From IMG/VR virus record IMGVR_UViG_3300021958_000044, positions 1 through 64,000 of that record: 64,000 nt of DNA. The stretch is one strand, 5' to 3'. This document shows positions 1 to 64,000 of the stretch, in pieces. Below the pieces are notes generated by a model. It was not told the DNA's origin and ran no database searches. It was given only the letters and a program-made list of their open reading frames with translations. Source of the stretch: a virus (lineage: Duplodnaviria; Caudoviricetes). Within the stretch, counting starts at the first letter, position 1. Every line of letters begins with the position of its first letter. A program made the translations under genes and the position numbers.

Positions 1-1489
1 AAGTAAATGACTTGCCTGATAACCCTTCTGGAGCTCCAATAGCTGTATCAAATATTTTTATAGTTCTAGTTGCGCTGTCTGGTATTGATGACGGGTCAGC
101 GGTGCTATGGGTATTAACGGACACTGCGATAGTATTTGTTCCTGTTCCAGTTCCTGTAGCATAAATGTGGTCTGCTCTAGCTCCTTCTGGACCACCTTCA
201 ACTGATGTGTTTGCAATCGATTCAGAACTGCCATCGCCCCAATCGATATTAAAAGTAGCAACAACACCATTCGAGTTAGTTGTATCGTTTTCAACATAAA
301 TTGTTTCGCCTACGTTTGCTTCAGTTATTACACTGCCACCTGATACTGCATTATAGATTTGGAATGCTGCACTTGGATCACCAGTAAATAAAGTGATTAA
401 ATCTGTTGCTGTAAAACTTGCTGAATTTCCTTCACCTAGTGCATTTGTGTTTCTAGCATAAACAACTACATCAAATGGTGAATTGGTGTTGTCTGTATAC
501 GTATGTGAAGGAGTAGAATCTGTAGTATTGTTTGTCCATGTACCATCGCCCCAGTTTATATCATATCTGTCAGCATTACCAACCACATTGATTGTTAAAG
601 TACTGGTTAAAGGAGCTCCTCCTGTATTGCCAACTGAACAAGTTGCTACTACATCTCGAACGTAAGTATTGTTGTAAACATTAAGAATCACTTCATTGAG
701 TACATCAATAGCATCTGAAATTTTTGTGCTTGATTCTAATGATGTCACGGCACCTTCTACATTACCGGAACCAGAACCATTTGCATATGCGCCGTCAGCA
801 GGAGGACCAATTATAATACTATTACCTCCTAACTGTGCTTCAATATTGTCTACGTATTGTTTTGTAGCTACTTGTAATGGTGCAGTTGGATCTGCTCCTA
901 CCGTTACTTGATTTGCGTAAGCCATTCTCCAGTAGCCAATAGAGGATCCTAAATCGTATGTTACATTAGCATCTGGTATGATATGAGAATTTACTGTAGC
1001 GCCAAAGCTAATAATATCTCCACCATCACCAAGTGTAATGCTATCGCCTCGTAATATAATATCACCATCAACAGTTAAAGTGTTTGAAACGACAATGTCA
1101 TTAGCGGTAAGTGATACTATATTTGCTGTTGAAGTGACATCGAGGTTTGATGTTGTTAATGTTGTGTTGGCCGTAATAGTATCAGCTGTAAAATTAAAAG
1201 CAGATATATTAGCTGTAGTAGTTAGATCGGTAGTTACAACATTTGTAAATGTTATATTATCTAGGCCACCGGTAGAGTTTGCAATTAATGCCTTGTCGCC
1301 TGTAACTGCTCCAGGCGTGACGTTTAGTAAAGCGACGTCAGACCCACCACCAATTTTTATGATAGTGTTAGAATCAGTTCCAATGAATAAATTATTACTT
1401 ACAAGCGAGTAAGCTAATTCCCCATATGCCAGATTAGCTGGTTGTGAAGTAGTGTTACTTCGTTTAATCTGTACGACAGTATTTGCCAT
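1..1489 (-). CDS. Tail fibre-like virion protein, 3'-truncated by the window edge; Mtd_N-like N-terminus and PKD-like domains
   Basis: Not in the ORF track; translated manually from ATG at 1489 (TAATG overlap with upstream stop): MANTVVQIKRSNTTSQPANLAYGELAYS... (Mtd_N-like), later VATKQYVD and two INWGDG/IDWGDG PKD-like motifs. No stop found before position 1. Confidence 0.8.
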   Translation of the reverse strand, partial: MANTVVQIKRSNTTSQPANLAYGELAYSLVSNNLFIGTDSNTIIKIGGGSDVALLNVTPGAVTGDKALIANSTGGLDNITFTNVVTTDLTTTANISAFNFTADTITANTTLTTSNLDVTSTANIVSLTANDIVVSNTLTVDGDIILRGDSITLGDGGDIISFGATVNSHIIPDANVTYDLGSSIGYWRMAYANQVTVGADPTAPLQVATKQYVDNIEAQLGGNSIIIGPPADGAYANGSGSGNVEGAVTSLESSTKISDAIDVLNEVILNVYNNTYVRDVVATCSVGNTGGAPLTSTLTINVVGNADRYDINWGDGTWTNNTTDSTPSHTYTDNTNSPFDVVVYARNTNALGEGNSASFTATDLITLFTGDPSAAFQIYNAVSGGSVITEANVGETIYVENDTTNSNGVVATFNIDWGDGSSESIANTSVEGGPEGARADHIYATGTGTGTNTIAVSVNTHSTADPSSIPDSATRTIKIFDTAIGAPEGLSGKSFT

Positions 1490-1740
1490 TAAAACTCCCC
1501 GCCATCAATCGGTAATGCTTTTAGCACATACTCATCTAGTGCGGCATCATATACTAATGTGCCTCCATCTACTTCCGTTAGATCATTTACGTCATCTAGA
1601 TCTCTAATATTCTTTTTTGCGGTAGCTGATGTTTGTAGAGTTACATTATTAGAACCCAATGTAGATCCGACTACACCGCCACTAGATCCAAGATTTACTT
1701 TAATACTGGTGCTGTTAGTGTTAAATAACGTGTTTGCCAT
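1489..1740 (-). CDS. Small hypothetical virion-module protein (83 aa)
   Basis: Translationally coupled to both neighbours; C-terminal LDDVN...DGGTLVYD...IDGGEF motif typical of fibre-associated small proteins. Confidence 0.7.
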   Translation of the reverse strand: MANTLFNTNSTSIKVNLGSSGGVVGSTLGSNNVTLQTSATAKKNIRDLDDVNDLTEVDGGTLVYDAALDEYVLKALPIDGGEF

Positions 1741-2069
1741 TATCTTGTTACCTCCGGTGTTACGGTAACAGTTCCTTCTAGTATTCGTGTTATCACTCCA
1801 CTAGAGGATGTTATCTCCACGTCATATTTATATCTGCCTGGAGACATACTAGCAGTTGTAGCGTTATTTAATGAAAGAGTTAGTGTTCCATTATTATTTG
1901 CTAATGCAGTTGTAAATGCTACGGAGTTAGAGGATGAGTAAGTTTTTCTGATTTGCGAGGCGGCAGCCATGCCTGTAAGGTCAAGCTGTGCTCCCTCGTC
2001 GTTTGTTAAGTTAACTGTTGTTTCAAAATCAGTGCCCTGATCTAGGACTATATTGACCTTAGTTGCCAT
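1740..2069 (-). CDS. Ig-like/BppU-N-like baseplate or fibre attachment protein (109 aa)
   Basis: IVLDQGTDF...LDLTG...GRYKYDVEI...RILEGTVTVTPEVT pattern typical of T4-like marine phage virion proteins; SD AGGAG and upstream TATAAATA. Confidence 0.7.
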   Translation of the reverse strand: MATKVNIVLDQGTDFETTVNLTNDEGAQLDLTGMAAASQIRKTYSSSNSVAFTTALANNNGTLTLSLNNATTASMSPGRYKYDVEITSSSGVITRILEGTVTVTPEVTR

Positions 2070-2092
2070 CCAAATCTCCTATAATACGTATG

Positions 2093-2100
2093 TATTTATA
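2093..2100 (-). promoter_or_regulatory. T4-type late promoter TATAAATA
   Basis: Exact consensus, intergenic, 23 nt upstream of the ATG at 2069. Confidence 0.8.
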
Positions 2101-2121
2101 TGAGACGGAAGCTATGTACTA

Positions 2122-2487
2122 TTAAACAGTCAGTGGATCCACTGGTTTATGATCGTCTTTTAGAGAAACAATTTTTCTATGTGACTCCCAACGATTATTT
2201 CGACAAATAATATCTATCTCATCTTGCTTTATATCATTTATGCAAGACAGTGCTTTGAGTGATTTGGCGTAAGTAATGAACCATAAAGTATTTTGATCTA
2301 GCAATCTTGTTTCTGTTATACCGTGAAAACCTTTTGCTTGTTGTTTTCTATTTCTAAAGTGGTCATTGATTAATGGATCCATTATTAGTAATTCACAGTA
2401 AGCATCATCTGGATCTTGAAAGGCATTCCAGTATGTTTTATACTCTTCTATAAGCGCATGCTTAAAATCGTATCTTAAATCTTTCAT
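2122..2487 (-). CDS. Hypothetical protein (121 aa)
   Basis: ORF with ATGA overlap with the upstream stop; no recognised motif. Confidence 0.65.
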   Translation of the reverse strand: MKDLRYDFKHALIEEYKTYWNAFQDPDDAYCELLIMDPLINDHFRNRKQQAKGFHGITETRLLDQNTLWFITYAKSLKALSCINDIKQDEIDIICRNNRWESHRKIVSLKDDHKPVDPLTV

Positions 2488-3236
2488 TCTGCAGATGTAA
2501 TCTCTTCAACAATATCGTCCCAAATATTTACGTCGTATACAACAAATCCTAATGTAATTCTAGGTCCTCCATAAGCAGAGTGCCACATAATTCTATTGTG
2601 TTCTTGCTTCTCACCATAGTAACCTAATTTGCAATGCCATCCATCTTTGTCTTGTAGATGAACTAATTTAGTGTCTGGATCTGGCATTATGGATCCTGGC
2701 TTCTCATCAGTAGAATCTAAATGTCTCCAATATCCTTTACCATCGCTCCAAGTGAATAGACAATTATATCCAGGGACATTCCAATTAGTATGCCATGCAA
2801 TATAACCATCTTCAGGATAGAACATCTTTAACGCACAGAACTTATATCCAATGTAAGCACCCAATGTGTCATCAAGTTCTTCAGATTTTTCTATGTACAT
2901 TCGGATGGCGTCTTTTTCTGCTTGTGTGAATCTATCACCGTCTTCAGCCAACACTCTTTGCAAAGTAGGAGCATTCATATCATAGCCATAGCTGTCAGGA
3001 GGATATCCGTCATGAGTGTCAGCAGGCATACTTTTCAAACATTCTATAGATGTAGAGTATTCTGGACGACCTTCTTTCATAAACTTACCTTTTGTTTTCC
3101 AATTAGGTAAAAGTTTATCGGGCCTGTTATTAATTATGAATTGTTGATACTCATCTAAAAGTTTCAAAAGATCCGTAGTTAGTGTCAAAACTTGTCTCAT
3201 GGATAATAAATCCCTCCTTAGTATATTCTGGATCAA
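2484..3236 (-). CDS. Putative Fe(II)/2OG oxygenase-like (cupin/DSBH) protein
   Basis: GYIAWHTNWN ... MWHSAYGGPRITLGFVV: two His and a distal Arg spaced as in 2OG oxygenases, but HxN instead of HxD/E. Start may be ATG at 3200. Confidence 0.5.
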   Translation of the reverse strand: MIQNILRRDLLSMRQVLTLTTDLLKLLDEYQQFIINNRPDKLLPNWKTKGKFMKEGRPEYSTSIECLKSMPADTHDGYPPDSYGYDMNAPTLQRVLAEDGDRFTQAEKDAIRMYIEKSEELDDTLGAYIGYKFCALKMFYPEDGYIAWHTNWNVPGYNCLFTWSDGKGYWRHLDSTDEKPGSIMPDPDTKLVHLQDKDGWHCKLGYYGEKQEHNRIMWHSAYGGPRITLGFVVYDVNIWDDIVEEITSAE

Positions 3237-3984
3237 TTGTGTAATGTAAAACTGATTTTTCGGATCCAGGTCTCAATTCAGTTTCTTTATAACCAGTAAC
3301 AAAGTTATACTTAGCATCGTTTGGCATTCTTTTAATGTCTACATTCAATTCTGGATTCTCATATAGAGCCCTCCAAAAAGCAAATGTGTCCCAATAAGCT
3401 AGCCCACTTGGAAAAGGTGATGTAGTTTGCTCCGTATGCCTTCTATACCACTTCAGCCATTCTTGCCATAACTTTTGAGTACGTTCATTTTTATTCCAAG
3501 CAAACATACCACAGTGCCATTGAAACTTATGAGCTTTACCTTGTCTATAAAGATCCATGTGCTCTGATCTGTAGTGTTCTAGTTCGGCACCTTTAATTCC
3601 TGGGCCAACTTGGTCGTCGTGAGTAAAATAAACTACCTTAGCATTATAAGGCCTATTCTCTGACATTACAACATCATGGTCGCCTAAATGATCCCAAACT
3701 TCTTCTATCTCATTGTTTAAGACAAATACGTCACAATCTAGGTAGATTGTTTTATCAAACGGCGATTGATCTAATGCCCATAGTTTAGTTCTTACGTGAA
3801 CAGGAACAGGGGTCACGATATGATCAAACAAGGGTCTATCTTGATCTCGTATCCATTCCTCATGAGTGTACACAGCAACTTTAGCATCCGGAACTTCATC
3901 TTTCAAGGATTCAACTGCCATCACCATGGCTTCGTAAAATGCTTTTGACATAGTGGACACTAATAAGTATCCTTTATTCTCCAT
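3151..3984 (-). CDS. GT-A fold glycosyltransferase (GT8-like)
   Basis: KLWALDQSPFDKTIYLDCDVFV (DxD motif), later WDTFAFWRAL and KYNF...VLHYT, as in GT8-like enzymes. Confidence 0.75.
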   Translation of the reverse strand: MENKGYLLVSTMSKAFYEAMVMAVESLKDEVPDAKVAVYTHEEWIRDQDRPLFDHIVTPVPVHVRTKLWALDQSPFDKTIYLDCDVFVLNNEIEEVWDHLGDHDVVMSENRPYNAKVVYFTHDDQVGPGIKGAELEHYRSEHMDLYRQGKAHKFQWHCGMFAWNKNERTQKLWQEWLKWYRRHTEQTTSPFPSGLAYWDTFAFWRALYENPELNVDIKRMPNDAKYNFVTGYKETELRPGSEKSVLHYTIDPEYTKEGFIIHETSFDTNYGSFETFR

Positions 3985-4513
3985 CTTTTTCAGACTCTTT
4001 AATGATGATCGCTACGCCGTATGCTAGAGCTTCTTCAGGATTAGTAGCTTGTCGTAATTTTCTTTTAAGATTTTTATGCTGAGTATTTTTAACTACATCT
4101 AAATCTAAGAAAGTGCTTTTGCGTGCCCATAACTCTGCTCTACGTCTCTCTCTGTTTTCATCCTTTGTTTTAAGATCAGCATCCTTAGCTTTTGCTTGTT
4201 GGATTGCAATCTCACGCTCCGTGTTATGATCAATCTCTTGATCTGTAAACTGTCTTTTAATATCCCTGTAAAGTGGATGTTTTTCATCCCTAGGAATATT
4301 TTGTTCTATCATTGCCATTCCATCTGGTCTAATCAGAACACAAGAAAGTTGATCTCTAGCATTATTAGTATAATGTGGATAGCAGATATTTGGTAAACTA
4401 GCGTCGACAGAAAATTCAGGAATAGTTAATCCTGATCTCTGCGGTCTCTCTGGTTTAGGTTGTTTTATATTGGCGCCCTCAGGCACCTTTGCTTCTTTTG
4501 CTTCTTCAGCCAT
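3974..4513 (-). CDS. Hypothetical charged protein (179 aa), possibly fibre-associated
   Basis: ORF with SD GAGGA and an upstream late promoter; helical charged C-terminal half; function inferred only from position. Confidence 0.65.
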   Translation of the reverse strand: MAEEAKEAKVPEGANIKQPKPERPQRSGLTIPEFSVDASLPNICYPHYTNNARDQLSCVLIRPDGMAMIEQNIPRDEKHPLYRDIKRQFTDQEIDHNTEREIAIQQAKAKDADLKTKDENRERRRAELWARKSTFLDLDVVKNTQHKNLKRKLRQATNPEEALAYGVAIIIKESEKDGE

Positions 4514-4551
4514 AATATATCCTCACGAGTTAATGATATTCTATATGAATC

Positions 4552-4559
4552 TATTTATA
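4552..4559 (-). promoter_or_regulatory. T4-type late promoter TATAAATA
   Basis: Exact consensus between the 2093-aa gene stop (4569) and the ATG at 4513. Confidence 0.8.
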
Positions 4560-4568
4560 AAGTCAACA

Positions 4569-7500
4569 TTAAGCTACTCTTAACCACAATTTAACTGTAG
4601 AAATTGTTTCAGTTCCAGAGTCAACTGTTAATCCTGACCAGGCATTATCATAGTTTCCAAGGTACGTGGCAACATAATTTCCAATAAAAGTTCCTTCGTA
4701 TTGTTTTGTATATGTCTTAGTATACTGGCCAATATATGTTTTTGTATATTGGGTTGTGTAGTAACCAGTAAATACGCCTTCATATACTTTATCAAAATAC
4801 CCAGTAAACAATTGCGAGTACTGACCTTGATACAGTTTAGTGTATAGACCTACCCATACTTTTTCAAACTGACTGCTGTAGTATCCAGTAAACGATCCTT
4901 CATACTCTTTTGTATAAACTTTTAAGTAAGTACCGCTATACTGTCTTTGGAACACTCCTTCAAATGTTCCTTCATACAATCCAAGATAAGTTTTAGTGTA
5001 TTGACCAGAATAGTCACCGGCCCACACTTTAACAAAGTCGCCAACGTAAGCTCCTTCATATTGTTTTGTAAATGCTCCTTCAAATTGTTTGTTAAAAGCA
5101 CCTTCATATGTTTTACTAAACTGTTGACTGTATTGACCAATATATGTTTTTATGTAGTTGCCTGTAAATGCACCTTCGTATTGTTTTGTGTAGTTTCCAA
5201 GATACGTTGTGTTGTATGCGCCTTCGTATTGCTTGGTATACGTTCCTTCGTACACGCCTGTATACACGCCTTCGTATATTTGAGGTCCCTCATAAATTCC
5301 TATATAGTATCCTGTATAGATACCCGCATATGCTTTTTCATATGACTTATTATAGAACCCATTATAGTAGCCAGTGTAATCACCGTTATATGTTCTTGAT
5401 CCGGCCCATAGTTTAGCATATGCTTTAATATATGCTACTGAAACATATGTCTTATTAAAAGCGCCTTCAAAGTTGCCTGTATATTGACCAGCATATGTTC
5501 TGGATCCAGCATACTGACCTGCATATGCTTTTACGTATCCAGGTGCGTATGTTTTAGCATAATTTGTTCCATATTGGTCCGCATACGTTCTTGTACCAGC
5601 ATATTGCTTAGTGTAATTCTTATTAAATGTACCTTCATACTGTTTATTATATTGACCAGTGTATGTTCTTGATCCAGCATATTGCGCAGCAAATGTTCCA
5701 GAATAGAATAAGTTAAATATTCCTACGTATGCTCTTTCATAATTTTTATTATACGACTTAATGTAATCTCTTGTATAATTTCCTACATAGTTTTTGTTGT
5801 ATGCGCCTTCATACAATGCACTGTAGATATTAATATAATTTTTAGACCATAACCCTGTGTACTGCTTGAGATATTGTTTTGTATACACGCCCTCGTACGT
5901 TGCAGAGTAATTTTTGTTGAAAGATCCTTCATACAGAGCAAGATATTGTTTGTTGTATTGTCCAACATACGTTTTAATGAACAGTCCAGTGTAAGTTGCA
6001 ACATATTGCTTTGCAAATACTCCCTCATATCCTTTGTTATAGTTAGTATTGTATGTTCCAGCATACTCACCAGCATAGTTTGTTCCATATGTACCTGCAT
6101 AGTCAGCACCATATGATTTTGAGAAAGTGCCAGAGAATATGCCTTCATATTGTTGATTGTATATGCCTACAAACGTAGTGTTGTATACGCCTTCATATAA
6201 TTTAGTATAATTGGTACCATACGTTCCTGCATACTCGTTTGCATAATTCTTATTATAGGTACCTGCATAATCTGCACCATAGTTTGATGTATACGTACCA
6301 GTAAACGCGCCTTCATATTGTTTATTGTATTGTCCTGCATACAATTTTGCATATTGCTTAGCATATGTTCTGATCCAATTTTTTACATAGTTTCTTGTGT
6401 AAGTGCCACCAAATTGTCTTGAATAGTTACCAGTATATTGTTTAGTATAATTGGTACCATATTGCTTAGTATAGTTGCCAGAATAATCGCGAGTGTAATT
6501 ACCTGTATATTGTTTAGTATAATTGGTACTATATTGCTTAGTATAGTTACCAGAATAATCGCGAGTATAATTTCCAGTGTATTGTTTAGCATAGTTTGCA
6601 GTATAGTCTTTTGTGTAGTTAGTGTTGTATGTTCCACTGAACTGTCTGGCATAGTTGCCTGTATACTGTTGGGCATAGTTTGCTGTGTATGCTTTGGCGT
6701 AGTTTGTACCATAAGTTCCAGCAAACGTGCCAGTGTATTGGCCAGTATATTGCTTTAAGTAATTGGTACCGTATTGTCTTCCGTAGTTTGTACCATAAGT
6801 TCCAGCAAACGTGCCAGTGTATTGGCCAGTATATTGCTTTAAGTAATTGGTACCGTATTGCCTGTCATAATTTGATGCGTAAGTTCCAGCAAATTGTCTT
6901 GCGTAGCTTCCTGCATACTGCTTTAAATAGTTAGTACCATATTGTCTGTCATAGTTACTAGTGTACGTTCCAGTAAACGTATTATCATAATACCCAGTGG
7001 ACGTAACTGAGAAATGTCTGTTCCAATTAACATTATAGTTTGTTACGTATGTTCCACTAAATGCTCTATCATAGTTTCCTGTATACTGCTTTAAATAGTT
7101 AGTACCATATTGTCTGTTATATCTTTTTGTATAGTTACCAGTATACGCTCTAGTATAGTTTCCTGTATATTGTCTAGTATAGTTTATACTATATTGTCTA
7201 TCATAGTTGCTTGTATACTGTCCAGTAAACCCTTTAGTATAGTTAATAAGTCTTGCGTAACTTACTGTCCCTGGACCGTTATATTCCATTTCACCATTTA
7301 GTATGTTACTACCGGCAATCCAACCCTTTGGAAAAATATCGTTATTATAGTTTACTGCTCCCCCAGCATAGTATTGGGTGCTTAAATAGAATGGACCTGC
7401 TTTTGCAGCTGCAAAAGCAACATCACGAGCATAGTTAATGCTACCCGTATAGTTTGTTCCAGGACCGAGGAAGAATTGCTCTCTCTGATAATTTGTATTA

Positions 7501-10500
7501 TATGTTCCAGAGTATTGTCTAGCATATCTAGCAGTCCATTGCTTTAAGAAGTTAGTCGCATATTGGCCGGAGAAGGTAGTATTATAAGTTCCTGCATACT
7601 GTCTATCATATGCCTTTGTCCATTGAACTAGATAGTTAGTTCCATATGTTCCAGCAAACTGTCTTGCATAGTTTCCTGTATATGCTTTTTGCCATGCTTT
7701 TGTCCAAGTCTTAGCCCATTGTTTTACATAGTTACCAGCAAATGCTCTTACATAGTTTCCTGTATATGCTTTTTGATATCTTCTAGTCCATTGAACGAGA
7801 TAGTTAGTTCCATACTGCCCACTAAATGCTCTATCATAGTTTCCTGTATATTGTCTAGTATATCTTCTAGTCCATTGAACGAGATAGTTGGTTCCATACG
7901 TTCCAGCAAATAACCTATCATAATTTCCAGTGTATTGTTTAAGATATTGTTTTGTCCATTGAACAAGATAGTTGGTTCCATACGTTCCAGCAAACAATGT
8001 ATTATAAGCACCAGTGTATTGTTTAAGATATTGTCTTGTCCAAGCTACTTGCCAGTTAGTCGTATATTGGCCAGTAAACGTTCTATCGTAAGCGCCTGTA
8101 TAACTTTTTAAATATTGTTTTTGCCAAGCTACTTGATAGTTAGTTGTATACTGTCCAGAGAAAGTAGTTTGATAAACACCGCCATATAGTCTGGAATATT
8201 GCTGTAGATAATTTGTAGCATACTGTCCAGAGAAAGTAGTTTGATAAACACCGCCATATAGTCTGGAATATTGCTGTAGATAATTTGTAGCATATTGGCC
8301 TGTAAATGCTCTCTCGTATAAACCAGCATATGCTTTTTGGAAAGATGCTGTATAATCTTTGTTATAATTAGCAGTGTATAATCTTTCGTAATTACCGCCG
8401 TATGTTTTTGTCCACTGGCTTACGTATTGTCCCACATATGCTTTTTGCCAAATTTTGGCATAGTTGCCTGTGTATGCTTTTGTGTATAATCTTTGATAGG
8501 ATCCAGTGTACTGTTTAAGATATTGTCTGTTCCATTGGCCAGTGTATGATTTTACCCAGTTACCAGTATACGCTTTAGTCCACAGACTTGTGTACAGACC
8601 AGTATATTGATTGATCCAAATTTTTGCATATAAGCCAGTATACTGCTTTAACCAGTTTCTACTGTAGATGCCCGCATAAGCCTTTTGATACAGTTTTGTG
8701 TAGATGCCTGCATATTCTTTTGTATAGTTCTTATTCCAGCTGCTAATATAGTTAGCAGTGTATGCTCCCTCATATGTTTTGGTCCACAATCTATCAAATT
8801 GGCCAACATACGTTTTTGTATATGCTTTTACATAAGCACCAGTATAAGCCTTTTGGTATTGTTTGGTGTAATTAGTTTCGTAGTTTTTTATGTAATCTTT
8901 AGCATAAGTCTTGACATACGCGCCTACGTATGTCTTGGTGTAATTCCCGGTGTATAACCTATTGTAATCGGTTGTATACGTTTTTACGTAAGCACTTGTG
9001 TATGCGCCCTCAAAAGACCCAGCAAGGAAGAATCCCGTGTAGAATTCCGTTGTACTAGCATATGTGCCCTCGAACGTACGAGTGCCTTCATATTGAGCTG
9101 TATACTGGCCAGTATATGATTTTAAATAGTTTGTGCTATATTGTCCATTGTAAGTTCTAGATCCTGCATACAGCTTTGCATATTGGTTGACATAGTTTAC
9201 ACCTAGATAAGTTTTATTAAAGTATCCTGTGTATTGTCCTTCATAGGTTCTGGTACCTGAGAACTGTCTTGAAAATATGCCAATGTAAGTTTTGGTCCAA
9301 TTACCGACATATGCTTTTTGATATTGATCTGCATACTGGCCAGCATATGTTCTGGATCCTGCATATACTCCTTCATAAGCGCCTTCGTATGTTTTTACAT
9401 ATTGCTTAGTAAACGTTCCTTCATAGTTGCCAGCATACACGCCTTCAAACTGTCTTACGCCTGTATAGTATCCTGTGAACGTACCCTCATACTGTCCGGT
9501 GTATGCTTTCTCATATTGGCCAACATATGTCTTAGTGTAGTTTCCAATATAAAGTTTTTCATACTGGCCGACGTATACGCCTGTGTATGTTTTGTTAAAT
9601 GCGCCTTCGAATGTTCCAGTATATTGTTTTACATATTGGCCTATAAAAGTTCCAGTGTATTGGCCCAAGAAAGTTTTGGTATACAGTCCTAAGAAAATTC
9701 TAGAGTAAGTATCAGAAAAATATCCAGTAAACGTTCCTTCGTATTGTTTGTTGAACGCTCCTTCAAATTGTCTACTATATTGACCAACATAGGATTTTAA
9801 ATATGTTCCTACATACTGGCCTTGATATTGTTTTGTATAAACGCCAACATAGACGCCTTCAAATGCTCCTGTGTATTGTGCAACGAAGGATCCCTCATAT
9901 TGCTTGGTATAGTTTCCTGTAAACGTTCCTTCGTATTGGCCTACATATGTTTTTGTATATTGGCCAGTGTAAGCACCTACATAAGTTTTTTCGTATTGTT
10001 TTGTAAATGCACCTTCATACTGCTTATTATATGCTTTTTCGTAAATACCAATGTAAGCGCCAGAATATGTTTTGTCAAATGCACCTACATACGTAGCAGC
10101 ATACTGCTGACTTGAAATAGTGTTTCTTGTATCTGTAACATCATCACTAACTAACACCCAAGTCTCACCCGGTGCAGCTGGATTAGTAGAAGCTAATCTA
10201 TATGTTCCAATTCCCGTATCTACTATTTGATTTCTTAATCGAGCTGCAAGAGTTTTAATCTCTGCATCTGACATTTCTTGAATTGAGCTGCTGTTTAGTC
10301 TTACAGGTCTAGTTACAGAAGGACTAGAAACGCCTTGGTCTTTTCTCCATAGCTTGTATACTGTGGTACCTTGTTTGTTTGTATCTGTTACGCTGTATCC
10401 TGAATCACTATAAAGACTTGCATTTGGATTTACTTCAGATAACCAATATGATCCCAAACCATTAGAAACTAGGTTAGAAAGAGCTCTTGAAATAATGGTA

Positions 10501-10850
10501 GAAGATAGGTTGTTGCTATGCTCTGCTGCATATCCATTATCGTCGACAAATAAAGGATACACAATAGACGACTCCGACGTAGATGTTAAGTTTTGTTTTA
10601 ACGTATACGTACTGGTTGATATTGCATTTTGCGAAGGGTGAAATCCTACCACCTCTGTTCTGGTAGTATCAGAAAATGATCCCGCATCCGTTCCGTCACC
10701 ATTTATATTAATGGTTCCTGATGCAGTTAATGAGACTGAAAATTCTGTAAGAACCTGATGAACAGCATAGTCCATCTCGGCATCTTGCATCTCTTGTAAA
10801 CCAAGAAATGTACTGCCAACAGTTTCTTTTAATCTTAGAGGATTACCCAT
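4569..10850 (-). CDS. Giant Tyr/Gly/Thr-rich tetrapeptide-repeat protein, probable tail fibre (2093 aa)
   Basis: About 250-aa N-terminal domain with duplicated QEM(Q/S)DAE motif; about 1750 aa of [YFW]-x-x-x repeats split by a non-repeat core (res ~1122-1204); short C-terminal tail; located in the fibre cluster. Confidence 0.8.
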   Translation of the reverse strand: MGNPLRLKETVGSTFLGLQEMQDAEMDYAVHQVLTEFSVSLTASGTININGDGTDAGSFSDTTRTEVVGFHPSQNAISTSTYTLKQNLTSTSESSIVYPLFVDDNGYAAEHSNNLSSTIISRALSNLVSNGLGSYWLSEVNPNASLYSDSGYSVTDTNKQGTTVYKLWRKDQGVSSPSVTRPVRLNSSSIQEMSDAEIKTLAARLRNQIVDTGIGTYRLASTNPAAPGETWVLVSDDVTDTRNTISSQQYAATYVGAFDKTYSGAYIGIYEKAYNKQYEGAFTKQYEKTYVGAYTGQYTKTYVGQYEGTFTGNYTKQYEGSFVAQYTGAFEGVYVGVYTKQYQGQYVGTYLKSYVGQYSRQFEGAFNKQYEGTFTGYFSDTYSRIFLGLYTKTFLGQYTGTFIGQYVKQYTGTFEGAFNKTYTGVYVGQYEKLYIGNYTKTYVGQYEKAYTGQYEGTFTGYYTGVRQFEGVYAGNYEGTFTKQYVKTYEGAYEGVYAGSRTYAGQYADQYQKAYVGNWTKTYIGIFSRQFSGTRTYEGQYTGYFNKTYLGVNYVNQYAKLYAGSRTYNGQYSTNYLKSYTGQYTAQYEGTRTFEGTYASTTEFYTGFFLAGSFEGAYTSAYVKTYTTDYNRLYTGNYTKTYVGAYVKTYAKDYIKNYETNYTKQYQKAYTGAYVKAYTKTYVGQFDRLWTKTYEGAYTANYISSWNKNYTKEYAGIYTKLYQKAYAGIYSRNWLKQYTGLYAKIWINQYTGLYTSLWTKAYTGNWVKSYTGQWNRQYLKQYTGSYQRLYTKAYTGNYAKIWQKAYVGQYVSQWTKTYGGNYERLYTANYNKDYTASFQKAYAGLYERAFTGQYATNYLQQYSRLYGGVYQTTFSGQYATNYLQQYSRLYGGVYQTTFSGQYTTNYQVAWQKQYLKSYTGAYDRTFTGQYTTNWQVAWTRQYLKQYTGAYNTLFAGTYGTNYLVQWTKQYLKQYTGNYDRLFAGTYGTNYLVQWTRRYTRQYTGNYDRAFSGQYGTNYLVQWTRRYQKAYTGNYVRAFAGNYVKQWAKTWTKAWQKAYTGNYARQFAGTYGTNYLVQWTKAYDRQYAGTYNTTFSGQYATNFLKQWTARYARQYSGTYNTNYQREQFFLGPGTNYTGSINYARDVAFAAAKAGPFYLSTQYYAGGAVNYNNDIFPKGWIAGSNILNGEMEYNGPGTVSYARLINYTKGFTGQYTSNYDRQYSINYTRQYTGNYTRAYTGNYTKRYNRQYGTNYLKQYTGNYDRAFSGTYVTNYNVNWNRHFSVTSTGYYDNTFTGTYTSNYDRQYGTNYLKQYAGSYARQFAGTYASNYDRQYGTNYLKQYTGQYTGTFAGTYGTNYGRQYGTNYLKQYTGQYTGTFAGTYGTNYAKAYTANYAQQYTGNYARQFSGTYNTNYTKDYTANYAKQYTGNYTRDYSGNYTKQYSTNYTKQYTGNYTRDYSGNYTKQYGTNYTKQYTGNYSRQFGGTYTRNYVKNWIRTYAKQYAKLYAGQYNKQYEGAFTGTYTSNYGADYAGTYNKNYANEYAGTYGTNYTKLYEGVYNTTFVGIYNQQYEGIFSGTFSKSYGADYAGTYGTNYAGEYAGTYNTNYNKGYEGVFAKQYVATYTGLFIKTYVGQYNKQYLALYEGSFNKNYSATYEGVYTKQYLKQYTGLWSKNYINIYSALYEGAYNKNYVGNYTRDYIKSYNKNYERAYVGIFNLFYSGTFAAQYAGSRTYTGQYNKQYEGTFNKNYTKQYAGTRTYADQYGTNYAKTYAPGYVKAYAGQYAGSRTYAGQYTGNFEGAFNKTYVSVAYIKAYAKLWAGSRTYNGDYTGYYNGFYNKSYEKAYAGIYTGYYIGIYEGPQIYEGVYTGVYEGTYTKQYEGAYNTTYLGNYTKQYEGAFTGNYIKTYIGQYSQQFSKTYEGAFNKQFEGAFTKQYEGAYVGDFVKVWAGDYSGQYTKTYLGLYEGTFEGVFQRQYSGTYLKVYTKEYEGSFTGYYSSQFEKVWVGLYTKLYQGQYSQLFTGYFDKVYEGVFTGYYTTQYTKTYIGQYTKTYTKQYEGTFIGNYVATYLGNYDNAWSGLTVDSGTETISTVKLWLRVA
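6435..6590 (-). repeat. Imperfect 72-bp (24-aa) tandem duplication in the C-terminal arm of the 2093-aa gene
   Basis: atattgtttagtataattggtac recurs at 6435 and 6507. Confidence 0.85.
6698..6860 (-). repeat. 84-bp (28-aa) tandem duplication, 79 bp identical, in the C-terminal arm
   Basis: 6698-6776 equals 6782-6860; the same period is visible at 6921 and 7089. Confidence 0.9.
7786..8120 (-). repeat. Imperfect 84-bp (28-aa) tandem array in the N-terminal arm
   Basis: gtccattgaac at 7786, 7870 and 7954, and gtccaag at 8038. Confidence 0.85.
8149..8292 (-). repeat. Perfect 72-bp (24-aa) tandem duplication in the N-terminal arm
   Basis: 8149-8220 is identical to 8221-8292 (GQYATNYLQQYSRLYGGVYQTTFS x2). 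Confidence 0.95.
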
Positions 10851-10855
10851 TAATA

Positions 10856-13800
10856 CTATGCCTTAAATTTGTAAGCGCTGTCACCATAGACGCTACCGGT
10901 ATTTATAAATGTAATCCTAGCTGCATCGTAACCAATGATAGCAGATCCAGGAATTCCTCCGTCACCAGATTGACCATACTGAGTATAGTTTGTACCTGGA
11001 TTAGGCTCACTAATATCATTTGTACCAGCTGCTGGTGAATCATTAAATCCGCCAGCTCCTATACCTAATTGGCCTAGTAATCCTCCGTCTCCTCCATGTA
11101 TTCCATAATTGACAGCACTATCTGTGCCATTTCTGTTTGAATTGTTTTCTGTAATATAGCCTAATGTAGTATTGTAACCAGCACCATGACCACCATTACC
11201 ACCTGCTAATGATTCTGTAGAACCATTGACTGGGAAGCCACCGGCACCACCACCGCCACCGCCTCCAGATATTGTACCGTAGTTTTCTATAAACAAATCT
11301 ACGCCATTTTCGGTCTTAACAGCATTACCGCCATTACCACCGCTCGATCCTGTTCTTGTGGCCGGTGTTGCTGTTCCTCTAGCACCAGAAGATCCGATTA
11401 TACCACCACCATCTTTAATTAGTATTCTAACTTTATGTCTGAATATTGACCTAAGCACATTCAAAGTACTCAAATCCAATGCTGGCGAAGTTGTGGATGT
11501 TCCAAATAAAAATACCCCAGGTTCAATAGTAATGTTTACATGCTGAGGAAGCGTTCCAGGACTTGCCCCAAGATTGCTTAATTCGGTTCTCAAAACATAA
11601 TTGGTTGTATTAGAAGAGATTGTTATATCATGCCTTTGATACTTAACATGAGAAACTTTCCACTCATCCCCTTCTTTAATCCTACCAACAATTACATTTT
11701 TCCATTCATCAGCTACTTTAACATTAAGCTCTTCGACTTGCTTCATTGTGCCGCTTTCATTGATATTGCTGACACCACCGCCAGTAGTAGTTAATTCTCC
11801 TGTCTTGGTATTTGCAACGGCCGTTGTGCTAGCATAACTAGTAACATACGAAATAGGTCCTGTATAATTGTTTGTATAATGAAGTGCTTTAGATACGCTA
11901 GCATAGTTTCCTACGAATACGCCACCATATGACTTAACAAAGGTTCCTTCGTATTGCTTGTTGAATGCACCTTCGTATACCTTTGTATACGTTTTACCAT
12001 ACTGCTTAGTGAATGCACCTTCAAATTGTTTATTGAATGCGCCTTCAAAAGTTCCTGTATATTGGCCAAGATATGTTTTATTGTAAACGCCAGAATATGT
12101 TTTGACGTAATCGCCTAAGTAAGTCTTATTATATGTTTTTATATAATTTTTATTAAATGCGCCTTCGTATAGTTTTGTATACTGCTTAGTATACAGACCA
12201 ACAAACACTCTTGAGAACGTTCCTATGTCATTTCCGCCATAGTACTGTACGCCAGTAAATTGTCTAGAGTAGGTCCCTGACCACTGTGAATTCCAATTTT
12301 TACTATATGCTTTTGTCCATTGTTTAGTAAACGCACCTTCATATTGCTTAATATAATTCTTATCAAAAGATCCTTCATACTGTTTAGTAAACACACCCTC
12401 AAAGGCACCTTCATATTGTTTATGATATGACTTTATCCATTGTTTGTTATATACGCCTGTCCAATATCCAATGTAGTCTCTAGTACCTTCGTACGCTTTT
12501 GTATACTGTTCCGTAAATTGTCTGTTGTAATTTTTTGTCCACGTTTTAGAATAAATGCCAACCCATATCTGATCCCAAATTTTTGCATACTGCTTAATAT
12601 AATTTTTTGTCCAGTTTCTTTGCCATTGGCCAGTATATGCTTTTTGATAAAGTTTTGTCCACTGTCTATCATACTGTCTTTCGTAGTTTCCTGTGTACAG
12701 TTTTATATATCTTTTTGTCCAAGAGTTTTGGTATGTTCCAGTGTAATCGCCAGCATATGAATTTGCATACTCGTTTTGATAGTTTGCTGAATATTGCTTT
12801 GTCCACTGCTTAGTCCAAACTCTTTGATAACTCCCAGTAAACACTTCATCAACCGATCCAACATATTGCGGCTCAAACGAACCAACATAATTTCTACCGT
12901 AGTTTTGAGTTCCAGTCCCTTGATAGGAGGCGTTGAAACTCTCATAGAAAACAATTGGTGGATTAAACTCGGGCTCGACTTCGGTTCTTGAATACGTCTT
13001 TACATACGATGCCCCACCTTCAAATTGTTTTAAATAAGTGCCTATAAATGCTCTATGATAAGCCAATCCTCCAAAAAAAACGTTCTCACCACCAGCATAG
13101 TTGCGTAGGCCTCGATAATAATTCTCTCCATTAGCTGGTAATTGTATCCCATCAAAGGTTTGTTGGAACCATGCCCATCCTTGATACAGGCCTGTATAGA
13201 ATCTTGCCCATCCACGAATATAAGATGGACCTGGACCAGCCCAAGCTCTTGAATACGTACCTAGCCATTGAGTAGAGTATGTTGCAGTAAAATCAGCAGT
13301 AGTATACTGCCTAGACCATTGGCCGCCATATAACTTGATCCATTGTCTTTGATAGGATCCAGCCCAATCTCTAGACCATTGTCCTACCCAATTTGTATCA
13401 TACTCATTCTGGTATTGGCCCTGATATAGTTTAACATAATTACCTGTGTACTGTCTGTCGTAGTTTTCAGTATAAACGCCTTCATACACTCCTACATAGT
13501 GTTTAGTATAATCCCTAGAGTAATTTGCTCCGTAGTATCCTGTATACTGTCCCTCATAGTTATCGCCATATTGTCTCTGCCAGGTTTTAGTATATTGACG
13601 AGCATAGTTTGTTTCAAAATATTCAGTAGCTGTTCTATAGCTTTGGAACACTCCTGTATACGCAGCATCGTATGCTTTATTGTATGTTTTAGTGAACAGT
13701 TGGGTATAAATGCCTGTATAGGCTTTCTCGTATTGGCCAACGTAAGTCTTGGTATACGCTTTTGAAAAAAGATGTGTATATACTGCAGTATATTGTTTAT

Positions 13801-14287
13801 TGTAGATTTTTGTATATACGCCTACCCCGTCTCTTGCAAAAAGCCCTGTAAATGCTCCTGTATATTGTCTTGCATAAGGACCGCCAGAAAAGTTTCCTGT
13901 ATAAGAACCTTCCCATTGATGGGACCACTGGTGAGAATATTGGCCAATGTATGTTTTGGTATACGTTTTGTTATATGATTTTACATAGGCACCGACATAA
14001 GTTTTATTAAAAACGCCAGAATATTGTTTATTAAATGCGCCTTCAAACTGTCTACTATACTGCCCTACAAACGTTCCTGTGTACTGTCCTAGATAAGTTT
14101 TTGTGTATTGTTTGCCGTAAACTTTTGTAAACAGACCAACATACGTTTTTGTATATTGTCCTGTATATGCTTTAATGTAAGCACCAACGTAAAGAATCTT
14201 AGGGGCTAGGTTATCTACGCCAATAAAAGACGCATCATAATCTCTAGAACCACTTAAATAAGATTTTGAATAATTTATGTTTGCCAC
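10856..14287 (-). CDS. Tyr-rich tetrapeptide-repeat tail fibre with C-terminal gp38-like polyglycine adhesin domain (1143 aa)
   Basis: GTG start; same [YFW]xxx repeat as the neighbouring gene; C-terminus ...GGNGGNAV...LFIENYGTISGGGGGGGAGG resembles the T2/T6-type gp38 adhesin signature. Confidence 0.8.
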   Translation of the reverse strand: MANINYSKSYLSGSRDYDASFIGVDNLAPKILYVGAYIKAYTGQYTKTYVGLFTKVYGKQYTKTYLGQYTGTFVGQYSRQFEGAFNKQYSGVFNKTYVGAYVKSYNKTYTKTYIGQYSHQWSHQWEGSYTGNFSGGPYARQYTGAFTGLFARDGVGVYTKIYNKQYTAVYTHLFSKAYTKTYVGQYEKAYTGIYTQLFTKTYNKAYDAAYTGVFQSYRTATEYFETNYARQYTKTWQRQYGDNYEGQYTGYYGANYSRDYTKHYVGVYEGVYTENYDRQYTGNYVKLYQGQYQNEYDTNWVGQWSRDWAGSYQRQWIKLYGGQWSRQYTTADFTATYSTQWLGTYSRAWAGPGPSYIRGWARFYTGLYQGWAWFQQTFDGIQLPANGENYYRGLRNYAGGENVFFGGLAYHRAFIGTYLKQFEGGASYVKTYSRTEVEPEFNPPIVFYESFNASYQGTGTQNYGRNYVGSFEPQYVGSVDEVFTGSYQRVWTKQWTKQYSANYQNEYANSYAGDYTGTYQNSWTKRYIKLYTGNYERQYDRQWTKLYQKAYTGQWQRNWTKNYIKQYAKIWDQIWVGIYSKTWTKNYNRQFTEQYTKAYEGTRDYIGYWTGVYNKQWIKSYHKQYEGAFEGVFTKQYEGSFDKNYIKQYEGAFTKQWTKAYSKNWNSQWSGTYSRQFTGVQYYGGNDIGTFSRVFVGLYTKQYTKLYEGAFNKNYIKTYNKTYLGDYVKTYSGVYNKTYLGQYTGTFEGAFNKQFEGAFTKQYGKTYTKVYEGAFNKQYEGTFVKSYGGVFVGNYASVSKALHYTNNYTGPISYVTSYASTTAVANTKTGELTTTGGGVSNINESGTMKQVEELNVKVADEWKNVIVGRIKEGDEWKVSHVKYQRHDITISSNTTNYVLRTELSNLGASPGTLPQHVNITIEPGVFLFGTSTTSPALDLSTLNVLRSIFRHKVRILIKDGGGIIGSSGARGTATPATRTGSSGGNGGNAVKTENGVDLFIENYGTISGGGGGGGAGGFPVNGSTESLAGGNGGHGAGYNTTLGYITENNSNRNGTDSAVNYGIHGGDGGLLGQLGIGAGGFNDSPAAGTNDISEPNPGTNYTQYGQSGDGGIPGSAIIGYDAARITFINTGSVYGDSAYKFKA
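10900..10907 (-). promoter_or_regulatory. T4-type late promoter TATAAATA inside the 3' end of the 1143-aa gene
   Basis: Exact consensus about 50 nt upstream of the 2093-aa gene start. Confidence 0.65.
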
Positions 14288-14299
14288 TCAGGCTCTCCC

Positions 14300-14617
14300 T
14301 TACGTTAGAGTCTGATACCAAACGTCTCCATTGTTACCAACTGAATTATTAGCTGGCGCTGAAGTAGATATATAAATTCTCTGGTTTTCTGTATGAGTGT
14401 GAGAAGTTGTGTTACCAAATGTAACACCAGTTACATTAACTGACGCGTTACTAGCTGATGTTAATCTGCCTTTGGCATCAACTGTAAACGATACCAATTG
14501 TGTGTTATTAGATGTATATGCAGCTGCAGTGACGCCTGTATTAGGAAGGGCTGTATCTGTAACCTGGGCAGAGGTATTAACAATCTCCGTAGTACCATGT
14601 AATATTTTATCGGCCAT
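14300..14617 (-). CDS. Small tail-fibre-related protein (105 aa)
   Basis: Contains FTVDAKGRLTSAS and C-terminal ISTSAP...GNNGDVWYQ motifs common in phage fibre modules. Confidence 0.7.
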   Translation of the reverse strand: MADKILHGTTEIVNTSAQVTDTALPNTGVTAAAYTSNNTQLVSFTVDAKGRLTSASNASVNVTGVTFGNTTSHTHTENQRIYISTSAPANNSVGNNGDVWYQTLT

Positions 14618-17600
14618 TTATTCTTCCTCTACTCTTTCCAATTCTCTTACTCTACCAGATAACTCTTTAACTGCTTCAATGAGGAGCGGTATCAAACTAT
14701 TGTAGTTAACGGTTTTGTATCCTCGGCTATTTATGGTTACAGCATGAGGTAAGATTTGTTCTACCTCTTGTGCTAGCACACCATAATCCTTAGTTCCCTC
14801 TCTAAAGTCTCCAATAGCAGAATTCCACTCAAACTCATAACCACCAATTGACTCAACTTTATCTATTGCTGTGTCTATTGTTAATACATTAGACTTAAGT
14901 CTTTGGTCTGAACTAGAAGCAGCGACTAAATCATCTCTTGCAATAATGTTGTCAGCTATGACATATGACGCAGTTGAGTTAACAAATACGTTAGCATATA
15001 TCGATGAGTTACCAACATTAACTTTATCAGCAAGATATACTTCGCCCCACTTGTTAGATGAAGTACCTAAATCTCTAGTAGAAGTATCTGATATAAAATG
15101 CGTATTGACAACAGCATTTGCAAAATTAACTACTAGTCGATCGTTGCCGTTACCAAATTGTACTGATGCACTGTATGTAGAGTTACTTGTTGCAGCTAAG
15201 AACTGAGTAGTATCGGTGACATTTAAATTAGCTGTTCCTAATTCTGTAGCTGTCAATGTAGTGTCATCTGGTAACACTGCAGAGCCTGTTATTATTAAAT
15301 TAGTAGCATTGATTGCGTCTACAGCAAATGCAGTTTTACTGGTATTGGCAGTTAAGTTAGCATTTACAGAACTGTTACCAAAGTCAAGCTGTGTATCTAC
15401 TTGTAATGTTCCATCAACACTTACGTTAGCTTGGAACGTAGCATCGTCCTCAACATTTAATGTACTGTTAAGGTCTGATGCTCCTGCAACTGTCAATGAT
15501 CCATCAGTATCAATATTACCTGACGAAGCAATAACTGCATTTGCAGTAGAGTTACCAACTGTAATTGCACCGTCGAATTGTGATGTACCAGTGACATCTA
15601 GGTTGCTACCAATAGAAGCGCTGCCAACTATTGCTGCTGAAGCTGCATTTACTTCTCCGCTAATGTCTACGTCTGACCCAGCTGTAATGTCGCCTGATGC
15701 GTTTAATGTTGTTAGCTGGCCAGCAAATCTCTTTTCGCTTGTACCAAGAATTCTACCGTTAGCACTTGGAATAATACCTACTGTGCTGTTACCACCAATG
15801 GATCCTAATAGTTTAATTATATCGGAAGAAGCATCACCAATATCTGCACCACCGTTTAATGTTGTTTTTCCAGCAACTGTTAATGTTCCATCAGTATCAA
15901 TATTACCTGCAGAGGTAACAACAGCATTAGCGCTAGAATTACCAATTGTAATTTTGCCGTCAAACTGTGATGTGCCTGTAACGTCTAAATTAGTGCCTAC
16001 GTTTGCGGATCCAGTAATAACAACATCGCTACCTAAGAATGCTTTTTTATCTACGCCAAGTCCACCTGCAACTTTCAATGCTCCAGTTGTGTCGCTTGAA
16101 GATTCTGTTGTATCAGAAATATTTACAGCGCCACTGAAGTCACCAGTGTTAGCACTGAATACCCATCTGTGAGTAGCATCACCAAGTACCACATTATTAC
16201 CATGTAGTGGTAGAACGCCTATTGAACTGTTACCAATTGCTGATCTTATTACTAATCTGTCTTCTGCATGAGTTGCATTTGGTACTGTATTTCCAACAAT
16301 AATTTCTCTATCGTCGCCTGAATTTCTTGTCTGTACTTTGAATGCTACTGTTGAAGAATTAGATACTTCAAAAGGGTATCCAACATTAGCACTTCCTACA
16401 GCGTTTACAAACCCATCGATTTGAGCATTACCTGTAGCTGTTAAATTTACAGTTCTAACATGGTTTCCATATACATCCCATCTTAAAGCTGTCGTACCTA
16501 TTGATTGATCTGCATTAGAATTAGGAACAATGTTAGTAGCGACTCTACCATTAATTGATATGTCATCTCCAACTGCATCCCCCAATCCTACTGTTCCGTT
16601 TAGTAATGTTGCACCGGCTACCGTTAATGTACCGTCTGTATCAATATTACCTGTGTTTGCTATTACTACGTTGGCTGTTGAATTACCAATTGTTAGAGTT
16701 TGATCTATTTGTACATCTTTATCAAAGTCAGCATTGCCTTGTGTGTTTAATGTATTAGCCATTACGACAGCACCTAACAAATTACTTGTGCTGTCTACAT
16801 CTAGTGTTCCGTCTGTATGAATTCCTGATACTGATAAAGATGTATTAGCAGTGCTGTTACCAACTGTAACATCGTCATCAGCAATTTTTACTCTGTTATC
16901 GCCAGTAGAAACATGGATCGTGCTACTTACGTTAGCTGTTCCTGTTACGTTTGCGCCACCTTTTGCTCTTAGTAGTCCATCAACGTTTGCTTGGTCTTGA
17001 AGGTGTGTTGTTCCTTTAACAAACAGCTGTCCATCAGTATCCATATTACCGTTAGCCGATACTACAAGATTTGCTGTTGAGTTACCGACTGTAATAGTAT
17101 CATCAAATTGAGATGTTGAATTTACTTCTAATGTGCTTTCAAGATTTGCAAATCCTGTTACTGTTAAAGTGTTAGAGAATGATGCTGCACGTAATACATC
17201 CAGCTCGCCATTAAGATCAGTATTATTAGCAACAGTTAATGTTGATTTACCATCTATGGCTCCATGGACAGTTAACTTCTCTCCAATAGTTGCAGATTTT
17301 ACAACACCAACACCACCTGATATTCTAGTACCGCCAGTAGTATTTGATGTAGAGTTTTGCGTGTTTTCTAATGTAGTAATTCCAGATACATTTAACGTGT
17401 TGTTAAGGTCTGATGCTCCTGCAACTGTTAATGTACCATCAGTATCAATATTACCTTCTGTAGAGATGTGCGCATTTGCAGTAGAGTTACCAACCGTAAC
17501 AGTTTGATCAACTTGAACATTACCATCTACGTTTACATCAGAATCAAAGTCTGCGTTCTCTTGTACGTTAAGTTTGTCAGTCAATACCGTATTAGAGTTG

Positions 17601-18718
17601 ACTGTTAATAAATCTGAGTTAGCATCACCAATTGTAACGCCAGTACTTGTAATATTTACGTTAGTAGAAGTTACGTATACATTAGCGCCTGATAGCGCAA
17701 CGTTAGCGGCAATATTTGCATTTGTAGCTGTACTGTTAACTACTAAGTTCGAGCTAATGTTTAGCTCTCCAGAACCTATAGAGGTATTAGTAGAATCAAT
17801 TGTTGTTAAAGCATTGTCGATGTCTACTTCACTGTTAAAGTCATTTAACGTAGCATTTGACTGGAAAGTATCTACATTAGCTGTTAGTGTGACGTTATTA
17901 GAACTAAACTCTACAGTGTCTGCATGAGCATAGACATTAGCATTAAATACAGTATTTGAATCTACATTCAACTCACCACTAGCAATATATGTGTTTGTTG
18001 AATCTATTGTTGTTAGAGCATTGTCAATATCTACGTTACTGTTAAAGTCGTTTAATGTAGCGTTTGATCTTAATACGTCAGCATTTGCAGTAACGATTAC
18101 ATTGTTTGAACTTATTTCAAATCTGTTAGCGTGTGCATGAACATTAGCATTGAATACTGTATTTGAATCTATATTAAGTTCGCCACTTGCAATGTAAGTG
18201 TTTGTTGAATCTATTGTTGTCAGTCCATTATCAATATCTACGTTAGCATTGATATCGACTTGTGTGTTAAATCTGTTTCTTGTTGCGTCAGATATAAAAT
18301 CAGAGACATTGCCGTTTGCAATGAATACTGTATTAGTTGTGTTAGCTAAGATCTGGACGCCAGTGTTTGTAAAGTAAACATTAGCCTGTGCATATACTTC
18401 TGAACCATATGTACTGTTTGCAAAGAAAACTGTGTTGGTAGAAATTATTAAGTTGGCAGTAGGCGAACCAGTACCATAGTCTGTCGTGTTACCTGTGGCA
18501 CCTTGGAGCTCATCGAAAACTTTTAATGTATTAGCGCCAAAGAAACCATTTACATAACCATTGCCTATTGTCTCTGCACCTTGTGTATTTCCAAACGGAG
18601 CAGTCGTAACTACATACTTTTCCATATCGTATGTAATTCTGTTTGTTAGGTCTACCCATTCTCTAAACGTATCTGACGATGGGGTTATATTTGCACTTGA
18701 ATAAGCATTACTAGCCAT
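14618..18718 (-). CDS. Long tail fibre with C-terminal intramolecular chaperone (peptidase S74-like), 1366 aa
   Basis: N-terminal DTFREWVDLTNRI; internal beta-rich repeats; C-terminal SSDQRLKSN...YEFEWN...YGVLAQEVEQILPHAV...VNYNSLIPLLIEAVKELS. Confidence 0.85.
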   Translation of the reverse strand: MASNAYSSANITPSSDTFREWVDLTNRITYDMEKYVVTTAPFGNTQGAETIGNGYVNGFFGANTLKVFDELQGATGNTTDYGTGSPTANLIISTNTVFFANSTYGSEVYAQANVYFTNTGVQILANTTNTVFIANGNVSDFISDATRNRFNTQVDINANVDIDNGLTTIDSTNTYIASGELNIDSNTVFNANVHAHANRFEISSNNVIVTANADVLRSNATLNDFNSNVDIDNALTTIDSTNTYIASGELNVDSNTVFNANVYAHADTVEFSSNNVTLTANVDTFQSNATLNDFNSEVDIDNALTTIDSTNTSIGSGELNISSNLVVNSTATNANIAANVALSGANVYVTSTNVNITSTGVTIGDANSDLLTVNSNTVLTDKLNVQENADFDSDVNVDGNVQVDQTVTVGNSTANAHISTEGNIDTDGTLTVAGASDLNNTLNVSGITTLENTQNSTSNTTGGTRISGGVGVVKSATIGEKLTVHGAIDGKSTLTVANNTDLNGELDVLRAASFSNTLTVTGFANLESTLEVNSTSQFDDTITVGNSTANLVVSANGNMDTDGQLFVKGTTHLQDQANVDGLLRAKGGANVTGTANVSSTIHVSTGDNRVKIADDDVTVGNSTANTSLSVSGIHTDGTLDVDSTSNLLGAVVMANTLNTQGNADFDKDVQIDQTLTIGNSTANVVIANTGNIDTDGTLTVAGATLLNGTVGLGDAVGDDISINGRVATNIVPNSNADQSIGTTALRWDVYGNHVRTVNLTATGNAQIDGFVNAVGSANVGYPFEVSNSSTVAFKVQTRNSGDDREIIVGNTVPNATHAEDRLVIRSAIGNSSIGVLPLHGNNVVLGDATHRWVFSANTGDFSGAVNISDTTESSSDTTGALKVAGGLGVDKKAFLGSDVVITGSANVGTNLDVTGTSQFDGKITIGNSSANAVVTSAGNIDTDGTLTVAGKTTLNGGADIGDASSDIIKLLGSIGGNSTVGIIPSANGRILGTSEKRFAGQLTTLNASGDITAGSDVDISGEVNAASAAIVGSASIGSNLDVTGTSQFDGAITVGNSTANAVIASSGNIDTDGSLTVAGASDLNSTLNVEDDATFQANVSVDGTLQVDTQLDFGNSSVNANLTANTSKTAFAVDAINATNLIITGSAVLPDDTTLTATELGTANLNVTDTTQFLAATSNSTYSASVQFGNGNDRLVVNFANAVVNTHFISDTSTRDLGTSSNKWGEVYLADKVNVGNSSIYANVFVNSTASYVIADNIIARDDLVAASSSDQRLKSNVLTIDTAIDKVESIGGYEFEWNSAIGDFREGTKDYGVLAQEVEQILPHAVTINSRGYKTVNYNSLIPLLIEAVKELSGRVRELERVEEE
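17750..18250 (-). repeat. 207-bp (69-aa) tandem repeat, about 2.5 copies, in the 1366-aa fibre
   Basis: VDIDN(G/A)LTTIDSTNT unit recurs at 18231, 18024 and 17817. Confidence 0.85.
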
Positions 18719-18719
18719 C

Positions 18720-18938
18720 TTACTTTACCCCCGATAAACTTCTTAACATTTGTTTGATTTCGCCCATATCTTGTTTTAGAGAATCTATTTCATTACAAAT
18801 ATTTGCCACTTTGTTCTTCTCGTTCCTTTTAGCTTTATATTGCGCATACGCAGCCGCATCATTATTTATAAGTGCCATGTTGGATGGATCCCTAAGAAAT
18901 CTTTGATCTTCTGTTTCTATTAAAATTTTCTTAGCCAT
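18720..18938 (-). CDS. Small coiled-coil hypothetical protein (72 aa)
   Basis: FLRDPSNMALINND...IDSLKQDMGEIKQML pattern typically found after VrlC-type genes in T4-like phages. Confidence 0.75.
   Translation of the reverse strand: MAKKILIETEDQRFLRDPSNMALINNDAAAYAQYKAKRNEKNKVANICNEIDSLKQDMGEIKQMLRSLSGVK
18863..18870 (-). promoter_or_regulatory. Candidate late promoter TATAAATA inside the 72-aa gene
   Basis: Exact consensus overlapping codons L-I-N, about 145 nt upstream of the 1366-aa fibre gene. Confidence 0.55.
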
Positions 18939-21900
18939 TATAATGATACCGCTATTGCTCTATAATCTTGAACATAAGGATTAAGCGCTGTACTTGTAGC
19001 TGTTAGTACAATTTTAATTGCCAAATACTTATAACCGATATATTTCATATCGTTTTGGTTATAGTAAGTTGCTTCAAATGCAGAAGGAGCTTTAGGATCC
19101 CTAAACACTTGATTCTTATATTCTTCAGTTACTTTTTGAATTGCTGTGCCTTGAGGATCATCAAAGTCTGGTTCATCACCAACAACAATTTCTGTATCGC
19201 TATTGACTGCTGTTACCATTGATGCGAAATAATTGGTATCATTGTTTAGCAAGTTTATTTTAATTAAATCTCCTACTTCAAGATCAGATGTAAATGCAGT
19301 GCCTGTACCAGTCAATGTAGTATTACCATTGACAACAGTTACCGTGCCGTTAATGCTTGTAGCCTCAGGTGCATTTCCAAATTCATATGTATATTCTATT
19401 ACATCGCCCCTGTCTTTAGCAGAGCTAATTTTAGTAGCATTTGCTCCAGTGGATTGTAATAATGACCACCTTGTATCTTTAAATGGTGTTGGATCTTCGC
19501 TGTTCAGTACTTTAGCATAAACTTTAACATCTGTACCAGCTGGCTTATAAGCGTTTACATAAACTTTGATATCTTCTGCATCTAAGCCTTCTGCTAGCTC
19601 AATTGTTCTTGAAACATATTTTGCTGAAGCAGAACCTTGATCTGTTATATACTCATTAGTCAAAACGTTATTAATAATGTTTTCGTATATTAAACATTCT
19701 TGAGATTGGAGGTCTATACTTGCGCCGATAAAGTTATCTTCACTGGTTAGCGTTTGAAGAATATTTAAAGACTTGTTACCACTGTTGTTTACAATCTCAT
19801 TAGATTTACTCATTACCTTAATAGCAGAATCACTATAGAATCTATCATTTGTTATAAGAAGTTCATAACTAGAATCGCCAGTATCATCACTCAGACGACC
19901 TTTAATATGCGCATTGTGCATTGTGCCTTCTGGTACATTTCTATACAATCTTGGCTCAAGATAGCTAATGTTAGTATCTACTACTTGATTGATTACAGCA
20001 TTTGCTACGCTGTCCACGCCAATTATTGTATCGCTGTTTGCAAACAAGAATGTGCTATTGGTTGCATTACTATCATTACATTGAATAGTTTTTGTATTAG
20101 CATCAATTTGTACAAATTCTGCAACTGGCGTAAACATAAAGTTACCAGTTGAGTCTGTAAAGCTCGGTGCGCCTCTTAATGTAATTGTACTAGAGTTTGC
20201 AACAGATGCAACTTCTACAACGTCAAATGTAGAACTGTTGCCTGTTAACACAATTTTACTACCAGCACTCAATCCTGTAACAGCAGAGAAATCTGATCCG
20301 CCACTTGTTGTAGAACGTATTGTACTGTTTCCTTTGTTGATAACAATGTTACCTGCAACATTTGCAGCTAACTTAAACACTTCTTCACCAACAGTAAAGT
20401 TTCCGTTAATGTTTGTTGTGTTTGATTGGAAGAACTCATAGTCTTCATTTTCTGTTAACACTGTAGCTCTCTGAGAAGCAAACACAGCTGCATACAAAGT
20501 AAACTTAAGGTCTTCATCTACATACTCTGTCCATGTTCTGTTGTTTGTAGATAAGAACATAGTACCTTGACCCCAGTCTTGGTTGTTAACAATGTTTGTT
20601 CTAACATCTTTCTGGCCAGCTTTAGCTGTCCAAACTTTATACTCTGGGCTGTTTCCATCTGGTAAAATAACTACAACATACTCTCTTCCAGCTTCGACCA
20701 TAACCGGTGAAGTAAAGGTAAACGTTGTTTTTGTAGCACCATTTGTTGATGCAGTGATCTCATTAGCATTTAAGTGAGTTCTACTAAATGGTAAAACTTT
20801 AGATGCTGGGACGCCGTTTTCAGTTGATCTAATTTCTACTGTACATCCTCTTCTTGCATCTTTGCCAGCAAAATAAATATCAACCGCAGTAATATAACCG
20901 TCCTTATATCCATTGAACTGTTGTGAATCAATTAAGAACGATTGTGCTAATGGATCGTCTTCATCTCTAAATCTACGCTCTCTTTGACCGTCTGTCCATG
21001 TGTCAGGCGGCTGAGGCGGTGGAGCTATTGGAGGAACAGTTGGAATCGGTATTGTTATAGGCGGACCTGGAACCAATACTGTTACAGGTGGTCCTGGAAT
21101 TGTAGGTCCAGGAACTGGAACAGGAACAGGTACTGGGTTAGGAACCGGTATAGGGTTTGGCACCGGCGTAGGTCTTTCAGGGCCAGGTACTGGAACAGGA
21201 ACAGGTACTGGGTTAGGAACCTCAATATGATTTTCAATTACAGTCACCTCAGCTGGAGGTAACGGTGTAATTACTTGCTCAACATTTCTTGTTCGTTGAG
21301 TTATTGTTGTTTGTCTTTGTGATGCTCTTGGTAATGCTGATCTAGTAGAAGTTATAACATCGCCTTTGTTTACAGTAAAGTTATAGCAATTGAATTTTGC
21401 TGTGGCTTCTGAAACTGAATCACCTAGTAGCCCAATATCAGACGCATCGCTGACTACAAACTCTCTTTCTCCTGCAAAGAAAGTATTAGAAGGAATTCTA
21501 TAAATTCCTGAAATACCACCTGAGCTATTTGCTGTAAGAGAATCGCCAAATGCCCCTCTACTTCTAATCATTCTTCTTGCTCTTGAAGAAGACAGTCTTC
21601 TCTCTGTAGCTACAGCATCAAAAGGATTAGACACGGATGCGGGTCTACAGTTACTTGTTTGATCTTTACCGTCAAAATAAACGTAGTGTCTCATTCCTGG
21701 TCTCAAACCAGTAGCTACGAATCTAATTTCTGTTCCAGGAATATAAGGCTGGAATGAAATGTCTGTAACAAAATCACCGACTTTTCTAGTAGTTGTTCTT
21801 GCTCTAGCACTTAATGTCGTGGTCGTTTGTCTTATTCTTTGACTTCGTACTATTTCTACTTGGTTTGTAACTTGTGTATCTGTAGGAGTCGATGACACAA

Positions 21901-24900
21901 CTCTTGTATTTGTATTGTCCTGTATTACTTCACTGCTTGTAAATTGTTGAGGAGCAATTTTGTTCAATTCGTCAATCAACGCTAAAGTAGAGCTAGCATT
22001 ATCAATGTTAATCTGTACAGCAGATTCAGGTGATTTCTTATTGTCCACGCCTGCAAGGTAATCTGGGAACAATCGTACTGTACCATTATAAGCCCATAGT
22101 GCAGAAGTAACTCTTCTTTGTCTTGTAGCTCTTTGCTGTATAATGATGCTTCTATTGAAATACCTAGGAAGAATTAAGTCGTTACTTCTTGAAATATTAG
22201 TGCCGCTCTTAAATCTCATTTTAATGCTGTAGTTTTCAAACTTAGAAACCAATAGGTCTCTTGCAGCATCAAATCCCGCTTTAAATTCTGTGTCTAGTGG
22301 ATTACCTGTAGTAAACGATGCAAAGTTGTCTACAATAAATCCATTCTTAAATCTGTTAGTTGTAGGATCGGTTCTTCCAGGAATTACAGCATCAGTAGTA
22401 AACTTCTCTAAGAAATTTAATGATGAGTAATATTCTAGATTAGTAACCCTATCATCAATTGACCTAATGTCTTCCATGGTGTATCTCTTAAGCTGAGTAG
22501 CTTTGATTATTACGCCATAATCTGGTCTTCTATCTGCTCTTGCAGTAGGCTGTGCTAATGAAGGATATACAGGAACATCTAAAGATGCTAGCTGCATTGC
22601 ATTTTCTGGTAGAGGAGGAAGTTTAGGATTAACGCTAGGAACACCCTCTACAACAAATAAACCGCTTGACTCGACAATGATTCTATCTTTTCTTGGCAGA
22701 TAGTATTCAAAGCTACCAGACCAAGATGTGTCTGGAGCTCCAATTTTTGATACGTCATCTAATGTAGATGTGGCAGAAGGGTTAATGGTAAACGATCCGT
22801 CTAACGTACCTTCTATTACTGCAGTGTTAGAAAGCTGAGGTCTAAAATCTAAATGATTTCTAAGATCAACTTCTCTACCTGTTTTTGGTGATACAAACAT
22901 TGGTATCTGTTGTGTAGTGACCGCTGAAGTATTTGCTGTATTTTCATCATCGATAGGATATGAATTAAAATTAAAGAATCCTGTTCCAGATCCTTTCTTG
23001 AAGTGTCTGAAAGTTACGGCTAATTGATCTCCGCTAGACAATGAAATTGTTGAACCAGGCTTTGTTCTTAGCTTAGAAAGACCATAAATTGAATCAGTCT
23101 GCCCATTGTTAATTTCAAATTGATCAGTTACGTCAGTTGTAAATGAATCGTAACCACCGCCGGTGCCTTGATAAACAGACACTAAAGCATGTCCGTCTAC
23201 TACACCAAGACTCCAAGGTCCTGATGTTCCACCAGTATTATTAGATGTATCAATACCCACTTCAGTTGTAACATAGCTCTTAAGCACAGCATTTGCAGCA
23301 GTATCTTTTACATTGACTAAAACATCAACAGGAGTTGTTCCATTAATACCGATATTTGTTGAGATAGTCATTGTAGTGCTAGAGCTCGACACGACTACGT
23401 TTGCATCAGATCTATCGTTCAGAGATAATGGATAATTCTTTTGATAGGTCTGCATCATATTCATTGCAGACATACTACCTGGAGCAGAATCTACAACTAC
23501 AGCGTCACTATTAGCTACTTTTCTAATTTGGAACGGCCCGTTTGTTACAGTTGTGTTTGCTAGGTAATATAAGTCCCCTACGTATACTGAAGATGTGTCT
23601 CCAATACCAGTAACCACTGTAGTCGTAGCGTTGCTTGTAGCCGCAGTAGATGTTACATTAGTGGTTGCATTTGCATTCTGCTGTGGTAAGATAATAATTT
23701 CTTTTTCTTGTGTGTTCGTTAATGTGCCATCACCATAGTTAAATTGCTCATTACCTGTTACGGTTAATGTTATCTCACCAGCAGTACTAATTGTATTAGA
23801 CACTTTGCTCTTATAAACATAAGATGCGTTATTACCAACAGACTTAATACCTGATTGACCTAAGTTAAATAATTGTCCTTCTGCAAACGAATCTTTTAGT
23901 TTTGCAGTTGCTGCTTCAATGTCAGCTACACCAATTTTAGTAATATTAGTCTCAGCACCTGCTGCACTATAATCTGAACCAGAATAGTGAACAATAGAAT
24001 TTACGTGCTTAGAAAAGGATTTACCTTTTTTCATCTCTATATCATAAAGGTATAGGTTGTATATGCTATCAAAATTGTTATTGTTATTATCTTGACACTC
24101 AATGTTTCTGACTCTTGCAGTACCAACGACACTTCCTGTTGTTCCATCATAGGCTACAGAAGTGTTTGATACAGCTGGATCTGAAGCATTTGCTGAGTTA
24201 TGAGCATTAAAAGTTGCATCAGTCAGCAAGACCATGTCATTAGTTTCATGGCCAAACTGTCCTATAACATTGTCTACTTCAACATAATTTCCGTACGTAA
24301 GCGCTACTTCTTGTGAAGTAACGTTTGCACTCACTGTTGCTTTTTTAATTGGTAGTCTTGTTGTATTGTTTGTCTCTACTCTATAACCTTTAACATATGC
24401 TACACCAGCGCCAATCTGCGCATTGATATGTGTAGTGTTTCCTGAAATTTCTTCTGTACCAATAGCAAATGGATCAACTACATAATCGCCAGATTCTTCA
24501 TATGTTCGTCTTGCTATTTGATCGCCTAATCTATTAAGAACTGCTTTTTGGTTTAATTGAATTGGTCTTCCACCTTGGAAAGATACAATAGATAAGAAAT
24601 TATTTGAAGACTGAGCATCAGATGTCGTGTTTACGACTAACGTAGGCGTAAGTCTTAATCTGTCAGCGCCCGGCGCATTTTCGTTATTGAAGCCAGATGC
24701 ATTGTCTAATAACGAGGTGTCAACAGAGCTATTTATAATAGCCTCTGCAGTTTCAATGCCTACAGATACTTCGTCGGGAGAACTTGTATATTTTGTTACA
24801 ATAATATTTTGTTCTTCAAATCTTTGGAAATGTCCTTTCTGGAAAATAATACCATCATTTACTGTCATCAAGAATGAGTTACCAACAGTATTAAACTGTG

Positions 24901-25669
24901 TGTTTCCAGAATCACTTTCAAACTGAGAGTTTGCAATAGTCAGCGTTGATGTTTTGTTTAAGTTGACAGTTAACTGAACGTTTGCTGTGGATCCATTAGC
25001 ATGTGTAATGCTTGCTACAGGATAATCGTCTACTGTATATCCTGATCCATTAGATGTGACAGTAATTGCAAATAGTGTGGTACCGCCATCAGTTGTGACC
25101 ACGGATCCATCAAACCCAGAACCGTTGTCTTCTGTGCTTACTGTAATAGTATCGCTGTTACTAAAATCGCCGTTAGCTGATGAAAATACAATGTTGGCAA
25201 TACCGGTGCTTGCTGGGAAAACATCAATCTGTTCACCAGCTGAATATGTTGTTGAATCGTCTGTTCCAATATTAAGATAATGGAAGAACAGTGAGTTTAA
25301 TCCAGGATTCTGTGTCTCTAGTCCAGAAGCTGTCGATACTATTCTTGCTACTAGATTAGCACTGTTTCTGATGTAATCACCTTCACCATACAGCCCAACG
25401 TTTACATCTAAACCTGAAGTGTCTTTATCGTTTACTTTTACGTATTTAACTTTTGCATCATAATAGAAGTTACAACCTTTGATGATTGAACCTTCTTTAA
25501 ATTGATACTGTCCAAATCTTTCAATTTGAGCTTGAAGTATTGTTTGAAGCTGAGTTAGTTCCCTAGCTTGCAGAGGAACGGCAGGTTTAAATAATACCCT
25601 GTTAAAGTTCTTTGTTTCATCATAGTCGTCAAAATATGGGTTGACGTTAAGATCTGTTTCTAATGCCAT
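18938..25669 (-). CDS. DUF4815/VrlC-like large virion structural protein (2243 aa)
   Basis: N-terminus LNVNPYFDDY...RVLFKP...LQARELTQLQTILQAQIERFG; later DPLAQSF motif; ends YRAIAVSL. Confidence 0.9.
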   Translation of the reverse strand: MALETDLNVNPYFDDYDETKNFNRVLFKPAVPLQARELTQLQTILQAQIERFGQYQFKEGSIIKGCNFYYDAKVKYVKVNDKDTSGLDVNVGLYGEGDYIRNSANLVARIVSTASGLETQNPGLNSLFFHYLNIGTDDSTTYSAGEQIDVFPASTGIANIVFSSANGDFSNSDTITVSTEDNGSGFDGSVVTTDGGTTLFAITVTSNGSGYTVDDYPVASITHANGSTANVQLTVNLNKTSTLTIANSQFESDSGNTQFNTVGNSFLMTVNDGIIFQKGHFQRFEEQNIIVTKYTSSPDEVSVGIETAEAIINSSVDTSLLDNASGFNNENAPGADRLRLTPTLVVNTTSDAQSSNNFLSIVSFQGGRPIQLNQKAVLNRLGDQIARRTYEESGDYVVDPFAIGTEEISGNTTHINAQIGAGVAYVKGYRVETNNTTRLPIKKATVSANVTSQEVALTYGNYVEVDNVIGQFGHETNDMVLLTDATFNAHNSANASDPAVSNTSVAYDGTTGSVVGTARVRNIECQDNNNNNFDSIYNLYLYDIEMKKGKSFSKHVNSIVHYSGSDYSAAGAETNITKIGVADIEAATAKLKDSFAEGQLFNLGQSGIKSVGNNASYVYKSKVSNTISTAGEITLTVTGNEQFNYGDGTLTNTQEKEIIILPQQNANATTNVTSTAATSNATTTVVTGIGDTSSVYVGDLYYLANTTVTNGPFQIRKVANSDAVVVDSAPGSMSAMNMMQTYQKNYPLSLNDRSDANVVVSSSSTTMTISTNIGINGTTPVDVLVNVKDTAANAVLKSYVTTEVGIDTSNNTGGTSGPWSLGVVDGHALVSVYQGTGGGYDSFTTDVTDQFEINNGQTDSIYGLSKLRTKPGSTISLSSGDQLAVTFRHFKKGSGTGFFNFNSYPIDDENTANTSAVTTQQIPMFVSPKTGREVDLRNHLDFRPQLSNTAVIEGTLDGSFTINPSATSTLDDVSKIGAPDTSWSGSFEYYLPRKDRIIVESSGLFVVEGVPSVNPKLPPLPENAMQLASLDVPVYPSLAQPTARADRRPDYGVIIKATQLKRYTMEDIRSIDDRVTNLEYYSSLNFLEKFTTDAVIPGRTDPTTNRFKNGFIVDNFASFTTGNPLDTEFKAGFDAARDLLVSKFENYSIKMRFKSGTNISRSNDLILPRYFNRSIIIQQRATRQRRVTSALWAYNGTVRLFPDYLAGVDNKKSPESAVQINIDNASSTLALIDELNKIAPQQFTSSEVIQDNTNTRVVSSTPTDTQVTNQVEIVRSQRIRQTTTTLSARARTTTRKVGDFVTDISFQPYIPGTEIRFVATGLRPGMRHYVYFDGKDQTSNCRPASVSNPFDAVATERRLSSSRARRMIRSRGAFGDSLTANSSGGISGIYRIPSNTFFAGEREFVVSDASDIGLLGDSVSEATAKFNCYNFTVNKGDVITSTRSALPRASQRQTTITQRTRNVEQVITPLPPAEVTVIENHIEVPNPVPVPVPVPGPERPTPVPNPIPVPNPVPVPVPVPGPTIPGPPVTVLVPGPPITIPIPTVPPIAPPPQPPDTWTDGQRERRFRDEDDPLAQSFLIDSQQFNGYKDGYITAVDIYFAGKDARRGCTVEIRSTENGVPASKVLPFSRTHLNANEITASTNGATKTTFTFTSPVMVEAGREYVVVILPDGNSPEYKVWTAKAGQKDVRTNIVNNQDWGQGTMFLSTNNRTWTEYVDEDLKFTLYAAVFASQRATVLTENEDYEFFQSNTTNINGNFTVGEEVFKLAANVAGNIVINKGNSTIRSTTSGGSDFSAVTGLSAGSKIVLTGNSSTFDVVEVASVANSSTITLRGAPSFTDSTGNFMFTPVAEFVQIDANTKTIQCNDSNATNSTFLFANSDTIIGVDSVANAVINQVVDTNISYLEPRLYRNVPEGTMHNAHIKGRLSDDTGDSSYELLITNDRFYSDSAIKVMSKSNEIVNNSGNKSLNILQTLTSEDNFIGASIDLQSQECLIYENIINNVLTNEYITDQGSASAKYVSRTIELAEGLDAEDIKVYVNAYKPAGTDVKVYAKVLNSEDPTPFKDTRWSLLQSTGANATKISSAKDRGDVIEYTYEFGNAPEATSINGTVTVVNGNTTLTGTGTAFTSDLEVGDLIKINLLNNDTNYFASMVTAVNSDTEIVVGDEPDFDDPQGTAIQKVTEEYKNQVFRDPKAPSAFEATYYNQNDMKYIGYKYLAIKIVLTATSTALNPYVQDYRAIAVSL

Positions 25670-25677
25670 TTCTTCCT

Positions 25678-28107
25678 CTAAAATTTAATCATTAATTTAA
25701 CACGTTCTGTTTGGTCATCACTTCTTGTAATTGGCGTAATGTTCTCTACATAAAGAATTTCGCCTGTGTGATGTTGGATGTCTGGTCCTGCCTCATCCGT
25801 AAAGTAACCAACAGCTTCAGAATCTTGACCTCTTACGTATTTTGGATCTGTTCCTTCAGATTCTGCTAAATTGCCTTTCTTATTAGTAATAGCTAATATT
25901 GTTGCACCACTAGACGTATTTATACTATGTATAACCCCTTCCGCATCAGTTTCGTCCTGAACAATTCGTTCATCAATTTGAAACTCTAATGACGATGAAT
26001 TTTCAAAACCAGTTAACCTTACTCGTTGGTCAAACTGATCAAAATTAGATCCGGCTCTTTCATTTGTTTTGAAAGATACTAGGTTAGCAGTAGTGCCCGA
26101 TGTTAGTCCTGTAATTCTTAATTCTGTGTTGCTGCCTGACGATACAAACTGTCCATAAACGTTAGACAAGTTAATAGATCCTGCTGCTCTTGTAGACACT
26201 ATTCCATAAGCGCCACCGGGATCTGCTTTATTATCTAATATGTCAACTTGGCCAGTTGCAGAAGACTCTGTTCCAACTAAAACAGAAGCAAAATCTCCAT
26301 TTGAGTATTTGTCATAAGCGTCAATTGCTGCAACATTTGCGTTGTGTAGTGTTAGCACGCTTCCATCGACGTTAACAATAACACCAGTTGTTATTACGTT
26401 AGATGTTCCTGCTGGATCGCTGTTTGCGTGGAATAACGATCCTGTTGAATTTGCGCCATAGAGAGTAAATTCTTCTATTTGGAATGTTCCGTTAGTATTT
26501 GCTATAGTAACATTAGCTTTTGATATTGTTTCAGCTGAACTTCCTTGTACTACTGTTTCGCCGTCTGTAAACGATGTTCCTGTACCAGAGGCATTTGCAG
26601 ATGTTAGAGTGTCACTAATTGTTAACACTACATTTGCAAATAAAGGATCTTTTAATATGCTGACCTGTCTAAAATCATTGACAGCAGGAATCTGTCCGCC
26701 TTGGCTATTAGCAAAGTCTACAGAAATGCCTACTGTGTCTGCTTTTAATTCTGAAACTGGATCAGATCCATGTCCTCCTCTTGGAGATATAATTGGAACA
26801 ACGTTTGCATTGTTTGCTTGCAATGTAATGCCATTTGAACTGATACCTGTGTTACCTAATACTAGAGCAGTTGCATATGAATAGCCATAACCTCTATCGG
26901 TCATTTCAATTGTGTCGATAGCAAAGGTAGAAGTATTAACGATTGCTCTACCAGATGCTCCTTGGCCGTCTCCAGCAATAACAACTCTTGGTGTAATTTC
27001 AAATAAAGAAGTCGTGCCAATAGTTGTTGCAAAAGCACTAGGAATTACAATTCTTCTTGCTGAACCAGTTACAACATATTCACTAATAGTCTTTGCTTGT
27101 CCAGCACCTGCTCCAGCTGTAATATAAAACGTACTTCCTTTATAAAAATCTGTATTAGCAGAAAGCGTACTCGTTGTTTTTGTTATTGAGCTTATTGTTG
27201 CAAATGCGTTTGATGTAGCGCCTTTAGCATATACGTTGCTTGTTTCGCCAAAGAAATTGCCTTTGATATCAGTGACTCTAAGGAAAGTACTGTTAGCTTC
27301 AATAGCAACAGCGTTAGCTACGTTGTTCGTTGTGTCTGGATCTCCATTAGCATGTTTACCAACAAGATCAATTTTTTCAATTTGGAACGTTCCGTTAGAT
27401 GTAGTAATATTAAGGTTGGCACCAGCAAGAGATTCTAACTCTATTATTTGATCGTTAGCTGCAACAGCTGCCACTTTAACTACGCCGTTAGCAACAGAGA
27501 AGTATCTGCTTCCACCTGCTTTAACGTCTACAACATCAATAGATCCAGCAATTGCATTTGCTTCGACATTAGCATCTGCCACTACAGGAACTTTGTCTGA
27601 TGTTGAGAATTTGTTGTAAATTGATTCTGGTATGGTGAACATATACTTCCACTGATAGCTGTCACCAGTCGTAACATATATGTCATCATCAGCAGATGTT
27701 TCTATTTTTACAGGTTTGTCTGTAGAAGGAGCTCCTTTATTATTAAATAAGCATTTGAATACGCTGTAGTCGCCACCTTCTTCTTGAACTACAACAAAAA
27801 ACTTTTCGCCTGATAAATCTACAGTGTGATCGTATTGCGTATAAACTGTTCCCGATGTCCATGGATAGTTGTCAATCATGTGTCTTATATCAGAAGTTTT
27901 AACTTGCTTACCATATATCATATCACGATACAACTGATAGAACGATGATTCTAGTGATTGAGATGGAGCAGGGGGCGTAGCATCATCAGGAAATGCTGTG
28001 TGTTTACCAATCGTTACATAATAGATAGAATTAGCTGTCTCGCTGAGGGACTCAACAAACTGCTTTGCGTTATGCGTTTTAAAATCTGATGTTACTATTT
28101 TACTCAT
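25678..28107 (-). CDS. gp8: Baseplate wedge subunit gp8-like (809 aa)
   Basis: YPWTSGTVYTQYD, VFKCLFN, DSYQWKYMFTIP, PRGGHGSDP, C-terminal GEILYVENITPITRSDDQTERVKL; follows gp7. Confidence 0.88.
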   Translation of the reverse strand: MSKIVTSDFKTHNAKQFVESLSETANSIYYVTIGKHTAFPDDATPPAPSQSLESSFYQLYRDMIYGKQVKTSDIRHMIDNYPWTSGTVYTQYDHTVDLSGEKFFVVVQEEGGDYSVFKCLFNNKGAPSTDKPVKIETSADDDIYVTTGDSYQWKYMFTIPESIYNKFSTSDKVPVVADANVEANAIAGSIDVVDVKAGGSRYFSVANGVVKVAAVAANDQIIELESLAGANLNITTSNGTFQIEKIDLVGKHANGDPDTTNNVANAVAIEANSTFLRVTDIKGNFFGETSNVYAKGATSNAFATISSITKTTSTLSANTDFYKGSTFYITAGAGAGQAKTISEYVVTGSARRIVIPSAFATTIGTTSLFEITPRVVIAGDGQGASGRAIVNTSTFAIDTIEMTDRGYGYSYATALVLGNTGISSNGITLQANNANVVPIISPRGGHGSDPVSELKADTVGISVDFANSQGGQIPAVNDFRQVSILKDPLFANVVLTISDTLTSANASGTGTSFTDGETVVQGSSAETISKANVTIANTNGTFQIEEFTLYGANSTGSLFHANSDPAGTSNVITTGVIVNVDGSVLTLHNANVAAIDAYDKYSNGDFASVLVGTESSATGQVDILDNKADPGGAYGIVSTRAAGSINLSNVYGQFVSSGSNTELRITGLTSGTTANLVSFKTNERAGSNFDQFDQRVRLTGFENSSSLEFQIDERIVQDETDAEGVIHSINTSSGATILAITNKKGNLAESEGTDPKYVRGQDSEAVGYFTDEAGPDIQHHTGEILYVENITPITRSDDQTERVKLMIKF

Positions 28108-28110
28108 TTA

Positions 28111-31100
28111 TTAAATTGCCTCTATAGAGCTGTTTGCTATCGTAACCTCATTGTTAACAGTGCTCTGCTTAATAACTCTTCCAAATAATCTTGTGCCTGC
28201 TACGTGAGCTGACTTCAGTACTATATCTCTATATTTATCCAACGATAAACCAGACTCAATCAAATAAGAATAAGACTGATAGAAATTATTGTCGTGAATG
28301 TATTTATTATTCAAGAATGATGTCTTGTCTGCCCAAAATCCTTGTCCTAGGCCTGTAGTAGTTACATTAGCGGTTCCGCTAACTACAATGTTTTGTGCAG
28401 TGTTTGTTGATACTAGAGTTACTGTTGAGTCATGTTGATATCCATATCCGCTATCAATAACTTCAACGGACGTAACAATACCATTTGCTGCCTGAGCAGT
28501 GGCATTGATATCAGCATTGTCACCAATAGGCCTTGTATCTTCATCTGCTTGGATACCAATAACGGTTCCGGTAGCACCAGACAATGATCCAGTAACTGGT
28601 CCTGAGTCATTGAATCCAACAGCAAACGAAAGACGCCTTAATCTAACTTGTTGTGGATCGTCGCCTTGAGCATACACTTGTCCTTTAGACACGGCACTTT
28701 GTACAACTTGGCCCACTGCTGTAATTTCAGCGCTGACACTTGCAACGTTTATTTCTGTGTTAGGTGATACTGAGAATACTAGATTGCTAGCTGATGACAC
28801 AAATGGAATTAAGTTTGCTGCATTATATTCAAACACGCTTGCTGCTGCATTGAATATTTTAATTCTAGGATTAACAATACTTATAGTATTGGTGTCTGAT
28901 TGGAATATATCACCGATAGCATTAGCTGTTGAGTTAATTACCTGTTGTACAGATGACCCTATTGTAAAATCCTCTATAGTTGCTGCATACGGATCGCCGT
29001 TTGAATATGATCCAGTGATAGTAGAAATAGTTAAAGTCTGTCCTGGATTAGTAACCGTTTGATTGACGTTTTCGCCAACTATAAATGTTCCATTCTTATC
29101 TTCTAAATATAAAATAACATCTCTTTTATCAAATTTAGCAATACCACCAGAGTAAACAGAAAGGAATGGATCAAAGTTGTAATTGTTTCCAGGGTTGATT
29201 TCTGTTAGTGAAGATATTGTTCCAATGTTACCACTATATCTTGTTAGTACTGTATCAAGAATAGATGTGTAATCACCATCGCTATCTTTAGGGAATCCAT
29301 AACCGAAGTCAAAATTAGTATCAAATGTTAGTCCTGTTCCTACAGAAAGGTTGTCTGAGTTTGCAGGACTTGATGTAAAAAATCCATCTCCAGGATTAGT
29401 TACTGTAATAGAAGTCACGGTATTTGTATGCGTTGCGTTTGTTGTGACTGTAGTAATAGTTGCTACCGCATTTATGTTAGGTGGACCACCGCCAGGACCT
29501 CCCCTGTCAAACACAATTGTTTGACCTGGCTCATAATTGTTTCCGCCATCAGTAATGTCAATGCTATCAAGGAACCCAATTCCTGAGTTTCCTCCATCAA
29601 TAACACAATCCAGATAGGCAACGTTTGCTGAGTTGTTATCTCCAATGAAATCTGTGTAGATTGTAATAGCATCTTCGTTTTCTAAAGACCCTATTTTAAA
29701 TGTTGCTCCAGAACCTGTACCTACAGTTACAATATTTGCAAAAGTATTTGAATCTCTGCCAACAATATATGCAGACGTATTTGCTACAAAAGTAGCAACT
29801 GAATTATTAGCAGGGTATCTCGTGTTTCTAAAACCAACGTTAGTAGCATTGGATCCAATTACTTCAGCTGTTACAGTAGCATTTGCATACGTATCTACTA
29901 CAGCCTGTGTTCCATTAGTATCATTAAAGAATACGTCCGATACGCCAGTAACTGCAACGCCTCCAGCATCAATAGTTGCAATGGCATTTGTTCGCTGACC
30001 TTTAACTTTTTTGTTTTGTGTAAACTCGCCAACAATATCAGCTACATTTAATACGGTACTATTTGCTGAAGAGACTTCTGCATTAGCTCCTTGAGTAGTT
30101 ACATTGATGCCTGTTACATTAGCTGTTGTAGAGTTAGCCGATACTATGTAAACGTTATCGTTAGCTACCCAAGTACCAAATGAACCATTAACTGTAATGT
30201 GAGTAGCGTTAACAGACTCAACAACACCATTAGCATTAGACTCGTCGCCTTGAATAATGTCTCCAGCAGTAAACGCATCTGTGTTAGAAGCATATTCTAA
30301 TTCTACTTGATCTTCTTCATCAATTCTTTCTCTTACTTGAAAAGTATGAGTGCTATCGGCAAGGGTTATTGTTAGTTCATTTTGATTACCAAATGATCCA
30401 GTTATAGGAGCAATTAATACTGCACTCTCTCCTGTATTAGTTACGTTTAAGTTGACCACGTATCCATTAGCAATAACAGTATTGCCAGAGTCTCTCCCTG
30501 TAATCCATGGAGAGGTTGTTTCATTTTCTGTATTAGCAATAAAGTTCTGAATGTTTGAGTTGAAAGCCACGCCACTTAAAATAGAAATTTCTTCGAGTGT
30601 TTGATCTACTGTTTCAAATCTTATAAATTGGGCATTGTCTATTCTTTTACCAACATAATCATATGCTGATTCTACTGTATTGCTGTATGTCTGAGCTTCA
30701 TTGACAACGTTAGCTACAACAACATTCTGATCATTAACATTGATAGCAGTAAATTCTGTATTAGTACTAAAACCAAACCCACCGTTAGCCAAATCAAAGC
30801 TAACGAGGCCTGTTGCATCAGCAATAGACGTTACCCTAGCAAGACCTTGTTTTCCTTGAGGCCCTGTGACATTAAAGATGTCTCCAATTGCATTATTACT
30901 ACCACCCAATGTAATATTAATATCTGAGAGGGATCCTGTAACAATTGGCATGTTGTCTTGAATGCCATCAGATGATTTTGAGAGTAATTCTCCTCTTAAA
31001 AAGTTGCCTCTTAGGTTAGATAATCTTAATACGTTTGTTCGTACGTTATTTAATAACTTTGTTGATATACTTTCAACAAATGCTTTAGCGCCACTAGTAG

Positions 31101-31578
31101 CACCTGTTATTTCAATTCCTTCTAGTGACTTTAATATTGCTACGTCTGGTGCGTAACACTCAATGTATCTTGGTCTTCTATAACTTGCATCAGATGGCTT
31201 AATCACGTCCTCGGAAGGATAGAACACTGTAGCATTATCATTAAAAACTATTCTAAAAAGTAATTGAATTGCTCGTTGTGATCCTTTTGATTTATAAAAG
31301 TCAAATATATTTTTTATGGTTAATCTATCATCAGATTTGATAAGACCTGGCAGGTCTTTTAAGTATGTTCTTTTAAACTCTTCAAGAAACTGAGACGTTG
31401 TTTTATCTATATCTCTATATTCAATTTGGTTTCTAGCAACGTCTACTGTATTACCAGATTGCTCCATCCATTCATAATATGCCTCAAGAAATACACGAAA
31501 CGATTCCCCTTCTTCAGCATAGAAGGCAGGAAACTGATCTTTTACAAATAAAGAAATCTGATCATCGATTTCTCTCAT
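28111..31578 (-). CDS. gp7: Baseplate wedge initiator gp7-like (1155 aa)
   Basis: QFPAFYAEE, FYKSKGSQRAIQLLFRIVF, C-terminal YIHDNNFYQSYSY...HVAGTRLFG; lies between gp6 and gp8. Confidence 0.88.
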   Translation of the reverse strand: MREIDDQISLFVKDQFPAFYAEEGESFRVFLEAYYEWMEQSGNTVDVARNQIEYRDIDKTTSQFLEEFKRTYLKDLPGLIKSDDRLTIKNIFDFYKSKGSQRAIQLLFRIVFNDNATVFYPSEDVIKPSDASYRRPRYIECYAPDVAILKSLEGIEITGATSGAKAFVESISTKLLNNVRTNVLRLSNLRGNFLRGELLSKSSDGIQDNMPIVTGSLSDINITLGGSNNAIGDIFNVTGPQGKQGLARVTSIADATGLVSFDLANGGFGFSTNTEFTAINVNDQNVVVANVVNEAQTYSNTVESAYDYVGKRIDNAQFIRFETVDQTLEEISILSGVAFNSNIQNFIANTENETTSPWITGRDSGNTVIANGYVVNLNVTNTGESAVLIAPITGSFGNQNELTITLADSTHTFQVRERIDEEDQVELEYASNTDAFTAGDIIQGDESNANGVVESVNATHITVNGSFGTWVANDNVYIVSANSTTANVTGINVTTQGANAEVSSANSTVLNVADIVGEFTQNKKVKGQRTNAIATIDAGGVAVTGVSDVFFNDTNGTQAVVDTYANATVTAEVIGSNATNVGFRNTRYPANNSVATFVANTSAYIVGRDSNTFANIVTVGTGSGATFKIGSLENEDAITIYTDFIGDNNSANVAYLDCVIDGGNSGIGFLDSIDITDGGNNYEPGQTIVFDRGGPGGGPPNINAVATITTVTTNATHTNTVTSITVTNPGDGFFTSSPANSDNLSVGTGLTFDTNFDFGYGFPKDSDGDYTSILDTVLTRYSGNIGTISSLTEINPGNNYNFDPFLSVYSGGIAKFDKRDVILYLEDKNGTFIVGENVNQTVTNPGQTLTISTITGSYSNGDPYAATIEDFTIGSSVQQVINSTANAIGDIFQSDTNTISIVNPRIKIFNAAASVFEYNAANLIPFVSSASNLVFSVSPNTEINVASVSAEITAVGQVVQSAVSKGQVYAQGDDPQQVRLRRLSFAVGFNDSGPVTGSLSGATGTVIGIQADEDTRPIGDNADINATAQAANGIVTSVEVIDSGYGYQHDSTVTLVSTNTAQNIVVSGTANVTTTGLGQGFWADKTSFLNNKYIHDNNFYQSYSYLIESGLSLDKYRDIVLKSAHVAGTRLFGRVIKQSTVNNEVTIANSSIEAI

Positions 31579-33368
31579 TACAACCTCTCTTGAACGATCG
31601 TAATACCTGGAGTCTTGTTATAACTTAAAATGATATTCTTATCAGACTTAATTGTTCTGCGTTTAGGTGTAGCACTAATCTTAATTGAGTCGCCAGAAAA
31701 AGCACTTACTAAAAATGAGTTCAACGTAACTGTCCCTGTCTCATAATTTACAGAACCTGCATCTGGTGAAACAATTTGAAGAGTAGCATTTTGTTGTTGA
31801 ATAATTTGTATTTTTCCTAAACCATCATCTCTAAGTATGCATCCATTCAATCCACCAAACGTAAACGTGGTAGATGTTATAGGAGAGCTTCCGTCAACAA
31901 ATCGGTTATTGAGAGGAATCTCTCTAAGAATCTCATTATTAAATTGTAATACAAACGTCACCGCAACACCAAGTATTGGAATAATTTTCTTTTCTAATAT
32001 TACGTCTGTGTCATTATTAAGAATAGAAGGATCGGCTGCATCTATTGCTGCTGACACTTTGGATACTCTTAATGTAGCTGCAAAATCATTTATCTCTGCA
32101 TCTGCGTGTGCCTGAATTGCATTTTGCACTACCGACTTAATCTCATTATCACTTTTAACGGTGACATTAGGATTATACCTTACTGAGGTAATAATGTCAA
32201 CGAATAAAAACTCTGGATCAATAACTCTAGGTTCAATAGATAAAGGCGCTCTTAATTTTAAGAAGTTCTCTATATCTCTCTTTCTTGATAAAGGGATACC
32301 CTCTGCGTTCTTGAGATCAACTGATACCAACACTTTACCAAACTGTGGCGGAATAGCTTCTTCCCCGCCGTATACATTCAAAGCCTCTATATCATTAAAA
32401 TTCTGCAACAAAAGTGTTTTGTAATCATTGACTGTTACAGTTCTGTCTTGTAATGATAAGGACCTAGAAGCATTCTTTTTAATTGAGTCGAGAGTCTCTC
32501 CAACACTGCCGCCTTGAGCAGAGGATCTAGTAAATATTACTACATTGCTGTACCCTTGTATGTTACCAGATAATGCAAAATTGTTTGCGCTGTTTGGTCC
32601 ATCAGCATCAGATCTTCTATAAATTGCTTCAATAATATTTCCGTTTTCTAATGGTCTTCCTAGAATACCGTCACCAAACTGTACTTCATACTTGCCAGTT
32701 TCAGCCGGCACTACAAAGTATGTGTTAGTAGTTCCATCAATACCAATAGTATTAAGGTTTCTCGTCCACTGTGAATTAGATGTGTCAGATGCTGACGCAA
32801 CGACTTTGACAGTTAAACTATTGACATCTACATCTGGATTACTTAACACAAATCTTTGTTCGGTGTTAGAAGTGGATACTGTAAACAATTCAGTAATAAT
32901 ATTTCCTTCAAATATTTCTACATCGCTCGCAATATAGTTTCCATTTGCATCAGCTGATACTGTTATAGACTCGTCTGTTGTAAAAATATAAGAGTTTGAT
33001 TCTACAGATGTAGTGAATTCTGTGTGTTTAGGTATGGCAATTTGTGCTGGCGTGTCATTTGGATAAATTGAAATATCTACAACAGCTTTTGCACTTGAGT
33101 ATGACGAAGGCAAGTAGTTTAATGTTTTTGCGTGAGAGACAATGCTATCCCTTAATACAGCACTATTAAGAAACGATTCGTTTGCTACCATGTTAAGGTA
33201 GAAGTTCTGCATGAACGTGTTATAGGAAAGAACGTCCAGCAATACGTTTAAATTGGATCCTGTAAAATCATAATCCTTTAGTGCAGATTGCGTCTGCAAG
33301 AAAGTTTGAAGATCTGATTTAATATCTTCAAAATTAATATTAGCTACTGAAAGTGATGTATTTGCCAT
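31578..33368 (-). CDS. gp6: Baseplate wedge subunit gp6
   Basis: INFEDIKSDL...DYDFTGSNLNVLLDVLSYNT...ESFLNSAVLRDSIVSHAKTLNYLP; DRTVTVNDY. Confidence 0.95.
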   Translation of the reverse strand: MANTSLSVANINFEDIKSDLQTFLQTQSALKDYDFTGSNLNVLLDVLSYNTFMQNFYLNMVANESFLNSAVLRDSIVSHAKTLNYLPSSYSSAKAVVDISIYPNDTPAQIAIPKHTEFTTSVESNSYIFTTDESITVSADANGNYIASDVEIFEGNIITELFTVSTSNTEQRFVLSNPDVDVNSLTVKVVASASDTSNSQWTRNLNTIGIDGTTNTYFVVPAETGKYEVQFGDGILGRPLENGNIIEAIYRRSDADGPNSANNFALSGNIQGYSNVVIFTRSSAQGGSVGETLDSIKKNASRSLSLQDRTVTVNDYKTLLLQNFNDIEALNVYGGEEAIPPQFGKVLVSVDLKNAEGIPLSRKRDIENFLKLRAPLSIEPRVIDPEFLFVDIITSVRYNPNVTVKSDNEIKSVVQNAIQAHADAEINDFAATLRVSKVSAAIDAADPSILNNDTDVILEKKIIPILGVAVTFVLQFNNEILREIPLNNRFVDGSSPITSTTFTFGGLNGCILRDDGLGKIQIIQQQNATLQIVSPDAGSVNYETGTVTLNSFLVSAFSGDSIKISATPKRRTIKSDKNIILSYNKTPGITIVQERL

Positions 33369-33748
33369 TATCCTATTCTCTCTATTTGTAAATCTAGCAA
33401 CGCGGGCTCATCATTATTTATTACCATAAATTTCAACGACACTAGCAGTAGGTTGTTATCATCGTCTGCACTGACATCAATGTCAATTATAGACGCCCTT
33501 GGCTCATGATTGTCTATTGTCTCCGTTATGTATTGCTTGATTAACCTAACAGTGGTTGGTGTAAAGTTTTCAAACAACAGCGATCTTATTTTAGAACCAA
33601 CACTAGGCTGCATTAATCTTTCGCCTCGGTTAGTTAATATTAAATTTCTTACTGACTGCTTCACAGCCGCTACGTCAGTTTTTAGCGACAAGTCTCTCTT
33701 CACTGGGTGAACAGCAAGGCTGGTGTTGAAGTCAGAAAAAGTACTCAT
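33368..33748 (-). CDS. gp25: Baseplate wedge subunit gp25
   Basis: AVKQSVRNLILTNRGERLMQPSVGS...IDNHEPRA signature. Confidence 0.93.
   Translation of the reverse strand: MSTFSDFNTSLAVHPVKRDLSLKTDVAAVKQSVRNLILTNRGERLMQPSVGSKIRSLLFENFTPTTVRLIKQYITETIDNHEPRASIIDIDVSADDDNNLLLVSLKFMVINNDEPALLDLQIERIG
33415..33422 (-). promoter_or_regulatory. Late promoter variant AATAAATA inside the end of gp25
   Basis: One mismatch to TATAAATA, about 47 nt upstream of the gp6 start. Confidence 0.5.
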
Positions 33749-33753
33749 GAGTT

Positions 33754-33761
33754 TATTTATT
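33754..33761 (-). promoter_or_regulatory. Late promoter variant AATAAATA
   Basis: Intergenic, 5 nt upstream of the gp25 ATG. Confidence 0.65.
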
Positions 33762-33768
33762 AATCCTT

Positions 33769-34827
33769 TTAAACTATCTCTATGAATTGTAAAGCTCTAA
33801 TTTGTGATTCGTAAGAAGAAAATCCTTTAGTAAACTTTTTAACCTCTGCATCAGGAATTTTGGGAGGCGTTGGAGCTGTATCCATACTTGAAAGCACTTT
33901 ATTATCCCAATACTTCTTCCTTGATTCAGCTGTTATATCAAGGTCTACAGTAATCCTAGTATACAACACAGCGTTCTTTTCAGCAACTAATTGAGCGTCT
34001 ACTGGTTGTTGCGCATCCTTAGCTGCTTGAATTTGTTCTTTGAGAGCAAACAATTTTTTTCTTAAAGGAGTGAGCTCATTTCGTTGACGTAAATTTTTAT
34101 CTTTTACAATCTGGTTAAACGTTAGTTTTTGTTCTTTGGTTTGTCCCTTTTCTCTTGTCTTTACAGTAGCAGATGAGTTTAATGGAGCATTGTGTTTTGG
34201 TGGAGCTGGTTCTGCTCCTGTTTTCTTTTCAGGCAATGCAGCTGCTACTGCTGCGTCTATGGTTGGCAATATAGAAGGAACGCCTTTTTTAACTATGTTG
34301 CCTAGAGCATCCTTTTCAATATTAGGCACCTTTTGACATATATCATTCAATGCACCCTCAATAGACTGACCACCACTAAATGGTAATTCAAAACCGCCGA
34401 CTGCTCCTAGTATACTTTCTGGAGATGACAAATCTGTATTAAGTAAATCAGTAACTTTGCCAGCAAGGTTATTCATTTTATCTGCATCAATTCCTGCTGA
34501 TGCTAGAATTCCATTTACATCTAATCCTGGAAAATTGTCTTGAATGCTATTAAAAGATTCTAAAAACTTTTTTGGATCATTTGCTGCCGCCATCATTTCA
34601 TTCATTGTATCTTGTAGGTTAGCTTGAGGAACAGGCAGCTCAGGTGCAATCTCATCTAACTTGCTTTGCATTGCATCAGTTATAGTTCCTTTGATTTTAT
34701 CTTTAAGACCCAGCACGGCACTAGCAATACCCTCATTGGCATCTGCTATTAATCCATTAATTTCTCCTTTAACGGAATCTATCTGATCATTTAGAGCTGT
34801 TGCTGCTTCTGGTAGTCCACATGCCAT
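33769..34827 (-). CDS. Hypothetical protein between gp5 and gp25 (352 aa)
   Basis: Long ORF with SD AGGAG; helical character; no recognised motif. Confidence 0.8.
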   Translation of the reverse strand: MACGLPEAATALNDQIDSVKGEINGLIADANEGIASAVLGLKDKIKGTITDAMQSKLDEIAPELPVPQANLQDTMNEMMAAANDPKKFLESFNSIQDNFPGLDVNGILASAGIDADKMNNLAGKVTDLLNTDLSSPESILGAVGGFELPFSGGQSIEGALNDICQKVPNIEKDALGNIVKKGVPSILPTIDAAVAAALPEKKTGAEPAPPKHNAPLNSSATVKTREKGQTKEQKLTFNQIVKDKNLRQRNELTPLRKKLFALKEQIQAAKDAQQPVDAQLVAEKNAVLYTRITVDLDITAESRKKYWDNKVLSSMDTAPTPPKIPDAEVKKFTKGFSSYESQIRALQFIEIV

Positions 34828-34830
34828 ATA

Positions 34831-36333
34831 TTACTCCTGTGTATCTGAATTAGGCGAGTCAGAAGTATTTTTCTCATCCGCATTAGATCCATCTCCAGTA
34901 TCCATCGATGTTGTTTGATGTGTATGAGTATGCAATGTAACATTAGTGTCAGTAATGTTACCAGATACTACGTCTATTGAACCATCTGCATAATCAATAG
35001 TACCAGTAGAAGCATCGATGTCCTGAGTATTTGCTGTAATTGTTTGAGTTTTAACTACATTGATTAATTGGTTGTTTTCTGTTTCGATCTTCATATCATT
35101 AATACTCTTGATCGTCATTTTCTCAGCCGCTGCAATAGCAATGTTATTACCAGCACCAATATCAATGTTCTCTGCAACTAACCACGTTACATTATTTGCA
35201 CAAGTTCTTTTTGATGAGTCTAAGTTAGTTACTGTCTCTTCTTTATTAATAGTCTCGTCGTGCTTGCCGCCAATAGATTCTGTAAAGTTGCCGACAGTAA
35301 TCTCATCTTTATTTTTTGAAACTCTTTCTCTCTTGTTTCCATTTATTTGTGTCGACTTGTCTGATATAATTTCTTTGGCTTCATTACCTTGAACTTTCTT
35401 AACATAATCTCCAACAACAGTTAAGAAATAATTGCCTCCTATTTCTTCCACCTTGTCGCCTTTGATTAGTAATCTTGCGTCACCATCAATCGTAACGTTT
35501 ACATTACCTCTAATATAAACATCTTTGTCCTTAAGAGTTATCTCATAGTCGGTTCCATTAATTTTAGTTACTCTATTGCCGTCTGGCTGTATTTCTTGGA
35601 AGGTTCCAGTCGAATGCAGCATATGTATTCTTTCGCCATCTGGTGTATCATCTACTTCAAATAAATGTCCGCCTTCAGTGTACCAAGTGTGATTTAATGG
35701 ATATGCTGATTGGATATGGTCCTCAGGATAATCATCGTCCTGTCCACCAAATCTTGGATGTGGCTCTTTCCAAGCAGTCGGTTCGTAATACTTGTCATCT
35801 TTGTTTGCAAGAACAGACTCTATTTTGGATCCCTTTGCACTTTCTACTACGCCAAACTCATCTTTATTCTTTCTTTTTTCTATTAGCAAATCATGTGATT
35901 CAGCATCTTCGCCTCTTGCATGTCTATCAACAGAACTCTCGTATAATGATGATAAGCCTGGATCATCTTTTGGATATACTCCATTTGGATCATAAAATCC
36001 TTTTCCAGGATTTGGCTCCTCGCTAGGATTACCTGCTAGCGATCCCATAACTAAAGGCTGTTGGTATTCGCCCTCATCTAAAAAGACTCCAAACACCCAT
36101 GTGCCTTCTACAACACCTGTTGGCGATCTACCTATTCCACTAATTGCTGGCGATGTAATAGGCTGTAATACTAACGCCCAAGGTAATTTTTCTGTTGGCA
36201 ATAATCCTTTGTCATCTGTATGGACACTATAAATCCTAACTTTAAGTCTTCCAAGGAACATAGGATCATTCCTGTCCTCAACGACGCCGACAAAATGTCG
36301 CATATTTGTAAAACTTTTTGATCCACTATCCAT
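34831..36333 (-). CDS. gp5: Baseplate central spike gp5-like, lacking a lysozyme domain (500 aa)
   Basis: OB-fold start FVGVVEDRNDPMFLGRLKVRI; YPLNH...GHLFEVDDTPDGERI; V-x-G beta-helix repeats; terminal LHTHTH. Confidence 0.9.
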   Translation of the reverse strand: MDSGSKSFTNMRHFVGVVEDRNDPMFLGRLKVRIYSVHTDDKGLLPTEKLPWALVLQPITSPAISGIGRSPTGVVEGTWVFGVFLDEGEYQQPLVMGSLAGNPSEEPNPGKGFYDPNGVYPKDDPGLSSLYESSVDRHARGEDAESHDLLIEKRKNKDEFGVVESAKGSKIESVLANKDDKYYEPTAWKEPHPRFGGQDDDYPEDHIQSAYPLNHTWYTEGGHLFEVDDTPDGERIHMLHSTGTFQEIQPDGNRVTKINGTDYEITLKDKDVYIRGNVNVTIDGDARLLIKGDKVEEIGGNYFLTVVGDYVKKVQGNEAKEIISDKSTQINGNKRERVSKNKDEITVGNFTESIGGKHDETINKEETVTNLDSSKRTCANNVTWLVAENIDIGAGNNIAIAAAEKMTIKSINDMKIETENNQLINVVKTQTITANTQDIDASTGTIDYADGSIDVVSGNITDTNVTLHTHTHQTTSMDTGDGSNADEKNTSDSPNSDTQE

Positions 36334-37589
36334 TATGCCACCACGTTCTTACTAGGGTCATCAATATTTGCCCTATAGCTTTCTTTATTTAATACCATGA
36401 CCATGTTATATTCTTTTCTATCGATCATATGAAAAACTCTTGTAACTAGATAGTTTCCAGATACTTTTTGTTCTTGTTCTTTTGTTTCTGTATTGGCAGT
36501 TGTTTCTAACATATTGAGATCAATTACTTTCCCAACCGTCATGTTTGAATTACCTGGCACAAGTAATCTCATTTGCACACCGTTCAAAGAGTCCATATAG
36601 AATCTACGTCTAGGAATCATTTTACCAAAGTTATTATCAAACATAGGATCGCCAATAGTTTTATTGACCCATTTAGTACTGTTATTAATATTCAGATGCC
36701 TATCAATCATTGCTTTACTATCAAACGTCATTGCATCACCGGTCTTATCAAGATGCACAAAATCACCAAAGTTATCTTTTACTAATACACCAAACGTGTG
36801 AACAGTTTGATTAATAAGGTCTATTTCTTTACATTGATTTGCATAAGAACCTAATTTAATCCTTGACATTATATCCTTGTTTGCGTCTATTGTCAACTGC
36901 TCTATGTAAAACTGTGCTTTAGGATCGCCCTTTTCTACTTTTGTATCTGGTGAAAAAATGTATTCAATAGGTGAGTCTTTGTTTTCTTTAATAAGTTGTT
37001 CTATATTGTGAAAATTAAATCCATCTAAACTTTCATAAAAAGTAAACAGGCTTGAGGTAAAAGTTGCGTTCATTGCTCTTCTAGCTAAGAACACCATTGC
37101 TTCGTAAGGCGTCATTCCAGGTATTACAAATCTATCTACGCCGTTAGTAGGATGAACACTTAATGGTCTACTACTACCAAGCATTCCAAACACATCTTTA
37201 ACTGCTGAGCCTATTTGTGATATGTATCCCTTGCTAACGTCCATCGTTGATTGTGTATAATGTTCTGGTGTTACGCCAAACATTTCATATATTTTGCCAT
37301 ACCCATAATTTGGATCTGGTGTTACTTCAATTTTATATACTTGGAATACTATGCTTACTTGTTTGTCTCCAGGACTTTCAAAAGTCAGTTCGTATGTTTC
37401 TGTGCCATCAAAGTCTACTTTATTAAAAGCATCCCCAACGTCTGGAACAATTATTTTAGATTTCAATGAATCAGAATATATGTCTTCTTCAATTTCTATT
37501 TTTGTAAATCCAGCAGTAACGTCAAGCTCCCCTTTTGCATGCTTGAATATTACTTCTTCAATTTTGTAACTTTTTGGTATGTAAGTCAT
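36333..37589 (-). CDS. Baseplate hub protein, gp27-like (418 aa)
   Basis: Lies between gp53 and gp5; FVIPGMTPYEAM, FTFYE, VPGNSNMTVGKVI, SGNYLVTRVFH motifs. Confidence 0.75.
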   Translation of the reverse strand: MTYIPKSYKIEEVIFKHAKGELDVTAGFTKIEIEEDIYSDSLKSKIIVPDVGDAFNKVDFDGTETYELTFESPGDKQVSIVFQVYKIEVTPDPNYGYGKIYEMFGVTPEHYTQSTMDVSKGYISQIGSAVKDVFGMLGSSRPLSVHPTNGVDRFVIPGMTPYEAMVFLARRAMNATFTSSLFTFYESLDGFNFHNIEQLIKENKDSPIEYIFSPDTKVEKGDPKAQFYIEQLTIDANKDIMSRIKLGSYANQCKEIDLINQTVHTFGVLVKDNFGDFVHLDKTGDAMTFDSKAMIDRHLNINNSTKWVNKTIGDPMFDNNFGKMIPRRRFYMDSLNGVQMRLLVPGNSNMTVGKVIDLNMLETTANTETKEQEQKVSGNYLVTRVFHMIDRKEYNMVMVLNKESYRANIDDPSKNVVA

Positions 37590-38122
37590 TATGTGTTCAT
37601 TGCGCTCTTCAATTGTTTAGCTGCTTGTGACGCAAGCCTGTAATCAACAAGTTTAATTTGTCTCTTTGCATCATTAGCTTCATCTTCAAACGTATATGCA
37701 TAGACTGGCGTGTATTGTGATGCTTGTATTTTACCAAACGTTCCATTTAGCGTATACGTATCTGTTGAAATTATTGTTCCGTTTGTTTTGTGCTTATAGT
37801 GAAGAATTTTACTTTGAGCTTCTTCAACGGATCCATACTTAGCAATCAAATGTCTTCTAAATTGTTCTTGTGTTAATGGCCACTCGTAATATGGATCCAC
37901 AATATCGTTTGCTAAGAAGATTAACCATAGTAGTGAAGGGTCTTTATAATAACCAGCAGCGACTTGGTCTGGACGCATATCGTGCTCAATTACATAATCG
38001 TAGAATGCTAATGGATTAGACAGTATTGATTCTTTTAGTCTAGGTCTTGCAATAATATTTCTTGCAATTTTAGCATTGTATTCTATAATAGGAAAATTTT
38101 TAAAATAAGACTTACTGGCCAC
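37589..38122 (-). CDS. gp53: Baseplate wedge subunit gp53
   Basis: YFKNFPIIEY, RPDQVAAGYY, WLIFLANDIVDPYYEWPL, ILHY. Confidence 0.92.
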   Translation of the reverse strand: MASKSYFKNFPIIEYNAKIARNIIARPRLKESILSNPLAFYDYVIEHDMRPDQVAAGYYKDPSLLWLIFLANDIVDPYYEWPLTQEQFRRHLIAKYGSVEEAQSKILHYKHKTNGTIISTDTYTLNGTFGKIQASQYTPVYAYTFEDEANDAKRQIKLVDYRLASQAAKQLKSAMNT

Positions 38123-38978
38123 CTGCTAACTCCTCGTAATCTTCTGCAGTCCAAATTTCTACTTCTTGGAATTGCATGGTTAAATCTACAAATGCTGGAG
38201 CTCCAGTTCCTTTGAATAAAGAGTTACCACCTTCAGGCTGATAGTTTACATCAAACCCTGTAACCGCTGCTCTTTTAAAATAATGTAAAAAGTCGCCTGA
38301 TCCAACATAAAATAAATCAACTTGGTTTGGATATTTTAAGAAGAAGTTGTTCTCTCCTTCCTCATATTTTGGATGAATGTTTGCTTGTATTCCATATATC
38401 ATGCTTTTAAGAGCTATCGATTCTGCTTCAGATGCAGGGGCGAGTTTCCAGTTAAGTGAAAATGTTTTTAATCCAACCGATTGGAACAATAAAGCAATGT
38501 GAGGGTTTACTACGTTGCCAAGAGCTAGGTCAGAAGCATTTTTTAAATCTTGCGAAGGGTTTAGTGCTCTTACTGCTGCTCCACCAAGCGACATTAAGTT
38601 CTCTGTTTCTTTTTTATAATCAATTGCAGCAGCTGCTTCAGAGGATGCTTCTGGGCTTCCTGCGTTGTCAAATTTGCTAACCGCTTCACCAACAATAGAC
38701 GATAACGCTGCCCCTACAACACCAAGGTCTTGAGCATTATAGTTCAATGCTGCTTTATCATTTATTCCTTGTCCAGGCAAAGGTAGTGCAAATGATGCTA
38801 CTGTGCTGTCGGATCCTTGGCCATCATTAAAACTATACTCAACAAAATGCATTACAAACTGATGATCTGACAAGTCACTAGGAAACGAGAACCCTTTAGC
38901 ACCAGAGTTCTTAGTTGTTTCTCTTTCTATTCTTTGTTTGGCCGTCATCGGCCCTTTTCGTTTTCTTCCAACTTCCAT
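38112..38978 (-). CDS. gp48: Baseplate tail-tube cap gp48-like
   Basis: VVNPHIALLFQSVGLKTFSLNWKLAPASEAES...FLKYP...LTMQFQEVEI. Confidence 0.85.
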   Translation of the reverse strand: MEVGRKRKGPMTAKQRIERETTKNSGAKGFSFPSDLSDHQFVMHFVEYSFNDGQGSDSTVASFALPLPGQGINDKAALNYNAQDLGVVGAALSSIVGEAVSKFDNAGSPEASSEAAAAIDYKKETENLMSLGGAAVRALNPSQDLKNASDLALGNVVNPHIALLFQSVGLKTFSLNWKLAPASEAESIALKSMIYGIQANIHPKYEEGENNFFLKYPNQVDLFYVGSGDFLHYFKRAAVTGFDVNYQPEGGNSLFKGTGAPAFVDLTMQFQEVEIWTAEDYEELAGGQ

Positions 38979-38999
38979 TATTGTTTCCTAAATAGTTCT

Positions 39000-39428
39000 A
39001 TGGCTTATAGCGGCAAATTTGTTCCTAAGAACCCAGATAAATATACTGGCAATCCCACTAACATTATTTATAGAAGTTTGTGGGAGTTCAAGCTAATGAA
39101 GTATTTAGATGTCCACTCAGAGATAGTTAAATGGGCATCTGAAGAGTTTTGCATACCATATAGAAGTCCAATAGATAGACGCATGCACAGATACTTTCCT
39201 GATTTTTGGGTTGAAAAGTCAAACGGGGAGCAGCTTGTTATAGAAGTAAAACCAAAGCAGCAACTTAAGCCGCCAAAAAAGCCTCAAAGGCAAACAAGGA
39301 AATATTTAAAAGAAATGCATACGTTCGCAATCAATCAAAGAAAGTTTGAAGCTGCTACAGAGTTTTGTAATAATAGAGGCATGAAGTTTATTATTATGAC
39401 TCAAGATGAGTTAGGAGTAATTGGATAA
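39000..39428 (+). CDS. gp4: Head completion nuclease gp4 (TnsA-like)
   Basis: MAYSGKFVPKNPDKYTGNPTNIIYRSLWE...YFPDF...IEVKP; start placed at ATG 39000 rather than the track's 38934. Confidence 0.92.
   Translation: MAYSGKFVPKNPDKYTGNPTNIIYRSLWEFKLMKYLDVHSEIVKWASEEFCIPYRSPIDRRMHRYFPDFWVEKSNGEQLVIEVKPKQQLKPPKKPQRQTRKYLKEMHTFAINQRKFEAATEFCNNRGMKFIIMTQDELGVIG
39065..39072 (-). promoter_or_regulatory. Late promoter TATAAATA for the gp48-gp53 operon, antisense within gp4
   Basis: Exact consensus 87 nt upstream of the gp48 ATG; the intergenic gap is only 21 nt. Confidence 0.65.
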
Positions 39429-40093
39429 TGCCAGCCTATACATTTGAAAAAGTTTTAAAGCTGACGTCAGAGCAATTCGATTTCGAATTCAAGAGCATGA
39501 AGCAGTTGTATCAACGTGATAACGGAGATCCAATTGAATACTTGAGAGAGGTAGCTCAAGAAGATGCAAGAAGAAATCCTTCAACTGTTCTACAAGGGGT
39601 TGGAAGAACTAAAAGACTTTTGCCAGGACGATTTTATATGTTTAAATACAGTCCTGTTAATAAGTCAAATAGAGAAATTCTACCTTACTATGATATGTTC
39701 CCTGTTGTTCTAGTTGTCAATGTTTATCCAACATACTTTCAAGGAATAAACTTTCATTACTTGCCTCCTATCTATAGAGCTGAGTTAATGGATGAGCTTT
39801 ATAGATTTATCATAGCACCTGAAGTTCAAGCTAAGGATATAGGAAGATCAATTAGAGCTAGATTGAATACCAATAGAGTTAATTATGAGTTTATGTCAAA
39901 AAAATTTAACCTTAGATCGTTTAAGCCTATGTGGAAAAGATATAGAAAGAATAATGTTGTCGGAAACTTTCTGTATATCCCACCAGTTGGTTGGGACGCA
40001 ATTATGATGATGCCTCTAGCTAGGTTCAGAGGATCTAGTATAAATAAAGTATGGAGAGACTCCATACAGAAACGAAGAGAAAGAAATGGCTAA
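39428..40093 (+). CDS. gp2: DNA end protector protein gp2-like
   Basis: PGRFYMFKY, LPYYDMFPVVL, FQGINFHYLPP, MPLARF. Confidence 0.88.
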   Translation: MPAYTFEKVLKLTSEQFDFEFKSMKQLYQRDNGDPIEYLREVAQEDARRNPSTVLQGVGRTKRLLPGRFYMFKYSPVNKSNREILPYYDMFPVVLVVNVYPTYFQGINFHYLPPIYRAELMDELYRFIIAPEVQAKDIGRSIRARLNTNRVNYEFMSKKFNLRSFKPMWKRYRKNNVVGNFLYIPPVGWDAIMMMPLARFRGSSINKVWRDSIQKRRERNG

Positions 40094-40925
40094 AATTTTA
40101 GACGTAGCAAAAGACGCATTTAACCTTTTTAAAGGAATAGGGTTAGAGAAGACCGCCACAGGCGCTGACTCTCAATTTAATCTTAACAACTTTATTGGAA
40201 AGATGCAAGAAAGAAACAGCTTAGCACGTGCCAATAGGTATGTTGTTAGGATTGCAACTCCACCTTGGGGTGGGGCAGCTGCTGCTCAAGATTTAGTATT
40301 CTTTTGTGATAACGTAAACTTGCCTGGTGCTTCTGTTGTACCTGTAGATATTAAAAGAAACTCAATTGGTCCTTTTGATAGAAGACCATCAAATGTTATA
40401 CCTGATGAGGTTACAGCATCGTTCATGCTTGATAGTGCAGGACAGAATTTAAAGTTCTTTCATGATTGGTTAGCTAACATCATGGGAATAGATGATTCAG
40501 CTGGCGGTGCTACTTCGCCTGATGCAAATGGAGCAAAGTTTGGCGAGTTGCATTATAGAGATAGATACGTAACTACAATGGAAATAGAAACGTATGACAT
40601 GGCTGCAAATAAAATTCATACAGTAAAATGTTTTGAAGTATGGCCATCTCAAATCTCGCCTGTCACTTTAGGATGGGCGCAAAACGATGAATATGCAAGA
40701 GTGCAAGTCAACTTTCAACTTAGATTCTTTACATCAGAGACGACTGACAGTCCTACTGCAGCACCTGGTGAAAGAGAACTTACTGCTATGGAACAATTAT
40801 TAAGAATTGGCCAAGCTGCTAAAGCACTTAAGTCTAGTTGGAAAAAGCCAACAAATGTTGGTGACGTAATTAATGTTGTTAGCAATGGTCAAACATTCTT
40901 GAAGACTCTTGGTGGCAAAACTTAA
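40086..40925 (+). CDS. gp54: Tail tube initiator gp54-like (gp19 fold)
   Basis: LARANRYVVRI, FFCDNVNLPG, CFEVWPSQISPVTLGWAQNDE...VNFQLR. Confidence 0.8.
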   Translation: MAKILDVAKDAFNLFKGIGLEKTATGADSQFNLNNFIGKMQERNSLARANRYVVRIATPPWGGAAAAQDLVFFCDNVNLPGASVVPVDIKRNSIGPFDRRPSNVIPDEVTASFMLDSAGQNLKFFHDWLANIMGIDDSAGGATSPDANGAKFGELHYRDRYVTTMEIETYDMAANKIHTVKCFEVWPSQISPVTLGWAQNDEYARVQVNFQLRFFTSETTDSPTAAPGERELTAMEQLLRIGQAAKALKSSWKKPTNVGDVINVVSNGQTFLKTLGGKT

Positions 40926-40943
40926 ATATAATGGAGAAAAATA

Positions 40944-41648
40944 ATGGCATTACCAAAATTACAGCAACCGCTGTTTGATTTGACATTACCTATAAGCGGA
41001 AAAAAAGTAAAGTTTAGACCTTTCCTTGTAAAAGAAGAAAAGATTCTGCTTATTGGTAAAGACGGAGGACCTAAACAACAGATGACTGCTATCAAGCAAT
41101 TGTTATCTGAGGTCATCGTAGAACCTAAGAAATTTAACCCCGCATCTTTGATCTTAGCAGATATGGAATATCTGTTTATGAAGCTGCGCGCAAGATCTGT
41201 ACAGAATATTGTTACACTTAAGTACAGAGATAAAGAAGATAACGAAGTGTACGATTTTGAAGTTAATCTTGATGAGATTGAACCAACAATAAATGAAGAT
41301 CATGTTAATGTAATTGATCTGGATGGTAACATTGGCATTGAGTTGAAAGAACCAACATTAGGATTAATTGAAAAGCTAGACATAAAAGAAGGCGATGAAG
41401 CAAGTAGAGAGAGCGTCTATAAACTTCTGGCTGGATGTATTGTTAAGGTATATGACAGTAATGAAGTGTACGACGACTTTACTGAAAAAGAAGCGGTAGA
41501 GTTTATTCAAAACCTTGACATGAATATGTTTGAAAAATTAAAACAGTTTTATGATACGCTACCTAAGTTGACTCATACATTTGAGTATACTAACAAAATG
41601 GGGAATAGTAGAAAGATTAAGCTACAAGGATTAGCCGATTTTTTTTAA
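40944..41648 (+). CDS. gp26: Baseplate hub assembly protein gp26
   Basis: MALPKL...FRPFLVKEEKILL...DMEYLFMKLRARSV...LQGLADFF. Confidence 0.92.
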   Translation: MALPKLQQPLFDLTLPISGKKVKFRPFLVKEEKILLIGKDGGPKQQMTAIKQLLSEVIVEPKKFNPASLILADMEYLFMKLRARSVQNIVTLKYRDKEDNEVYDFEVNLDEIEPTINEDHVNVIDLDGNIGIELKEPTLGLIEKLDIKEGDEASRESVYKLLAGCIVKVYDSNEVYDDFTEKEAVEFIQNLDMNMFEKLKQFYDTLPKLTHTFEYTNKMGNSRKIKLQGLADFF

Positions 41649-41872
41649 TGTTGCTGAGCCATAATACGCTCGCAAATTATTATTCAACAATTTTTGCATT
41701 GGTTCAGCATCATAAATACAGTATATACGACGTGGAACATTTGATTCCTTATGAGCGTGATATTTACGTTGCTATGTTAGTCGACCACTTGAAACAAGAG
41801 AAAGAGAAGTGGGAGGCGCGAAAGTCTCAGCAAAGTGCATCGGTGAAGCGTTATACACCTAAACGGAGATAA
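41648..41872 (+). CDS. gp51: Baseplate hub assembly catalyst gp51
   Basis: FALVQHHKYSIYDVEHLIPYERDIYVAML. Confidence 0.9.
   Translation: MLLSHNTLANYYSTIFALVQHHKYSIYDVEHLIPYERDIYVAMLVDHLKQEKEKWEARKSQQSASVKRYTPKRR
41711..41718 (+). promoter_or_regulatory. Candidate late promoter CATAAATA within gp51
   Basis: Overlaps H-K-Y codons, about 155 nt upstream of 41875. Confidence 0.45.
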
Positions 41873-41874
41873 AC

Positions 41875-42249
41875 ATGGCAGAAAATGTTGATAGTAGAAA
41901 CGAAGTCGAGATAGATCTCGATAAGTACATGGCTTTGATAGATAAGCTAGATACAGCTGAAGATACTATTTCAGAAATGAAAAAAGAAGCGCAAGATGCT
42001 AAGAAGAGACTTGCGCCACCTAAGCGTAAGTTCATGGATATCTTTCTCGACGACAATGATGTAAACGAGAAAGCTATTATTGGATTTATATCATTCTTCT
42101 TAATGACCATATTTGGGATATGTGATTTGATCACAGCATTTATGGGGCAAGACCTAGTTATATCTGATACCATCTACACATCGTTTGTAGTTGTTACGCT
42201 TGGTGCGTTTGGTATATCAGAAGCAGGCAGAGCATTCGGCGGAAAATAA
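41875..42249 (+). CDS. Two-TM membrane protein, possibly holin-like (124 aa)
   Basis: Charged N-terminal coiled coil followed by two hydrophobic segments (AIIGFISFFLMTIFGICDLI; IYTSFVVVTLGAFGI). Confidence 0.6.
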   Translation: MAENVDSRNEVEIDLDKYMALIDKLDTAEDTISEMKKEAQDAKKRLAPPKRKFMDIFLDDNDVNEKAIIGFISFFLMTIFGICDLITAFMGQDLVISDTIYTSFVVVTLGAFGISEAGRAFGGK

Positions 42250-42252
42250 TAA

Positions 42253-44364
42253 ATGGCACTTCCAACCCCTCAAGTAGACGTAACATTAGATCCAGCACCT
42301 ATAGCTGATGCAATAGCAGCATCTATACAAACGGCAATGCAGCCGCTTATTGGTAGCATGCAAAGCATGACCGATAAGTTTGAACAGGTAGCTGAAGAAT
42401 TAGTTACTCCAGATGAAGGGGATGGAGAAAAGTTAGGAGTTGCAGGTGTCCTAAACCAACAGCTTGAAGTAATGCAAATGCAATATGAAAAGCTCGATGG
42501 CATTTTTAATTTTACAAAAGGCGCTGATACAAAATTACATAGCATCATGTACGATGCTTTGACTAATAGAAAGAACCAAGAGACACTAGAGGAAATAAGA
42601 GATGCGGTTAGAGACGAGATGGATGCACTCGGAGCTAAACTTGAGCAGAATGATGGAAGCAGAGAAGAGGATGCAGAAGAGCAAAGTGACGCCGACGAAG
42701 AAGCTAGAGAGCTCGACAGAGAAACAGCAGACAACACAAGAGAAATTGCAGACGGAGCCGGAGAAGCATCAGAAGGTATGCCCGACATGCCTACACCTGC
42801 AGGTGCGGGAGATAAGTCAGAGAAGGGAGCCAAGCAAAAGGCGCCTAAAGGAGATGGAATTCTTGGTGACATCTTCAAAGATATTAAGGGATTTTTAAAA
42901 GTCATTGGAAAGATTGGCCTAATGATAGGTCTACTAGCAGCTGCTGTATTTGGAGCTGGCGATGGAGTATTTGTAAAAATAAAAGAACTGTTCAATAGAA
43001 TGGTTGAAGTGCTTGCTCCTGTATTAGAAACTTTAATGACTAAGGTTGTACCTCCTTTACTAGACGTGTTAATGGTTGTTATGGATGCGTTCATGCAGAT
43101 CGTTGAAGCGTTAATGCCTGTAGTTATTCAAATTATAGAGACTTTATTGCCTCCATTAATTGATCTATTCATGACAATTGTCGATGTGTTTATGAAGTTG
43201 GTAGAAGTGCTGTTACCTCCTATCATGGAGATAGTTGATGCAGCATTGCCTGTCGTAACTCAGTTAGTAGAATTATTAGCTTCTGTATTAATGACATTAG
43301 TAGACGCATTGATGCCTGTATTAGAACCTTTGTATGGATTTATTGCTGATGCAGTAGTAGTTGTATTTGAATTGATAGGAGCTGTTATAGGCGGCGTACT
43401 TAAATTCTTCTCGGATCCATTAGGATACATTCAAGATGGTCTATCATATCTTGCTGATGGCGGCGATATGATACTTAGTGGACTTGGAGGATTTATTAAC
43501 GGTCTTATTGAGTTTATTGCTGGATTGGTAGAGAAGATTCCGTTTGTAGGAGATGACGCAGCCGCAGGACTTAGAAGTCTTAAAGTTTCATTTGGTGATG
43601 CTGCAGAAGAAAGAATGGCACAGCGAGCTACAGAAAGAGCAGAGCGAGCAGCAGATAGAGTTATTGATGAAATAGATATGAGTGCACCGCCAGATGAATT
43701 CAAAGCAGCAATAGAACAAAAGGTTGCTGATGGTGATATGACCCCTGAAGTTGCTGGTATACTTCAACAACGATACGAAGAGCAAAGCGGCGATCAAGGT
43801 ACAGCGCCTACACCAAGTACTCCTACAAGCACAAACGATGCAACTGGAGTTCAGACAGCTGATGTACCAGACATAGGTACAATTGATGCTGATAAGATGA
43901 TCAACGTAACAATGCCTGAAGGATTAGGACCTGTTAGTGGCCAACAAATTATGGTTACTAAATCACCAGATAGTGAGGGAAACATCTATGCATATACCCC
44001 TGATGGTAAACCTATAGGAAAAGTAGAAGCGGCATCGGACTTAGGAAAAGTAATATCCAAATTGTCGGCAGAAGAATCCATAAACCAACAAGTAGCAGCA
44101 GAATCTTCAATAGATGCATCAGCATTACCGGTAGATACAGAGCAGCTCCCCACAGGAAGCGCAGTAATAGATACAGCAACAGCAGAGACAGAAGAAGCTC
44201 AATCATTAGCAACGTCCGGTGGTGGTGGTATGAGCACTAATATGGCCATGACAAGTGTAGACCAAAGTCAAAGAGTTGTTAACCAAAACTCGACCACCGG
44301 CATAATATACACCGGTGGCCAAAGTAGCCTAGGCGGAAGATCCGGCCCAGGCATTCCTGGTTAA
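42253..44364 (+). CDS. Probable tape-measure/baseplate hub protein (gp29-like position), 703 aa
   Basis: Helical N-terminus, hydrophobic segment, then roughly 11-residue amphipathic repeats with periodic Pro; downstream of gp26/gp51. Confidence 0.65.
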   Translation: MALPTPQVDVTLDPAPIADAIAASIQTAMQPLIGSMQSMTDKFEQVAEELVTPDEGDGEKLGVAGVLNQQLEVMQMQYEKLDGIFNFTKGADTKLHSIMYDALTNRKNQETLEEIRDAVRDEMDALGAKLEQNDGSREEDAEEQSDADEEARELDRETADNTREIADGAGEASEGMPDMPTPAGAGDKSEKGAKQKAPKGDGILGDIFKDIKGFLKVIGKIGLMIGLLAAAVFGAGDGVFVKIKELFNRMVEVLAPVLETLMTKVVPPLLDVLMVVMDAFMQIVEALMPVVIQIIETLLPPLIDLFMTIVDVFMKLVEVLLPPIMEIVDAALPVVTQLVELLASVLMTLVDALMPVLEPLYGFIADAVVVVFELIGAVIGGVLKFFSDPLGYIQDGLSYLADGGDMILSGLGGFINGLIEFIAGLVEKIPFVGDDAAAGLRSLKVSFGDAAEERMAQRATERAERAADRVIDEIDMSAPPDEFKAAIEQKVADGDMTPEVAGILQQRYEEQSGDQGTAPTPSTPTSTNDATGVQTADVPDIGTIDADKMINVTMPEGLGPVSGQQIMVTKSPDSEGNIYAYTPDGKPIGKVEAASDLGKVISKLSAEESINQQVAAESSIDASALPVDTEQLPTGSAVIDTATAETEEAQSLATSGGGGMSTNMAMTSVDQSQRVVNQNSTTGIIYTGGQSSLGGRSGPGIPG

Positions 44365-45261
44365 TTATTCTTCAGCTAATTTCTTAAAGAAATCAAGAGA
44401 ACCGTCATCATCATCATCTTGGATGATAGGTGCAGACTCCATTTGCTTCTCTGGAATAGAAGGAGCCGCTACTTGTTCAAAAGAATTATCTTCTGCAGTT
44501 GTAGAGACATTACTTCCATCTAGACCTAATACTCTATTGAGTTTAGCTTGAAGCTCTTCAAAGGTTTTAAAGTTTGATGGTTCAACAAAGTCGTTAAGAG
44601 CGTATTGTGATTGCCAAACTGCCTCTAGTTCGCCATCTTCATCAAATAAAGGAGCAGGAACATCAAGTTCAGACTTGTCGTAGTTTCTGTATCCTTCTAC
44701 ATTACGAATTTTCAATTTGAAGTCAGCGCCTTCCCATAAATCAAATGGGTTCACTGGCTTCTCATCTTCAAACTGAGGATTCATAGCCTCGTTTAGCTTG
44801 TCAAAGATTTTCTTACCATACTTGTAAAGGAACACTTTGCCTTCATTTTCTGGATTAGATGGATCCTTAACAACATAGATATTACTGATGAAAGAAAGTC
44901 TACGCTTTTGCTTTCTAGCTTTATCTTTGTTTGACTCAATACCAGAGTTCCACAACATAGAGTTGTATTCTGATACTGGATCTTTTTGACCTAGAGTGGT
45001 CAATGAGTTTTCAATATACCAGCCACCAGGTCCTTGGAATCCGTGATCCCAAATTCTTACGAATGGTACGTCCTCACCATTAGACTCTGGCAAGAATCTA
45101 ATAACAGCATAGCCATTACCAGCCTTGTCGACTTCTGGCTTCCAGAAACGATCGTCTGGACCAGGGCCGCTAGTCTTTTGGTTGAGTTTATTTAGAGAGT
45201 GAGTTAGCTTATCAAAGCCCTCAGTACGATTGCGCTTAAGCGCTGCAAATGAATCTGTCAT
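44365..45261 (-). CDS. gp32: Single-stranded DNA-binding protein gp32
   Basis: DDRFWKPEVDKAGNGYAVIRFLP, GFQGPGGWYIENSLTT, FLYKYGKKIFDK, acidic tail ending DFFKKLAEE. Confidence 0.97.
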   Translation of the reverse strand: MTDSFAALKRNRTEGFDKLTHSLNKLNQKTSGPGPDDRFWKPEVDKAGNGYAVIRFLPESNGEDVPFVRIWDHGFQGPGGWYIENSLTTLGQKDPVSEYNSMLWNSGIESNKDKARKQKRRLSFISNIYVVKDPSNPENEGKVFLYKYGKKIFDKLNEAMNPQFEDEKPVNPFDLWEGADFKLKIRNVEGYRNYDKSELDVPAPLFDEDGELEAVWQSQYALNDFVEPSNFKTFEELQAKLNRVLGLDGSNVSTTAEDNSFEQVAAPSIPEKQMESAPIIQDDDDDGSLDFFKKLAEE

Positions 45262-45270
45262 GTATCCTCC

Positions 45271-45299
45271 TATATGCGTTATATGACGTTATATGCGTT
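45271..45299 (-). repeat. Three tandem (A)ACG(T)CATATA units abutting the gp32 SD
   Basis: mRNA sense AACGCATATA-ACGTCATATA-ACGCATATA-GGAGGATAC-ATG. Confidence 0.75.
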
Positions 45300-45908
45300 T
45301 TATTTAAATTTAGAGATAATAATATCTCTATACTTATTTATGTCAACATTGAGAAAGGGACTATATTTTGTTGCTTTCATTTTTATGTCAGGCCACATAA
45401 TATCATCCTTTAATTCCTTATCCCAATATTTGAACATTTTAACACATCTATCAATTAAGATCAACGTCTCAAGGCAAATATCTTTGCGCATGTACAATCT
45501 TAGTAGATATGGATGTGAGTTTTGAGGCACAATGATGTTGTCATTGAAGTCCTCTTTCATCTTGCTAAGGTCGTTCTTAAACACATAGCTTAATGACTGC
45601 TGTCTCTTTCTATATTCAGTGTAAATCTCATTCGCTTTGTCTTCTCTAATGTCACCAATATAAAAGTCATCGCTGTCAATGAAATTAGCAATAAGAAACT
45701 CAATTGGATCCTTCTGCTTTGTTAGTTTATAGAAAAAGTATTTGTCTCTTCTAGTGTCGAATGTAGTACGCCATGCTTTCACCTTACCGTTATACTTGAA
45801 ATAGTCATAGTTCTTGTCTTGAAAGTGACTCTTCAATGCTAGGTATTTGATATATGCGTCGTACGGTTCCACGGTTGTTATCCTGCCTCTTAATGACACG
45901 GCTTCCAT
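45300..45908 (-). CDS. gp59: Helicase loader gp59
   Basis: YIKYLALKSHF...YDYFKYNGKV...RRDKYFFYKL; adjacent to gp32 and gp33. Confidence 0.92.
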   Translation of the reverse strand: MEAVSLRGRITTVEPYDAYIKYLALKSHFQDKNYDYFKYNGKVKAWRTTFDTRRDKYFFYKLTKQKDPIEFLIANFIDSDDFYIGDIREDKANEIYTEYRKRQQSLSYVFKNDLSKMKEDFNDNIIVPQNSHPYLLRLYMRKDICLETLILIDRCVKMFKYWDKELKDDIMWPDIKMKATKYSPFLNVDINKYRDIIISKFK

Positions 45909-45921
45909 AATATAATCCTTT

Positions 45922-46173
45922 TTAAAAAGGTAGCTTACTTACTTTTTCAACTAAGTTCAACTCTTCTGCGTTCTCATATAGTAGTGCTTTTAATTTTTGA
46001 TTCCTCTGTATAAGCGATGCAATAGTTTCAGGTTCTATCTCTTCATTTGAAAGAAGAAAATCTTGCACTGCCTCCAAGTGGTTGAGATGTCCTTTAGACT
46101 CTTTAACCATATCGTTTATTACTTGAGCAAAAGCAGCGCTACTCAAAACTTCTAATTCAATTTTTTTAGACAT
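45922..46173 (-). CDS. gp33: Late promoter co-activator gp33
   Basis: Size, motif IEPETIASLI...LKALLYENAEELNL and synteny with gp59-gp32. Confidence 0.8.
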   Translation of the reverse strand: MSKKIELEVLSSAAFAQVINDMVKESKGHLNHLEAVQDFLLSNEEIEPETIASLIQRNQKLKALLYENAEELNLVEKVSKLPF

Positions 46174-46960
46174 ATTCCCAATCTACGTTCCAGAGCCTTT
46201 TTCTATATTTGTGATAAGGATCTCGATTACGTACTCTTATATAATTAACAATTGGTGATGCTTGTTTTTGCTTTTTAGTTTCCTGTCTGACATAGAAAGG
46301 ATCCCTTCTAGGAATCTTCACGACCATTCTTTTGTCGTCGTCATCGCTTAACAAATCATAATCCCATTCCTTCCAACCAGGGCGGCCAATTCCTAAAAAG
46401 AATTCTGCATCACCGTGCCTCACACCCTGGAATTCAATATCATAACCACCAGTTGACCAAAAGGCCTCGCGTGTCATGATCCATGTGTTAGGATGGGTCT
46501 TATACTTAATAATACCTTTCTTACAAAGGAGCTCATAACCAGACATTATCTCTGGTGCTTCCATGTCTACTTTAGGTACATAATACATTTTAGGGTTTAG
46601 CTTCTTTTCAAATCGAAGAAACTCATACATGCCCGCGGACTCAAAACAGTCGACATCAATTAACATCAACCAGTCTGTCTTTACATGCTTAACACCAATG
46701 TTTCTACATACGTGAGAGTTGAACCCCACATCTCTCATAACATCGATACCCATTACGTTAAATCTGCTCTTGTGAAGCTCGATTGTCTTTCTAAAGAACT
46801 CACGGCCTTCAGCATGCCCGTCGTTTACAAATATAACTCGAGGTTCATAGCCATGCTTTTCTTTCATCCAACTATAGAACTGACATTGGTTATACAAATG
46901 ATCTTCTTGACCATACCATGTCATCACGCAAGTGATGTCGTTCCATCTAACCTTCTTCAT
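46166..46960 (-). CDS. GT-A glycosyltransferase (GT2/GT7-like)
   Basis: VIFVNDG, CRNIGVKHVKTDWLMLIDVD (DxD), FWSTGGYDIEFQGVRHGDAEF. Confidence 0.8.
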   Translation of the reverse strand: MKKVRWNDITCVMTWYGQEDHLYNQCQFYSWMKEKHGYEPRVIFVNDGHAEGREFFRKTIELHKSRFNVMGIDVMRDVGFNSHVCRNIGVKHVKTDWLMLIDVDCFESAGMYEFLRFEKKLNPKMYYVPKVDMEAPEIMSGYELLCKKGIIKYKTHPNTWIMTREAFWSTGGYDIEFQGVRHGDAEFFLGIGRPGWKEWDYDLLSDDDDKRMVVKIPRRDPFYVRQETKKQKQASPIVNYIRVRNRDPYHKYRKRLWNVDWEYV

Positions 46961-47658
46961 TAATTACCTGCTGCCTTAGCGTTTAACATCATTGCTTCTT
47001 CGTCTAGCCACAATTGACTGTATGTTGTGTTTTTGTAATTATCAAACCAAGGCCCGCCGTCTGTGTAATGAATAGCTTTAGGATTTTCTAATAGATAATA
47101 ATCATCTAAACAATTCCACTCTAATGGCAATGCACCAATATCTTCGTCATCTAACCATCTTAATTGATGGAAGTCTAGTCCAGGCCTATGGTTGTTTAAG
47201 AACTCAGGAACGAGTCTCTGGTTCTTAGGATGTTCATTATTAAACAATATGAAGCTAGCCCAGTTTTTTCTGTATGCTCTATGTTGAGCTATTCCGTCCA
47301 TTTTAATTTGACTGTTAGGAATGTATCCAGGATGTTGTACAACATAAACTGCTTTGTCTGCATCAATGCTATCAAGTATCTTAAGAGGGTCTTCTAAGAA
47401 CAAAAAGTCACAATCTACAAAAAAGCTCCATCCTTTGAAGTCGCTCAAAAAAGGAACCCAAAATCTTGTAAATGTAAAATCGGTAGATTGAGGCTCTCCC
47501 CAATCCCTGCTGTAGGTTTCTATGTCTTCGCTAAAAAGTTTATTGGTCTTTATCTCAGATCTTTGATCTATTGAGTATTTACAGACGTCAAAGGCTCTAG
47601 CTTCTCTCTTGTCGTAGCCTATGAATATTTGGTGTTGATAGCCAGTACTTGTACTCAT
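46960..47658 (-). CDS. Glycosyltransferase (GT8-like phage family)
   Basis: IFIGYD, STDFTFTRFWVP, FFVDCDFLF, RKNWASFILFN, LPLEWN, AIHYTDGGPW. Confidence 0.82.
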   Translation of the reverse strand: MSTSTGYQHQIFIGYDKREARAFDVCKYSIDQRSEIKTNKLFSEDIETYSRDWGEPQSTDFTFTRFWVPFLSDFKGWSFFVDCDFLFLEDPLKILDSIDADKAVYVVQHPGYIPNSQIKMDGIAQHRAYRKNWASFILFNNEHPKNQRLVPEFLNNHRPGLDFHQLRWLDDEDIGALPLEWNCLDDYYLLENPKAIHYTDGGPWFDNYKNTTYSQLWLDEEAMMLNAKAAGN

Positions 47659-48508
47659 GAATTATCTCATCCCTCTTTTCTACCGATTTATGAATATACT
47701 CCTCTATTAGTTCTGGATGGAAGTCGCTCCAATATTCCCAAACTATGGCCCAAGGAAAAGCCTTTTGTGTAATTTGCCCTTTGCTAAAAATGATCATCGG
47801 TAAACCAAGCATTCTGGCAATCCACATATGAGCCCCATGATACCCTATAACGCATCTTGAAGACAACATAGTTTTCATAACTTCATGCATAGGTGTTTCA
47901 TAATGGACGTGTTTAATGTTCCATCCTCTTTTCTTAATTAACTCTCCTACCTTTGGCCAAGCATAACCAGAAGGAGTACGTGCTAGAGGATCTTTCCACG
48001 CTTTATTTTTATCATACTCGTGCAAAAGCTGTTTATGTTTCATACTTGTTACTAGAGTGATGTCTCTCCACTCAGCATGTCCGTTATTATAATCATTGAG
48101 ACCAGACTCGCCAAAGCGTAGATTGTGCATCTCCATTTCTTTTGCATCGTAGTTGTCGTGATTGTAACCAAGCTCTGAATTGTATACGTGCTCAATTCTT
48201 ACGCCATAAAAAGAAGGCTTCTTTAAAAAGTTGAACGTTATATCAATCCATTGTTGAATTGTTTCTGAGTCATCTTCTTTATACTTAGTTGGCTCAGCTT
48301 GCTTCCAATGGAATCTAAGTATTACATCAGTGCTATTTTTTTCAGCACAGTTCATTGCATACGATATAGGACTAATTATGTCCCCGTAACCAATCTTGCC
48401 TTTCCAATTTATAACTAACGGATGCAAGTTGTCTTGTATTGAGTGCTCGTTATAATCTGGCACTAGTGGATCATCAACTCTAAATGGTGTATGGGGATTG
48501 TTTGGCAC
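47597..48508 (-). CDS. GT-B glycosyltransferase-like protein (GT9-like)
   Basis: IGYGDII near the N-terminus and CVIGYHGAHMWIARMLGLPMIIF, resembling the GT9 C-terminal motif. Confidence 0.55.
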   Translation of the reverse strand: MPNNPHTPFRVDDPLVPDYNEHSIQDNLHPLVINWKGKIGYGDIISPISYAMNCAEKNSTDVILRFHWKQAEPTKYKEDDSETIQQWIDITFNFLKKPSFYGVRIEHVYNSELGYNHDNYDAKEMEMHNLRFGESGLNDYNNGHAEWRDITLVTSMKHKQLLHEYDKNKAWKDPLARTPSGYAWPKVGELIKKRGWNIKHVHYETPMHEVMKTMLSSRCVIGYHGAHMWIARMLGLPMIIFSKGQITQKAFPWAIVWEYWSDFHPELIEEYIHKSVEKRDEIIHEYKYWLSTPNIHRLRQERS

Positions 48509-49056
48509 TAAAAGTTTACCTCTTCATCGTATCTAACAACTACAGCAGGGAATGTAGCTTTCTTAACTCCAAGCTCTGATTGTCTTTCTCTAATTAATTT
48601 TTCCCATTCGTCTCTTGTTCTAATATTAATATGCAAGTTGGTACCATCTTTGAAAGTCTTCTTAGCAGTAGTCGTAGATATATTTAAAAACAATACACGT
48701 CTTGTGTATAATAAAAGCCTATCAAGAAACTCTACGGTGTGATCAGGATGAACATGCTCAAGAACATCGGTACATACTACCATATCAAATCTAGTGTCTG
48801 GGGGCGGGGTGGAAAATTCTGGTACAGCGGGATCGTATAGAGTTATATCACCAATGACGTTGTTAAAAATACCTCGCCAATCTGGAGTCTTCCAAAATAT
48901 AGCTTTGCCACAACCATAGTCTAGCACAGAGCTTACATTAAGCAGTTGTGCTAGTCTAGTTAGTTCCGGAACGTGTTTAAGAAGGGCTGTTCCTCTTGAA
49001 AACCTTGATCCTTTATGGAGCTCTTTGTATTCTTCTATTATTTCATTCTGATTCAT
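48508..49056 (-). CDS. Class I SAM-dependent methyltransferase
   Basis: SVLDYGCGK motif I; FDMVVCTDVLEHV. Confidence 0.88.
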   Translation of the reverse strand: MNQNEIIEEYKELHKGSRFSRGTALLKHVPELTRLAQLLNVSSVLDYGCGKAIFWKTPDWRGIFNNVIGDITLYDPAVPEFSTPPPDTRFDMVVCTDVLEHVHPDHTVEFLDRLLLYTRRVLFLNISTTTAKKTFKDGTNLHINIRTRDEWEKLIRERQSELGVKKATFPAVVVRYDEEVNF

Positions 49057-49088
49057 AATCTAATTTCTTTGACCGTTTTCTATTATAT

Positions 49089-49265
49089 TTAGTCTGGTCG
49101 ATATGAGTGGCAGGTCGTGTTAGCCTGTCCATGTATTTTTTTACTGGCGACCTTCTGGCCGGCTTCTTCGATACACTTGCCACAGTTAGTTCCTACTTTA
49201 AGTATTATAGACGGATCGTCTTTTATCATTTTGCTAGTAATAGCGTTACAGATACATACGTACAT
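49089..49265 (-). CDS. bfd: Bfd-like [2Fe-2S] ferredoxin (58 aa), absent from the ORF track
   Basis: Manual translation MYVCICNAITSKMIKDDPSIILKVGTNCGKCIEE...: CxC and CxxC as in bacterioferritin-associated ferredoxin; SD-like GAGGGA. Confidence 0.75.
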   Translation of the reverse strand: MYVCICNAITSKMIKDDPSIILKVGTNCGKCIEEAGQKVASKKIHGQANTTCHSYRPD

Positions 49266-49269
49266 ACTT

Positions 49270-49388
49270 CCCTCAAAGGTGATGATGTGGCCCCTCGTTG
49301 GTACCCTCGCCCATTCATCCGACTAACCTCCCGCTCTTTGCTAGTCTTACCGCTACCGGGAGCACACCAGAAGCTCAACCGGCAAATC
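49270..49388 (-). ncRNA. GC-rich, potentially structured leader or small RNA upstream of the bfd-like gene
   Basis: 63/110 GC over 49271-49380 in an AT-rich genome; three hand-identified hairpins; immediately downstream of a sigma70 promoter. No family recognised. Confidence 0.4.
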
Positions 49389-49396
49389 AAGATGTA

Positions 49397-49425
49397 AGTA
49401 TACTTTATTCTATGTATAATGTCAA
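49397..49425 (-). promoter_or_regulatory. Sigma70-type promoter TTGACA-N17-TATACT
   Basis: -35 at 49420-49425, -10 at 49397-49402. Confidence 0.8.
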
Positions 49426-49429
49426 CACT

Positions 49430-49945
49430 CTACACCCATGAGAAACTAACGGACATTCTTTGTCCTAGAATTATTGGTGTATGATGGGTTCCTGCTCTAA
49501 TAAAAATAGCATCACCTGGATTAATCACAGCTGAGCTGTGAGCCTTATCTCCGTAGACACTTTCACAGCAGTAGCCTGTTTGACCCCATAGGTTCAATAT
49601 AATTACATCCATCTCATCTGTATGTCGGCCATAGTTATGACCATTTTCGATCCAGTTAGCATATATATGTGCGTTTGTAAACTGGTACTCCTTTGTTAAC
49701 TTATCTACTACCTGTTTTGTTTTACCTTGAAACGTTCCGGTAAATTGAAGCCATCTATTGTTGTAGTTGGCCGCGTCGTTTTTAGATAACCATTTGTTCT
49801 TTTCAGCGAACTTGTATTGGTCTGCTACATCGAGAGCAGTATGTGATACTGGATGAAAGTTTCTAAGAACTCCAAATCCCCAATCATAATGTTGTTCGAT
49901 CTCGCTAAAGCGGGATCCTTTTTTTCCTGGATCAATCTGTCTCAT
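49430..49945 (-). CDS. JmjC/cupin-type Fe(II)/2OG oxygenase (171 aa)
   Basis: YGRHTDEMDVIILNLWG ... VINPGDAIFIRAGTHHT: HxD...H facial triad. Confidence 0.75.
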   Translation of the reverse strand: MRQIDPGKKGSRFSEIEQHYDWGFGVLRNFHPVSHTALDVADQYKFAEKNKWLSKNDAANYNNRWLQFTGTFQGKTKQVVDKLTKEYQFTNAHIYANWIENGHNYGRHTDEMDVIILNLWGQTGYCCESVYGDKAHSSAVINPGDAIFIRAGTHHTPIILGQRMSVSFSWV

Positions 49946-50477
49946 TTGTCTTATACCAACTTACTAAAACTAAACGCGTGCCTTTTTCAACTTGGCCAAC
50001 CCCATGCAAAAGATCTCTTTTGTATATCATAGTTTGTCCATCTTTAACTTGGACGACTCTAGGGATTATTTTTTGGTCTATTGGGGCTTCTTGCCCTTTC
50101 TCCCTTTTAGCATACTTGTTTGATGGACGTTCTCTTTTCTCGTACGGAAGATGGACCAAAGTGTCACCTCCTATGCAGTCGCTCTTTAGTACCGTAACCA
50201 TGGTAAGACCAACATCATCAACATTATCAGTATGCATTCTTGTAAAGGCTTCTGGGCCATACTCTAAAAAATAATGACTATACAGTTCTCTCTCAGCAAA
50301 CTTTTCTAGTTGTCCAAACGCATCAATCCCTTCTCGTTGTTCGCCTGTAGGATGTCTCTTATCAACATCAAACAGATTGTAGTCTTGATGAGCTGGATTT
50401 GAAGGCATAGATAAAAACAACTTAATGAGGTCTGATACCTGTCTGTCCGAGAGAATATTTTCTATTGTATAACTCAT
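49932..50477 (-). CDS. Fe(II)/2OG oxygenase (181 aa)
   Basis: TRMHTD ... GGDT ... LLHGVGQVEKGTRLVLVSWY. Confidence 0.85.
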   Translation of the reverse strand: MSYTIENILSDRQVSDLIKLFLSMPSNPAHQDYNLFDVDKRHPTGEQREGIDAFGQLEKFAERELYSHYFLEYGPEAFTRMHTDNVDDVGLTMVTVLKSDCIGGDTLVHLPYEKRERPSNKYAKREKGQEAPIDQKIIPRVVQVKDGQTMIYKRDLLHGVGQVEKGTRLVLVSWYKTNETD

Positions 50478-50483
50478 ATTGCT

Positions 50484-50512
50484 ATTATATATTCCTAACT
50501 ATTAAATGTCAA
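50484..50512 (-). promoter_or_regulatory. Sigma70-type promoter TTGACA-N17-TATAAT
   Basis: Perfect consensus; the -10 box ends 6 nt before the ATG at 50477. Confidence 0.85.
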
Positions 50513-50542
50513 CAGGAAACCCCTCCGAAGAGGGGCACCTGT
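50512..50542 (-). terminator. Rho-independent terminator with UUCG tetraloop
   Basis: ACAGG-TG-CCCCTC-TTCG-GAGGGG-TTT-CCTGT downstream of the DUF932 stop at 50557. Confidence 0.8.
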
Positions 50543-50556
50543 AAGTAAATTAGTCC

Positions 50557-51531
50557 TTATGCTGCTTGCGCAAACTTTAGAGCAGACTCAAGAGCGTTAA
50601 CTTTCTTAGTCTTGTTAACGCCATACCAAGCACTGTTCAATCGAGTGTCATTTTCACGACCCATAACATGATCAGTCATGTAGGTTACAGCATTGAATGC
50701 TTGCCAGTATGAACCCTCTGCGAAGTTAGCACCAGGCTGAGTCTTCACAACATTCATTGCAAGTTTAGCATTCTTAGAAGCGTACTTATCAAAGTCAGCT
50801 ATCGATGCTGGGTTGAATCCTACACCTTTCACCTTAGGGTTCTGGTTAGGGAACACAGTTGAGAAGTAAGTTCTCAAAGAATCTTCAGTGTAACGCTTAC
50901 CGGATAAGAATGTAGCCATATCTTTGTATGTTTCCATTTTACCTTTAGCAATACCTAGAAGAGATTTAGCTTCTTCAGCATCAAACGCTTTCTTGTGACT
51001 CATTGAGATTTGATACTCACCTTTCTGAGCAAGAGACAAAGTCAATGTGTTATTACATACTACACGGATTGGAGTAAATCGAATATCGACTGCTCGTCCG
51101 TACATATGTGGGTTAGTCAATAGTAAGTATGACTCAACTAAGTCTTTACCATTGATAGTGAAGTCATCTTTCACCTTTGCAAGACACCAAACTTTCTTAC
51201 CGTCTTGTAATGATCCAGCAGTATGCATTTCCATATCACCAGCTTCAACAAACTCCCTAAAGAAGTCGAATGCATCAGCGTTCTGTACAGGATTCCAATT
51301 CTGCTTAACCATATCTAAAGGCATTCCATCAGACTCACGAATTAACATATCGTGTCCTGAATAAATATCTTCACCATTAAATGATGCGAAAGAAGGAACC
51401 TTAGCGACTCTCCAGTCTAGTCCTGCTTCAACCATCATATCATCTACCGAAATGTCTTCTGAGACTTTCGTACCGAGCCCATGCCAAGGAAGTTGTCCTG
51501 CGTAAGCCATTGTTTCTACCATATGTGCCAT
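50557..51531 (-). CDS. DUF932 family (TIGR03299-like) protein
   Basis: MAHMVETMAY...PWHGLG, TAGSLQDGKKVW, FTPIRVVCNNTL. Confidence 0.88.
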   Translation of the reverse strand: MAHMVETMAYAGQLPWHGLGTKVSEDISVDDMMVEAGLDWRVAKVPSFASFNGEDIYSGHDMLIRESDGMPLDMVKQNWNPVQNADAFDFFREFVEAGDMEMHTAGSLQDGKKVWCLAKVKDDFTINGKDLVESYLLLTNPHMYGRAVDIRFTPIRVVCNNTLTLSLAQKGEYQISMSHKKAFDAEEAKSLLGIAKGKMETYKDMATFLSGKRYTEDSLRTYFSTVFPNQNPKVKGVGFNPASIADFDKYASKNAKLAMNVVKTQPGANFAEGSYWQAFNAVTYMTDHVMGRENDTRLNSAWYGVNKTKKVNALESALKFAQAA

Positions 51532-51565
51532 AATTTATTTCTCCAGTTGTTTAAATTATACGTCT

Positions 51566-51594
51566 ATTATACTAAAAAGTTGATTTGAAGTCAA
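51566..51594 (-). promoter_or_regulatory. Sigma70-type promoter TTGACT-N17-TATAAT
   Basis: Upstream of the DUF932 gene (SD GGAG). Confidence 0.85.
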
Positions 51595-51607
51595 CGGTTG
51601 TTTCAAA

Positions 51608-51904
51608 TTAAATGTGCTTACATTGTCCACGGTATGTAAAACCAGGACAAGAACATCTGCCATCTTCAATGAAATATTTTTGACCCTTGGATCCGATAAC
51701 GACTTTTACATCAGGTCGTGTTAGTACATCAGCGTACTCGCCAATCTTCTCGAAGGTACGTCTAGCTTTACTAAACTGCTTCATCGGATTCTTAAAAACT
51801 TTATCGTTGTGCTGCACAAGGTGTCCCTGTGCATTGACGTGATATATTCCATTAGCAACTGGAGCGTCTCCCCAGTCAGTAGTTTCTTTTAGTATCTCAA
51901 TCAT
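51608..51904 (-). CDS. SWIM zinc-finger protein
   Basis: C-terminal CSCPGFTYRGQCKH; start placed at the TAATG overlap at 51904. Confidence 0.8.
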   Translation of the reverse strand: MIEILKETTDWGDAPVANGIYHVNAQGHLVQHNDKVFKNPMKQFSKARRTFEKIGEYADVLTRPDVKVVIGSKGQKYFIEDGRCSCPGFTYRGQCKHI

Positions 51905-52413
51905 TACGCTGCCTCCTTTGGAGCATAAACTTTGAACCACTCCTCAAGATCCTTATAAAGGATGTGGTCGCCATTGATCATCTCGAAAGATGATGCGTAC
52001 TCAGAACGCTCGCCGTCCTGAGACTGAACCCAAGTTTCGTATTGCTTGGAGATCTCAAATCTCATGTGACCGAACTCATCGTTCTTAGTAACTTTGTGGC
52101 AAACCCAAGCGTCGCCATCGAACCACATATAGGTTGGTGCTTCCCATTCCTCAACATGGTCTGACTCAACAAAGTCAGCATCATCGATGATATCCCAATC
52201 GAGAACATACTCAATGAAAGCATCGCTCTCAGAGGTAACAGCATCAAGAGCTGAGTTACGGAACTCTGCATCGCAGGCCTCAGAGAACGTACACTTAACG
52301 ATATAAGTGTCGCCACCCTTGAACTTCCAGTAAGCGTTCTCACCGGTACCCAACGAGCCGTCCTCGTTCCAGGCATAATTCTCTTTGTGTTGTGTTTGAA
52401 TAACGATTTTCAT
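51904..52413 (-). CDS. Acidic hypothetical protein (169 aa)
   Basis: MKIVIQTQHKENY...YWKFKGGDTYIV; SD GAGGA; upstream sigma70 promoter. Confidence 0.8.
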   Translation of the reverse strand: MKIVIQTQHKENYAWNEDGSLGTGENAYWKFKGGDTYIVKCTFSEACDAEFRNSALDAVTSESDAFIEYVLDWDIIDDADFVESDHVEEWEAPTYMWFDGDAWVCHKVTKNDEFGHMRFEISKQYETWVQSQDGERSEYASSFEMINGDHILYKDLEEWFKVYAPKEAA

Positions 52414-52441
52414 ATTGACTTCCTCACTAACTTATGCCCCC

Positions 52442-52470
52442 ATTATAGCTAAAAGTCTATTTGAAGTCAA
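52442..52470 (-). promoter_or_regulatory. Sigma70-type promoter TTGACT-N17-TATAAT
   Basis: Shares GTTGACTTCAAAT..ACTTTT with the promoter at 51566-51594. Confidence 0.85.
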
Positions 52471-52509
52471 CAGTTTGACAAAAATAATTAATCGTTACAA
52501 ATCAATAAG

Positions 52510-53004
52510 TTACGAATTTTTTTCGTATTTTGTGATATTTTTTATCAGAATTTTTCCTGTCTTGAGCTCGCCATCCCAGCGAACATCGACGCCATGCACG
52601 TCTTTAATAATCCCAGATATCAGATCCCAATTCTGAGGCCTAGTCTTGGTTTGATTGGCTGTTTTGAAGCAATTGTAATCTATACAAACCTTAGGACGCT
52701 CATTGTAAATTCCACACTTCTTGGTACCAGCCTTTTCATCTACTTCTAGCTTAGGGCAGGTAAATTTAATTCTGAATCTTGCTCGCTCTTCATGAACTTT
52801 TTTATTGTCTCTAATAGACCAGTGGTCAACGACCTCGTTTTCATACCATATTAATTCTGTCTTATCAGACTGCCCCGCCATAACATCTAGCCACTCGGGA
52901 CCGTTAACGGGATGAACGCTTTGCATTTCAGATGTCCACTTACAGCAAGACCCGCAACGGACACAAACATCACTGGTTATAAGTCTTTCGTCTAGTTTCT
53001 CCAT
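52510..53004 (-). CDS. YkgJ-family (CxxCxxCC) Fe-S/Zn cluster protein
   Basis: CVRCGSCC ... CPKL ... KCGIYNERPKVCIDYNC; start placed at ATG 53004 because the track start (53061) lies within a promoter -35 box. Confidence 0.8.
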   Translation of the reverse strand: MEKLDERLITSDVCVRCGSCCKWTSEMQSVHPVNGPEWLDVMAGQSDKTELIWYENEVVDHWSIRDNKKVHEERARFRIKFTCPKLEVDEKAGTKKCGIYNERPKVCIDYNCFKTANQTKTRPQNWDLISGIIKDVHGVDVRWDGELKTGKILIKNITKYEKNS

Positions 53005-53032
53005 ACTATAACTTTCCCTTCTGGCAGAGAAG

Positions 53033-53061
53033 AGTATAATGATCGATCGATTTGATGTCAA
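53033..53061 (-). promoter_or_regulatory. Sigma70-type promoter TTGACA-N17-TATACT
   Basis: Leftward promoter of the divergent region. Confidence 0.8.
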
Positions 53062-53135
53062 CGCTTAACATAAAAATTTTCCTTGGTTTATCAGTTAATG
53101 CTATATAATATAGTAAAACGTGTTTAAAGACAACG

Positions 53136-53164
53136 TTGACTAAAAATATAAAATGAAGGATAAT
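53136..53164 (+). promoter_or_regulatory. Sigma70-type promoter TTGACT-N17-GATAAT
   Basis: Rightward promoter of the divergent region; the -10 box ends 6 nt before ATG 53171. Confidence 0.6.
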
Positions 53165-53170
53165 GCTAAA

Positions 53171-53986
53171 ATGATTCGAGCAATTATGATTTGCGATTAC
53201 AACAATCCTGTGTCCGTTGCATATTCTAAAATTGCAATGGCCACCTGGAAGGACGTTAAGAACGTTGAAGTTGAAAGATGGCAATGTTATACACCAGCGA
53301 CTATTGATACCGCTCCGTTTAAAATAAACTGGGGCAGGTATAGTAGTGCGGGAAAGTATATTAGAAACAAACATGAGATAACGCCAACGGAGAAGGCATG
53401 TCTTACATCTATGTTTCATTGGTGGAAGCATACTGCCGATACAGGCGAGAGAGTTATCATATTAGAACACGATGCTTATGTACGTGATCCAAAAGAACTG
53501 AGCAACCTGGTAAAAATTATGCCAGAGTTTGATCTCTGGAATCCAGGAATTGCAATGGAGTGTGCTTCGCTATCTCCTTACTTTGCAAAATACTGTATGA
53601 AGAAGTGGTTAAAAATAGAAGAACAAGTTGACGCTGGTCCTATGGCAGAACTGTGGACTGCTATGGAAGAATGGGTAAAAGTCGTTGCCATGTACGGAAA
53701 TAAGTTGGAGAATCAGATCTGTGCTGATTTAGGAGTGCCTGCAAGAAACAAGATTATGTGGCCTACTATCTATAGTAACAACACGATAGGCATTGGCAAT
53801 ATAATAATGGATGTGTTAAAAGGTAAAGTGGATATGCGTACTGCGCCTGTAACACAGGTATATTGTCCAGGCAAGAACACGCTCGTTCACCATTCAAAGC
53901 TAGGGGGCATTGGATATGGCGGCGACACATACAGACAGATGGAGATAATTGATGACCTCAAAGCAGAAGCAAAAAAAGTTGGATAA
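53171..53986 (+). CDS. GT25-like glycosyltransferase
   Basis: TEKACLTSMFHWWKH...VIILEHDA resembles GT25 (E.GC..SH..LW...ILEDD); the start may be 53153 or 53171. Confidence 0.6.
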   Translation: MIRAIMICDYNNPVSVAYSKIAMATWKDVKNVEVERWQCYTPATIDTAPFKINWGRYSSAGKYIRNKHEITPTEKACLTSMFHWWKHTADTGERVIILEHDAYVRDPKELSNLVKIMPEFDLWNPGIAMECASLSPYFAKYCMKKWLKIEEQVDAGPMAELWTAMEEWVKVVAMYGNKLENQICADLGVPARNKIMWPTIYSNNTIGIGNIIMDVLKGKVDMRTAPVTQVYCPGKNTLVHHSKLGGIGYGGDTYRQMEIIDDLKAEAKKVG

Positions 53987-54587
53987 TCTTGCAAAAGCAA
54001 GAGAAGCAAAAGCTAAAAAGAATCCACCAGCGTATAGTCAGTTTGCAAAAGAAGTAGTTGCATTGCCTGACGACCATGAGTTTAGTTTAAAGAATGTTCG
54101 TGAATGGATCAAAGAAGCTAAGACTCATAAAGCAGCTGAACATAGAAACCACCTTGCTGGTAACTCTGGTGCGCTTGCAAGAAAAGAAATGTGGGCAGGT
54201 TACATTAATCAATTAGAATCATATTTAAGGTCTGGGGCATACGTCAGTGCATTTGCTGGCGGAGATATGAGTAAAAAGGTTAAACTGTATTGTGTGTCTA
54301 TGGCATATTATCCAGATGGCCGACCTAAAAGAGAGGTTGGCGTTTTTTACAAAGACTATATGCAAGTGTGGACTCCAGAGCTTGAGAATCAAGAAAGACA
54401 ATCATATGGTCTGGAGCCATTAGAGTTTAATGAGAAGGGGTATGTTGTCGTCGATCGTCCAGCTGTATCTAATAAAGGGACTCCTAAAAAGCGTAAGAAG
54501 CGAGAAATGACTCCAGAACAAAAACAAGCACTAGTGGAAAGATTAAGAAAAGCTAGAGAAGCAAAAGCTGCCAAGAAAAAGTCATAA
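53952..54587 (+). CDS. Basic hypothetical protein (about 211 aa)
   Basis: Lys-rich AKAREAK motifs at both ends; SD GGAG; MAYYPDGRPKREVG core. Confidence 0.75.
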   Translation: MTSKQKQKKLDNLAKAREAKAKKNPPAYSQFAKEVVALPDDHEFSLKNVREWIKEAKTHKAAEHRNHLAGNSGALARKEMWAGYINQLESYLRSGAYVSAFAGGDMSKKVKLYCVSMAYYPDGRPKREVGVFYKDYMQVWTPELENQERQSYGLEPLEFNEKGYVVVDRPAVSNKGTPKKRKKREMTPEQKQALVERLRKAREAKAAKKKS

Positions 54588-54590
54588 ATA
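54583..54590 (+). promoter_or_regulatory. Late promoter variant CATAAATA overlapping a stop codon
   Basis: 5 nt upstream of ATG 54596. Confidence 0.55.
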
Positions 54591-54595
54591 CCAAT

Positions 54596-54955
54596 ATGGC
54601 AATAATTATTCCATTCCCTAAAAGTAATACTCATCCTGAGTTTGTTAAAAACGAACAAGAAAGAATCGAGAACATCAAAAAATATCAAATGGAGCTAGCT
54701 CTTAATACTAGCATTCAAATGACTTATATGATTCTTGAAGAAGTTCTTGCACGTGGTATTGAACTCAACGAAAATGATGGATCATTGGACCAACACTTGC
54801 TCATGGTATCTGAGTCTGTAAAGTCTCTAATGTTAAAGGCATGTGATATTAGACACCCGCTACAAAAAATTACTGAACAGATAGTCAATAAAGAAGAAGG
54901 ACAAATGTTTGGTCAAAGGTGGCGTGAAGAAGTTTTTGGAAATGATTCTGAATGA
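54596..54955 (+). CDS. Hypothetical protein (119 aa)
   Basis: MAIIIPFP start; position upstream of rnh. Confidence 0.75.
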   Translation: MAIIIPFPKSNTHPEFVKNEQERIENIKKYQMELALNTSIQMTYMILEEVLARGIELNENDGSLDQHLLMVSESVKSLMLKACDIRHPLQKITEQIVNKEEGQMFGQRWREEVFGNDSE

Positions 54956-54957
54956 CG

Positions 54958-54986
54958 TTGACTGAAGACGTCAAATAAAGTATAAT
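54958..54986 (+). promoter_or_regulatory. Sigma70-type promoter TTGACT-N17-TATAAT
   Basis: Upstream of rnh; TGACGT/ACGTCA inverted repeat overlaps the -35 box. Confidence 0.85.
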
Positions 54987-55010
54987 GTAGTTTTGATTTA
55001 GGATATTATT

Positions 55011-55889
55011 ATGATATTAGTTGACCTTAACCAGGTTATGATTAGTAATCTGATGGCACAAATACACGGCCGAGGTGACGTAGAAGTAGAAGAAAACTTA
55101 CTTCGACATATGGTGCTTAATGCGCTACGAGCTTCCCGTGTAAAGTTTAAAGAAGAGTATGGCGAGTTAGTTATCTGTTGTGATGATACTAATAACTGGC
55201 GAAAGAAAATCTTCCCATACTACAAAGCTCACCGTAAAAAGAATAGAGATGAGTCTGATTATGATTGGCCTCATATATTCAATTGCCTTAATAACATAAG
55301 GGATGAGCTCAAAGAATTTTTCCCGTACAAAGTATTACAAGTAGACACTGCTGAAGCTGATGATATCATTGGCGTGCTTTGTCATGAGTTTGGAGTTCAG
55401 TTAGGTTCTGGAGCAGAAAAGATTCTGATCTTGTCTGGCGACAAAGACTTTATTCAACTTCAACAATTTGTTAATGTCGATCAATATGATCCAATCAGAA
55501 AGAGAAAGGTCACTCATAAGGATCCCTCTCTTTATATGATTGAACATATTGTTAAGGGAGATAGAGGCGATGGAATTCCTAATGCCTTATCTGACGACGA
55601 CGTTTTTGTAACAGGCAAAAGACAAAAGCCTGTTAGACAAACGACCCTAAATAAGATTGTCGATGTAGTTTCATCGGTCTCTACGTTTGGTACGATAGAC
55701 GGTTCGTATGAGTGGAGAGAAGGGTTTCATAGAAATTGGAAACTGATCGACTTAAAGCACACGCCCGATCATATTAAAAATGAAGTGCATGTGCAATGGA
55801 ATAAACCTGACAAAGATAGAAAACATTTGTTTAACTACTTTGTTCAAAAAAAGCTAAATAATTTAGTAGAAAATATAAGTGAGTTTTAA
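55011..55889 (+). CDS. rnh: T4-type RNase H (5'-3' exonuclease/flap endonuclease)
   Basis: MILVDLNQ, NWRKKIFPYYKAHRKK, AEADDIIG, ILSGDKDFIQL, KGDRGDGIPN. Confidence 0.95.
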   Translation: MILVDLNQVMISNLMAQIHGRGDVEVEENLLRHMVLNALRASRVKFKEEYGELVICCDDTNNWRKKIFPYYKAHRKKNRDESDYDWPHIFNCLNNIRDELKEFFPYKVLQVDTAEADDIIGVLCHEFGVQLGSGAEKILILSGDKDFIQLQQFVNVDQYDPIRKRKVTHKDPSLYMIEHIVKGDRGDGIPNALSDDDVFVTGKRQKPVRQTTLNKIVDVVSSVSTFGTIDGSYEWREGFHRNWKLIDLKHTPDHIKNEVHVQWNKPDKDRKHLFNYFVQKKLNNLVENISEF

Positions 55890-55890
55890 T

Positions 55891-56322
55891 ATGTTAAAAG
55901 GATTAGGCGAAATAGTTAATGAAGTCAAAGAAGCCAAGTCTGTTGGCGAAAAGATTCGAATCTTGCAAAGAGAAGACAACAAAGAGCTGAGAGGCCTCTT
56001 TGAGTTGACCTACGACAACAGATTGACTTGGGCACTTCCTGAAGGTAACCCTCCATACAAACCATTGGACAAGTCTATGGACGCGCAGGGTAATCTATAT
56101 CAAGATATGAGACGTATGTACATTTTCTTGAAGCATGCAAAATCAGCAAACGTTGCTCAAACAAAAAGAGAGCATTTGTTTATTAGTATGCTAGAAGAAG
56201 TTGATCCAGATGATGCTGCCTTACTACTTGAAGCAAAGAGTAGAAAGATTAAAGGCGTGTCTAAGAAGATCATCAAACAAGCATACCCAGAATTTTTAGA
56301 CGACCCAGCGAATCAAAATTAA
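55891..56322 (+). CDS. Conserved T4-like hypothetical protein following rnh
   Basis: WALPEGNPPYKP...KREHLFISMLEEVDPDDAALL; alternative GTG start at 55879. Confidence 0.8.
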   Translation: MLKGLGEIVNEVKEAKSVGEKIRILQREDNKELRGLFELTYDNRLTWALPEGNPPYKPLDKSMDAQGNLYQDMRRMYIFLKHAKSANVAQTKREHLFISMLEEVDPDDAALLLEAKSRKIKGVSKKIIKQAYPEFLDDPANQN

Positions 56323-56648
56323 TGCCATTATATACGTTCAAGGACACCGAGACGGGTGAGACTTTTGATATGATGATGAAGATGGCCGAGAAAGATGTTT
56401 TCTTGGAAAACAATCCTCAGCTTCAATCTGTAATAGGTGCTCCTATGATTGTATCTGGTGTTATGGGTCAGAGAAAAGTCGACGAAGGGTTTAGCGAAGT
56501 ACTGCAAAAGATTGGTGAACAAAATCCTAATACTCCTTTTGGAAGGGAAGTAGGAGCTAAAGCTACCACAGCTAAGCAAGGAAAGGTTAATCAAGTTGTA
56601 GAGAAGTGGCAAAAGAAATTTCAGAAAGATATGAACAGTGGAACATAG
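56322..56648 (+). CDS. FmdB-like small protein lacking the Zn-ribbon cysteines
   Basis: MPLYTFKDTETGETF... N-terminus; precedes phoH. Confidence 0.6.
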   Translation: MPLYTFKDTETGETFDMMMKMAEKDVFLENNPQLQSVIGAPMIVSGVMGQRKVDEGFSEVLQKIGEQNPNTPFGREVGAKATTAKQGKVNQVVEKWQKKFQKDMNSGT

Positions 56649-57369
56649 ACTAACTAAAAAGCAACGTAGAATGTTACGCCAACAAGACGTCTTAGAAAAA
56701 GACAATTCTATAAACACCTCCAACTTTAAAGTTGACTTCAAACCAAAAACAGATACTCAGGCAGCAGCTTGCCGGGCATGGGACGATGGTCATCATCTGC
56801 TAATGCATGGTTATGCTGGTACTGGTAAAACGTATGTTGGAATGGCACTAGCTTTAGAAGAGGTGCTCAAAAACCACAGCAAAAAATTAGTAATAGTAAG
56901 AAGTGCAGTGCCTACAAGGGACATTGGTTTCTTGCCTGGCACAGCCAAACAGAAAATGGAAGTTTATGAACAGCCTTACAAACAAATTGCATCTTCATTA
57001 TTTCATAGGGGAGACGCTTATGAGATCCTTAGTAACAAATTTATGCTTGAGTTTGTCCCGACATCATTTGTTCGCGGAACCACTCTTGATAATTGTATTG
57101 TACTTGTCGACGAGATAAACAATATGACCTTTCATGAGATTGACAGTGTCATTACAAGATTAGGAGATAATACTAGATGTATCTTGTGTGGTGATTATAG
57201 ACAAAGCGATCTAGCTAACACAAGAGAACTTTCTGGTATCTCTCAATTTATGAGCGTCATCAATAACATGACGAGTTTTGTTAAGATGGAATTTAAAACA
57301 GGTGACATTGTAAGAAGTCCTTTAGTTAAAGAGTACATTATTACAAAAGCTACCATGGGAATCGTATAG
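56638..57369 (+). CDS. phoH: PhoH-family ATPase
   Basis: GYAGTGKT P-loop, IVRSAVP, GFLPG, FVRGTTLDN, LCGDYRQSDL. Confidence 0.95.
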   Translation: MEHRLTKKQRRMLRQQDVLEKDNSINTSNFKVDFKPKTDTQAAACRAWDDGHHLLMHGYAGTGKTYVGMALALEEVLKNHSKKLVIVRSAVPTRDIGFLPGTAKQKMEVYEQPYKQIASSLFHRGDAYEILSNKFMLEFVPTSFVRGTTLDNCIVLVDEINNMTFHEIDSVITRLGDNTRCILCGDYRQSDLANTRELSGISQFMSVINNMTSFVKMEFKTGDIVRSPLVKEYIITKATMGIV

Positions 57370-58035
57370 ATGTTTGATTTACAGCTCTCAGACCTTCAGA
57401 AACTGCCTAGACGGAACGTTAACGGCAAAAGAGTATATGAGACACCAGACGGCTCTCACTACCCTTCTATCACGACTATAACGTCTCAGATGAACGCTAA
57501 AGCAATAAGCGAGTGGAGAGCTAGAGTTGGTAGTACTGCAGCAAATAAAATAACAGCACAGGCATCAGCCAGAGGAACTAGCGTACATAAATTATGTGAA
57601 GATTATATTCTTGGAGAGTTAACTGAAGAAAAGGTAATGCCTTCTAACAAAGAAATGTTCCTCACTATAAAGAAACATTTGGACAAACACGTAACAGTTG
57701 TTAGATCAGTAGAAGGATTTCTTTATAGTGATTTTCTAAGAGCAGCTGGCCAAGTAGACTTAGTCGCTGAATACGATGGCGTGCTTTCTATTATAGATTT
57801 CAAAACAGCTAAGAAGAAAAAGAAAGAAGAGTGGATCCAGAATTATTTTGTTCAGGAGTCAGCTTATAGTTTTATGTTTGAGGAGAGAACCGGGCTTCAG
57901 GTTCCTCAGTTAGTTACAATCATTGGGGTCGATGGAGAGGTAGAGCCCCAAGTGTTCATTAAGAACACTAAGGAGCGTAACCAATACTTACTTCAGTTTC
58001 TTACTCTACGCGAGAGTTTTGGAGAAGCTGACTAA
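57370..58035 (+). CDS. PD-(D/E)xK exonuclease (T4-like exonuclease A type)
   Basis: YPSITT, RGTSVH, AGQVDLVAEYDGVLSIIDFKT; follows phoH. Confidence 0.88.
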   Translation: MFDLQLSDLQKLPRRNVNGKRVYETPDGSHYPSITTITSQMNAKAISEWRARVGSTAANKITAQASARGTSVHKLCEDYILGELTEEKVMPSNKEMFLTIKKHLDKHVTVVRSVEGFLYSDFLRAAGQVDLVAEYDGVLSIIDFKTAKKKKKEEWIQNYFVQESAYSFMFEERTGLQVPQLVTIIGVDGEVEPQVFIKNTKERNQYLLQFLTLRESFGEAD

Positions 58036-58189
58036 GATTTTTATTTTCAGATTTTAGAGCTAAAATCTCTTTTCTTAATTCTACATTTTTAATTAGAGCA
58101 CCATACTTAGCTTTCTCTAATTCTGCTATCTGAAGTTTTAAATGATTTTCTATAGAGATAGATTTAGCTATCTGTTCCCTCTGAGACAT
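58001..58189 (-). CDS. Small coiled-coil hypothetical protein (62 aa)
   Basis: Heptad-like sequence; overlaps neighbours by 26-35 nt. Confidence 0.5.
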   Translation of the reverse strand: MSQREQIAKSISIENHLKLQIAELEKAKYGALIKNVELRKEILALKSENKNLSQLLQNSRVE

Positions 58190-59180
58190 TAGTTGTTTCC
58201 TTACTGTTGATGATATTGTTTAACAAAACAGCCCACTGCTTTGCTCTCACTTCCCAATTGTAAAAACCATTGGTATATGCTTTCTGCATATTGAGTCTTT
58301 CATCCATTACTGGATCAGTGACTAGTTGTAAAGCGTCTCCTAGAGTTAGAGCACATCTAGTGGCATGCTCGTTCATATCTTCAGTGTAGTCGTACTGGAG
58401 GGTCCAATTAGCTGTCGTTTCTGGTAATGCAGCTAAACTACTATGAACACAAATACAACCTGCGCTCATAGCTTCTAACATAGCAATACAGCTTGTCTCT
58501 GGCCATACGCTAGGTAGACAGAAGATGTGTGCCTTCTGTAACGCTTTATGAATTTCTTTATTTTCAACATGACCGTGATATGTCATATTAGGATGTTTCT
58601 TTATTTTTTTGAATAGATCTTTAAAAGGCTTGTCTCGTTCTTTCCATCCATAGATTCCAAACGAACTATAAACATCTAAGTGCCAGTTGATGTGCGAGAA
58701 GTGTTGTTCCACCCATTCCATAATAGGATACAAAAGCTCTAATCCTCTATGAGGGGTAGTATGATAAATCAAGTTAACACATTCTTTAGGATCTGGTTTA
58801 GTGTGCTCAGCAATAGGTTCAATTGCATTTTGAAGCACGACAATCTTACTTGGAGGAACTCCTAGAAAGTCTACTATTTGTTGTTTCTGCCAATGCGACA
58901 CACAAACAATCTTTTCAAACTTTTCCCATCCGCCATCTTTTAGATGGCTCATTTCTGGATCCTGTGCTAGATCGTGAACCCAATAGATCGGAATCTTGCC
59001 TTTAACGGTTCCTCTAAATCTACTAGGAATAATCTGAAACTTGTCCAGTACCGCAGGATCAATTTTTTTATTAAGGGCGTACTTCATAAGTTCAGTGCCG
59101 CCCATTGCATTTCTGTCTAACTCATTAGACTCGACTTGAGGATTTGACTCCTCAGGATCGCCTATCACATTTAATTTCAT
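58164..59180 (-). CDS. GT4 (GT-B) glycosyltransferase
   Basis: GGTELM, IYHTTPHRGLELL, ETSCIAMLEAMSAG (EX7E), SSLAALPET. Confidence 0.88.
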   Translation of the reverse strand: MKLNVIGDPEESNPQVESNELDRNAMGGTELMKYALNKKIDPAVLDKFQIIPSRFRGTVKGKIPIYWVHDLAQDPEMSHLKDGGWEKFEKIVCVSHWQKQQIVDFLGVPPSKIVVLQNAIEPIAEHTKPDPKECVNLIYHTTPHRGLELLYPIMEWVEQHFSHINWHLDVYSSFGIYGWKERDKPFKDLFKKIKKHPNMTYHGHVENKEIHKALQKAHIFCLPSVWPETSCIAMLEAMSAGCICVHSSLAALPETTANWTLQYDYTEDMNEHATRCALTLGDALQLVTDPVMDERLNMQKAYTNGFYNWEVRAKQWAVLLNNIINSKETTNVSEGTDS

Positions 59181-59416
59181 AATGATTCATTCAATTCCAA
59201 AAAAGTTTTTAGTTGGTCATATCCGCCGATCAATTGATCGTCTCTATAAATCTGCGGCATAGTTCTTGCTGCAGGGTTCTTCTCTCTGAGCTCACTGAAC
59301 CAATCAATGTTCTCAGAAATGTTTTTCACCTCTACATTATCTTCGTCTTTTAAAGCAAACTTTGCTTTGTCACAATAAGGACAATGGTCCTTTGAATAAA
59401 TTAACCAATTAGCCAT
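59177..59416 (-). CDS. Glutaredoxin
   Basis: CPYC active site, TMPQI, IGGY. Confidence 0.92.
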   Translation of the reverse strand: MANWLIYSKDHCPYCDKAKFALKDEDNVEVKNISENIDWFSELREKNPAARTMPQIYRDDQLIGGYDQLKTFLELNESL

Positions 59417-59417
59417 A

Positions 59418-59594
59418 CTATTTTAAGTTAGTCTTCCCGCCACCAGACTTAGGTCTTCCGCCACCTGCTTTTTTCTTAGGTGCAGGCTTAGGTTTAGGTG
59501 CTGGTACATCCTCTTTTTTCTTGTCTTGCCAAATGTGATATCCAATGAAACCAACAAATGCCACAATGATTAAAATTCCTAAAGTGCTTTCCAT
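59418..59594 (-). CDS. Small single-TM protein with Lys/Pro/Gly-rich tail (58 aa), absent from the ORF track
   Basis: Manual translation MESTLGILIIVAFVGFIGYHIWQDKKKEDVPAPKPKPAPKKKAGGGRPKSGGGKTNLK; SD AAGGAG; AATAAATA at 59620-59627. Confidence 0.75.
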   Translation of the reverse strand: MESTLGILIIVAFVGFIGYHIWQDKKKEDVPAPKPKPAPKKKAGGGRPKSGGGKTNLK

Positions 59595-59663
59595 ATTTTT
59601 CTCCTTGTATTATATACGTTATTTATTATAACGATTTTTGCGATTAGTATAACACCATCCATA

Positions 59664-60035
59664 TTATAATTCAACAGCAAATATCTTATTTGCGTCTACT
59701 TGTACCTTTTCTAAATCAAAATTAATACTTACACCACAACCACATGCTGCCTGTTCTTTAGGATTTACAAACTTAAATAGTTTATTTAAACCCTCGGTAA
59801 TAAAATCTAACGTCATCCCAGATAAGTATGGAACGCTCATTTTGTTGATGAGAATGTTAAATTTTCCATAATCAAGGACAATATCATCAGCATTGCCATC
59901 ATCATTGCTAGAATCAAAGACGTACTCAAAACCAGCACACCCACCACCGGTGATTCCCAGTCGTATATTTTTCCATCCGTCTCTTTTCTGATTCTCAAGT
60001 AGCTGTTGAATAGCCTCATCTGTTAACTCTATCAT
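59664..60035 (-). CDS. iscA: IscA/HesB-family Fe-S carrier
   Basis: GITGGGCAGFEY ... FVNPKEQAACGCGVS (three conserved Cys). Confidence 0.92.
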   Translation of the reverse strand: MIELTDEAIQQLLENQKRDGWKNIRLGITGGGCAGFEYVFDSSNDDGNADDIVLDYGKFNILINKMSVPYLSGMTLDFITEGLNKLFKFVNPKEQAACGCGVSINFDLEKVQVDANKIFAVEL

Positions 60036-60451
60036 TGGTTATGTTTTCTGTGAGCTGTTTTCTCTTCCCAGTGTTTTAATGCTTTTTTAATAGAGTCTTC
60101 TGCAAGAACAGAACAGTGTAGTTTGATAGGAGGTAGATCTAATGCTTCAGCAATGTCCTTGTCCTTAATCTCCAGTGCTTCGGTCATTGTAAGACCTTTC
60201 AACATCTCAACGAACATAGTAGATGAAGCAATAGCGCTTCCACATCCATATGTCTTGAACTTGACGTCTTCTATAACATCAGTGTCTGGGTTAACTTTAA
60301 GATCCAGCTTCATAACATCACCGCAAGCAGGAGCTCCTGCCATTCCGGTTGCTACGTTTGGATCTTTAGGATCAAATCTACCTACACCATGAGCTGCAGG
60401 GTTGTTTAAAACCTCTTCGAATCTTTTTACTACCTTTTCGCTATATGCCAT
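60032..60451 (-). CDS. iscU: IscU Fe-S scaffold
   Basis: GAPACGDVMKL, FKTYGCGSAIASS, LPPIKLHCSVLAED. Confidence 0.95.
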   Translation of the reverse strand: MAYSEKVVKRFEEVLNNPAAHGVGRFDPKDPNVATGMAGAPACGDVMKLDLKVNPDTDVIEDVKFKTYGCGSAIASSTMFVEMLKGLTMTEALEIKDKDIAEALDLPPIKLHCSVLAEDSIKKALKHWEEKTAHRKHNQ

Positions 60452-60678
60452 TAGATTATCCCTAAATTTTTCAATATAGGTGCATACTCTATACCAGCTC
60501 CAAAAAGGTTTAGGATAAAGATAGCACCATTGATGATTACTATTTTAATTCCTAGTAGAATGAATATTACATATGGTATTGTTTTTAATAGACCATTCTT
60601 TTTGTAGAACTTTATTATCGGCCAGTCCCATTTGCCGTTCTTAATAAACATTAAATAACTACTTCTGTTTCGTCCCAC
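60451..60678 (-). CDS. Small membrane protein
   Basis: Hydrophobic C-terminal half; TAATG overlap with iscU; start may be 60651. Confidence 0.55.
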   Translation of the reverse strand: MGRNRSSYLMFIKNGKWDWPIIKFYKKNGLLKTIPYVIFILLGIKIVIINGAIFILNLFGAGIEYAPILKNLGII

Positions 60679-61493
60679 TCAACATCAGAGTACTGAGGAT
60701 GGAATGTATCCATTCTGCTCTCACCTTCTTTTCCAAACTGTTCAACAAATTGCTTATACTTGACTGGAACGCCAATGTTATACTTTTGTCTCACTTCTTG
60801 GATGTCCATTTCTAATAGCTCCATAGGACCTAAATGAAATAAACTCTTATCTACTTTCTTAGAAAGCTCTATACATTCTTTTCTAACTTCCCAAGGTAAT
60901 TTTGACTTTGTCTTTCTTGCAACTTTCCATGTACCAAAGAACGATACTACTTTTGGTGGCTTAAATGCAGAAAGATGACTTGTGACTTCTTGGATCATTG
61001 CTTCGCCCATTGTTGCAGTATCGTATCTAAACAATACGTGCCAGAAGTCGTGTACTAATAGAAGATGCCTTGAAAGATTAACTCTTACTTCTTGGTCAAA
61101 TCTTTCTGGATTAGCTTCTTCGTGTTTGAATCTTTGATTATATAAATCTTCAATACCCCAATTCTTTATGAGGTTAAAGTAATGGGCACCTACCGTGTTA
61201 GGTGCCAGTTTATTCAAATAGTCAAAATTCATCAAAGTTGGTACAGTAACTTCATCAACATACTCTTCAGCAAATTGACCTCTAGCCCAAAGAATATCTC
61301 TACCCTTTTTGGTCTTTCTGTTAGCTGCTGCCATCATTGGCCCGAATGGAATATTCATCTCACGGTACATATTAACAATATGATCAAGACGATGCTGTCC
61401 GTTCATGTCCGGGTTGTCATAATTACCAAATCCCTTTGTGTCAGTTGACATTAGGTACTTGGTGGTTTTAAATATCTTTGATAAATTCCACAT
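60651..61493 (-). CDS. Coq4-like metal-binding protein (280 aa)
   Basis: YLNKLAPNTVGAHY ... HDFWHVLFRYDTATMGEA matches the Coq4 pattern LP.GTLG..Y ... HDxxH.L.G....GE. Confidence 0.7.
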   Translation of the reverse strand: MWNLSKIFKTTKYLMSTDTKGFGNYDNPDMNGQHRLDHIVNMYREMNIPFGPMMAAANRKTKKGRDILWARGQFAEEYVDEVTVPTLMNFDYLNKLAPNTVGAHYFNLIKNWGIEDLYNQRFKHEEANPERFDQEVRVNLSRHLLLVHDFWHVLFRYDTATMGEAMIQEVTSHLSAFKPPKVVSFFGTWKVARKTKSKLPWEVRKECIELSKKVDKSLFHLGPMELLEMDIQEVRQKYNIGVPVKYKQFVEQFGKEGESRMDTFHPQYSDVEWDETEVVI

Positions 61494-61499
61494 AACTGA

Positions 61500-61718
61500 T
61501 TATAAGTCCTTCCAGCCTTCTGATTTAACGAAAGTGAAAATACCGTAAGCTAATGCTAGCCATGCTAACCAGTCTACAATACCTCCAAGAATTATCCAGC
61601 ATAAAGATAGAGCTATAATAATGCCTCCATCCCATGAAGTACGCTCAGCCCATCGAGCTAAGATCCAATCTTTTGCGATATTAATAATATCCATAAAGTC
61701 TCCTTTTATTATTCCCAA
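61500..61718 (-). CDS. Small membrane protein (72 aa)
   Basis: ERTSWDGGIIIALSLCWIILGG..WLAWLALAYGIFTFVK; two short hydrophobic segments. Confidence 0.7.
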   Translation of the reverse strand: MGIIKGDFMDIINIAKDWILARWAERTSWDGGIIIALSLCWIILGGIVDWLAWLALAYGIFTFVKSEGWKDL

Positions 61719-62158
61719 GGAAAGACTATCCAGTCGTTTTCCTTTTCTTTATTTATTACCTCTCCAGAATACAGTGATGTAAATTTTGAGCTATCTTTAG
61801 TGAATAATGATGCAAATCTAGGATGTGGAATCAGTTTTCTATAACATTGATCTAACACTGCTTCAAAAGTAGACCCACTATCGTTGATGTCGTCTACGAT
61901 AATAATATTAGAGAAATCTGAAAGCTCCTTCCAGTTAAATTTAGATGTGGACGCCATGCCATCTCGTAATGAGATGTTAAGACAGTACAATGGGACGTTA
62001 AACATATGTGATAGCATAACTGCTGGAACTAACCCTCCACGGGTTAGTCCAACAATTGCATCTGGTTCGTCATGTCCTACCTGGGCAGCTATATGCTGTA
62101 CAAGTTCAGTACACTCGTCCCAAGTGACTACTCTTCTTACAGGTTCTCTTTGATCCAT
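61709..62158 (-). CDS. Type I phosphoribosyltransferase (xanthine/hypoxanthine-guanine PRT-like)
   Basis: IVGLTRGGLVPA, IIIVDDINDSGST PRPP loop, WIVFPWE. Confidence 0.88.
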   Translation of the reverse strand: MDQREPVRRVVTWDECTELVQHIAAQVGHDEPDAIVGLTRGGLVPAVMLSHMFNVPLYCLNISLRDGMASTSKFNWKELSDFSNIIIVDDINDSGSTFEAVLDQCYRKLIPHPRFASLFTKDSSKFTSLYSGEVINKEKENDWIVFPWE

Positions 62159-62658
62159 TTTAGTACCGCTTCAGGCTTTGATGCTTCATAAGGATCACCT
62201 TCGACATCATTACCAAATCCTTCTTCCGGAAAACTTGCAAGTACTGTATTAGTATCACCGTCAACGACAAGAGCGTATCTCCAACTTCTAATACCAAAGT
62301 TTAGATTGCGCTTTTGTACATTAGCACCAATTTGTGTTGCAAAGTCTGCATTACCATCAGGCAATGATCTAACATTAGTGACACCTTGAGCGTCGAACCA
62401 TGAGTTCATAACAAACGGATCGTTCACAGAGGTGCAATAGATATTAGTAATACCTGCATCTACAAATTTGCTGAACAGCATTTCATAACCTGGCAGCTGC
62501 TGTGAACTGCATGTAGGGGTAAAAGCTCCTGGAAGTCCAAAGATAACAACTTTCTTACCTTTGATCTCTTTTTGTAAATCAATATTTACAAATTCACCAG
62601 CAACTCTATCCTTGTAACGAAAAAGAGGGAGGGATTCACCCACAGAAATAAAAGCCAT
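62137..62658 (-). CDS. Peroxiredoxin (Prx5/redoxin type)
   Basis: GLPGAFTPTCS, SVNDPFVMNSW, DGNADF, RSWRYA. Confidence 0.92.
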   Translation of the reverse strand: MAFISVGESLPLFRYKDRVAGEFVNIDLQKEIKGKKVVIFGLPGAFTPTCSSQQLPGYEMLFSKFVDAGITNIYCTSVNDPFVMNSWFDAQGVTNVRSLPDGNADFATQIGANVQKRNLNFGIRSWRYALVVDGDTNTVLASFPEEGFGNDVEGDPYEASKPEAVLKWIKENL

Positions 62659-62891
62659 TACTCTGTGCCCTCCTCAGGTCGATCAGGTGTTTCTACTTCC
62701 CTTAGTCCAACTAGTTGAGCAATAATGGTTCCTAGAAGAGGATCCTGTTCTTTGTTCAACCAATTTTTAAGGTAGTCTAACTCAAGCTCTTCAAACTGAT
62801 TGTTGGTTGATAGAACTCTAATGAGTCCATCAATAGCTCCTGCTAGTTGGAAGACAACTTTGTCGACATTTTTAAACTGACTATCAGCCAT
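62658..62891 (-). CDS. Hypothetical protein (77 aa)
   Basis: SD AGGAG, upstream promoter, TAATG overlap with the peroxiredoxin gene. Confidence 0.7.
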   Translation of the reverse strand: MADSQFKNVDKVVFQLAGAIDGLIRVLSTNNQFEELELDYLKNWLNKEQDPLLGTIIAQLVGLREVETPDRPEEGTE

Positions 62892-62917
62892 AATATTCTC
62901 CTAATAAAGTTTCGTGT

Positions 62918-62946
62918 ATTATACGATTAAATAATTTTAAGGTCAA
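62918..62946 (-). promoter_or_regulatory. Sigma70-type promoter TTGACC-N17-TATAAT
   Basis: Overlaps the end of the upstream gene; would drive the 77-aa, Prx and PRTase genes. Confidence 0.7.
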
Positions 62947-63379
62947 CGAGCTTCTTGTATAGACGCTCTTGCTCACGGTACGCTTCTTTTTCACACGGCT
63001 GTTTGCTGTATGAGAGTTTAGACACATCTTTAGATTTCCACTTACGTCCATCTAAAGACATCTCGCCTCGAAGATATTGTTTTACATGACACCACTCATG
63101 TAGCAACGTTTTTATAAAATCACGTTTATTTTGATTAACAAGATCAATAGTAGCCCATTTAATATTGCCATTGTCAGTTGGGATGATGTCTATTGAGGCA
63201 TATCCAACAGCAAAATTATCCATCAACTTTCGAGACAGATGTTGTTTAATACTTACAACGGCTTTAAATCGACTGAGCTTATATTCATCAATAACAAACG
63301 CACTAATCTTATCAATCAGCTGTTCACGTGACTTAGATAGTTTCCCACCGCGAACACCGGTGACGATAGTTGCAACCAT
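62927..63379 (-). CDS. HExxH putative metallopeptidase-like protein
   Basis: FIKTLLHEWCHVKQY...YSKQPCEKEAY; start placed at ATG 63379 (SD GAGGA). Confidence 0.7.
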   Translation of the reverse strand: MVATIVTGVRGGKLSKSREQLIDKISAFVIDEYKLSRFKAVVSIKQHLSRKLMDNFAVGYASIDIIPTDNGNIKWATIDLVNQNKRDFIKTLLHEWCHVKQYLRGEMSLDGRKWKSKDVSKLSYSKQPCEKEAYREQERLYKKLVDLKII

Positions 63380-63380
63380 A

Positions 63381-63983
63381 TTACTTCCTCTTGTTAATGA
63401 TTTGTAGGTATATGTCTTCCCAATCACGAGCTACAAAGTAGTCGTGTTCAAGATTCATATTGTAGCCATGTTCCATCAAAATGGGTTCAAAGTCAACAGC
63501 ATCTCCTGCATCGCAGTTCTCTAGTTTGTCTTCTACCCATAGACAGCCTCGATACTTCTTGGCTAGTTTGTATAGAGCTTCATCTTTATCAGCTCCTGTA
63601 TCAAGATAGACAAACTCTTCAAACACATCACCAAATATCTTTTTAAGATTCCTAGTTCTTAGTTCTTGAGCTGCCTTATCATTAGACAGTGAGGTACACA
63701 CAACAAATCTATAACCGTAGTTATTGTAAAGGAGTCGAACGATTTCTTGCGCGTCCCTCAATGGTGGTAAGAAACCAATAGCGGCAGACTGATTGAACAG
63801 CCTTACCCATTTCCTACCTTCTGTCTTGCTGAGACCAAATTGCTCAGCTGCGTTGTAAATGAACTGGTGTCCTTTTACTTTACTAAACCCTTGATGTTCC
63901 ATCCAGATTTGGAAGGCGTCCTCCCAGTTAAGGAGGACTCCATCTACGTCGGTTACAATTATCTTCTTCTTAGCTATAGACAT
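63381..63983 (-). CDS. HAD-superfamily hydrolase (5'-nucleotidase-like)
   Basis: TDVDGVLLNW motif I, VCTSL, WVEDK. Confidence 0.85.
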   Translation of the reverse strand: MSIAKKKIIVTDVDGVLLNWEDAFQIWMEHQGFSKVKGHQFIYNAAEQFGLSKTEGRKWVRLFNQSAAIGFLPPLRDAQEIVRLLYNNYGYRFVVCTSLSNDKAAQELRTRNLKKIFGDVFEEFVYLDTGADKDEALYKLAKKYRGCLWVEDKLENCDAGDAVDFEPILMEHGYNMNLEHDYFVARDWEDIYLQIINKRK

Positions 63984-64000
63984 TAAGCTGCCTCCAGCAT

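Follow-up and report, generated by a model that had tools for sequence, protein, structure and literature searches.

To our knowledge, the solved phage fibres are almost all parallel trimers, built as coiled coils, beta-helices, beta-spirals or collagen-like rods. In the triple beta-helix of T4 gp5C and gp12, three parallel chains follow a VxGxxxxx octapeptide with small hydrophobic residues inside, and the baseplate proteins of T4-like phages are trimers as a rule. The T4 gp37 needle (PDB 2XGF) is reportedly an intertwined homotrimer of about 15 nm that holds iron in His-x-His sites. Among other proteins, the streptococcal antigen I/II (SpaP) is said to wind an alpha helix with a polyproline-II helix over about 50 nm. 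Tryptophan zippers and the single-layer beta-sheet of Borrelia OspA are core-less antiparallel sheets of two or three strands with cross-strand aromatic pairs.

The protein described here is encoded on the minus strand at positions 4569-10850 of the window, the whole 64,000-nucleotide stretch of DNA that was analysed, which belongs to an uncultured T4-like marine phage. The 2093-residue product lies within a T4-type baseplate and fibre module, together with homologues of gp5, gp6, gp7, gp8, gp48 and gp53 and two other fibres. We consider it very likely that this product is a virion fibre in which a single chain runs out to a tip domain and back as a hairpin, with its tail resting on its base. 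The preliminary description had proposed such a hairpin, with the central core as distal tip and the C-terminus back on the N-terminal domain, and three lines of evidence now support it: mirror pairing at residue level spans about 870 pairs; arm lengths co-vary across the family about an axis tied to two conserved tryptophans; and an AlphaFold2 model of a homologue places the tail on the base and has strand pairs symmetric about i+j = 666.

The arms consist of (Y/F/W)-x-(G/K/R/T)-x tetrads. We found regular runs with an aromatic at every fourth residue in the outbound arm (residues 250-1121; 7488-10103, minus strand) and in the return arm (residues 1204-2071; 4638-7241, minus strand), just where they had been placed by eye, and 402 of about 470 aromatic-to-aromatic steps are exactly four residues. 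Between the arms is an irregular core of 82 residues (1122-1203; 7242-7487, minus strand), which is non-repetitive and contains GPG and AGG motifs.

The return arm pairs with the outbound arm in reverse order. The aromatic mirror match is 0.89, against a mean of 0.42 and a maximum of 0.54 when the order of the aromatic spacings is shuffled and the best mirror match taken (n = 500; z = 14). None of the 500 shuffles reached the observed value, and the suspected symmetry is thus not reproduced by chance. Alignment of the N arm with the C arm in reverse gave 866 pairs with 8 gap residues, and 211 aromatic:aromatic pairs; 19 aromatic positions were not matched to an aromatic. The middle position of the tetrad is mirrored too: among 198 regular tetrads, 71 are G:G, 112 are non-G:non-G and 15 are mixed (phi 0.84 for Gly/non-Gly; permutation s.d. 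0.072, maximum 0.27 in 5000 trials). At 49 of the paired middle positions two positive charges oppose each other, an uncommon arrangement in an isolated sheet and a hint of additional partners or packing. The gene contains no inverted DNA repeat; mirror symmetry therefore exists only at the protein level.

Along the arms the pairing sums i+j are 2321, 2320, 2321 and then 2325. The aromatics that flank the core, 1121 (the last of the N arm) and 1204 (the first of the C arm), add up to 2325, which is the distal pairing sum. The range of 2316-2321 reported earlier for the breaks is correct for break midpoints but does not give the pairing sums. Residue-pair mutual information was no better at S = 2317 than at shifted controls, because the actual sums lie at 2321 and 2325; an aromatic-only local mirror dot-plot was non-specific because of the periodicity. 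A super-repeat of 28 residues (84 nt) is present on both strands in the distal arms of the window protein, whose Gly-pattern sum is the highest of several peaks at 28-residue spacing (0.45 at +8 versus 0.42 at -48). In the longer relatives L002 and L004 the Gly-pattern sum is a single peak.

Shifts of the ladder are matched between the arms. The N-arm break zone (residues 458-613; 9012-9479, minus strand) comprises five Y.G.[RQ].Y-type +2 shifts, a +1 bulge at 548-553 and an irregular patch at 597-613, all at positions kept in L002 and L004; the C-arm break zone (residues 1712-1859; 5274-5717, minus strand) has five +2 shifts and a +1 bulge at 1802-1807. We located +2 breaks at residues 462-468, 496-502, 530-536, 561-567, 587-593 and 597-603 in the N arm, and at 1724-1730, 1750-1756, 1780-1786, 1815-1821 and 1853-1859 in the C arm. 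These breaks are not distortions: the Tyr ladder moves one face position, simultaneously in both strands. Two details of the preliminary description had to be corrected. APGY at 1770, named as the partner of GVNY 551, is no register break because the local spacing is four, and the +1 break near 1805, thought to have no partner, is the bulge 1802-1807 (YVSVAY), which is balanced by 548-553 (YLGVNY). In mirror coordinates, about 30-38 residues separate the two bulges, with the sum 2320 in between.

By its sequence, the protein is a member of an unnamed family that combines a base domain, an aromatic-tetrad hairpin and an LW.RTA tail. The N-terminal base domain (residues 1-245; 10116-10850, minus strand) consists of two tandem alpha/beta modules, each with one (L/I)QEM.DAE helix, and ends in a conserved GxTW...DTR strand that includes W231. 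A phmmer search with this domain, clustered at 50% identity, found 301 homologous clusters at E <= 1e-3 and 171 at E <= 1e-10, and a homologous N-terminal domain of about 245 residues is encoded at 171 IMG/VR loci. Full-length members range from 273 to 3347 residues; the longest, from phage C48C1, matches at 31% identity (E = 5e-16). The C-terminal tail (residues 2072-2093 plus the stop codon; 4569-4637, minus strand) ends in TISTVKLWLRVA and carries the conserved motif T.ST.KLW.R[TV]A. We found this motif in 66 of 67 complete ORFs of the loci and in 92 among the 150 representatives listed, namely the full-length ones.

Throughout the family the two arms lengthen and shorten jointly, with half-spans of 12 to 1555 residues; unequal arms, which would speak against a hairpin, were not seen in the homologues. 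In L002 (2838 aa) and L004 (3134 aa) the base and the break zone are unchanged, each arm is longer than that of the window protein by about 372 and about 520 residues, respectively, and the mirror Gly-pattern phi is 0.57-0.94 in all segments. A mirror test of 124 full-length relatives (289-3134 aa) gave z > 3 in 40, and in 32 the result was never reached by shuffles. The axis itself is locked to the ends of the protein. In the largest class of members it equals the summed positions of two conserved tryptophans, one ending the N-domain and one in the tail, plus 0 or 1. Relatives also pair different types of break: in L048, PAN lies opposite TAP or TAT and SRN opposite SRN; in L043, AKN lies opposite TSA. 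Short members have arms of 20-40 residues joined by Gly-rich turns of 4-8 residues, such as YYSGRNYGSY.

Covariation, on which the preliminary description had also counted, did not bear it out at this scale. Among three close orthologues (the window protein, L002 and L004), 18 of 19 differences in Gly state at paired positions are one-sided and a single position is compensatory, which indicates a barcode that is inherited and tolerated, and does not support co-evolution between close orthologues. Because of the repeats, BLAST of the orthologues could not place indels.

The predicted structure of a small homologue, L043 (425 aa), has the same architecture. AlphaFold2 models its base with pLDDT > 90 and the docked tail with pLDDT 85-97; mid-arm values are only 45-50. 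The strand pairs 245-276/390-423, 288-294/372-378 and 306-331/334-360 all have sums of 665-668, symmetric about an axis that was derived from the sequence. For the window protein, too, strand pairing between the tail and the final part of the N-domain is predicted. When models of relatives from the ESM Atlas were superposed on the L043 model, TM-scores were 0.63-0.76 by the matched model. Two further predictions were uninformative: single-sequence AlphaFold2 of the window core (residues 1010-1315; mean pLDDT 37.5), and a complex of three copies of a 312-aa member (45-row alignment), whose score of 0.00 gives no answer either way.

Searches for named relatives agree with the earlier impression of an unfamiliar fibre family, with no Pfam, PDB or PHROG name and no paper that describes it. 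Pfam has no family for the window protein at E <= 0.01, and its sole PHROGs match is phrog_15773, of unknown function (5.6e-4). For the N-domain, NCBIfam gave no match, a profile against PDB sequences nothing below E = 0.4, and a word-indexed protein search with residues 1-250 no match in the 1151-3663 aa length band. With the homologue model, Foldseek returned nothing at E <= 1e-3 from PDB or BFVD, and the ESM Atlas matches came solely from the same unnamed family. The best matches of a wide VIA fold search were the MABP and MACPF C-terminal beta-prism domains (8b6v, 2qp2 and 3tow; Z 5.9-6.8), which span the base domain and the hairpin root over 109-118 aligned residues at 7-15% identity. Such Z values are in the commonplace range of the tool, and a functional link is not evident; T4 gp11 reached a Z of just 2.5 in the same search.

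The neighbouring genes are conserved as well. The upstream partner gene P0153 (10856-14287, minus strand; 1143 aa) has the same tetrad repeats and probably encodes a second, shorter hairpin, in which residues 33-330 would pair with 795-500 (i+j = 822-825). For the Gly pattern, phi reaches 0.70-0.76 at S = 824, against 0.47-0.53 at S = 823; the aromatic-only mirror test of P0153 was not significant, and the signal comes from the Gly pattern alone. At the C-terminus is a Gp38 adhesin domain (PF05268, residues 911-1136, E = 1.8e-10, 41.4 bits for a cut-off of 25). Similar genes lie upstream of the family gene in L002, L003, L004, L010, L055 and L064.

Homologues of three downstream genes follow the family gene in L002, L004 (truncated by the end of the locus), L006, L010, L044, L055 and L064. 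The nearest (3974-4513, minus strand; 179 aa), of unassigned function, follows the family gene in 7 of 7 loci examined that have downstream sequence. The second (3151-3984, minus strand; 277 aa) looks like a GT-A-type glycosyltransferase: it matches GT8 weakly (7e-5; 23.0 bits, below the cut-off of 24.3), its DxD is invariant in 7 homologues, its PDB matches are all glycogenin and weak (E 0.08-0.4), and other members have weak matches to GT2 or Nucleotid_trans. The third (2484-3236, minus strand; about 240 aa) may encode a 2OG-Fe(II) oxygenase-like enzyme because of its invariant residues WH.N...H...R.T; one member matches phrog_61 (E = 0.007), and Pfam and PDB gave no match.

We propose the following architecture for the fibre. 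Residues 1-245 would form a globular base, from which the chain would exit as one beta strand (250-1121), pass through a small tip domain (1122-1203) and return as a second strand (1204-2071), antiparallel to the first and paired with it residue by residue, before the final 22 residues dock onto the base again. One face of the ribbon would present a cross-strand aromatic pair every four residues, with G:G or K/R/T:K/R/T pairs in between, and the other face Thr, Gln, Asn, Ala and Glu. The aromatic and Gly pattern and the shifts matched between the arms would jointly set the register. At full extension the stalk would measure about 290 nm, and arm length would be the evolvable variable of the family. 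The fibre likely serves for baseplate reach or as a tethering filament, and in this phage the adjacent, shorter hairpin protein with its Gp38-type adhesin may be mounted on it.

Mirror statistics are the same for antiparallel pairing within a chain and between chains. The N arm could therefore pair head to tail with the C arm of another chain, in an antiparallel homodimer or domain-swapped pair, and the turn of the window protein, an 82-residue core, is not a tight one. However, the 4-8-residue turns between the 20-40-residue arms of short members allow hairpins only, AlphaFold2 confidently docks the tail onto the N-domain of the same chain, and a conserved base and a conserved tail are best explained by their meeting inside one subunit. 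Attachment domains at either end of a rod would also suit a baseplate fibre poorly, and we think such a dimer very improbable. We give still less credence to a parallel homotrimeric beta-helix or solenoid, which would treat the period of 4/8 as a gp5C-like octapeptide and the break symmetry as incidental. It would conform to almost all solved phage fibres, and the repeat does have an eight-residue flavour (Y.G.Y.K.), but a parallel trimer would not explain why residues separated by about 100 to 1800 positions match in reverse order. The mirror phi of 0.84 is global, whereas parallel offsets match only locally (at best 0.36-0.60 on 73-203 positions) because of direct repeats; equal arm growth in relatives and an axis locked to base and tail would be left unexplained, and Pfam fibre repeats gave no match. 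We saw no sign of the parallel solenoid that the preliminary description had named as fatal to its proposal.

Oligomeric state and three-dimensional packing of the hairpin we infer more tentatively. Several hairpins could close into a bundle, for example three chains in a six-stranded tube or rope, so that the ribbon faces are not both exposed to solvent. Long free beta edges are prone to aggregate, and over hundreds of nanometres should do so; T4-like baseplate proteins are usually trimers; and the 28-residue super-repeat could reflect supercoiling. No observation contradicts a bundle directly. The base domain of the homologue does fold confidently as a monomer in AlphaFold2, and Lys/Arg on the aromatic face with Glu on the other make neither face look like a buried core. 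We hold the bundle to be a real possibility, if somewhat short of an even chance. With one chain per fibre, the result would be a core-less two-stranded ribbon with a thickness of about 1 nm and a length of up to 290 nm (about 460 nm for the relative of 3134 aa), and we know of no precedent for a ribbon with free edges of 290 nm. Its pairing code would place aromatics against aromatics and Gly against Gly, with matched ladder shifts; evolution could tune stalk length through matching insertions in the two arms; and the three linked downstream genes would act to modify or mature the ribbon, as hydroxylation and glycosylation do for collagen. We regard this lone ribbon as rather unlikely; if true, it would be the longest beta hairpin known.

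The out-and-back hairpin would, if correct, represent a building principle unlike that of parallel trimers: a self-complementary chain whose halves match in reverse order, with a stalk tunable from a few to hundreds of nanometres while base and tip stay unchanged. Sequence comparison suggests that the design is common to hundreds of unnamed phage proteins, and our literature search found neither a description of the family nor a solved structure of such a fibre. For protein folding it would offer a natural test case of register finding over about 870 residue pairs, for phage biology a class of host-reach organelle that is new and, among marine T4-like phages, abundant, and for protein engineering a possible length-programmable nanofilament. 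We also draw attention to the conserved enzyme cassette, which may modify a virion protein.

How does this hairpin relate to the systems described above? It shares with gp5C and gp12 a short-period, Gly-containing repeat in a phage tail protein, but a triple beta-helix needs no mirror symmetry, and the mirror signal speaks against one; in place of the local, parallel in-register contacts of that type we found an antiparallel register of about 870 pairs without a parallel-offset counterpart. As in the gp37 needle, the chain would run to a distal tip and back, with N- and C-proximal strands antiparallel side by side. Unlike the needle, its arms are about 870 residues long and would take their register from aromatic and Gly pairing: the arms have 1 His in 1821 residues and no gp37-type His-x-His iron repeats, and neither Pfam nor PHROGs showed gp37 similarity by sequence or profile. 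SpaP resembles it as a single-chain out-and-back stalk with paired repeats of matching length and a tip far from the anchored termini, but is a bacterial adhesin stalk with no beta ribbon. Tryptophan zippers and OspA share the cross-strand aromatics on one face and the lack of a hydrophobic core. Whereas these, including their engineered extensions, are 12-residue peptides or sheets of a few nanometres and not virion parts, the element in the window is natural, hundreds of residues long and variable in length.

The fibre gene is an intact open reading frame of 2093 codons (window:4569-10850, minus strand) and belongs to a block of tail genes of T4 type on that strand. Members of the block include homologues of the tube cap protein gp48, of gp53, of gp5 (with OB and trimerisation domains) and of gp6, gp7 and gp8, together with a 1366-aa fibre carrying a C-terminal S74 intramolecular chaperone (window:14618-18718, minus strand) and a 2243-aa DUF4815/phrog_358 giant protein (window:18938-25669, minus strand). 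The source IMG/VR record comprises 80,990 bases at a completeness of about 48%. Its gp6 most resembles the Caulobacter phage Cr30 and Sinorhizobium phiM12 proteins (38–39% identity), with pelagiphage and cyanophage gp6 more distant.

Aromatic residues follow one another at steps of exactly 4 in 402 of about 470 cases, and the regular runs occupy residues 250–1121 and 1204–2071. Two-residue breaks in this register fall at residues 462, 496, 530, 561, 587 and 597 of the N arm and at 1724, 1750, 1780, 1815 and 1853 of the C arm; one-residue breaks fall at 548 and 1802. The mirror autocorrelation of the aromatics peaks at i+j = 2317 (the sum of paired residue numbers), where 0.89 of them are matched. 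The randomisation that the preliminary description had proposed does not reproduce the symmetry: shuffling the order of the aromatic spacings gave a mean match of 0.42 and a maximum of 0.54, and the observed value was attained in 0 of 500 shuffles. Recounting the breaks also reproduced the earlier midpoint sums of 2316–2321, with two corrections. The pairing of GVNY with APGY is not genuine, APGY being no register break, and the C-arm break at about 1805, described as unpaired, has its counterweight in the one-residue break at 548–553.

The gene contains direct 84-nt repeats, and a search within it for an inverted DNA repeat found none. Because a reverse-complemented DNA cannot encode a reversed peptide, the mirror symmetry is selected at the protein level. 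The distal parts of both arms (window:7488-8130 and 6380-7250, minus strand) carry a 28-residue (84-nt) super-repeat of seven tetrads, recognised from the 84-nt spacing of direct repeats D2 and D4, and this period may correspond to a supertwist of the ribbon or to its packing.

The symmetry extends beyond the aromatics. About 40% of tetrads have Gly at the middle position, halfway from one aromatic to the next; most of the others have Lys, Arg or Thr there. The Gly/non-Gly barcode of the N arm recurs in the C arm in reversed order. Agreement between paired middles (phi) at i+j = 2321 is 0.74 for residues 250–462 and 1.00 for residues 468–597 (n = 15); at i+j = 2325 it is 0.83–0.94 for residues 613–1121. 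A global alignment of the N arm with the C arm read backwards yields 866 residue pairs, leaves 8 residues in gaps and matches aromatic with aromatic 211 times against 19 mismatches. Its 198 regular tetrads comprise 71 Gly:Gly, 15 mixed and 112 non-Gly:non-Gly pairs (phi = 0.84; permutation sd 0.072). When all sums are scanned over whole arms, two close relatives (L002 and L004) each show one peak only, other sums scattering with an sd of about 0.1; the window's protein peaks at 0.45 and is nearly equalled there by side peaks lying whole numbers of 28-residue repeats away, one of them 0.42 at -48.

The pairing sum shifts from 2321 to 2320 and back at two single-residue bulges, and its only other shift, to 2325, occurs at an irregular patch (N597–613/C1712–1716). 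The arm ends at the core agree with this last value (1121 + 1204 = 2325). The two-residue breaks need no distortion in the paired register: both strands read Y.G.R.Y.G.Y, R500 lies opposite Y1821 and Y502 opposite R1819, so that the aromatic ladder moves one face position simultaneously on both strands. Non-Gly pairs at tetrad middles are mostly K:K, K:T, K:R and A:K, and the net charge of the arms is +90. Such like-charged Lys pairs and the exposed edges point to additional packing or to ligands.

The protein has many relatives. The N-domain alone retrieves 301 clusters at 50% identity and 171 viral contigs, with complete ORFs of 273–3134 aa and one of 3347 aa in the cultured phage C48C1, the sole carrier within the phage collection searched. 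The C-terminal motif T.ST.KLW.R[TV]A closes nearly every complete ORF: 66 of 67 from the loci and, of the 150 representatives listed, the 92 that are full-length. The base domain itself (window:10116-10850, minus strand) appears internally duplicated, its two alpha/beta modules each opening with a strand and then an (L/I)QEM.DAE helix (residues about 18–45 and about 188–210).

Half-spans across the family range from 12 to 1555 residues. In short members the mirror is visible by eye about a tight Gly-rich turn, with breaks paired by type: one (L048, 688 aa) reads PAN three times, TAP three times and SRN twice, then the turn, then SRN twice, PAN three times, TAT twice and TAP; another, the 425-aa L043, has AKN opposite TSA. 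Of 124 full-length members, 40 give z > 3 in the mirror test, and for 32 no shuffle attains the observed value; the remainder are short or have other repeat types, for which the test has low power. The axis is fixed relative to the base: in the largest class it equals the summed positions of the conserved Trp ending the N-domain and the tail Trp, plus 0 or 1. Equality of the arms in homologues, which the preliminary description had singled out as a test, holds in L002 and L004: their break zone lies at the same N positions as in the window's protein, both arms are about 372 residues longer in L002 and about 520 longer in L004, and the barcode is mirrored along the whole length.

Other members vary the theme. 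In the C48C1 homologue (L001:7107-17150, OQ984149) several globular domains interrupt the return half, and units of the Y.R.R.S.Y type have Arg in place of every second aromatic. A stretch of about 75 residues in it (KTRHRSYLYY...NFSGQY) is duplicated exactly in tandem, a duplication that could be genuine or could stem from assembly. A 415-aa cluster representative (P0010) apparently has two turn motifs, QRFFAGFSGGFF and AAFFAGFTIGAF, and may be a double rather than a single hairpin. In some members (L024, L033, L026 and L045) part of both arms is symmetrically replaced by Pro-rich units such as NPAGPSYS, which probably do not form plain beta strands.

An AlphaFold2 model of L043, built from 65 homologues, has a mean pLDDT of 79.7 (base >90, tail 85–97, mid-arm low at 45–50) and can be superposed with ESM Atlas models of relatives. 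Its strand pairs by DSSP (245–276/390–423, 288–294/372–378 and 306–331/334–360) have sums of 665–668; the sequence-derived axis is 666, which puts W245 opposite W421. The tail is docked on the base in this model, as the preliminary description had proposed for the fibre.

What arrangement of chains would produce such a pattern? A hairpin in which each chain folds back on itself, the interpretation originally put forward, is supported by the reversed barcode, the matched shifts and the equal growth of both arms, and by an axis locked to base and tail and the tight turns of short members. An antiparallel dimer, with the N arm of one chain paired to the C arm of a second, would give the same mirror statistics, but it conflicts with the tight turns and, in the predicted L043 structure, with a tail docked on its own base. 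None of the five observations follows from a parallel trimeric helix. The fold-back hairpin is the only reading that accounts for them jointly. If its arms were fully extended, at 0.33 nm per residue, the fibre would be about 290 nm long.

The fibre gene has an upstream partner. The 1143-aa product of window:10856-14287 (minus strand), P0153, has the same aromatic tetrads at residues 30–800 and, from its sequence pattern, is probably a second, shorter hairpin with i+j = 822–825 and a core of about 150 residues. Its barcode phi of 0.70–0.76 (sum 824) and 0.47–0.53 (sum 823) are the top two among 81 sums tested. A Gp38-type adhesin is fused C-terminal to the return arm; this would place the adhesin beside the protein's own N-terminus, and the turn region would therefore be the phage-facing end. 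P0153-like genes occur with long-armed, large-core family members and not with short ones. One idea is a hypothetical core-to-core joint between the two proteins, forming a two-segment fibre. Appendage proteins of very large size are encoded here in a row: the two hairpin proteins, the S74 fibre and the DUF4815 protein.

Downstream lie three genes (window:2484-4513, minus strand) whose counterparts stand after the family gene in every relative examined (25–78% identity, seven loci). The first protein (179 aa here, 150–180 aa across relatives) has no assigned function; the second is GT-A-like, with an invariant DxD and weak GT8/glycogenin similarity; the third (about 240 aa) has a weak 2OG-Fe(II) oxygenase match and a possible 2OG-oxygenase motif, WH.N...H...R.T. 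Together they may be a fibre-modifying or fibre-maturing cassette. Arm modification, for example glycosylation, is a reasonable candidate lead because the arms of most members have almost no charge and abound in Thr, Ser and Tyr. Nearby, a 109-aa ORF (window:1740-2069, minus strand) hits phrog_3304 ('L-shaped tail fiber protein assembly') at 3.7e-20. Four other loci (L010, L044, L055 and L064) have a homologue of it (about 50% identity) past the family gene on the downstream side, a few genes away.

Searches with the L043 model or the N-domain against known folds and families (Foldseek PDB/BFVD, VIA wide, PDB sequences, NCBIfam) returned nothing above commonplace scores. The window's protein belongs to a fibre family that is unnamed and undescribed, and the family's fold-back aromatic-ladder architecture is unprecedented.

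What the first reader, a model, noticed from the sequence alone, without database searches (positions are those of the whole stretch)
6435..8292. Length-matched tandem duplications at mirror positions in the two arms
Seen in sequence: a perfect 72-bp duplication in the N-arm (8149-8292) faces an imperfect 72-bp duplication in the C-arm (units at 6435 and 6507). A 79/84-bp perfect duplication in the C-arm (6698-6860) faces 84-bp units in the N-arm (7870, 7954). Both pairs centre on about 7365, inside the core. The paired units differ in sequence, so they are not copies of each other. Inference: fibre length evolves by compensatory 24- or 28-residue insertions in both arms to keep register, analogous to compensatory changes in an RNA stem. 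In each pair one copy is perfect and the other diverged, suggesting sequential events.
Basis: partly seen in the sequence, partly recalled or inferred. Interest (0 to 1): 0.85.

Follow-up and report, generated by a model that had tools for sequence, protein, structure and literature searches.

The report
Paired repeat expansions in hairpin fibre
A giant tail-fibre protein of an uncultured T4-like phage has two long arms that match rung for rung in mirror image, and its repeat duplications occur in equal-length pairs at facing sites in the two arms, much as the two sides of an RNA stem change together.

Summary
The 2093-aa ORF (4569-10850, minus strand) has an aromatic residue at every fourth position in two roughly 870-residue arms around an 82-residue core.

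- **Duplications as described.** 72/72 and 67/72 nt identity for the 72-nt pairs; 79/79 exact (81/84) and 75/84 for the 84-nt pairs.
- **Wider pattern.** They belong to a larger mirror layout: each arm holds 8 x 28-aa units next to the core, then 2 x 24-aa units.
- **Independent register.** Whether tetrad position 3 is Gly agrees between the arms at one mirror register only (anchor sum 2321). That gives 174 of 188 tetrad pairs, Fisher p = 5e-35. In this register the duplicated units face each other exactly.
- **Relatives.** N- and C-arm lengths correlate (r = 0.82, 81 proteins). Same-period tandem arrays sit at mirror distances (16 of 56 against 1.15 expected). One close pair differs by matched 36/38-aa indels at mirror sites. 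Other close pairs differ by one unit in one arm, which may be intermediates.

Fold-back versus inter-chain pairing, oligomeric state and the order of events are not settled; two AlphaFold2 models were uninformative. This scan has noted similar hairpin fibres on other DNA. I found no paper describing them.

The parts
4569..10850 (-). 2093-aa fibre ORF (P0001). N-domain residues 1-249, N-arm 250-1121, core 1122-1203, C-arm 1204-2071, short C-tail.
   Evidence: It lies in a T4-like baseplate and fibre gene block.
8148..8294 (-). N-arm perfect 72-nt (24-aa) tandem duplication. In register phase these are the units at residues 849-872 and 873-896.
   Evidence: 72/72; faces C-arm residues 1452-1475 and 1428-1451.
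6426..6569 (-). C-arm 24-aa x 2 units (residues 1428-1475) facing the N-arm duplication.
   Evidence: 67/72; 12/12 tetrads concordant for Gly at position 3 at sum 2321.
6698..6860 (-). C-arm near-perfect 84-nt (28-aa) tandem duplication, residues 1331-1385.
   Evidence: 79/79 exact, 81/84; faces N-arm residues 936-990.
7870..8037 (-). N-arm 84-nt unit pair (residues about 938-994), the most similar pair of the N-arm array, facing the C-arm duplication.
   Evidence: (75/84).
7491..8162 (-). N-arm array of eight 28-aa units (residues 897-1120).
6570..7241 (-). C-arm array of eight 28-aa units (residues 1204-1427).
   Evidence: The pattern of unit-to-unit similarity mirrors that of the N-arm array (Mantel r = 0.64, p = 0.003).
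7242..7487 (-). Non-repeat core (residues 1122-1203) on the symmetry axis, with GPG motifs near both ends. Presumed turn or tip.
8307..9014 (-). N-arm non-array zone (residues 613-848) that fixes the register uniquely.
   Evidence: 92% concordance at sum 2321, p = 1e-10.
5718..6425 (-). C-arm non-array zone (residues 1476-1711) facing the N-arm non-array zone.
9477..9596 (-). Outer N-arm 16-aa tandem (residues 419-458), 169-208 residues from the arm's outer end.
5151..5276 (-). Outer C-arm 16-aa tandem (residues 1859-1900), 171-212 residues from the arm's outer end. This is a third length-matched mirror pair in this gene.
10856..14287 (-). Upstream 1143-aa paralogue (P0002) with the same arm-core-arm layout and a C-terminal Gly-rich tail-fibre domain.
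   Evidence: phrog_2056. Gly-at-position-3 mirror correlation r = 0.77 over 26 outer tetrads.

Best explanation
The N-arm and C-arm of this fibre protein lie side by side in antiparallel orientation. Most likely this is one out-and-back hairpin with the 82-residue core at the turn and both termini at the base.

Each four-residue rung (aromatic, x, G/K/R/T, x) of one arm faces a particular rung of the other; rung anchors sum to 2321 in the inner arms and 2317 in the outer arms. The structure needs like-with-like rungs: Gly faces Gly and Lys faces Lys at position 3, and Gly faces Leu at position 2.

Length changes start as tandem duplications or deletions of whole super-units of 3 to 9 rungs in one arm, by replication slippage or unequal recombination. 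A one-unit mismatch is tolerated for a time, probably as a bulge or near the turn. An equal-length change at the facing site of the other arm then restores the register.

The present gene is the balanced outcome, with 8 x 28 + 2 x 24 residues in each arm.

- **Shown:** the mirror register, equal unit counts, facing duplications, matched arrays and matched indels in relatives, and single-arm unit polymorphisms in relatives.
- **Inferred:** physical contact, intrachain fold-back, the beta-strand nature of the arms, the bulge intermediate and the order of events.
For: - **Duplications verified**.
- **Mirror Gly-at-position-3 correlation.** r = 0.88 over 127 tetrads at one shift only; other shifts give |r| of 0.39 or less, and the same-direction comparison gives 0.29 or less.
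- **Rung table.** 104 none/none, 70 Gly/Gly and 14 discordant pairs, p = 5e-35.
- **Unique register in the non-array zone,** with the same register in the 24-aa and 28-aa zones.
- **Facing of duplicated units** shown rung by rung.
- **Position-2 Gly faces Leu/Val/Ile** only at shift 0, p = 4e-6.
- **Unit-similarity matrices of the two arrays agree** in mirror order (Mantel r = 0.64, p = 0.003) but not in same-direction order (-0.24).
- **Family-wide arm lengths.** N-arm against C-arm r = 0.82 over 81 proteins, with no correlation to core length.
- **Mirror tandem arrays.** 16 of 56 N-arm arrays have a same-period partner at mirror distance, against 1.15 expected from swapped proteins; same-direction geometry gives 4.
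- **Unrelated unit sequences with equal period and copy number** in P0302, P0237/P0238, P0278 and P0276.
- **Matched 36/38-aa indels** in P0008/P0009 against P0015/P0017.
- **P0028 against P0047.** They differ by one residue outside a 16-aa C-arm unit present once or twice. This unit faces a two-copy 16-aa N-arm repeat at mirror distance: 144-175 against 146-177 residues from the outer arm ends.
Against: - No structure was obtained. Both AlphaFold2 models have mean pLDDT below 40.
- The register drifts by one rung between the outer and inner arms (2317 against 2321). Several stutters are not mirrored, for example the 5-residue spacings at residues 548 and 1802.
- The Gly-at-position-3 rule is not visible in the P0008/P0009 group, whose outer N-arm has almost no Gly. 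The contact rules therefore differ between subfamilies, or pairing is looser there.
- Single-arm unit changes exist in close relatives, so selection for exact matching is not absolute.
- No close relative of this particular gene was found. The history of its own duplications therefore rests on copy divergence alone.
- A related 3347-aa protein of phage C48C1 does not show a simple two-arm layout.
Confidence: 0.8

Rival explanations
1. The arms pair antiparallel, but between different chains. For example, an antiparallel dimer would pair the N-arm of one chain with the C-arm of another, with no fold-back. The length compensation would work the same way, but the core would sit mid-rod rather than at a tip.
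For: Sequence mirror symmetry cannot tell intrachain from interchain antiparallel pairing.
Against: - The rod would have identical ends, which is odd for a fibre encoded in a baseplate module.
- Core size ranges from about 56 to about 900 residues with arms still matched. This fits a tip domain at a turn better than a mid-rod junction.
- The N-domain and the short C-terminal tail are conserved together across the family, as expected if they meet at the base.
- The only solved precedent, the T4 gp37 needle, has six antiparallel strands from three chains with the receptor-binding head at its end (PMC9659904).
Confidence: 0.1
2. The mirror layout reflects history and not contact. One ancestral 28-aa array was split by insertion of the core, and the equal counts and facing duplications are coincidence.
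For: The 28-aa units of the two arms are homologous in the same chain direction.
Against: - A split array predicts same-direction similarity, not mirror similarity.
- Gly-at-position-3 concordance is 92% in a 59-tetrad zone with no arrays, at one mirror shift only, and also holds in the outer arms.
- Facing arrays in relatives have unrelated unit sequences but equal period and copy number.
- Arm lengths covary across 81 proteins.
Confidence: 0.03
3. The perfect 72-nt and 79-nt repeats are assembly artefacts, or products of recent gene conversion. In that case there was no recent duplication, and the contrast between one perfect and one diverged copy pair says nothing about compensation.
For: - The record is a metagenome-assembled viral contig, and perfect tandem repeats are error-prone in short-read assemblies.
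- No second assembly of this region exists in the collections searched.
- The divergence asymmetry is individually non-significant.
Against: - With the copy numbers as assembled, the arms are in exact register from the outer zone to the core.
- Removing either perfect copy would put the arms 24 or 28 residues out of step, so a false duplication is unlikely.
- Gene conversion would explain the perfect identity but would leave the matched copy numbers intact, and those are the main point.
Confidence: 0.06

Closest known systems
Needle domain of the phage T4 long-tail-fibre tip protein gp37 (Bartual et al. 2010, as described in PMC9659904)
   Same: [quoted passage not shown]
- The variable central segment is flanked by two conserved segments of the same chain.
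   Different: - The gp37 needle is roughly 50-60 residues per strand (my estimate from the residue ranges in PMC9659904) and is held by iron sites made of His residues (PMC6957217).
- Here the arms are about 870 residues, are built of four-residue aromatic rungs, have no HxH motif and only 4 His, and show no sequence similarity to any solved structure or any Pfam family.
- No length evolution by paired repeat units is reported for gp37 in the two papers I consulted on its needle (PMC9659904, PMC6957217).
Fold-back antiparallel coiled-coil arms of SMC and Rad50 proteins (from my own knowledge, not checked here)
   Same: One chain runs out to a central domain (the hinge or zinc hook) and back. 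The N- and C-terminal halves of the rod must match in length, and interruptions lie at facing positions.
   Different: Those rods are alpha-helical heptad coiled coils in chromosome and repair proteins. This protein has a period of four with Gly-rich rungs, is predicted as strand (low-confidence models), and is a virion fibre. No homology.
Compensatory evolution of RNA stems (an analogy, not a family)
   Same: Two distant segments of one polymer covary in mirror order. Insertions on one side are matched on the other. One-sided changes occur as tolerated intermediates.
   Different: The pairing units here are four-residue protein rungs and 12- to 36-residue super-units, not bases. The pairing rule is like-with-like (Gly/Gly, Lys/Lys) and size complementarity (Gly/Leu).

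Membership tests
T4 gp37-type fold-back needle | Two segments of one chain flanking a central head run antiparallel and in contact. | tested here: inconclusive
   Mirror covariation at one register argues strongly for antiparallel contact. No structure was obtained, and fold-back against inter-chain pairing cannot be separated.
T4 gp37-type fold-back needle | His-x-His iron-binding sites along the needle. | tested here: not met
   No HxH motif and only 4 His in 2093 residues.
T4 gp37-type fold-back needle | Sequence similarity to gp37 or to solved fibre tips. | tested here: not met
   No Pfam family, no PDB sequence match at E up to 1, and only a weak PHROG of unknown function.
T4 gp37-type fold-back needle | Homotrimer. 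| not testable with these tools
Undescribed aromatic-tetrad two-arm fibre family (relatives P0003-P0324) | Conserved N-terminal domain of about 250 aa. | tested here: met
   301 representatives at E up to 0.001 and 27 at E up to 1e-30. Full-length relatives appear.
Undescribed aromatic-tetrad two-arm fibre family (relatives P0003-P0324) | Two arms with an aromatic residue at every fourth position around a non-repeat core, with arms of matching length. | tested here: met
   Arms of 872 and 868 residues in this gene. Family correlation r = 0.82 over 81 proteins.
Undescribed aromatic-tetrad two-arm fibre family (relatives P0003-P0324) | Same-period tandem arrays at mirror positions in the two arms. 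| tested here: met
   Three pairs in this gene (16, 24 and 28 aa). 16 of 56 arrays matched across 41 non-redundant proteins, against 1.15 expected.
SMC/Rad50-type fold-back coiled coil | Heptad-repeat alpha-helical arms. | tested here: not met
   The period is four, with 12% Gly in the arms. Low-confidence models give strands and no helices in the arms.

The most novel reading that the evidence does not exclude
These proteins form a previously undescribed class of length-tunable virion fibre: a single chain that runs out and back for hundreds of residues as a rung-matched beta ladder. Its length evolves in quanta by paired duplication or deletion of repeat units in the two arms, with one-sided variants as viable intermediates. 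This would be a protein counterpart of compensatory evolution in RNA stems, and residue contacts could be read from a single sequence.
Probability: 0.6. Interest if true: 0.88.

Novelty: new variant of a known kind. Interest (0 to 1): 0.8.

Why it matters
- **Contacts from sequence.** Mirror covariation this clean gives a rung-by-rung contact map of a roughly 1700-residue repeat protein from sequence alone. Structure prediction failed on the same protein.
- **Rare type of protein evolution.** Paired unit gains in two halves of one chain show length evolving under a register constraint, with natural intermediates available for study.
- **Phage biology.** It points to fibres whose reach can change in steps without disturbing the tip or the base. 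Arms range from about 75 to 870 residues across relatives, and this may bear on how marine phages reach receptors.
- **Annotation.** The gene family is widespread in metagenomes but has no Pfam family and no solved structure.
- **Assembly checking.** The register rule offers an internal check on repeat copy number in assemblies.
- **Protein design.** Like-with-like rung pairing could serve as a design rule for rods of set length.

Tried and rejected
- **AlphaFold2.** The 1143-aa paralogue with a 9-sequence alignment gave mean pLDDT 37. Residues 985-1340 of this protein alone gave mean pLDDT 32. Both were too poor to use; I note only that the arms were drawn as strands.
- **Searches for close relatives or second assemblies of this gene.**
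  - Megablast against phages: none.
  - tblastn against phages: one distant hit, phage C48C1 at 27%.
  - Viral contigs with the N-domain: one relative at 66%, truncated at the contig end.
  - Viral contigs with the core: two weak hits.
  - Exact unit patterns in viral and metagenome contigs: none.
  - Read-level copy-number variation could not be examined.
- **Family and structure libraries.** Pfam, PHROGs and PDB sequence searches gave nothing useful.
- **Crude statistics.** A count of Y-x-G coincidences over all mirror sums and a three-letter-class palindrome alignment did not discriminate, because any period-4 sequence is trivially self-palindromic. I replaced them with rung-level tests.
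- **Residue-level register.** Mutual information at positions 2 and 4 could not separate residue register S = 2323 from S = 2325, because it is confounded with the Gly state.
- **P0008/P0009 group.** I looked for the Gly-at-position-3 rule there and did not find it.
- **Cross-compensation idea.** I considered that the two perfect duplications (+24 aa in the N-arm, +28 aa in the C-arm) compensate each other. The state before both events would be 248 against 244 residues, one rung out of step. This cannot be excluded, and the order of events remains open.
- **Literature.** Searches for tetrapeptide-repeat fibres, fold-back fibres and compensatory indels in fibres found nothing on this family.
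Full report
**Context**

The window is part of an 81-kb IMG/VR viral contig, estimated at about 48% complete. The finding lies inside a 2093-aa ORF on the minus strand (4569-10850). This ORF sits in a co-directional block of T4-like baseplate wedge and fibre genes. The baseplate gp6 homologue is closest, at 35-39% identity, to T4-like phages of alphaproteobacteria.

The protein has these parts:

- an N-terminal domain of about 250 aa;
- two arms, residues 250-1121 and 1204-2071, in which nearly every fourth residue is Tyr, Phe or Trp. Position 2 is mostly Thr or Ala, position 3 is Gly, Lys, Arg or Thr, and position 4 is Asn, Gln or Thr;
- an 82-residue non-repeat core, residues 1122-1203;
- a short C-terminal tail.

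The upstream 1143-aa ORF has the same arm-core-arm layout plus a Gly-rich C-terminal tail-fibre domain.

**Checking the observation**

All four repeats exist as described.

| Repeat | Position | Identity |
|---|---|---|
| N-arm 72-nt tandem | 8148-8294 | 72/72 |
| C-arm 72-nt units | 6435 and 6507 | 67/72 |
| C-arm 84-nt units | 6698-6776 and 6782-6860 | 79/79 exact, 81/84 per unit |
| N-arm 84-nt units | 7870 and 7954 | 75/84 |

A sliding scan shows that the only zones of strong higher-order periodicity in the whole gene form a mirror pattern. In the N-arm, a 24-aa period runs at about residues 842-900 and a 28-aa period at about 898-1060. In the C-arm, a 28-aa period runs at about 1202-1400 and a 24-aa period at about 1410-1480.

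Phased on the recurring F-[AST]-G rung, each arm holds eight 28-aa units next to the core, followed outward by two 24-aa units. These are N-arm residues 897-1120 and 849-896, and C-arm residues 1204-1427 and 1428-1475.

They are diverged homologues in the same chain direction.

**An independent register**

I needed a register that does not use the duplications. I therefore asked whether any rung property of the N-arm, read outward from the core, matches that of the C-arm read outward.

'Gly at rung position 3' does. The correlation is r = 0.88 over 127 rungs at one shift only. All other shifts give |r| of 0.39 or less, and the same-direction comparison gives 0.29 or less. At this register the rung anchors sum to 2321.

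Over the inner arms, the outer 54-rung runs (sum 2317, r = 0.74) and an 8-rung run (r = 1.0), the table is 104 none/none, 70 Gly/Gly and 14 discordant pairs. Fisher p = 5e-35. All seven inner-arm mismatches are an extra Gly in the C-arm.

Periodic arrays are ambiguous by whole units, so I split the arms into zones.

| Zone | Concordance at sum 2321 | Best other shift |
|---|---|---|
| 59-rung zone without arrays | 92% (p = 1e-10) | 75% or less |
| 24-aa zone | 12/12 | 83-92% at +/-24 |
| 28-aa zone | 96% | 89-93% at +/-28 |

Both arms also stop at the core in the same register: rung 1117 faces rung 1204.

A second rule supports the same register. Gly at position 2 faces Leu, Val or Ile at position 2 of the partner rung. 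This holds in 13 of 20 cases (p = 4e-6) and only at shift 0. Most cases come from repeated units, so they are not independent. Position 3 otherwise pairs like with like, for example Lys/Lys 26 times.

**The duplications in this register**

- N-arm units 849-872 and 873-896 face C-arm units 1452-1475 and 1428-1451, rung for rung.
- The near-perfect C-arm 28-aa duplication (1331-1385) faces N-arm residues 936-990, which is where the most similar N-arm pair lies.
These are 16-aa tandems at 169-208 and 171-212 residues from the outer arm ends.
- The pattern of similarity among the eight N-arm units mirrors that among the eight C-arm units (Mantel r = 0.64, p = 0.003). Same-direction order gives -0.24. 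The third unit from the core is the odd one out in both arms.

The register is continuous only with the copy numbers as assembled. An assembly artefact in either perfect repeat is therefore unlikely.

**Relatives**

No close relative of this gene was found. The family, however, is large. The N-domain has 301 representatives at E up to 0.001, and two word-based searches returned about 140 full-length proteins.

- **Arm lengths.** In 81 proteins with two clean arms, N-arm and C-arm lengths correlate (r = 0.82; 0.73 without this gene). Arms range from 75 to 872 residues. Neither arm length correlates with core length. The sequences are related to one another, so the p-values overstate independence.
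- **Matched indels.** P0008/P0009 and P0015/P0017 are 73-81% identical by BLASTP, or 84-90% over aligned columns. Their arms differ by exactly two indels: 36 aa in the N-arm and 38 aa in the C-arm. These begin 84 and 86 residues from the outer arm ends.
- **Systematic scan.** In 41 non-redundant proteins, 16 of 56 N-arm tandem arrays (period 12 or more) have a same-period C-arm array at the mirror distance. The expectation is 1.15 when C-arms are swapped between proteins (none of 2000 swaps reached 16). Same-direction geometry gives 4.
- **Unrelated facing units.** In P0302, about seven 12-aa units of the FLGNYARTSTRD type face about seven of the SSNYVGNYTVNR type. Both arrays sit at 0-83 residues from the outer arm ends. 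P0278 and P0276 carry matched 24-aa arrays.

**One-sided changes**

It does occur, on a small scale.

- **P0028/P0051 against P0047/P0052.** Outside the indel, P0028 and P0047 differ by a single residue. A 16-aa C-arm unit is present once or twice, and each state is seen in two separately listed proteins of one 90% cluster. It faces a two-copy 16-aa N-arm repeat at the mirror distance, 144-175 against 146-177 residues. The population therefore holds both a 2/1 and a 2/2 state, next to the core.
- **P0237 against P0238.** At 85% identity they carry 12-aa arrays of 7/6 and 6/6 copies.
- **Less clean cases.** Two further small one-sided indels in more distant pairs were harder to interpret.

I read these as the intermediates of stepwise compensation. 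They also show that a one-unit mismatch is tolerated. Assembly error in such arrays cannot be excluded.

**Order of events in this gene**

The perfect pairs are less diverged than their facing partners. The counts are 0/72 against 5/72 (p = 0.06) and 3/84 against 9/84 (p = 0.13), pooled p = 0.01. That fits sequential events, but gene conversion would give the same picture.

Removing both perfect copies leaves 248 against 244 residues. The two recent events may therefore have corrected a one-rung mismatch together. The data do not decide between these readings.

**Mechanism and limits**

The best explanation is physical antiparallel pairing of the arms, with selection keeping rungs in register. 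Intrachain fold-back is the more likely geometry for three reasons:

- the core varies from tens to hundreds of residues while the arms stay matched;
- the N-domain and the C-terminal tail are conserved together;
- the only solved precedent, the T4 gp37 needle, is a six-stranded antiparallel needle made by three chains with the receptor-binding head at its end (PMC9659904; iron sites in PMC6957217).

This protein is not a gp37 homologue. It has no HxH motif and no Pfam or PDB match.

Several points remain open or count against a strict reading.

- Oligomeric state and strand geometry are unknown.
- The register shifts by one rung between the outer and inner arms, and some stutters are not mirrored.
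- The Gly rule is absent in the P0008/P0009 subfamily.
- The 3347-aa protein of phage C48C1 has a more complex layout.

**Prior knowledge**

Literature searches found no description of this family or of paired repeat evolution in fibres. Earlier notes of this scan describe similar hairpin fibres in at least five other genomes. I did not use them as evidence.

Noticed in passing
window 10856-11640 (C-terminal ~260 aa of the 1143-aa ORF): The Gly-rich C-terminal domain matches a tail-fibre host-specificity PHROG. Several homologues carry the precomputed Pfam PF05268 (gp38 adhesin). Under a fold-back model this adhesin would sit beside the protein's very short N-terminus, so the core rather than a terminus may be the attachment end of this second fibre.
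   Followed up: partly
window 4569-4640 (last ~22 residues of the 2093-aa ORF) and the C-termini of P0008-P0030: A short C-terminal tail after the C-arm is conserved across the family: it ends ...TYTLYVRI[AS] in many relatives and ...KLWLRVA here. It always co-occurs with the ~250-aa N-domain, as if the two dock together at the base of the hairpin.
   Followed up: no
window 7242-7487 (core) and the arm-core junctions of relatives: GPG motifs mark the inner ends of the arms. There are two in this core, each followed by a Tyr-containing stretch of similar form. Single GPG or GPGP motifs occur at the N-arm end in the 1143-aa paralogue, P0009 and P0028.
   Followed up: no
L007:5107-15150 (phage C48C1, OQ984149.1, 3347-aa hypothetical protein): This is the only hit in the deposited-phage (INPHARED) collection searched. 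It has the same N-domain and C-tail and a ~990-residue N-side repeat. Its C-side repeats are cut into five blocks of 18-72 rungs separated by globular inserts of about 120-180 residues, including a near-exact ~90-residue internal duplication. It does not fit the simple two-arm plan.
   Followed up: partly
P0302 residues 398-484 and 938-1022; also P0278, P0283, P0276: In some relatives every third rung lacks the aromatic residue (for example S-T-R-D in one arm and R-S-S-N in the other). These 'empty' rungs recur with the same period in both arms, which would be a second kind of mirror covariation.
   Followed up: partly
window 5400-5700 and 9050-9400 (residues ~496-593 and ~1724-1821): Four six-residue stutters of the form G-[ST]-R-T-[YF] occur in each arm, with mirrored spacings (34, 31, 26 against 26, 30, 35 residues). 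The local sequences around one pair are homologous in the same chain direction, not the mirrored one. So same-direction homology and mirror geometry coexist here.
   Followed up: partly
window 31578-33368: The gp6-like baseplate wedge protein is closest (35-39% identity) to T4-like phages of Caulobacter, Sinorhizobium and Pelagibacter rather than to cyanophages or coliphages. This hints at an alphaproteobacterial host.
   Followed up: no
L008 (IMGVR_UViG_3300037631_001403): The closest relative of the N-domain (66% identity) is cut off by the contig end about 490 residues into the gene. Most representatives found with the N-domain are similar fragments, which suggests that these repeat genes routinely break metagenome assemblies.
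   Followed up: no

Follow-up and report, generated by a model that had tools for sequence, protein, structure and literature searches.

The tail-fibre protein P0001, from an uncultured and divergent myovirus of the T4-like kind, has two long repeat arms that very probably pair in antiparallel orientation, most likely as one very long hairpin, within a chain that ends in a gp38-type adhesin. The protein is the translation of a 1143-aa ORF located in the window, i.e., the whole stretch of 64,000 nt of viral DNA that was analysed, and its gene sits within a block of baseplate and tail-fibre genes whose synteny is conserved. The start residue matches that of the homologs, which share the start MAxINY in the family alignment. 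The case for mirror symmetry between the arms rests on the type and order of the breaks in their repeats, on mirrored gradients of composition and conservation, and on covariation within the protein family.

Gene layout and the aromatic lattice

Aromatic residues recur at exactly every fourth position in two stretches, aa 33-349 and aa 483-795, with few interruptions, and the unit composition of the N arm follows the rung pattern [YFW]-[TSVEN]-[GKR]-[QTAN] (Table 1). The arms are nearly equal in length (316 residues for the N arm and 312 for the C arm), and the layout proposed in the earlier note, two repeat arms flanking a non-repeat core, is borne out by the aromatic spacing. The core is rich in Gly, Pro and aromatics, constitutes the most variable part of the protein, ranges from 28 to ~290 aa across homologs, and is proposed here as the site of chain reversal at the tip of the hairpin. 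The linker that follows the C arm holds two short repeats of the VKxxDEWK type, with three in many homologs.

Table 1. Features of the fibre gene and its neighbour; positions refer to the window.
Feature	Position	Strand	Basis or content
Adjacent 2093-aa paralog, same lattice, arms ~870 aa; candidate partner	4569..10850	-	lattice runs
Whole gene P0001	10856..14287	-	N peptide, N arm, core, C arm, linker, gp38-like domain
GGGAG Shine-Dalgarno and GTG start, 12 nt past the stop of the upstream 105-aa ORF	14285..14299	-	sequence read
Conserved N-terminal peptide, aa 1-32	14192..14287	-	35% identity, 26 homologs, few gaps
N arm, aa 33-349, ~79 four-residue rungs	13241..14191	-	aromatic spacing, unit composition
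N-arm break, level 100, aa 133-138, short form FSGGPY, opposite the C-arm long form	13874..13891	-	
N-arm RT-type break, aa 214-224, +2 phase shift, level 181-191	13616..13648	-	
Core, aa 350-482, non-lattice	12842..13240	-	11% identity, 42% gaps in family alignment
C arm, aa 483-795, ~78 rungs	11903..12841	-	aromatic spacing; covariation marks it as running antiparallel to the N arm
C-arm RT-type break, aa 599-609, +2, level 186-196 from C-arm end	12461..12493	-	
C-arm break, level 104-118, aa 677-691, long form with YYGGND	12215..12259	-	
Linker, aa 796-847	11747..11902	-	translation, alignment consensus
gp38-type adhesin domain, aa 848-1143, glycine-rich motifs	10859..11746	-	PF05268, phrog_2056, AF2, Foldseek

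The lattice is interrupted in the N arm at 133/138 (FSGGPY, +1), 150/158 (in phase), 214/224 (+2) and 328/333 (+1), and in the C arm at 475/483 (in phase), 599/609 (+2) and 677/691 (+2). Those breaks that can be labelled by type lie at matching levels from the outer ends, namely 100 and 104 for the GG type, and 181 and 186 for the RT type. The pairs reported earlier were found in place, with GGP at 135-137 facing YYGGND at 682-687, the RT break at 214-224 facing GTRDY at 601-605, and arm ends at 33 and 795. The previously noted concentration of Trp toward the core also holds in both arms (Mann-Whitney p 0.003 and 0.008), while Phe is biased to the outer ends of both, so that the gradient of composition is mirrored.

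The C-terminal region (aa 848-1143) has the gp38 fold, a glycine-rich sandwich, as shown by a Pfam match and by fold matches of its model to the gp38 proteins of PP01 and S16. It matched PF05268 (GP38) with a score of 41.4 bits (cutoff 25; E 1.8e-10; aa 911-1136) and phrog_2056 (aa 857-1136), was modelled by AlphaFold2 with high confidence (pLDDT 82-94), and retrieved 9v85_C (E 3.9e-9, TM by target 0.69) and 6f45_D (E 1.1e-5, TM 0.50) in Foldseek. This candidate adhesin, which would bind the host, is the most conserved region of the protein (49% identity), and forms the fibre protein's own C terminus in P0001 as in the majority of 65 homologs. One copy of gp38 that seemed to stand alone, P0067, was rejected as a fragment of a 1.3-kb contig.

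Mirror order and covariation in the protein family

A family search recovered 319 library proteins with the Tyr lattice at E up to 0.001, and a single match to the lattice family was found among 50,697 deposited phage genomes. P0001 has the features of this family, that is, equal arms, a non-lattice centre and breaks at mirrored levels. A break at about level 100 is present near both outer ends in all 28 homologs compared: in the N arm it lies 84-106 residues from the arm start (96-106 in all but two), and in the C arm it starts 76-104 residues from the arm end (100-104 in 20 of the 28). One short form always faces one long form, with the arms exchanged in 7/28 homologs. The RT-type breaks lie at levels 130-140 (N) and 139-147 (C) in most homologs, at 143 and 152 in two of them, and at about 180-191 and 174-196 in P0001-P0003; the segment between breaks is therefore ~12 rungs longer in both arms of the latter. 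Conservation is mirrored as well, since identity to homologs along the chain runs 0.34, 0.30 and 0.14 in the N arm, 0.11 in the core, and 0.14, 0.31 and 0.31 in the C arm.

Covariation was calculated as APC-corrected mutual information between the outer 97 residues of each arm in 23 related homologs, a comparison confined to the outer third of each arm. The strongest signals were obtained at mirror offsets 0 (0.073, z 6.8) and -2 (0.071, z 6.6), followed by a weaker one at +2 (0.036, z 3.4), and only background was observed at odd mirror offsets and in direct orientation among the same homologs. The background maximum over 145 diagonals, all direct ones included, was 0.025, and permuting the N and C partners 30 times gave a maximum of 0.034; the mirror signal persisted with 27 sequences, with a shorter window of residues and with a reduced alphabet. 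The top covarying pairs were Gly-Gly and Lys-Lys, with Lys beside Tyr, and Gly beside Phe or Trp, identities that are physically sensible. As read from the alignment, covariation confined to even mirror offsets is the pattern characteristic of an antiparallel beta-ladder (i+j about 824), and places outgoing and returning segments antiparallel side by side, although this signal and the symmetry of the breaks are expected alike from a hairpin in one chain or from a head-to-tail pair of chains. Antiparallel long-range contacts, on which the earlier note had made its proposal depend, are thereby supported.

When P0001 is taken by itself, lattice statistics without break labels fail to distinguish mirror from direct repetition. 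The single-offset mirror autocorrelation of its aromatic lattice was not significant (p 0.18), because one-residue register slips disrupt the signal. In the reverse self-alignment suggested beforehand, with gaps allowed, the binary lattice scored 182 in reverse and 184 forward, against a null of 117 +/- 23. Across 108 family proteins with an unbiased split point, reverse alignment won in 46 and forward in 45; such alignments are uninformative because a local alignment settles on whichever unbroken runs are longest. Within P0001 alone, mirrored positions displayed no peak of residue similarity at any sum, and no recent paired DNA duplications were found within its gene, in whose DNA the repeats share 60-85% identity. 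The correlation of arm lengths was not significant (r = 0.23) with arms set by the largest lattice-free gap, an automatic core call that is unreliable for divergent family members. Counts of break pairs with constant sum versus constant difference were discarded, given that equal spacings chain and bias the result toward the direct model.

The neighbouring 2093-aa protein and its relatives, including a 3347-aa protein (Phage C48C1, OQ984149), resemble P0001 in the lattice, in equal arms around a core and in mirrored breaks, and adjacency of the two genes, the one observation that speaks for a possible heteromeric fibre of both, recurs at three other loci. Its lattice runs unbroken over residues 613-1121 and 1204-1712 (508 aa each), and its binary-lattice alignment scored 567 in reverse versus 479 forward (z 4.8). 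The two types have peptides of 12-16 residues in common; those of 15-16 residues previously reported do exist, with 7/15 codons differing, and the two genes share no DNA words of at least 24 nt. With the codons of the shared peptides diverged, the old paralogy put forward in the earlier note is reasonable. Unlike P0001, the 2093-aa type has a 250-aa N-terminal domain and a conserved 22-aa C-terminal tail, lacks an adhesin domain, and bears arms 2.8 times longer. The idea that both proteins follow the same fold-back design, with P0001 at about one third of the length, agrees with arms of 316/312 versus about 870 residues, a ratio of 0.36.

A fold-back model and its alternatives

In the model that we favour, the chain would leave the N-terminal peptide in extended beta conformation, with ~79 rungs of four residues each (aromatic, polar, Gly/Lys/Arg, polar) along the strand, would reverse in the variable core, and would return antiparallel in a register of i+j about 823-824. 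Tyr would pack opposite Tyr, and the Gly/Lys position opposite its counterpart on the same face, giving rise to an aromatic ladder. In a hairpin both termini converge at one end; the N-terminal peptide would thus lie at the open end beside the linker and the adhesin, into which the chain would run on. The adhesin would then sit by the N terminus, an ill-suited position for a receptor binder expected at the far end, and this counts against the hairpin. Fibre length would evolve chiefly at the tip of the hairpin, where one indel across the turn would shorten or lengthen both arms together, and by a second route through matched changes in both arms. We infer that the arms pair within one chain, and that the fibre would be thin, about 105 nm long if straight at ~3.3 A per residue, and either monomeric or a small bundle.

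The AlphaFold2 model of the full-length protein pairs the arms (39-56/766-783, 76-102/720-746, 175-206/619-648 and 218-241/584-605) with strand-boundary sums of 821-827. The proposed check by structure prediction returned antiparallel pairing in about the expected register, but at very low confidence (pLDDT 23-45), and since AlphaFold2 was fed the same alignment as the covariation analysis, the two lines are not independent. A model of aa 200-625 (mean pLDDT 27), in which the register drifts (sums 810-825), is unusable beyond topology. The search for look-alikes of P0001 in the ESM Atlas returned no named cluster and no model.

A more specific version is offered tentatively, with the odds somewhat against it, namely that the arms form a free-standing monomeric two-stranded beta-ribbon of ~100 nm, held together by nothing other than a tyrosine ladder across the strands in which Gly/Lys act as spacers, with the conserved gp38-type adhesin at its base and a hypervariable second binding site at its tip. 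If true, such a ribbon would represent a new architectural class among fibrous proteins, its length adjustable in steps of one four-residue rung, and the base adhesin together with the tip site would allow two-stage host recognition by one chain.

An oligomeric variant of the hairpin, in which three fold-back hairpins are bundled on a three-fold axis into a six-stranded stem, appears less likely than not. It has the topology of the T4 gp37 stem exactly (PMC9603124), trimers account for nearly all known tail fibres, and a neighbouring fibre gene encodes an intramolecular chaperone domain associated with trimers. Nevertheless, the Tyr face bears Lys/Arg at more than half of the alternate positions and would be hard to bury in a 15-A stem, both faces of the arms are non-hydrophobic, and HxH metal sites are absent. 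Furthermore, gp38 adhesins are described as monomeric (PMC12032242) while the domain in P0001 is fused 1:1, and the break forms exchange arms freely, as if both strands had equivalent surroundings.

We consider improbable that the pairing is between chains, with two or more extended chains arranged head to tail and their cores meeting mid-fibre, even though this arrangement predicts identical i+j covariation, mirrored breaks and the dyad-like swap of short and long forms. It would leave an adhesin at both ends, when a tail fibre needs one end for the virion and one for the host; the Gly/Pro-rich non-lattice centre present in every member, down to 28 residues, is better suited to a turn than to a dimer crossing; length variation clusters around the centre in both arms, as tip indels in a hairpin would give; the AlphaFold2 monomer model folds back; and the T4 gp37 needle provides a precedent for folding back (PMC9603124). 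Least probable of all, to the point that we give it hardly any credence, is an ordinary parallel trimeric fibre, the form of most phage fibres, with repeat blocks arisen by internal duplication and a structurally meaningless mirror symmetry: forward and reverse lattice alignments are indeed alike, but covariation is mirror and not direct, break types are ordered mirror-wise, the gradients of composition and conservation are mirrored, and homogenisation at the DNA level yields direct similarity only, never mirror.

Significance and comparison with known systems

Host range is set by phage tail fibres, and to our knowledge the known tail-fibre shafts are parallel trimers built of triple beta-helices, beta-spirals or coiled coils. 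Here, evidence drawn solely from sequences points to a self-paired shaft of more than 300 residues per arm built on an aromatic repeat of four residues. These proteins number in the hundreds in metagenomes, against one match in deposited genomes, and may therefore represent a large unexplored class of host-recognition proteins in uncultured T4-like phages. The fold-back design would account for changes in fibre length without loss of folding, through tip indels or matched arm changes, and would constitute a natural, programmable nanofibre scaffold; likewise, a gp38-type domain fused at the end of the termini raises the question of which end of the fibre meets the host.

No described counterpart of this fibre design was found among solved structures or papers. 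A PDB search with the protein and the family profile matched no chain at E up to 1, P0001 shows no sequence similarity to gp37, no Pfam family covers the arms, and the literature on tetrapeptide-repeat, tyrosine-repeat or tyrosine-ladder, fold-back or gp38-linked phage fibres yielded only papers on the T4 gp37 needle and on gp38. Tryptophan-zipper hairpins and Borrelia OspA are water-exposed two-stranded or single-layer sheets with cross-strand aromatic pairs and Lys/Thr-rich surfaces that do not rely on a hydrophobic core; however, they span tens of residues versus ~630 paired in P0001, and have neither a lattice nor a role in virus particles.

Among the closest known systems is the T4 gp37 needle (aa 882-1009), in which each chain reaches the tip and turns back (PMC9603124). 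As proposed for P0001, the chain runs out and back in extended conformation, the segment starts and finishes at one and the same knob, and the receptor-binding tip is placed at the turn; moreover, both proteins belong to a T4-like tail-fibre module. Conversely, the arms of the needle comprise ~50 residues versus ~315, and its stem is an interwoven trimer with seven iron ions on His-x-His motifs, in place of which P0001 displays the four-residue aromatic lattice, with no HxH in either arm of the translation. Regarding the adhesin, the C-terminal 296 residues resemble gp38 of the T2-, S16- and PP01-type Straboviridae (PF05268; 6F45 chain D, 9V85) in family profile, predicted fold and glycine-rich motifs. 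Known gp38 is a separate monomeric protein (PMC12032242) that caps the far tip of the gp37 trimer, whereas the version in P0001 forms part of the fibre chain itself and, if the hairpin model holds, would lie beside the N terminus.

Architecture and genomic setting of the fibre gene

P0001, a protein of 1143 aa whose first 796 codons encode the putative fold-back feature, is translated from a GTG preceded by a GGGAG ribosome-binding site at 6-9 nt, and the alignment places the start at the same residue in its homologs. Two arms of 316 (N) and 312 (C) residues repeat the unit [Y/F/W]-[T/S/V/E/N]-[G/K/R]-[Q/T/A/N], forming an aromatic lattice on both sides of a core, and are followed by a linker and a C-terminal domain. 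No Pfam or PHROG family covered the arms in profile searches, and a PDB sequence search with P0001 and with a 27-sequence family profile gave no match. The C-terminal domain matched Pfam GP38 above the cutoff, and its AlphaFold2 model (pLDDT 82-94) can be superposed on the gp38 adhesin structures solved for PP01 and S16. The linker repeat, present in two copies in P0001, corresponds in many homologs to three copies of RVKEDGxWKxV.

The source IMG/VR record is an 81-kb virus contig, ~48% complete, and the gene is surrounded by T4-type baseplate wedge and tail-fibre genes. The gp6-like neighbour shares just 39% identity with the best of its relatives in culture, those of Caulobacter phage Cr30 and Sinorhizobium phiM12-type phages, which points to a divergent, uncultured T4-like myovirus. 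A 105-aa ORF precedes the P0001 gene by 12 nt, and 5 nt separate the end of the P0001 gene from the ATG of the gene for a 2093-aa protein. ORFs of 102-110 aa fill the same upstream slot before P0001-type genes at three other loci; the 105-aa product, with weak PHROG matches only, may be an assembly factor or connector.

Coordinates of P0001, its neighbours and related contigs (levels are residues counted from the outer end of an arm)
Feature	Position	Description
P0001 gene	window 10856-14287 (-)	1143 aa
Upstream ORF	window 14300-14617 (-)	105 aa
C-terminal tail of 2093-aa protein	window 4569-4634 (-)	22 residues, TYTLYVR-type ending
N arm	aa 33-349	Y, F or W exactly every fourth residue
N-arm start	window 14192-14191 boundary	aromatic-x-G-G-aromatic in most homologs
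Core	between arms	133 residues without lattice; Gly, Pro and aromatics abundant
C arm	aa 483-795	Y, F or W exactly every fourth residue
C-arm end	window 11915-11926 (-)	aromatic-G-G-x-aromatic in most homologs
Linker	window 11747-11902 (-), after C arm	52 residues; short VKxxDEWK-type repeats of ~13 residues
GP38 domain	C-terminal, after linker	
GG-type break	N arm, level 100-105; C arm, level 104-118	
RT-type break	N arm, level 181-191; C arm, level 186-196	+2 in both arms
Predicted strand pairs (AlphaFold2)	aa 39-56 with 766-783; 76-102 with 720-746; 114-129 with 695-713; 175-206 with 619-648; 218-241 with 584-605; 249-270 with 555-572	mirrored
Giant fibres downstream of an identical 994-aa P0001-type protein	L002:12992-19183; L003:12992-18073	2063 aa; 1693 aa
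Adhesin-module contig	L005:1-1032	1.3-kb contig

Mirror symmetry and covariation between the arms

Two breaks interrupt each arm of P0001 and shift the lattice phase. They fall into two recognisable types, which follow each other in mirror and not in direct order; the probability that chance would bring both to within 10 residues of their mirrored levels is roughly estimated at (21/312)^2, ~0.005. The pairing of breaks proposed in the earlier note was recovered, and composition bore out its claim that Trp is enriched coreward in both arms, with Phe enriched at the outer ends. Its proposed reverse self-alignment did reveal similarity, but a gapped binary-lattice alignment scored 182 reversed vs 184 forward, so that the mirror was not favoured, and the single-offset mirror autocorrelation gave p 0.18. 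Since such unlabelled statistics of P0001 alone do not tell a mirrored repeat from a direct one, the family was analysed.

Relatives numbered 65 by word-indexed search and 319 at E up to 0.001 by exhaustive HMMER search, most of the close ones displaying identical architecture with the GP38 domain at the end. Labelled breaks were tabulated in 28 relatives of this architecture. In all of them one break begins 84-106 residues into the N arm, or 96-106 if two proteins are set aside, and another begins 76-104 residues before the C arm ends, this distance being 100-104 in 20 proteins. At this level, a short form (xGGPY or TNxxxY) always faces a long one, a 14-16-residue YxGxQxYGGNTxGxF-type motif; the short form occupies the N arm in 21 proteins and the C arm in seven (P0004-P0009, P0011), and no protein of the 28 carries two short or two long forms. 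The arms change in concert, and the swap is tolerated, as the local dyad of an antiparallel pair would lead one to expect. RT-type breaks (N/C) lie at levels 130-140/139-147 in most members, 143/152 in P0010 and P0012, and ~180-191/174-196 in P0001-P0003; being farther from the end in P0001, they leave an inter-break stretch that is ~12 four-residue rungs longer in each arm. Family members vary in length mainly in the inner arms and core, and identity to homologs is mirror-symmetric about the core (N arm 0.34, 0.30 and 0.14; core 0.11; C arm 0.14, 0.31 and 0.31).

Covariation was measured over the outer 97 residues of each arm in 23 homologs, collinear and stacked without an aligner, anchored at the first lattice aromatic (N arm) and at the aromatic after the conserved YGG (C arm; F791 in P0001). 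APC-corrected mutual information (MI) for all 97 x 97 position pairs, averaged along diagonals, peaked on the mirror diagonals at offsets 0 (mean 0.073, z 6.8), -2 (0.071, z 6.6) and +2 (0.036, z 3.4), with 0.014 and 0.017 (z 1.4 and 1.6) at -1 and +1. The 145 background diagonals, made up of the remaining mirror offsets and every direct one, reached at most 0.025, and 30 permutations of N-arm/C-arm partners at most 0.034; the peaks persisted with a shorter window and 27 sequences, and with a 7-letter alphabet. The antiparallel arm pairing previously postulated is therewith supported. Restriction of the signal to even offsets is the pattern of a beta-ladder, which links a residue to the one directly opposite and to that residue's same-face diagonal neighbours. 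The more likely register is i+j = 824 in P0001, with Tyr facing Tyr and the Gly/Lys position facing its counterpart; a centre at 822, with Tyr facing Gly/Lys, seems less likely. The strongest pairs are chemically sensible: opposite positions combine like residues (Gly/Gly, Lys/Lys), and at diagonal positions Lys adjoins Tyr and Gly adjoins Phe or Trp. Recombination between repeats yields direct likeness only, never mirrored, and therefore a structural constraint is the sole plausible cause. The Gly-Gly pairs of the two outer arm ends lie opposite each other in the deduced register.

Chain topology and lattice relatives

P0001 is best read as a fold-back fibre, whose chain would extend outward, reverse in the core and come back, bringing N terminus, linker and adhesin together at one end; if straight, it would measure ~105 nm (316 residues per arm at ~3.3 A per residue). 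The structure prediction called for earlier gave the anticipated topology at low confidence: with the family alignment, full-length AlphaFold2 paired the arms antiparallel (sums 821-827) at an arm pLDDT of 23-45, and a run on aa 200-625 paired them again, with mean pLDDT 27 and a drifting register. The model shares the alignment and is not independent of it, so its agreement concerns topology only.

Both ribbon faces are non-hydrophobic, and over half of the alternate positions on the Tyr face are Lys or Arg, which argues for a thin solvent-exposed ribbon or loose bundle and not a closed trimeric core. The gp38 adhesins are described as monomeric in one study (PMC12032242), and in P0001 the GP38 domain is fused one-to-one to the fibre chain; the fibre may be a monomer or a trimer of hairpins. 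Two chains paired head to tail would also be compatible with the covariation, but this is rated low because a fibre requires polarity, a turn-like Gly/Pro element of at least 28 residues occupies the exact centre of every member, and length variation gathers there, as tip indels would give.

Mirrored lattice runs were confirmed in the 2093-aa protein. Proteins of its type have an N-terminal domain of ~250-300 aa, arms spanning 180 to 1800 residues and the conserved C-terminal tail (~60 library proteins); under the fold-back model, this domain and tail would touch. Downstream of their identical P0001-type proteins, the metagenome contigs L002 and L003 encode giant fibres of 2063 vs 1693 aa, identical wherever aligned and exactly one 370-aa tandem unit apart, the unit having its own internally symmetric non-lattice centre (gaps 56, 21, 56). 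Hairpin-like modules may thus come and go whole, each by a single indel; assembly collapse is another possible cause of the missing unit. L005 matches the C-terminal 296 aa of P0001 at 97% identity. A stop codon lies just before its adhesin module, four codons in from the left edge of the contig; this could reflect an artefact of the assembly edge or a variant whose adhesin has a gene of its own.

Comparison with known fibres and adhesins

A fibre built on a four-residue aromatic repeat was not described in the literature searched, and just one of 50,697 phage records, Phage C48C1 (Kyanoviridae), holds such a protein. By profile and fold, the C-terminal domain genuinely belongs to the GP38 family, but it is fused to the fibre, whereas known gp38 is separate. 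Among known designs, the T4 gp37 needle comes closest, an iron-stapled trimer with arms of ~50 residues in which each chain reaches the tip and turns back (PMC9603124); the topology is common to both, but sequence, metal sites and scale differ. The variable core resembles a tip that binds the receptor, as in gp37, and the conserved termini, where the gp38-like domain sits, resemble the end that is attached or that serves secondary binding.
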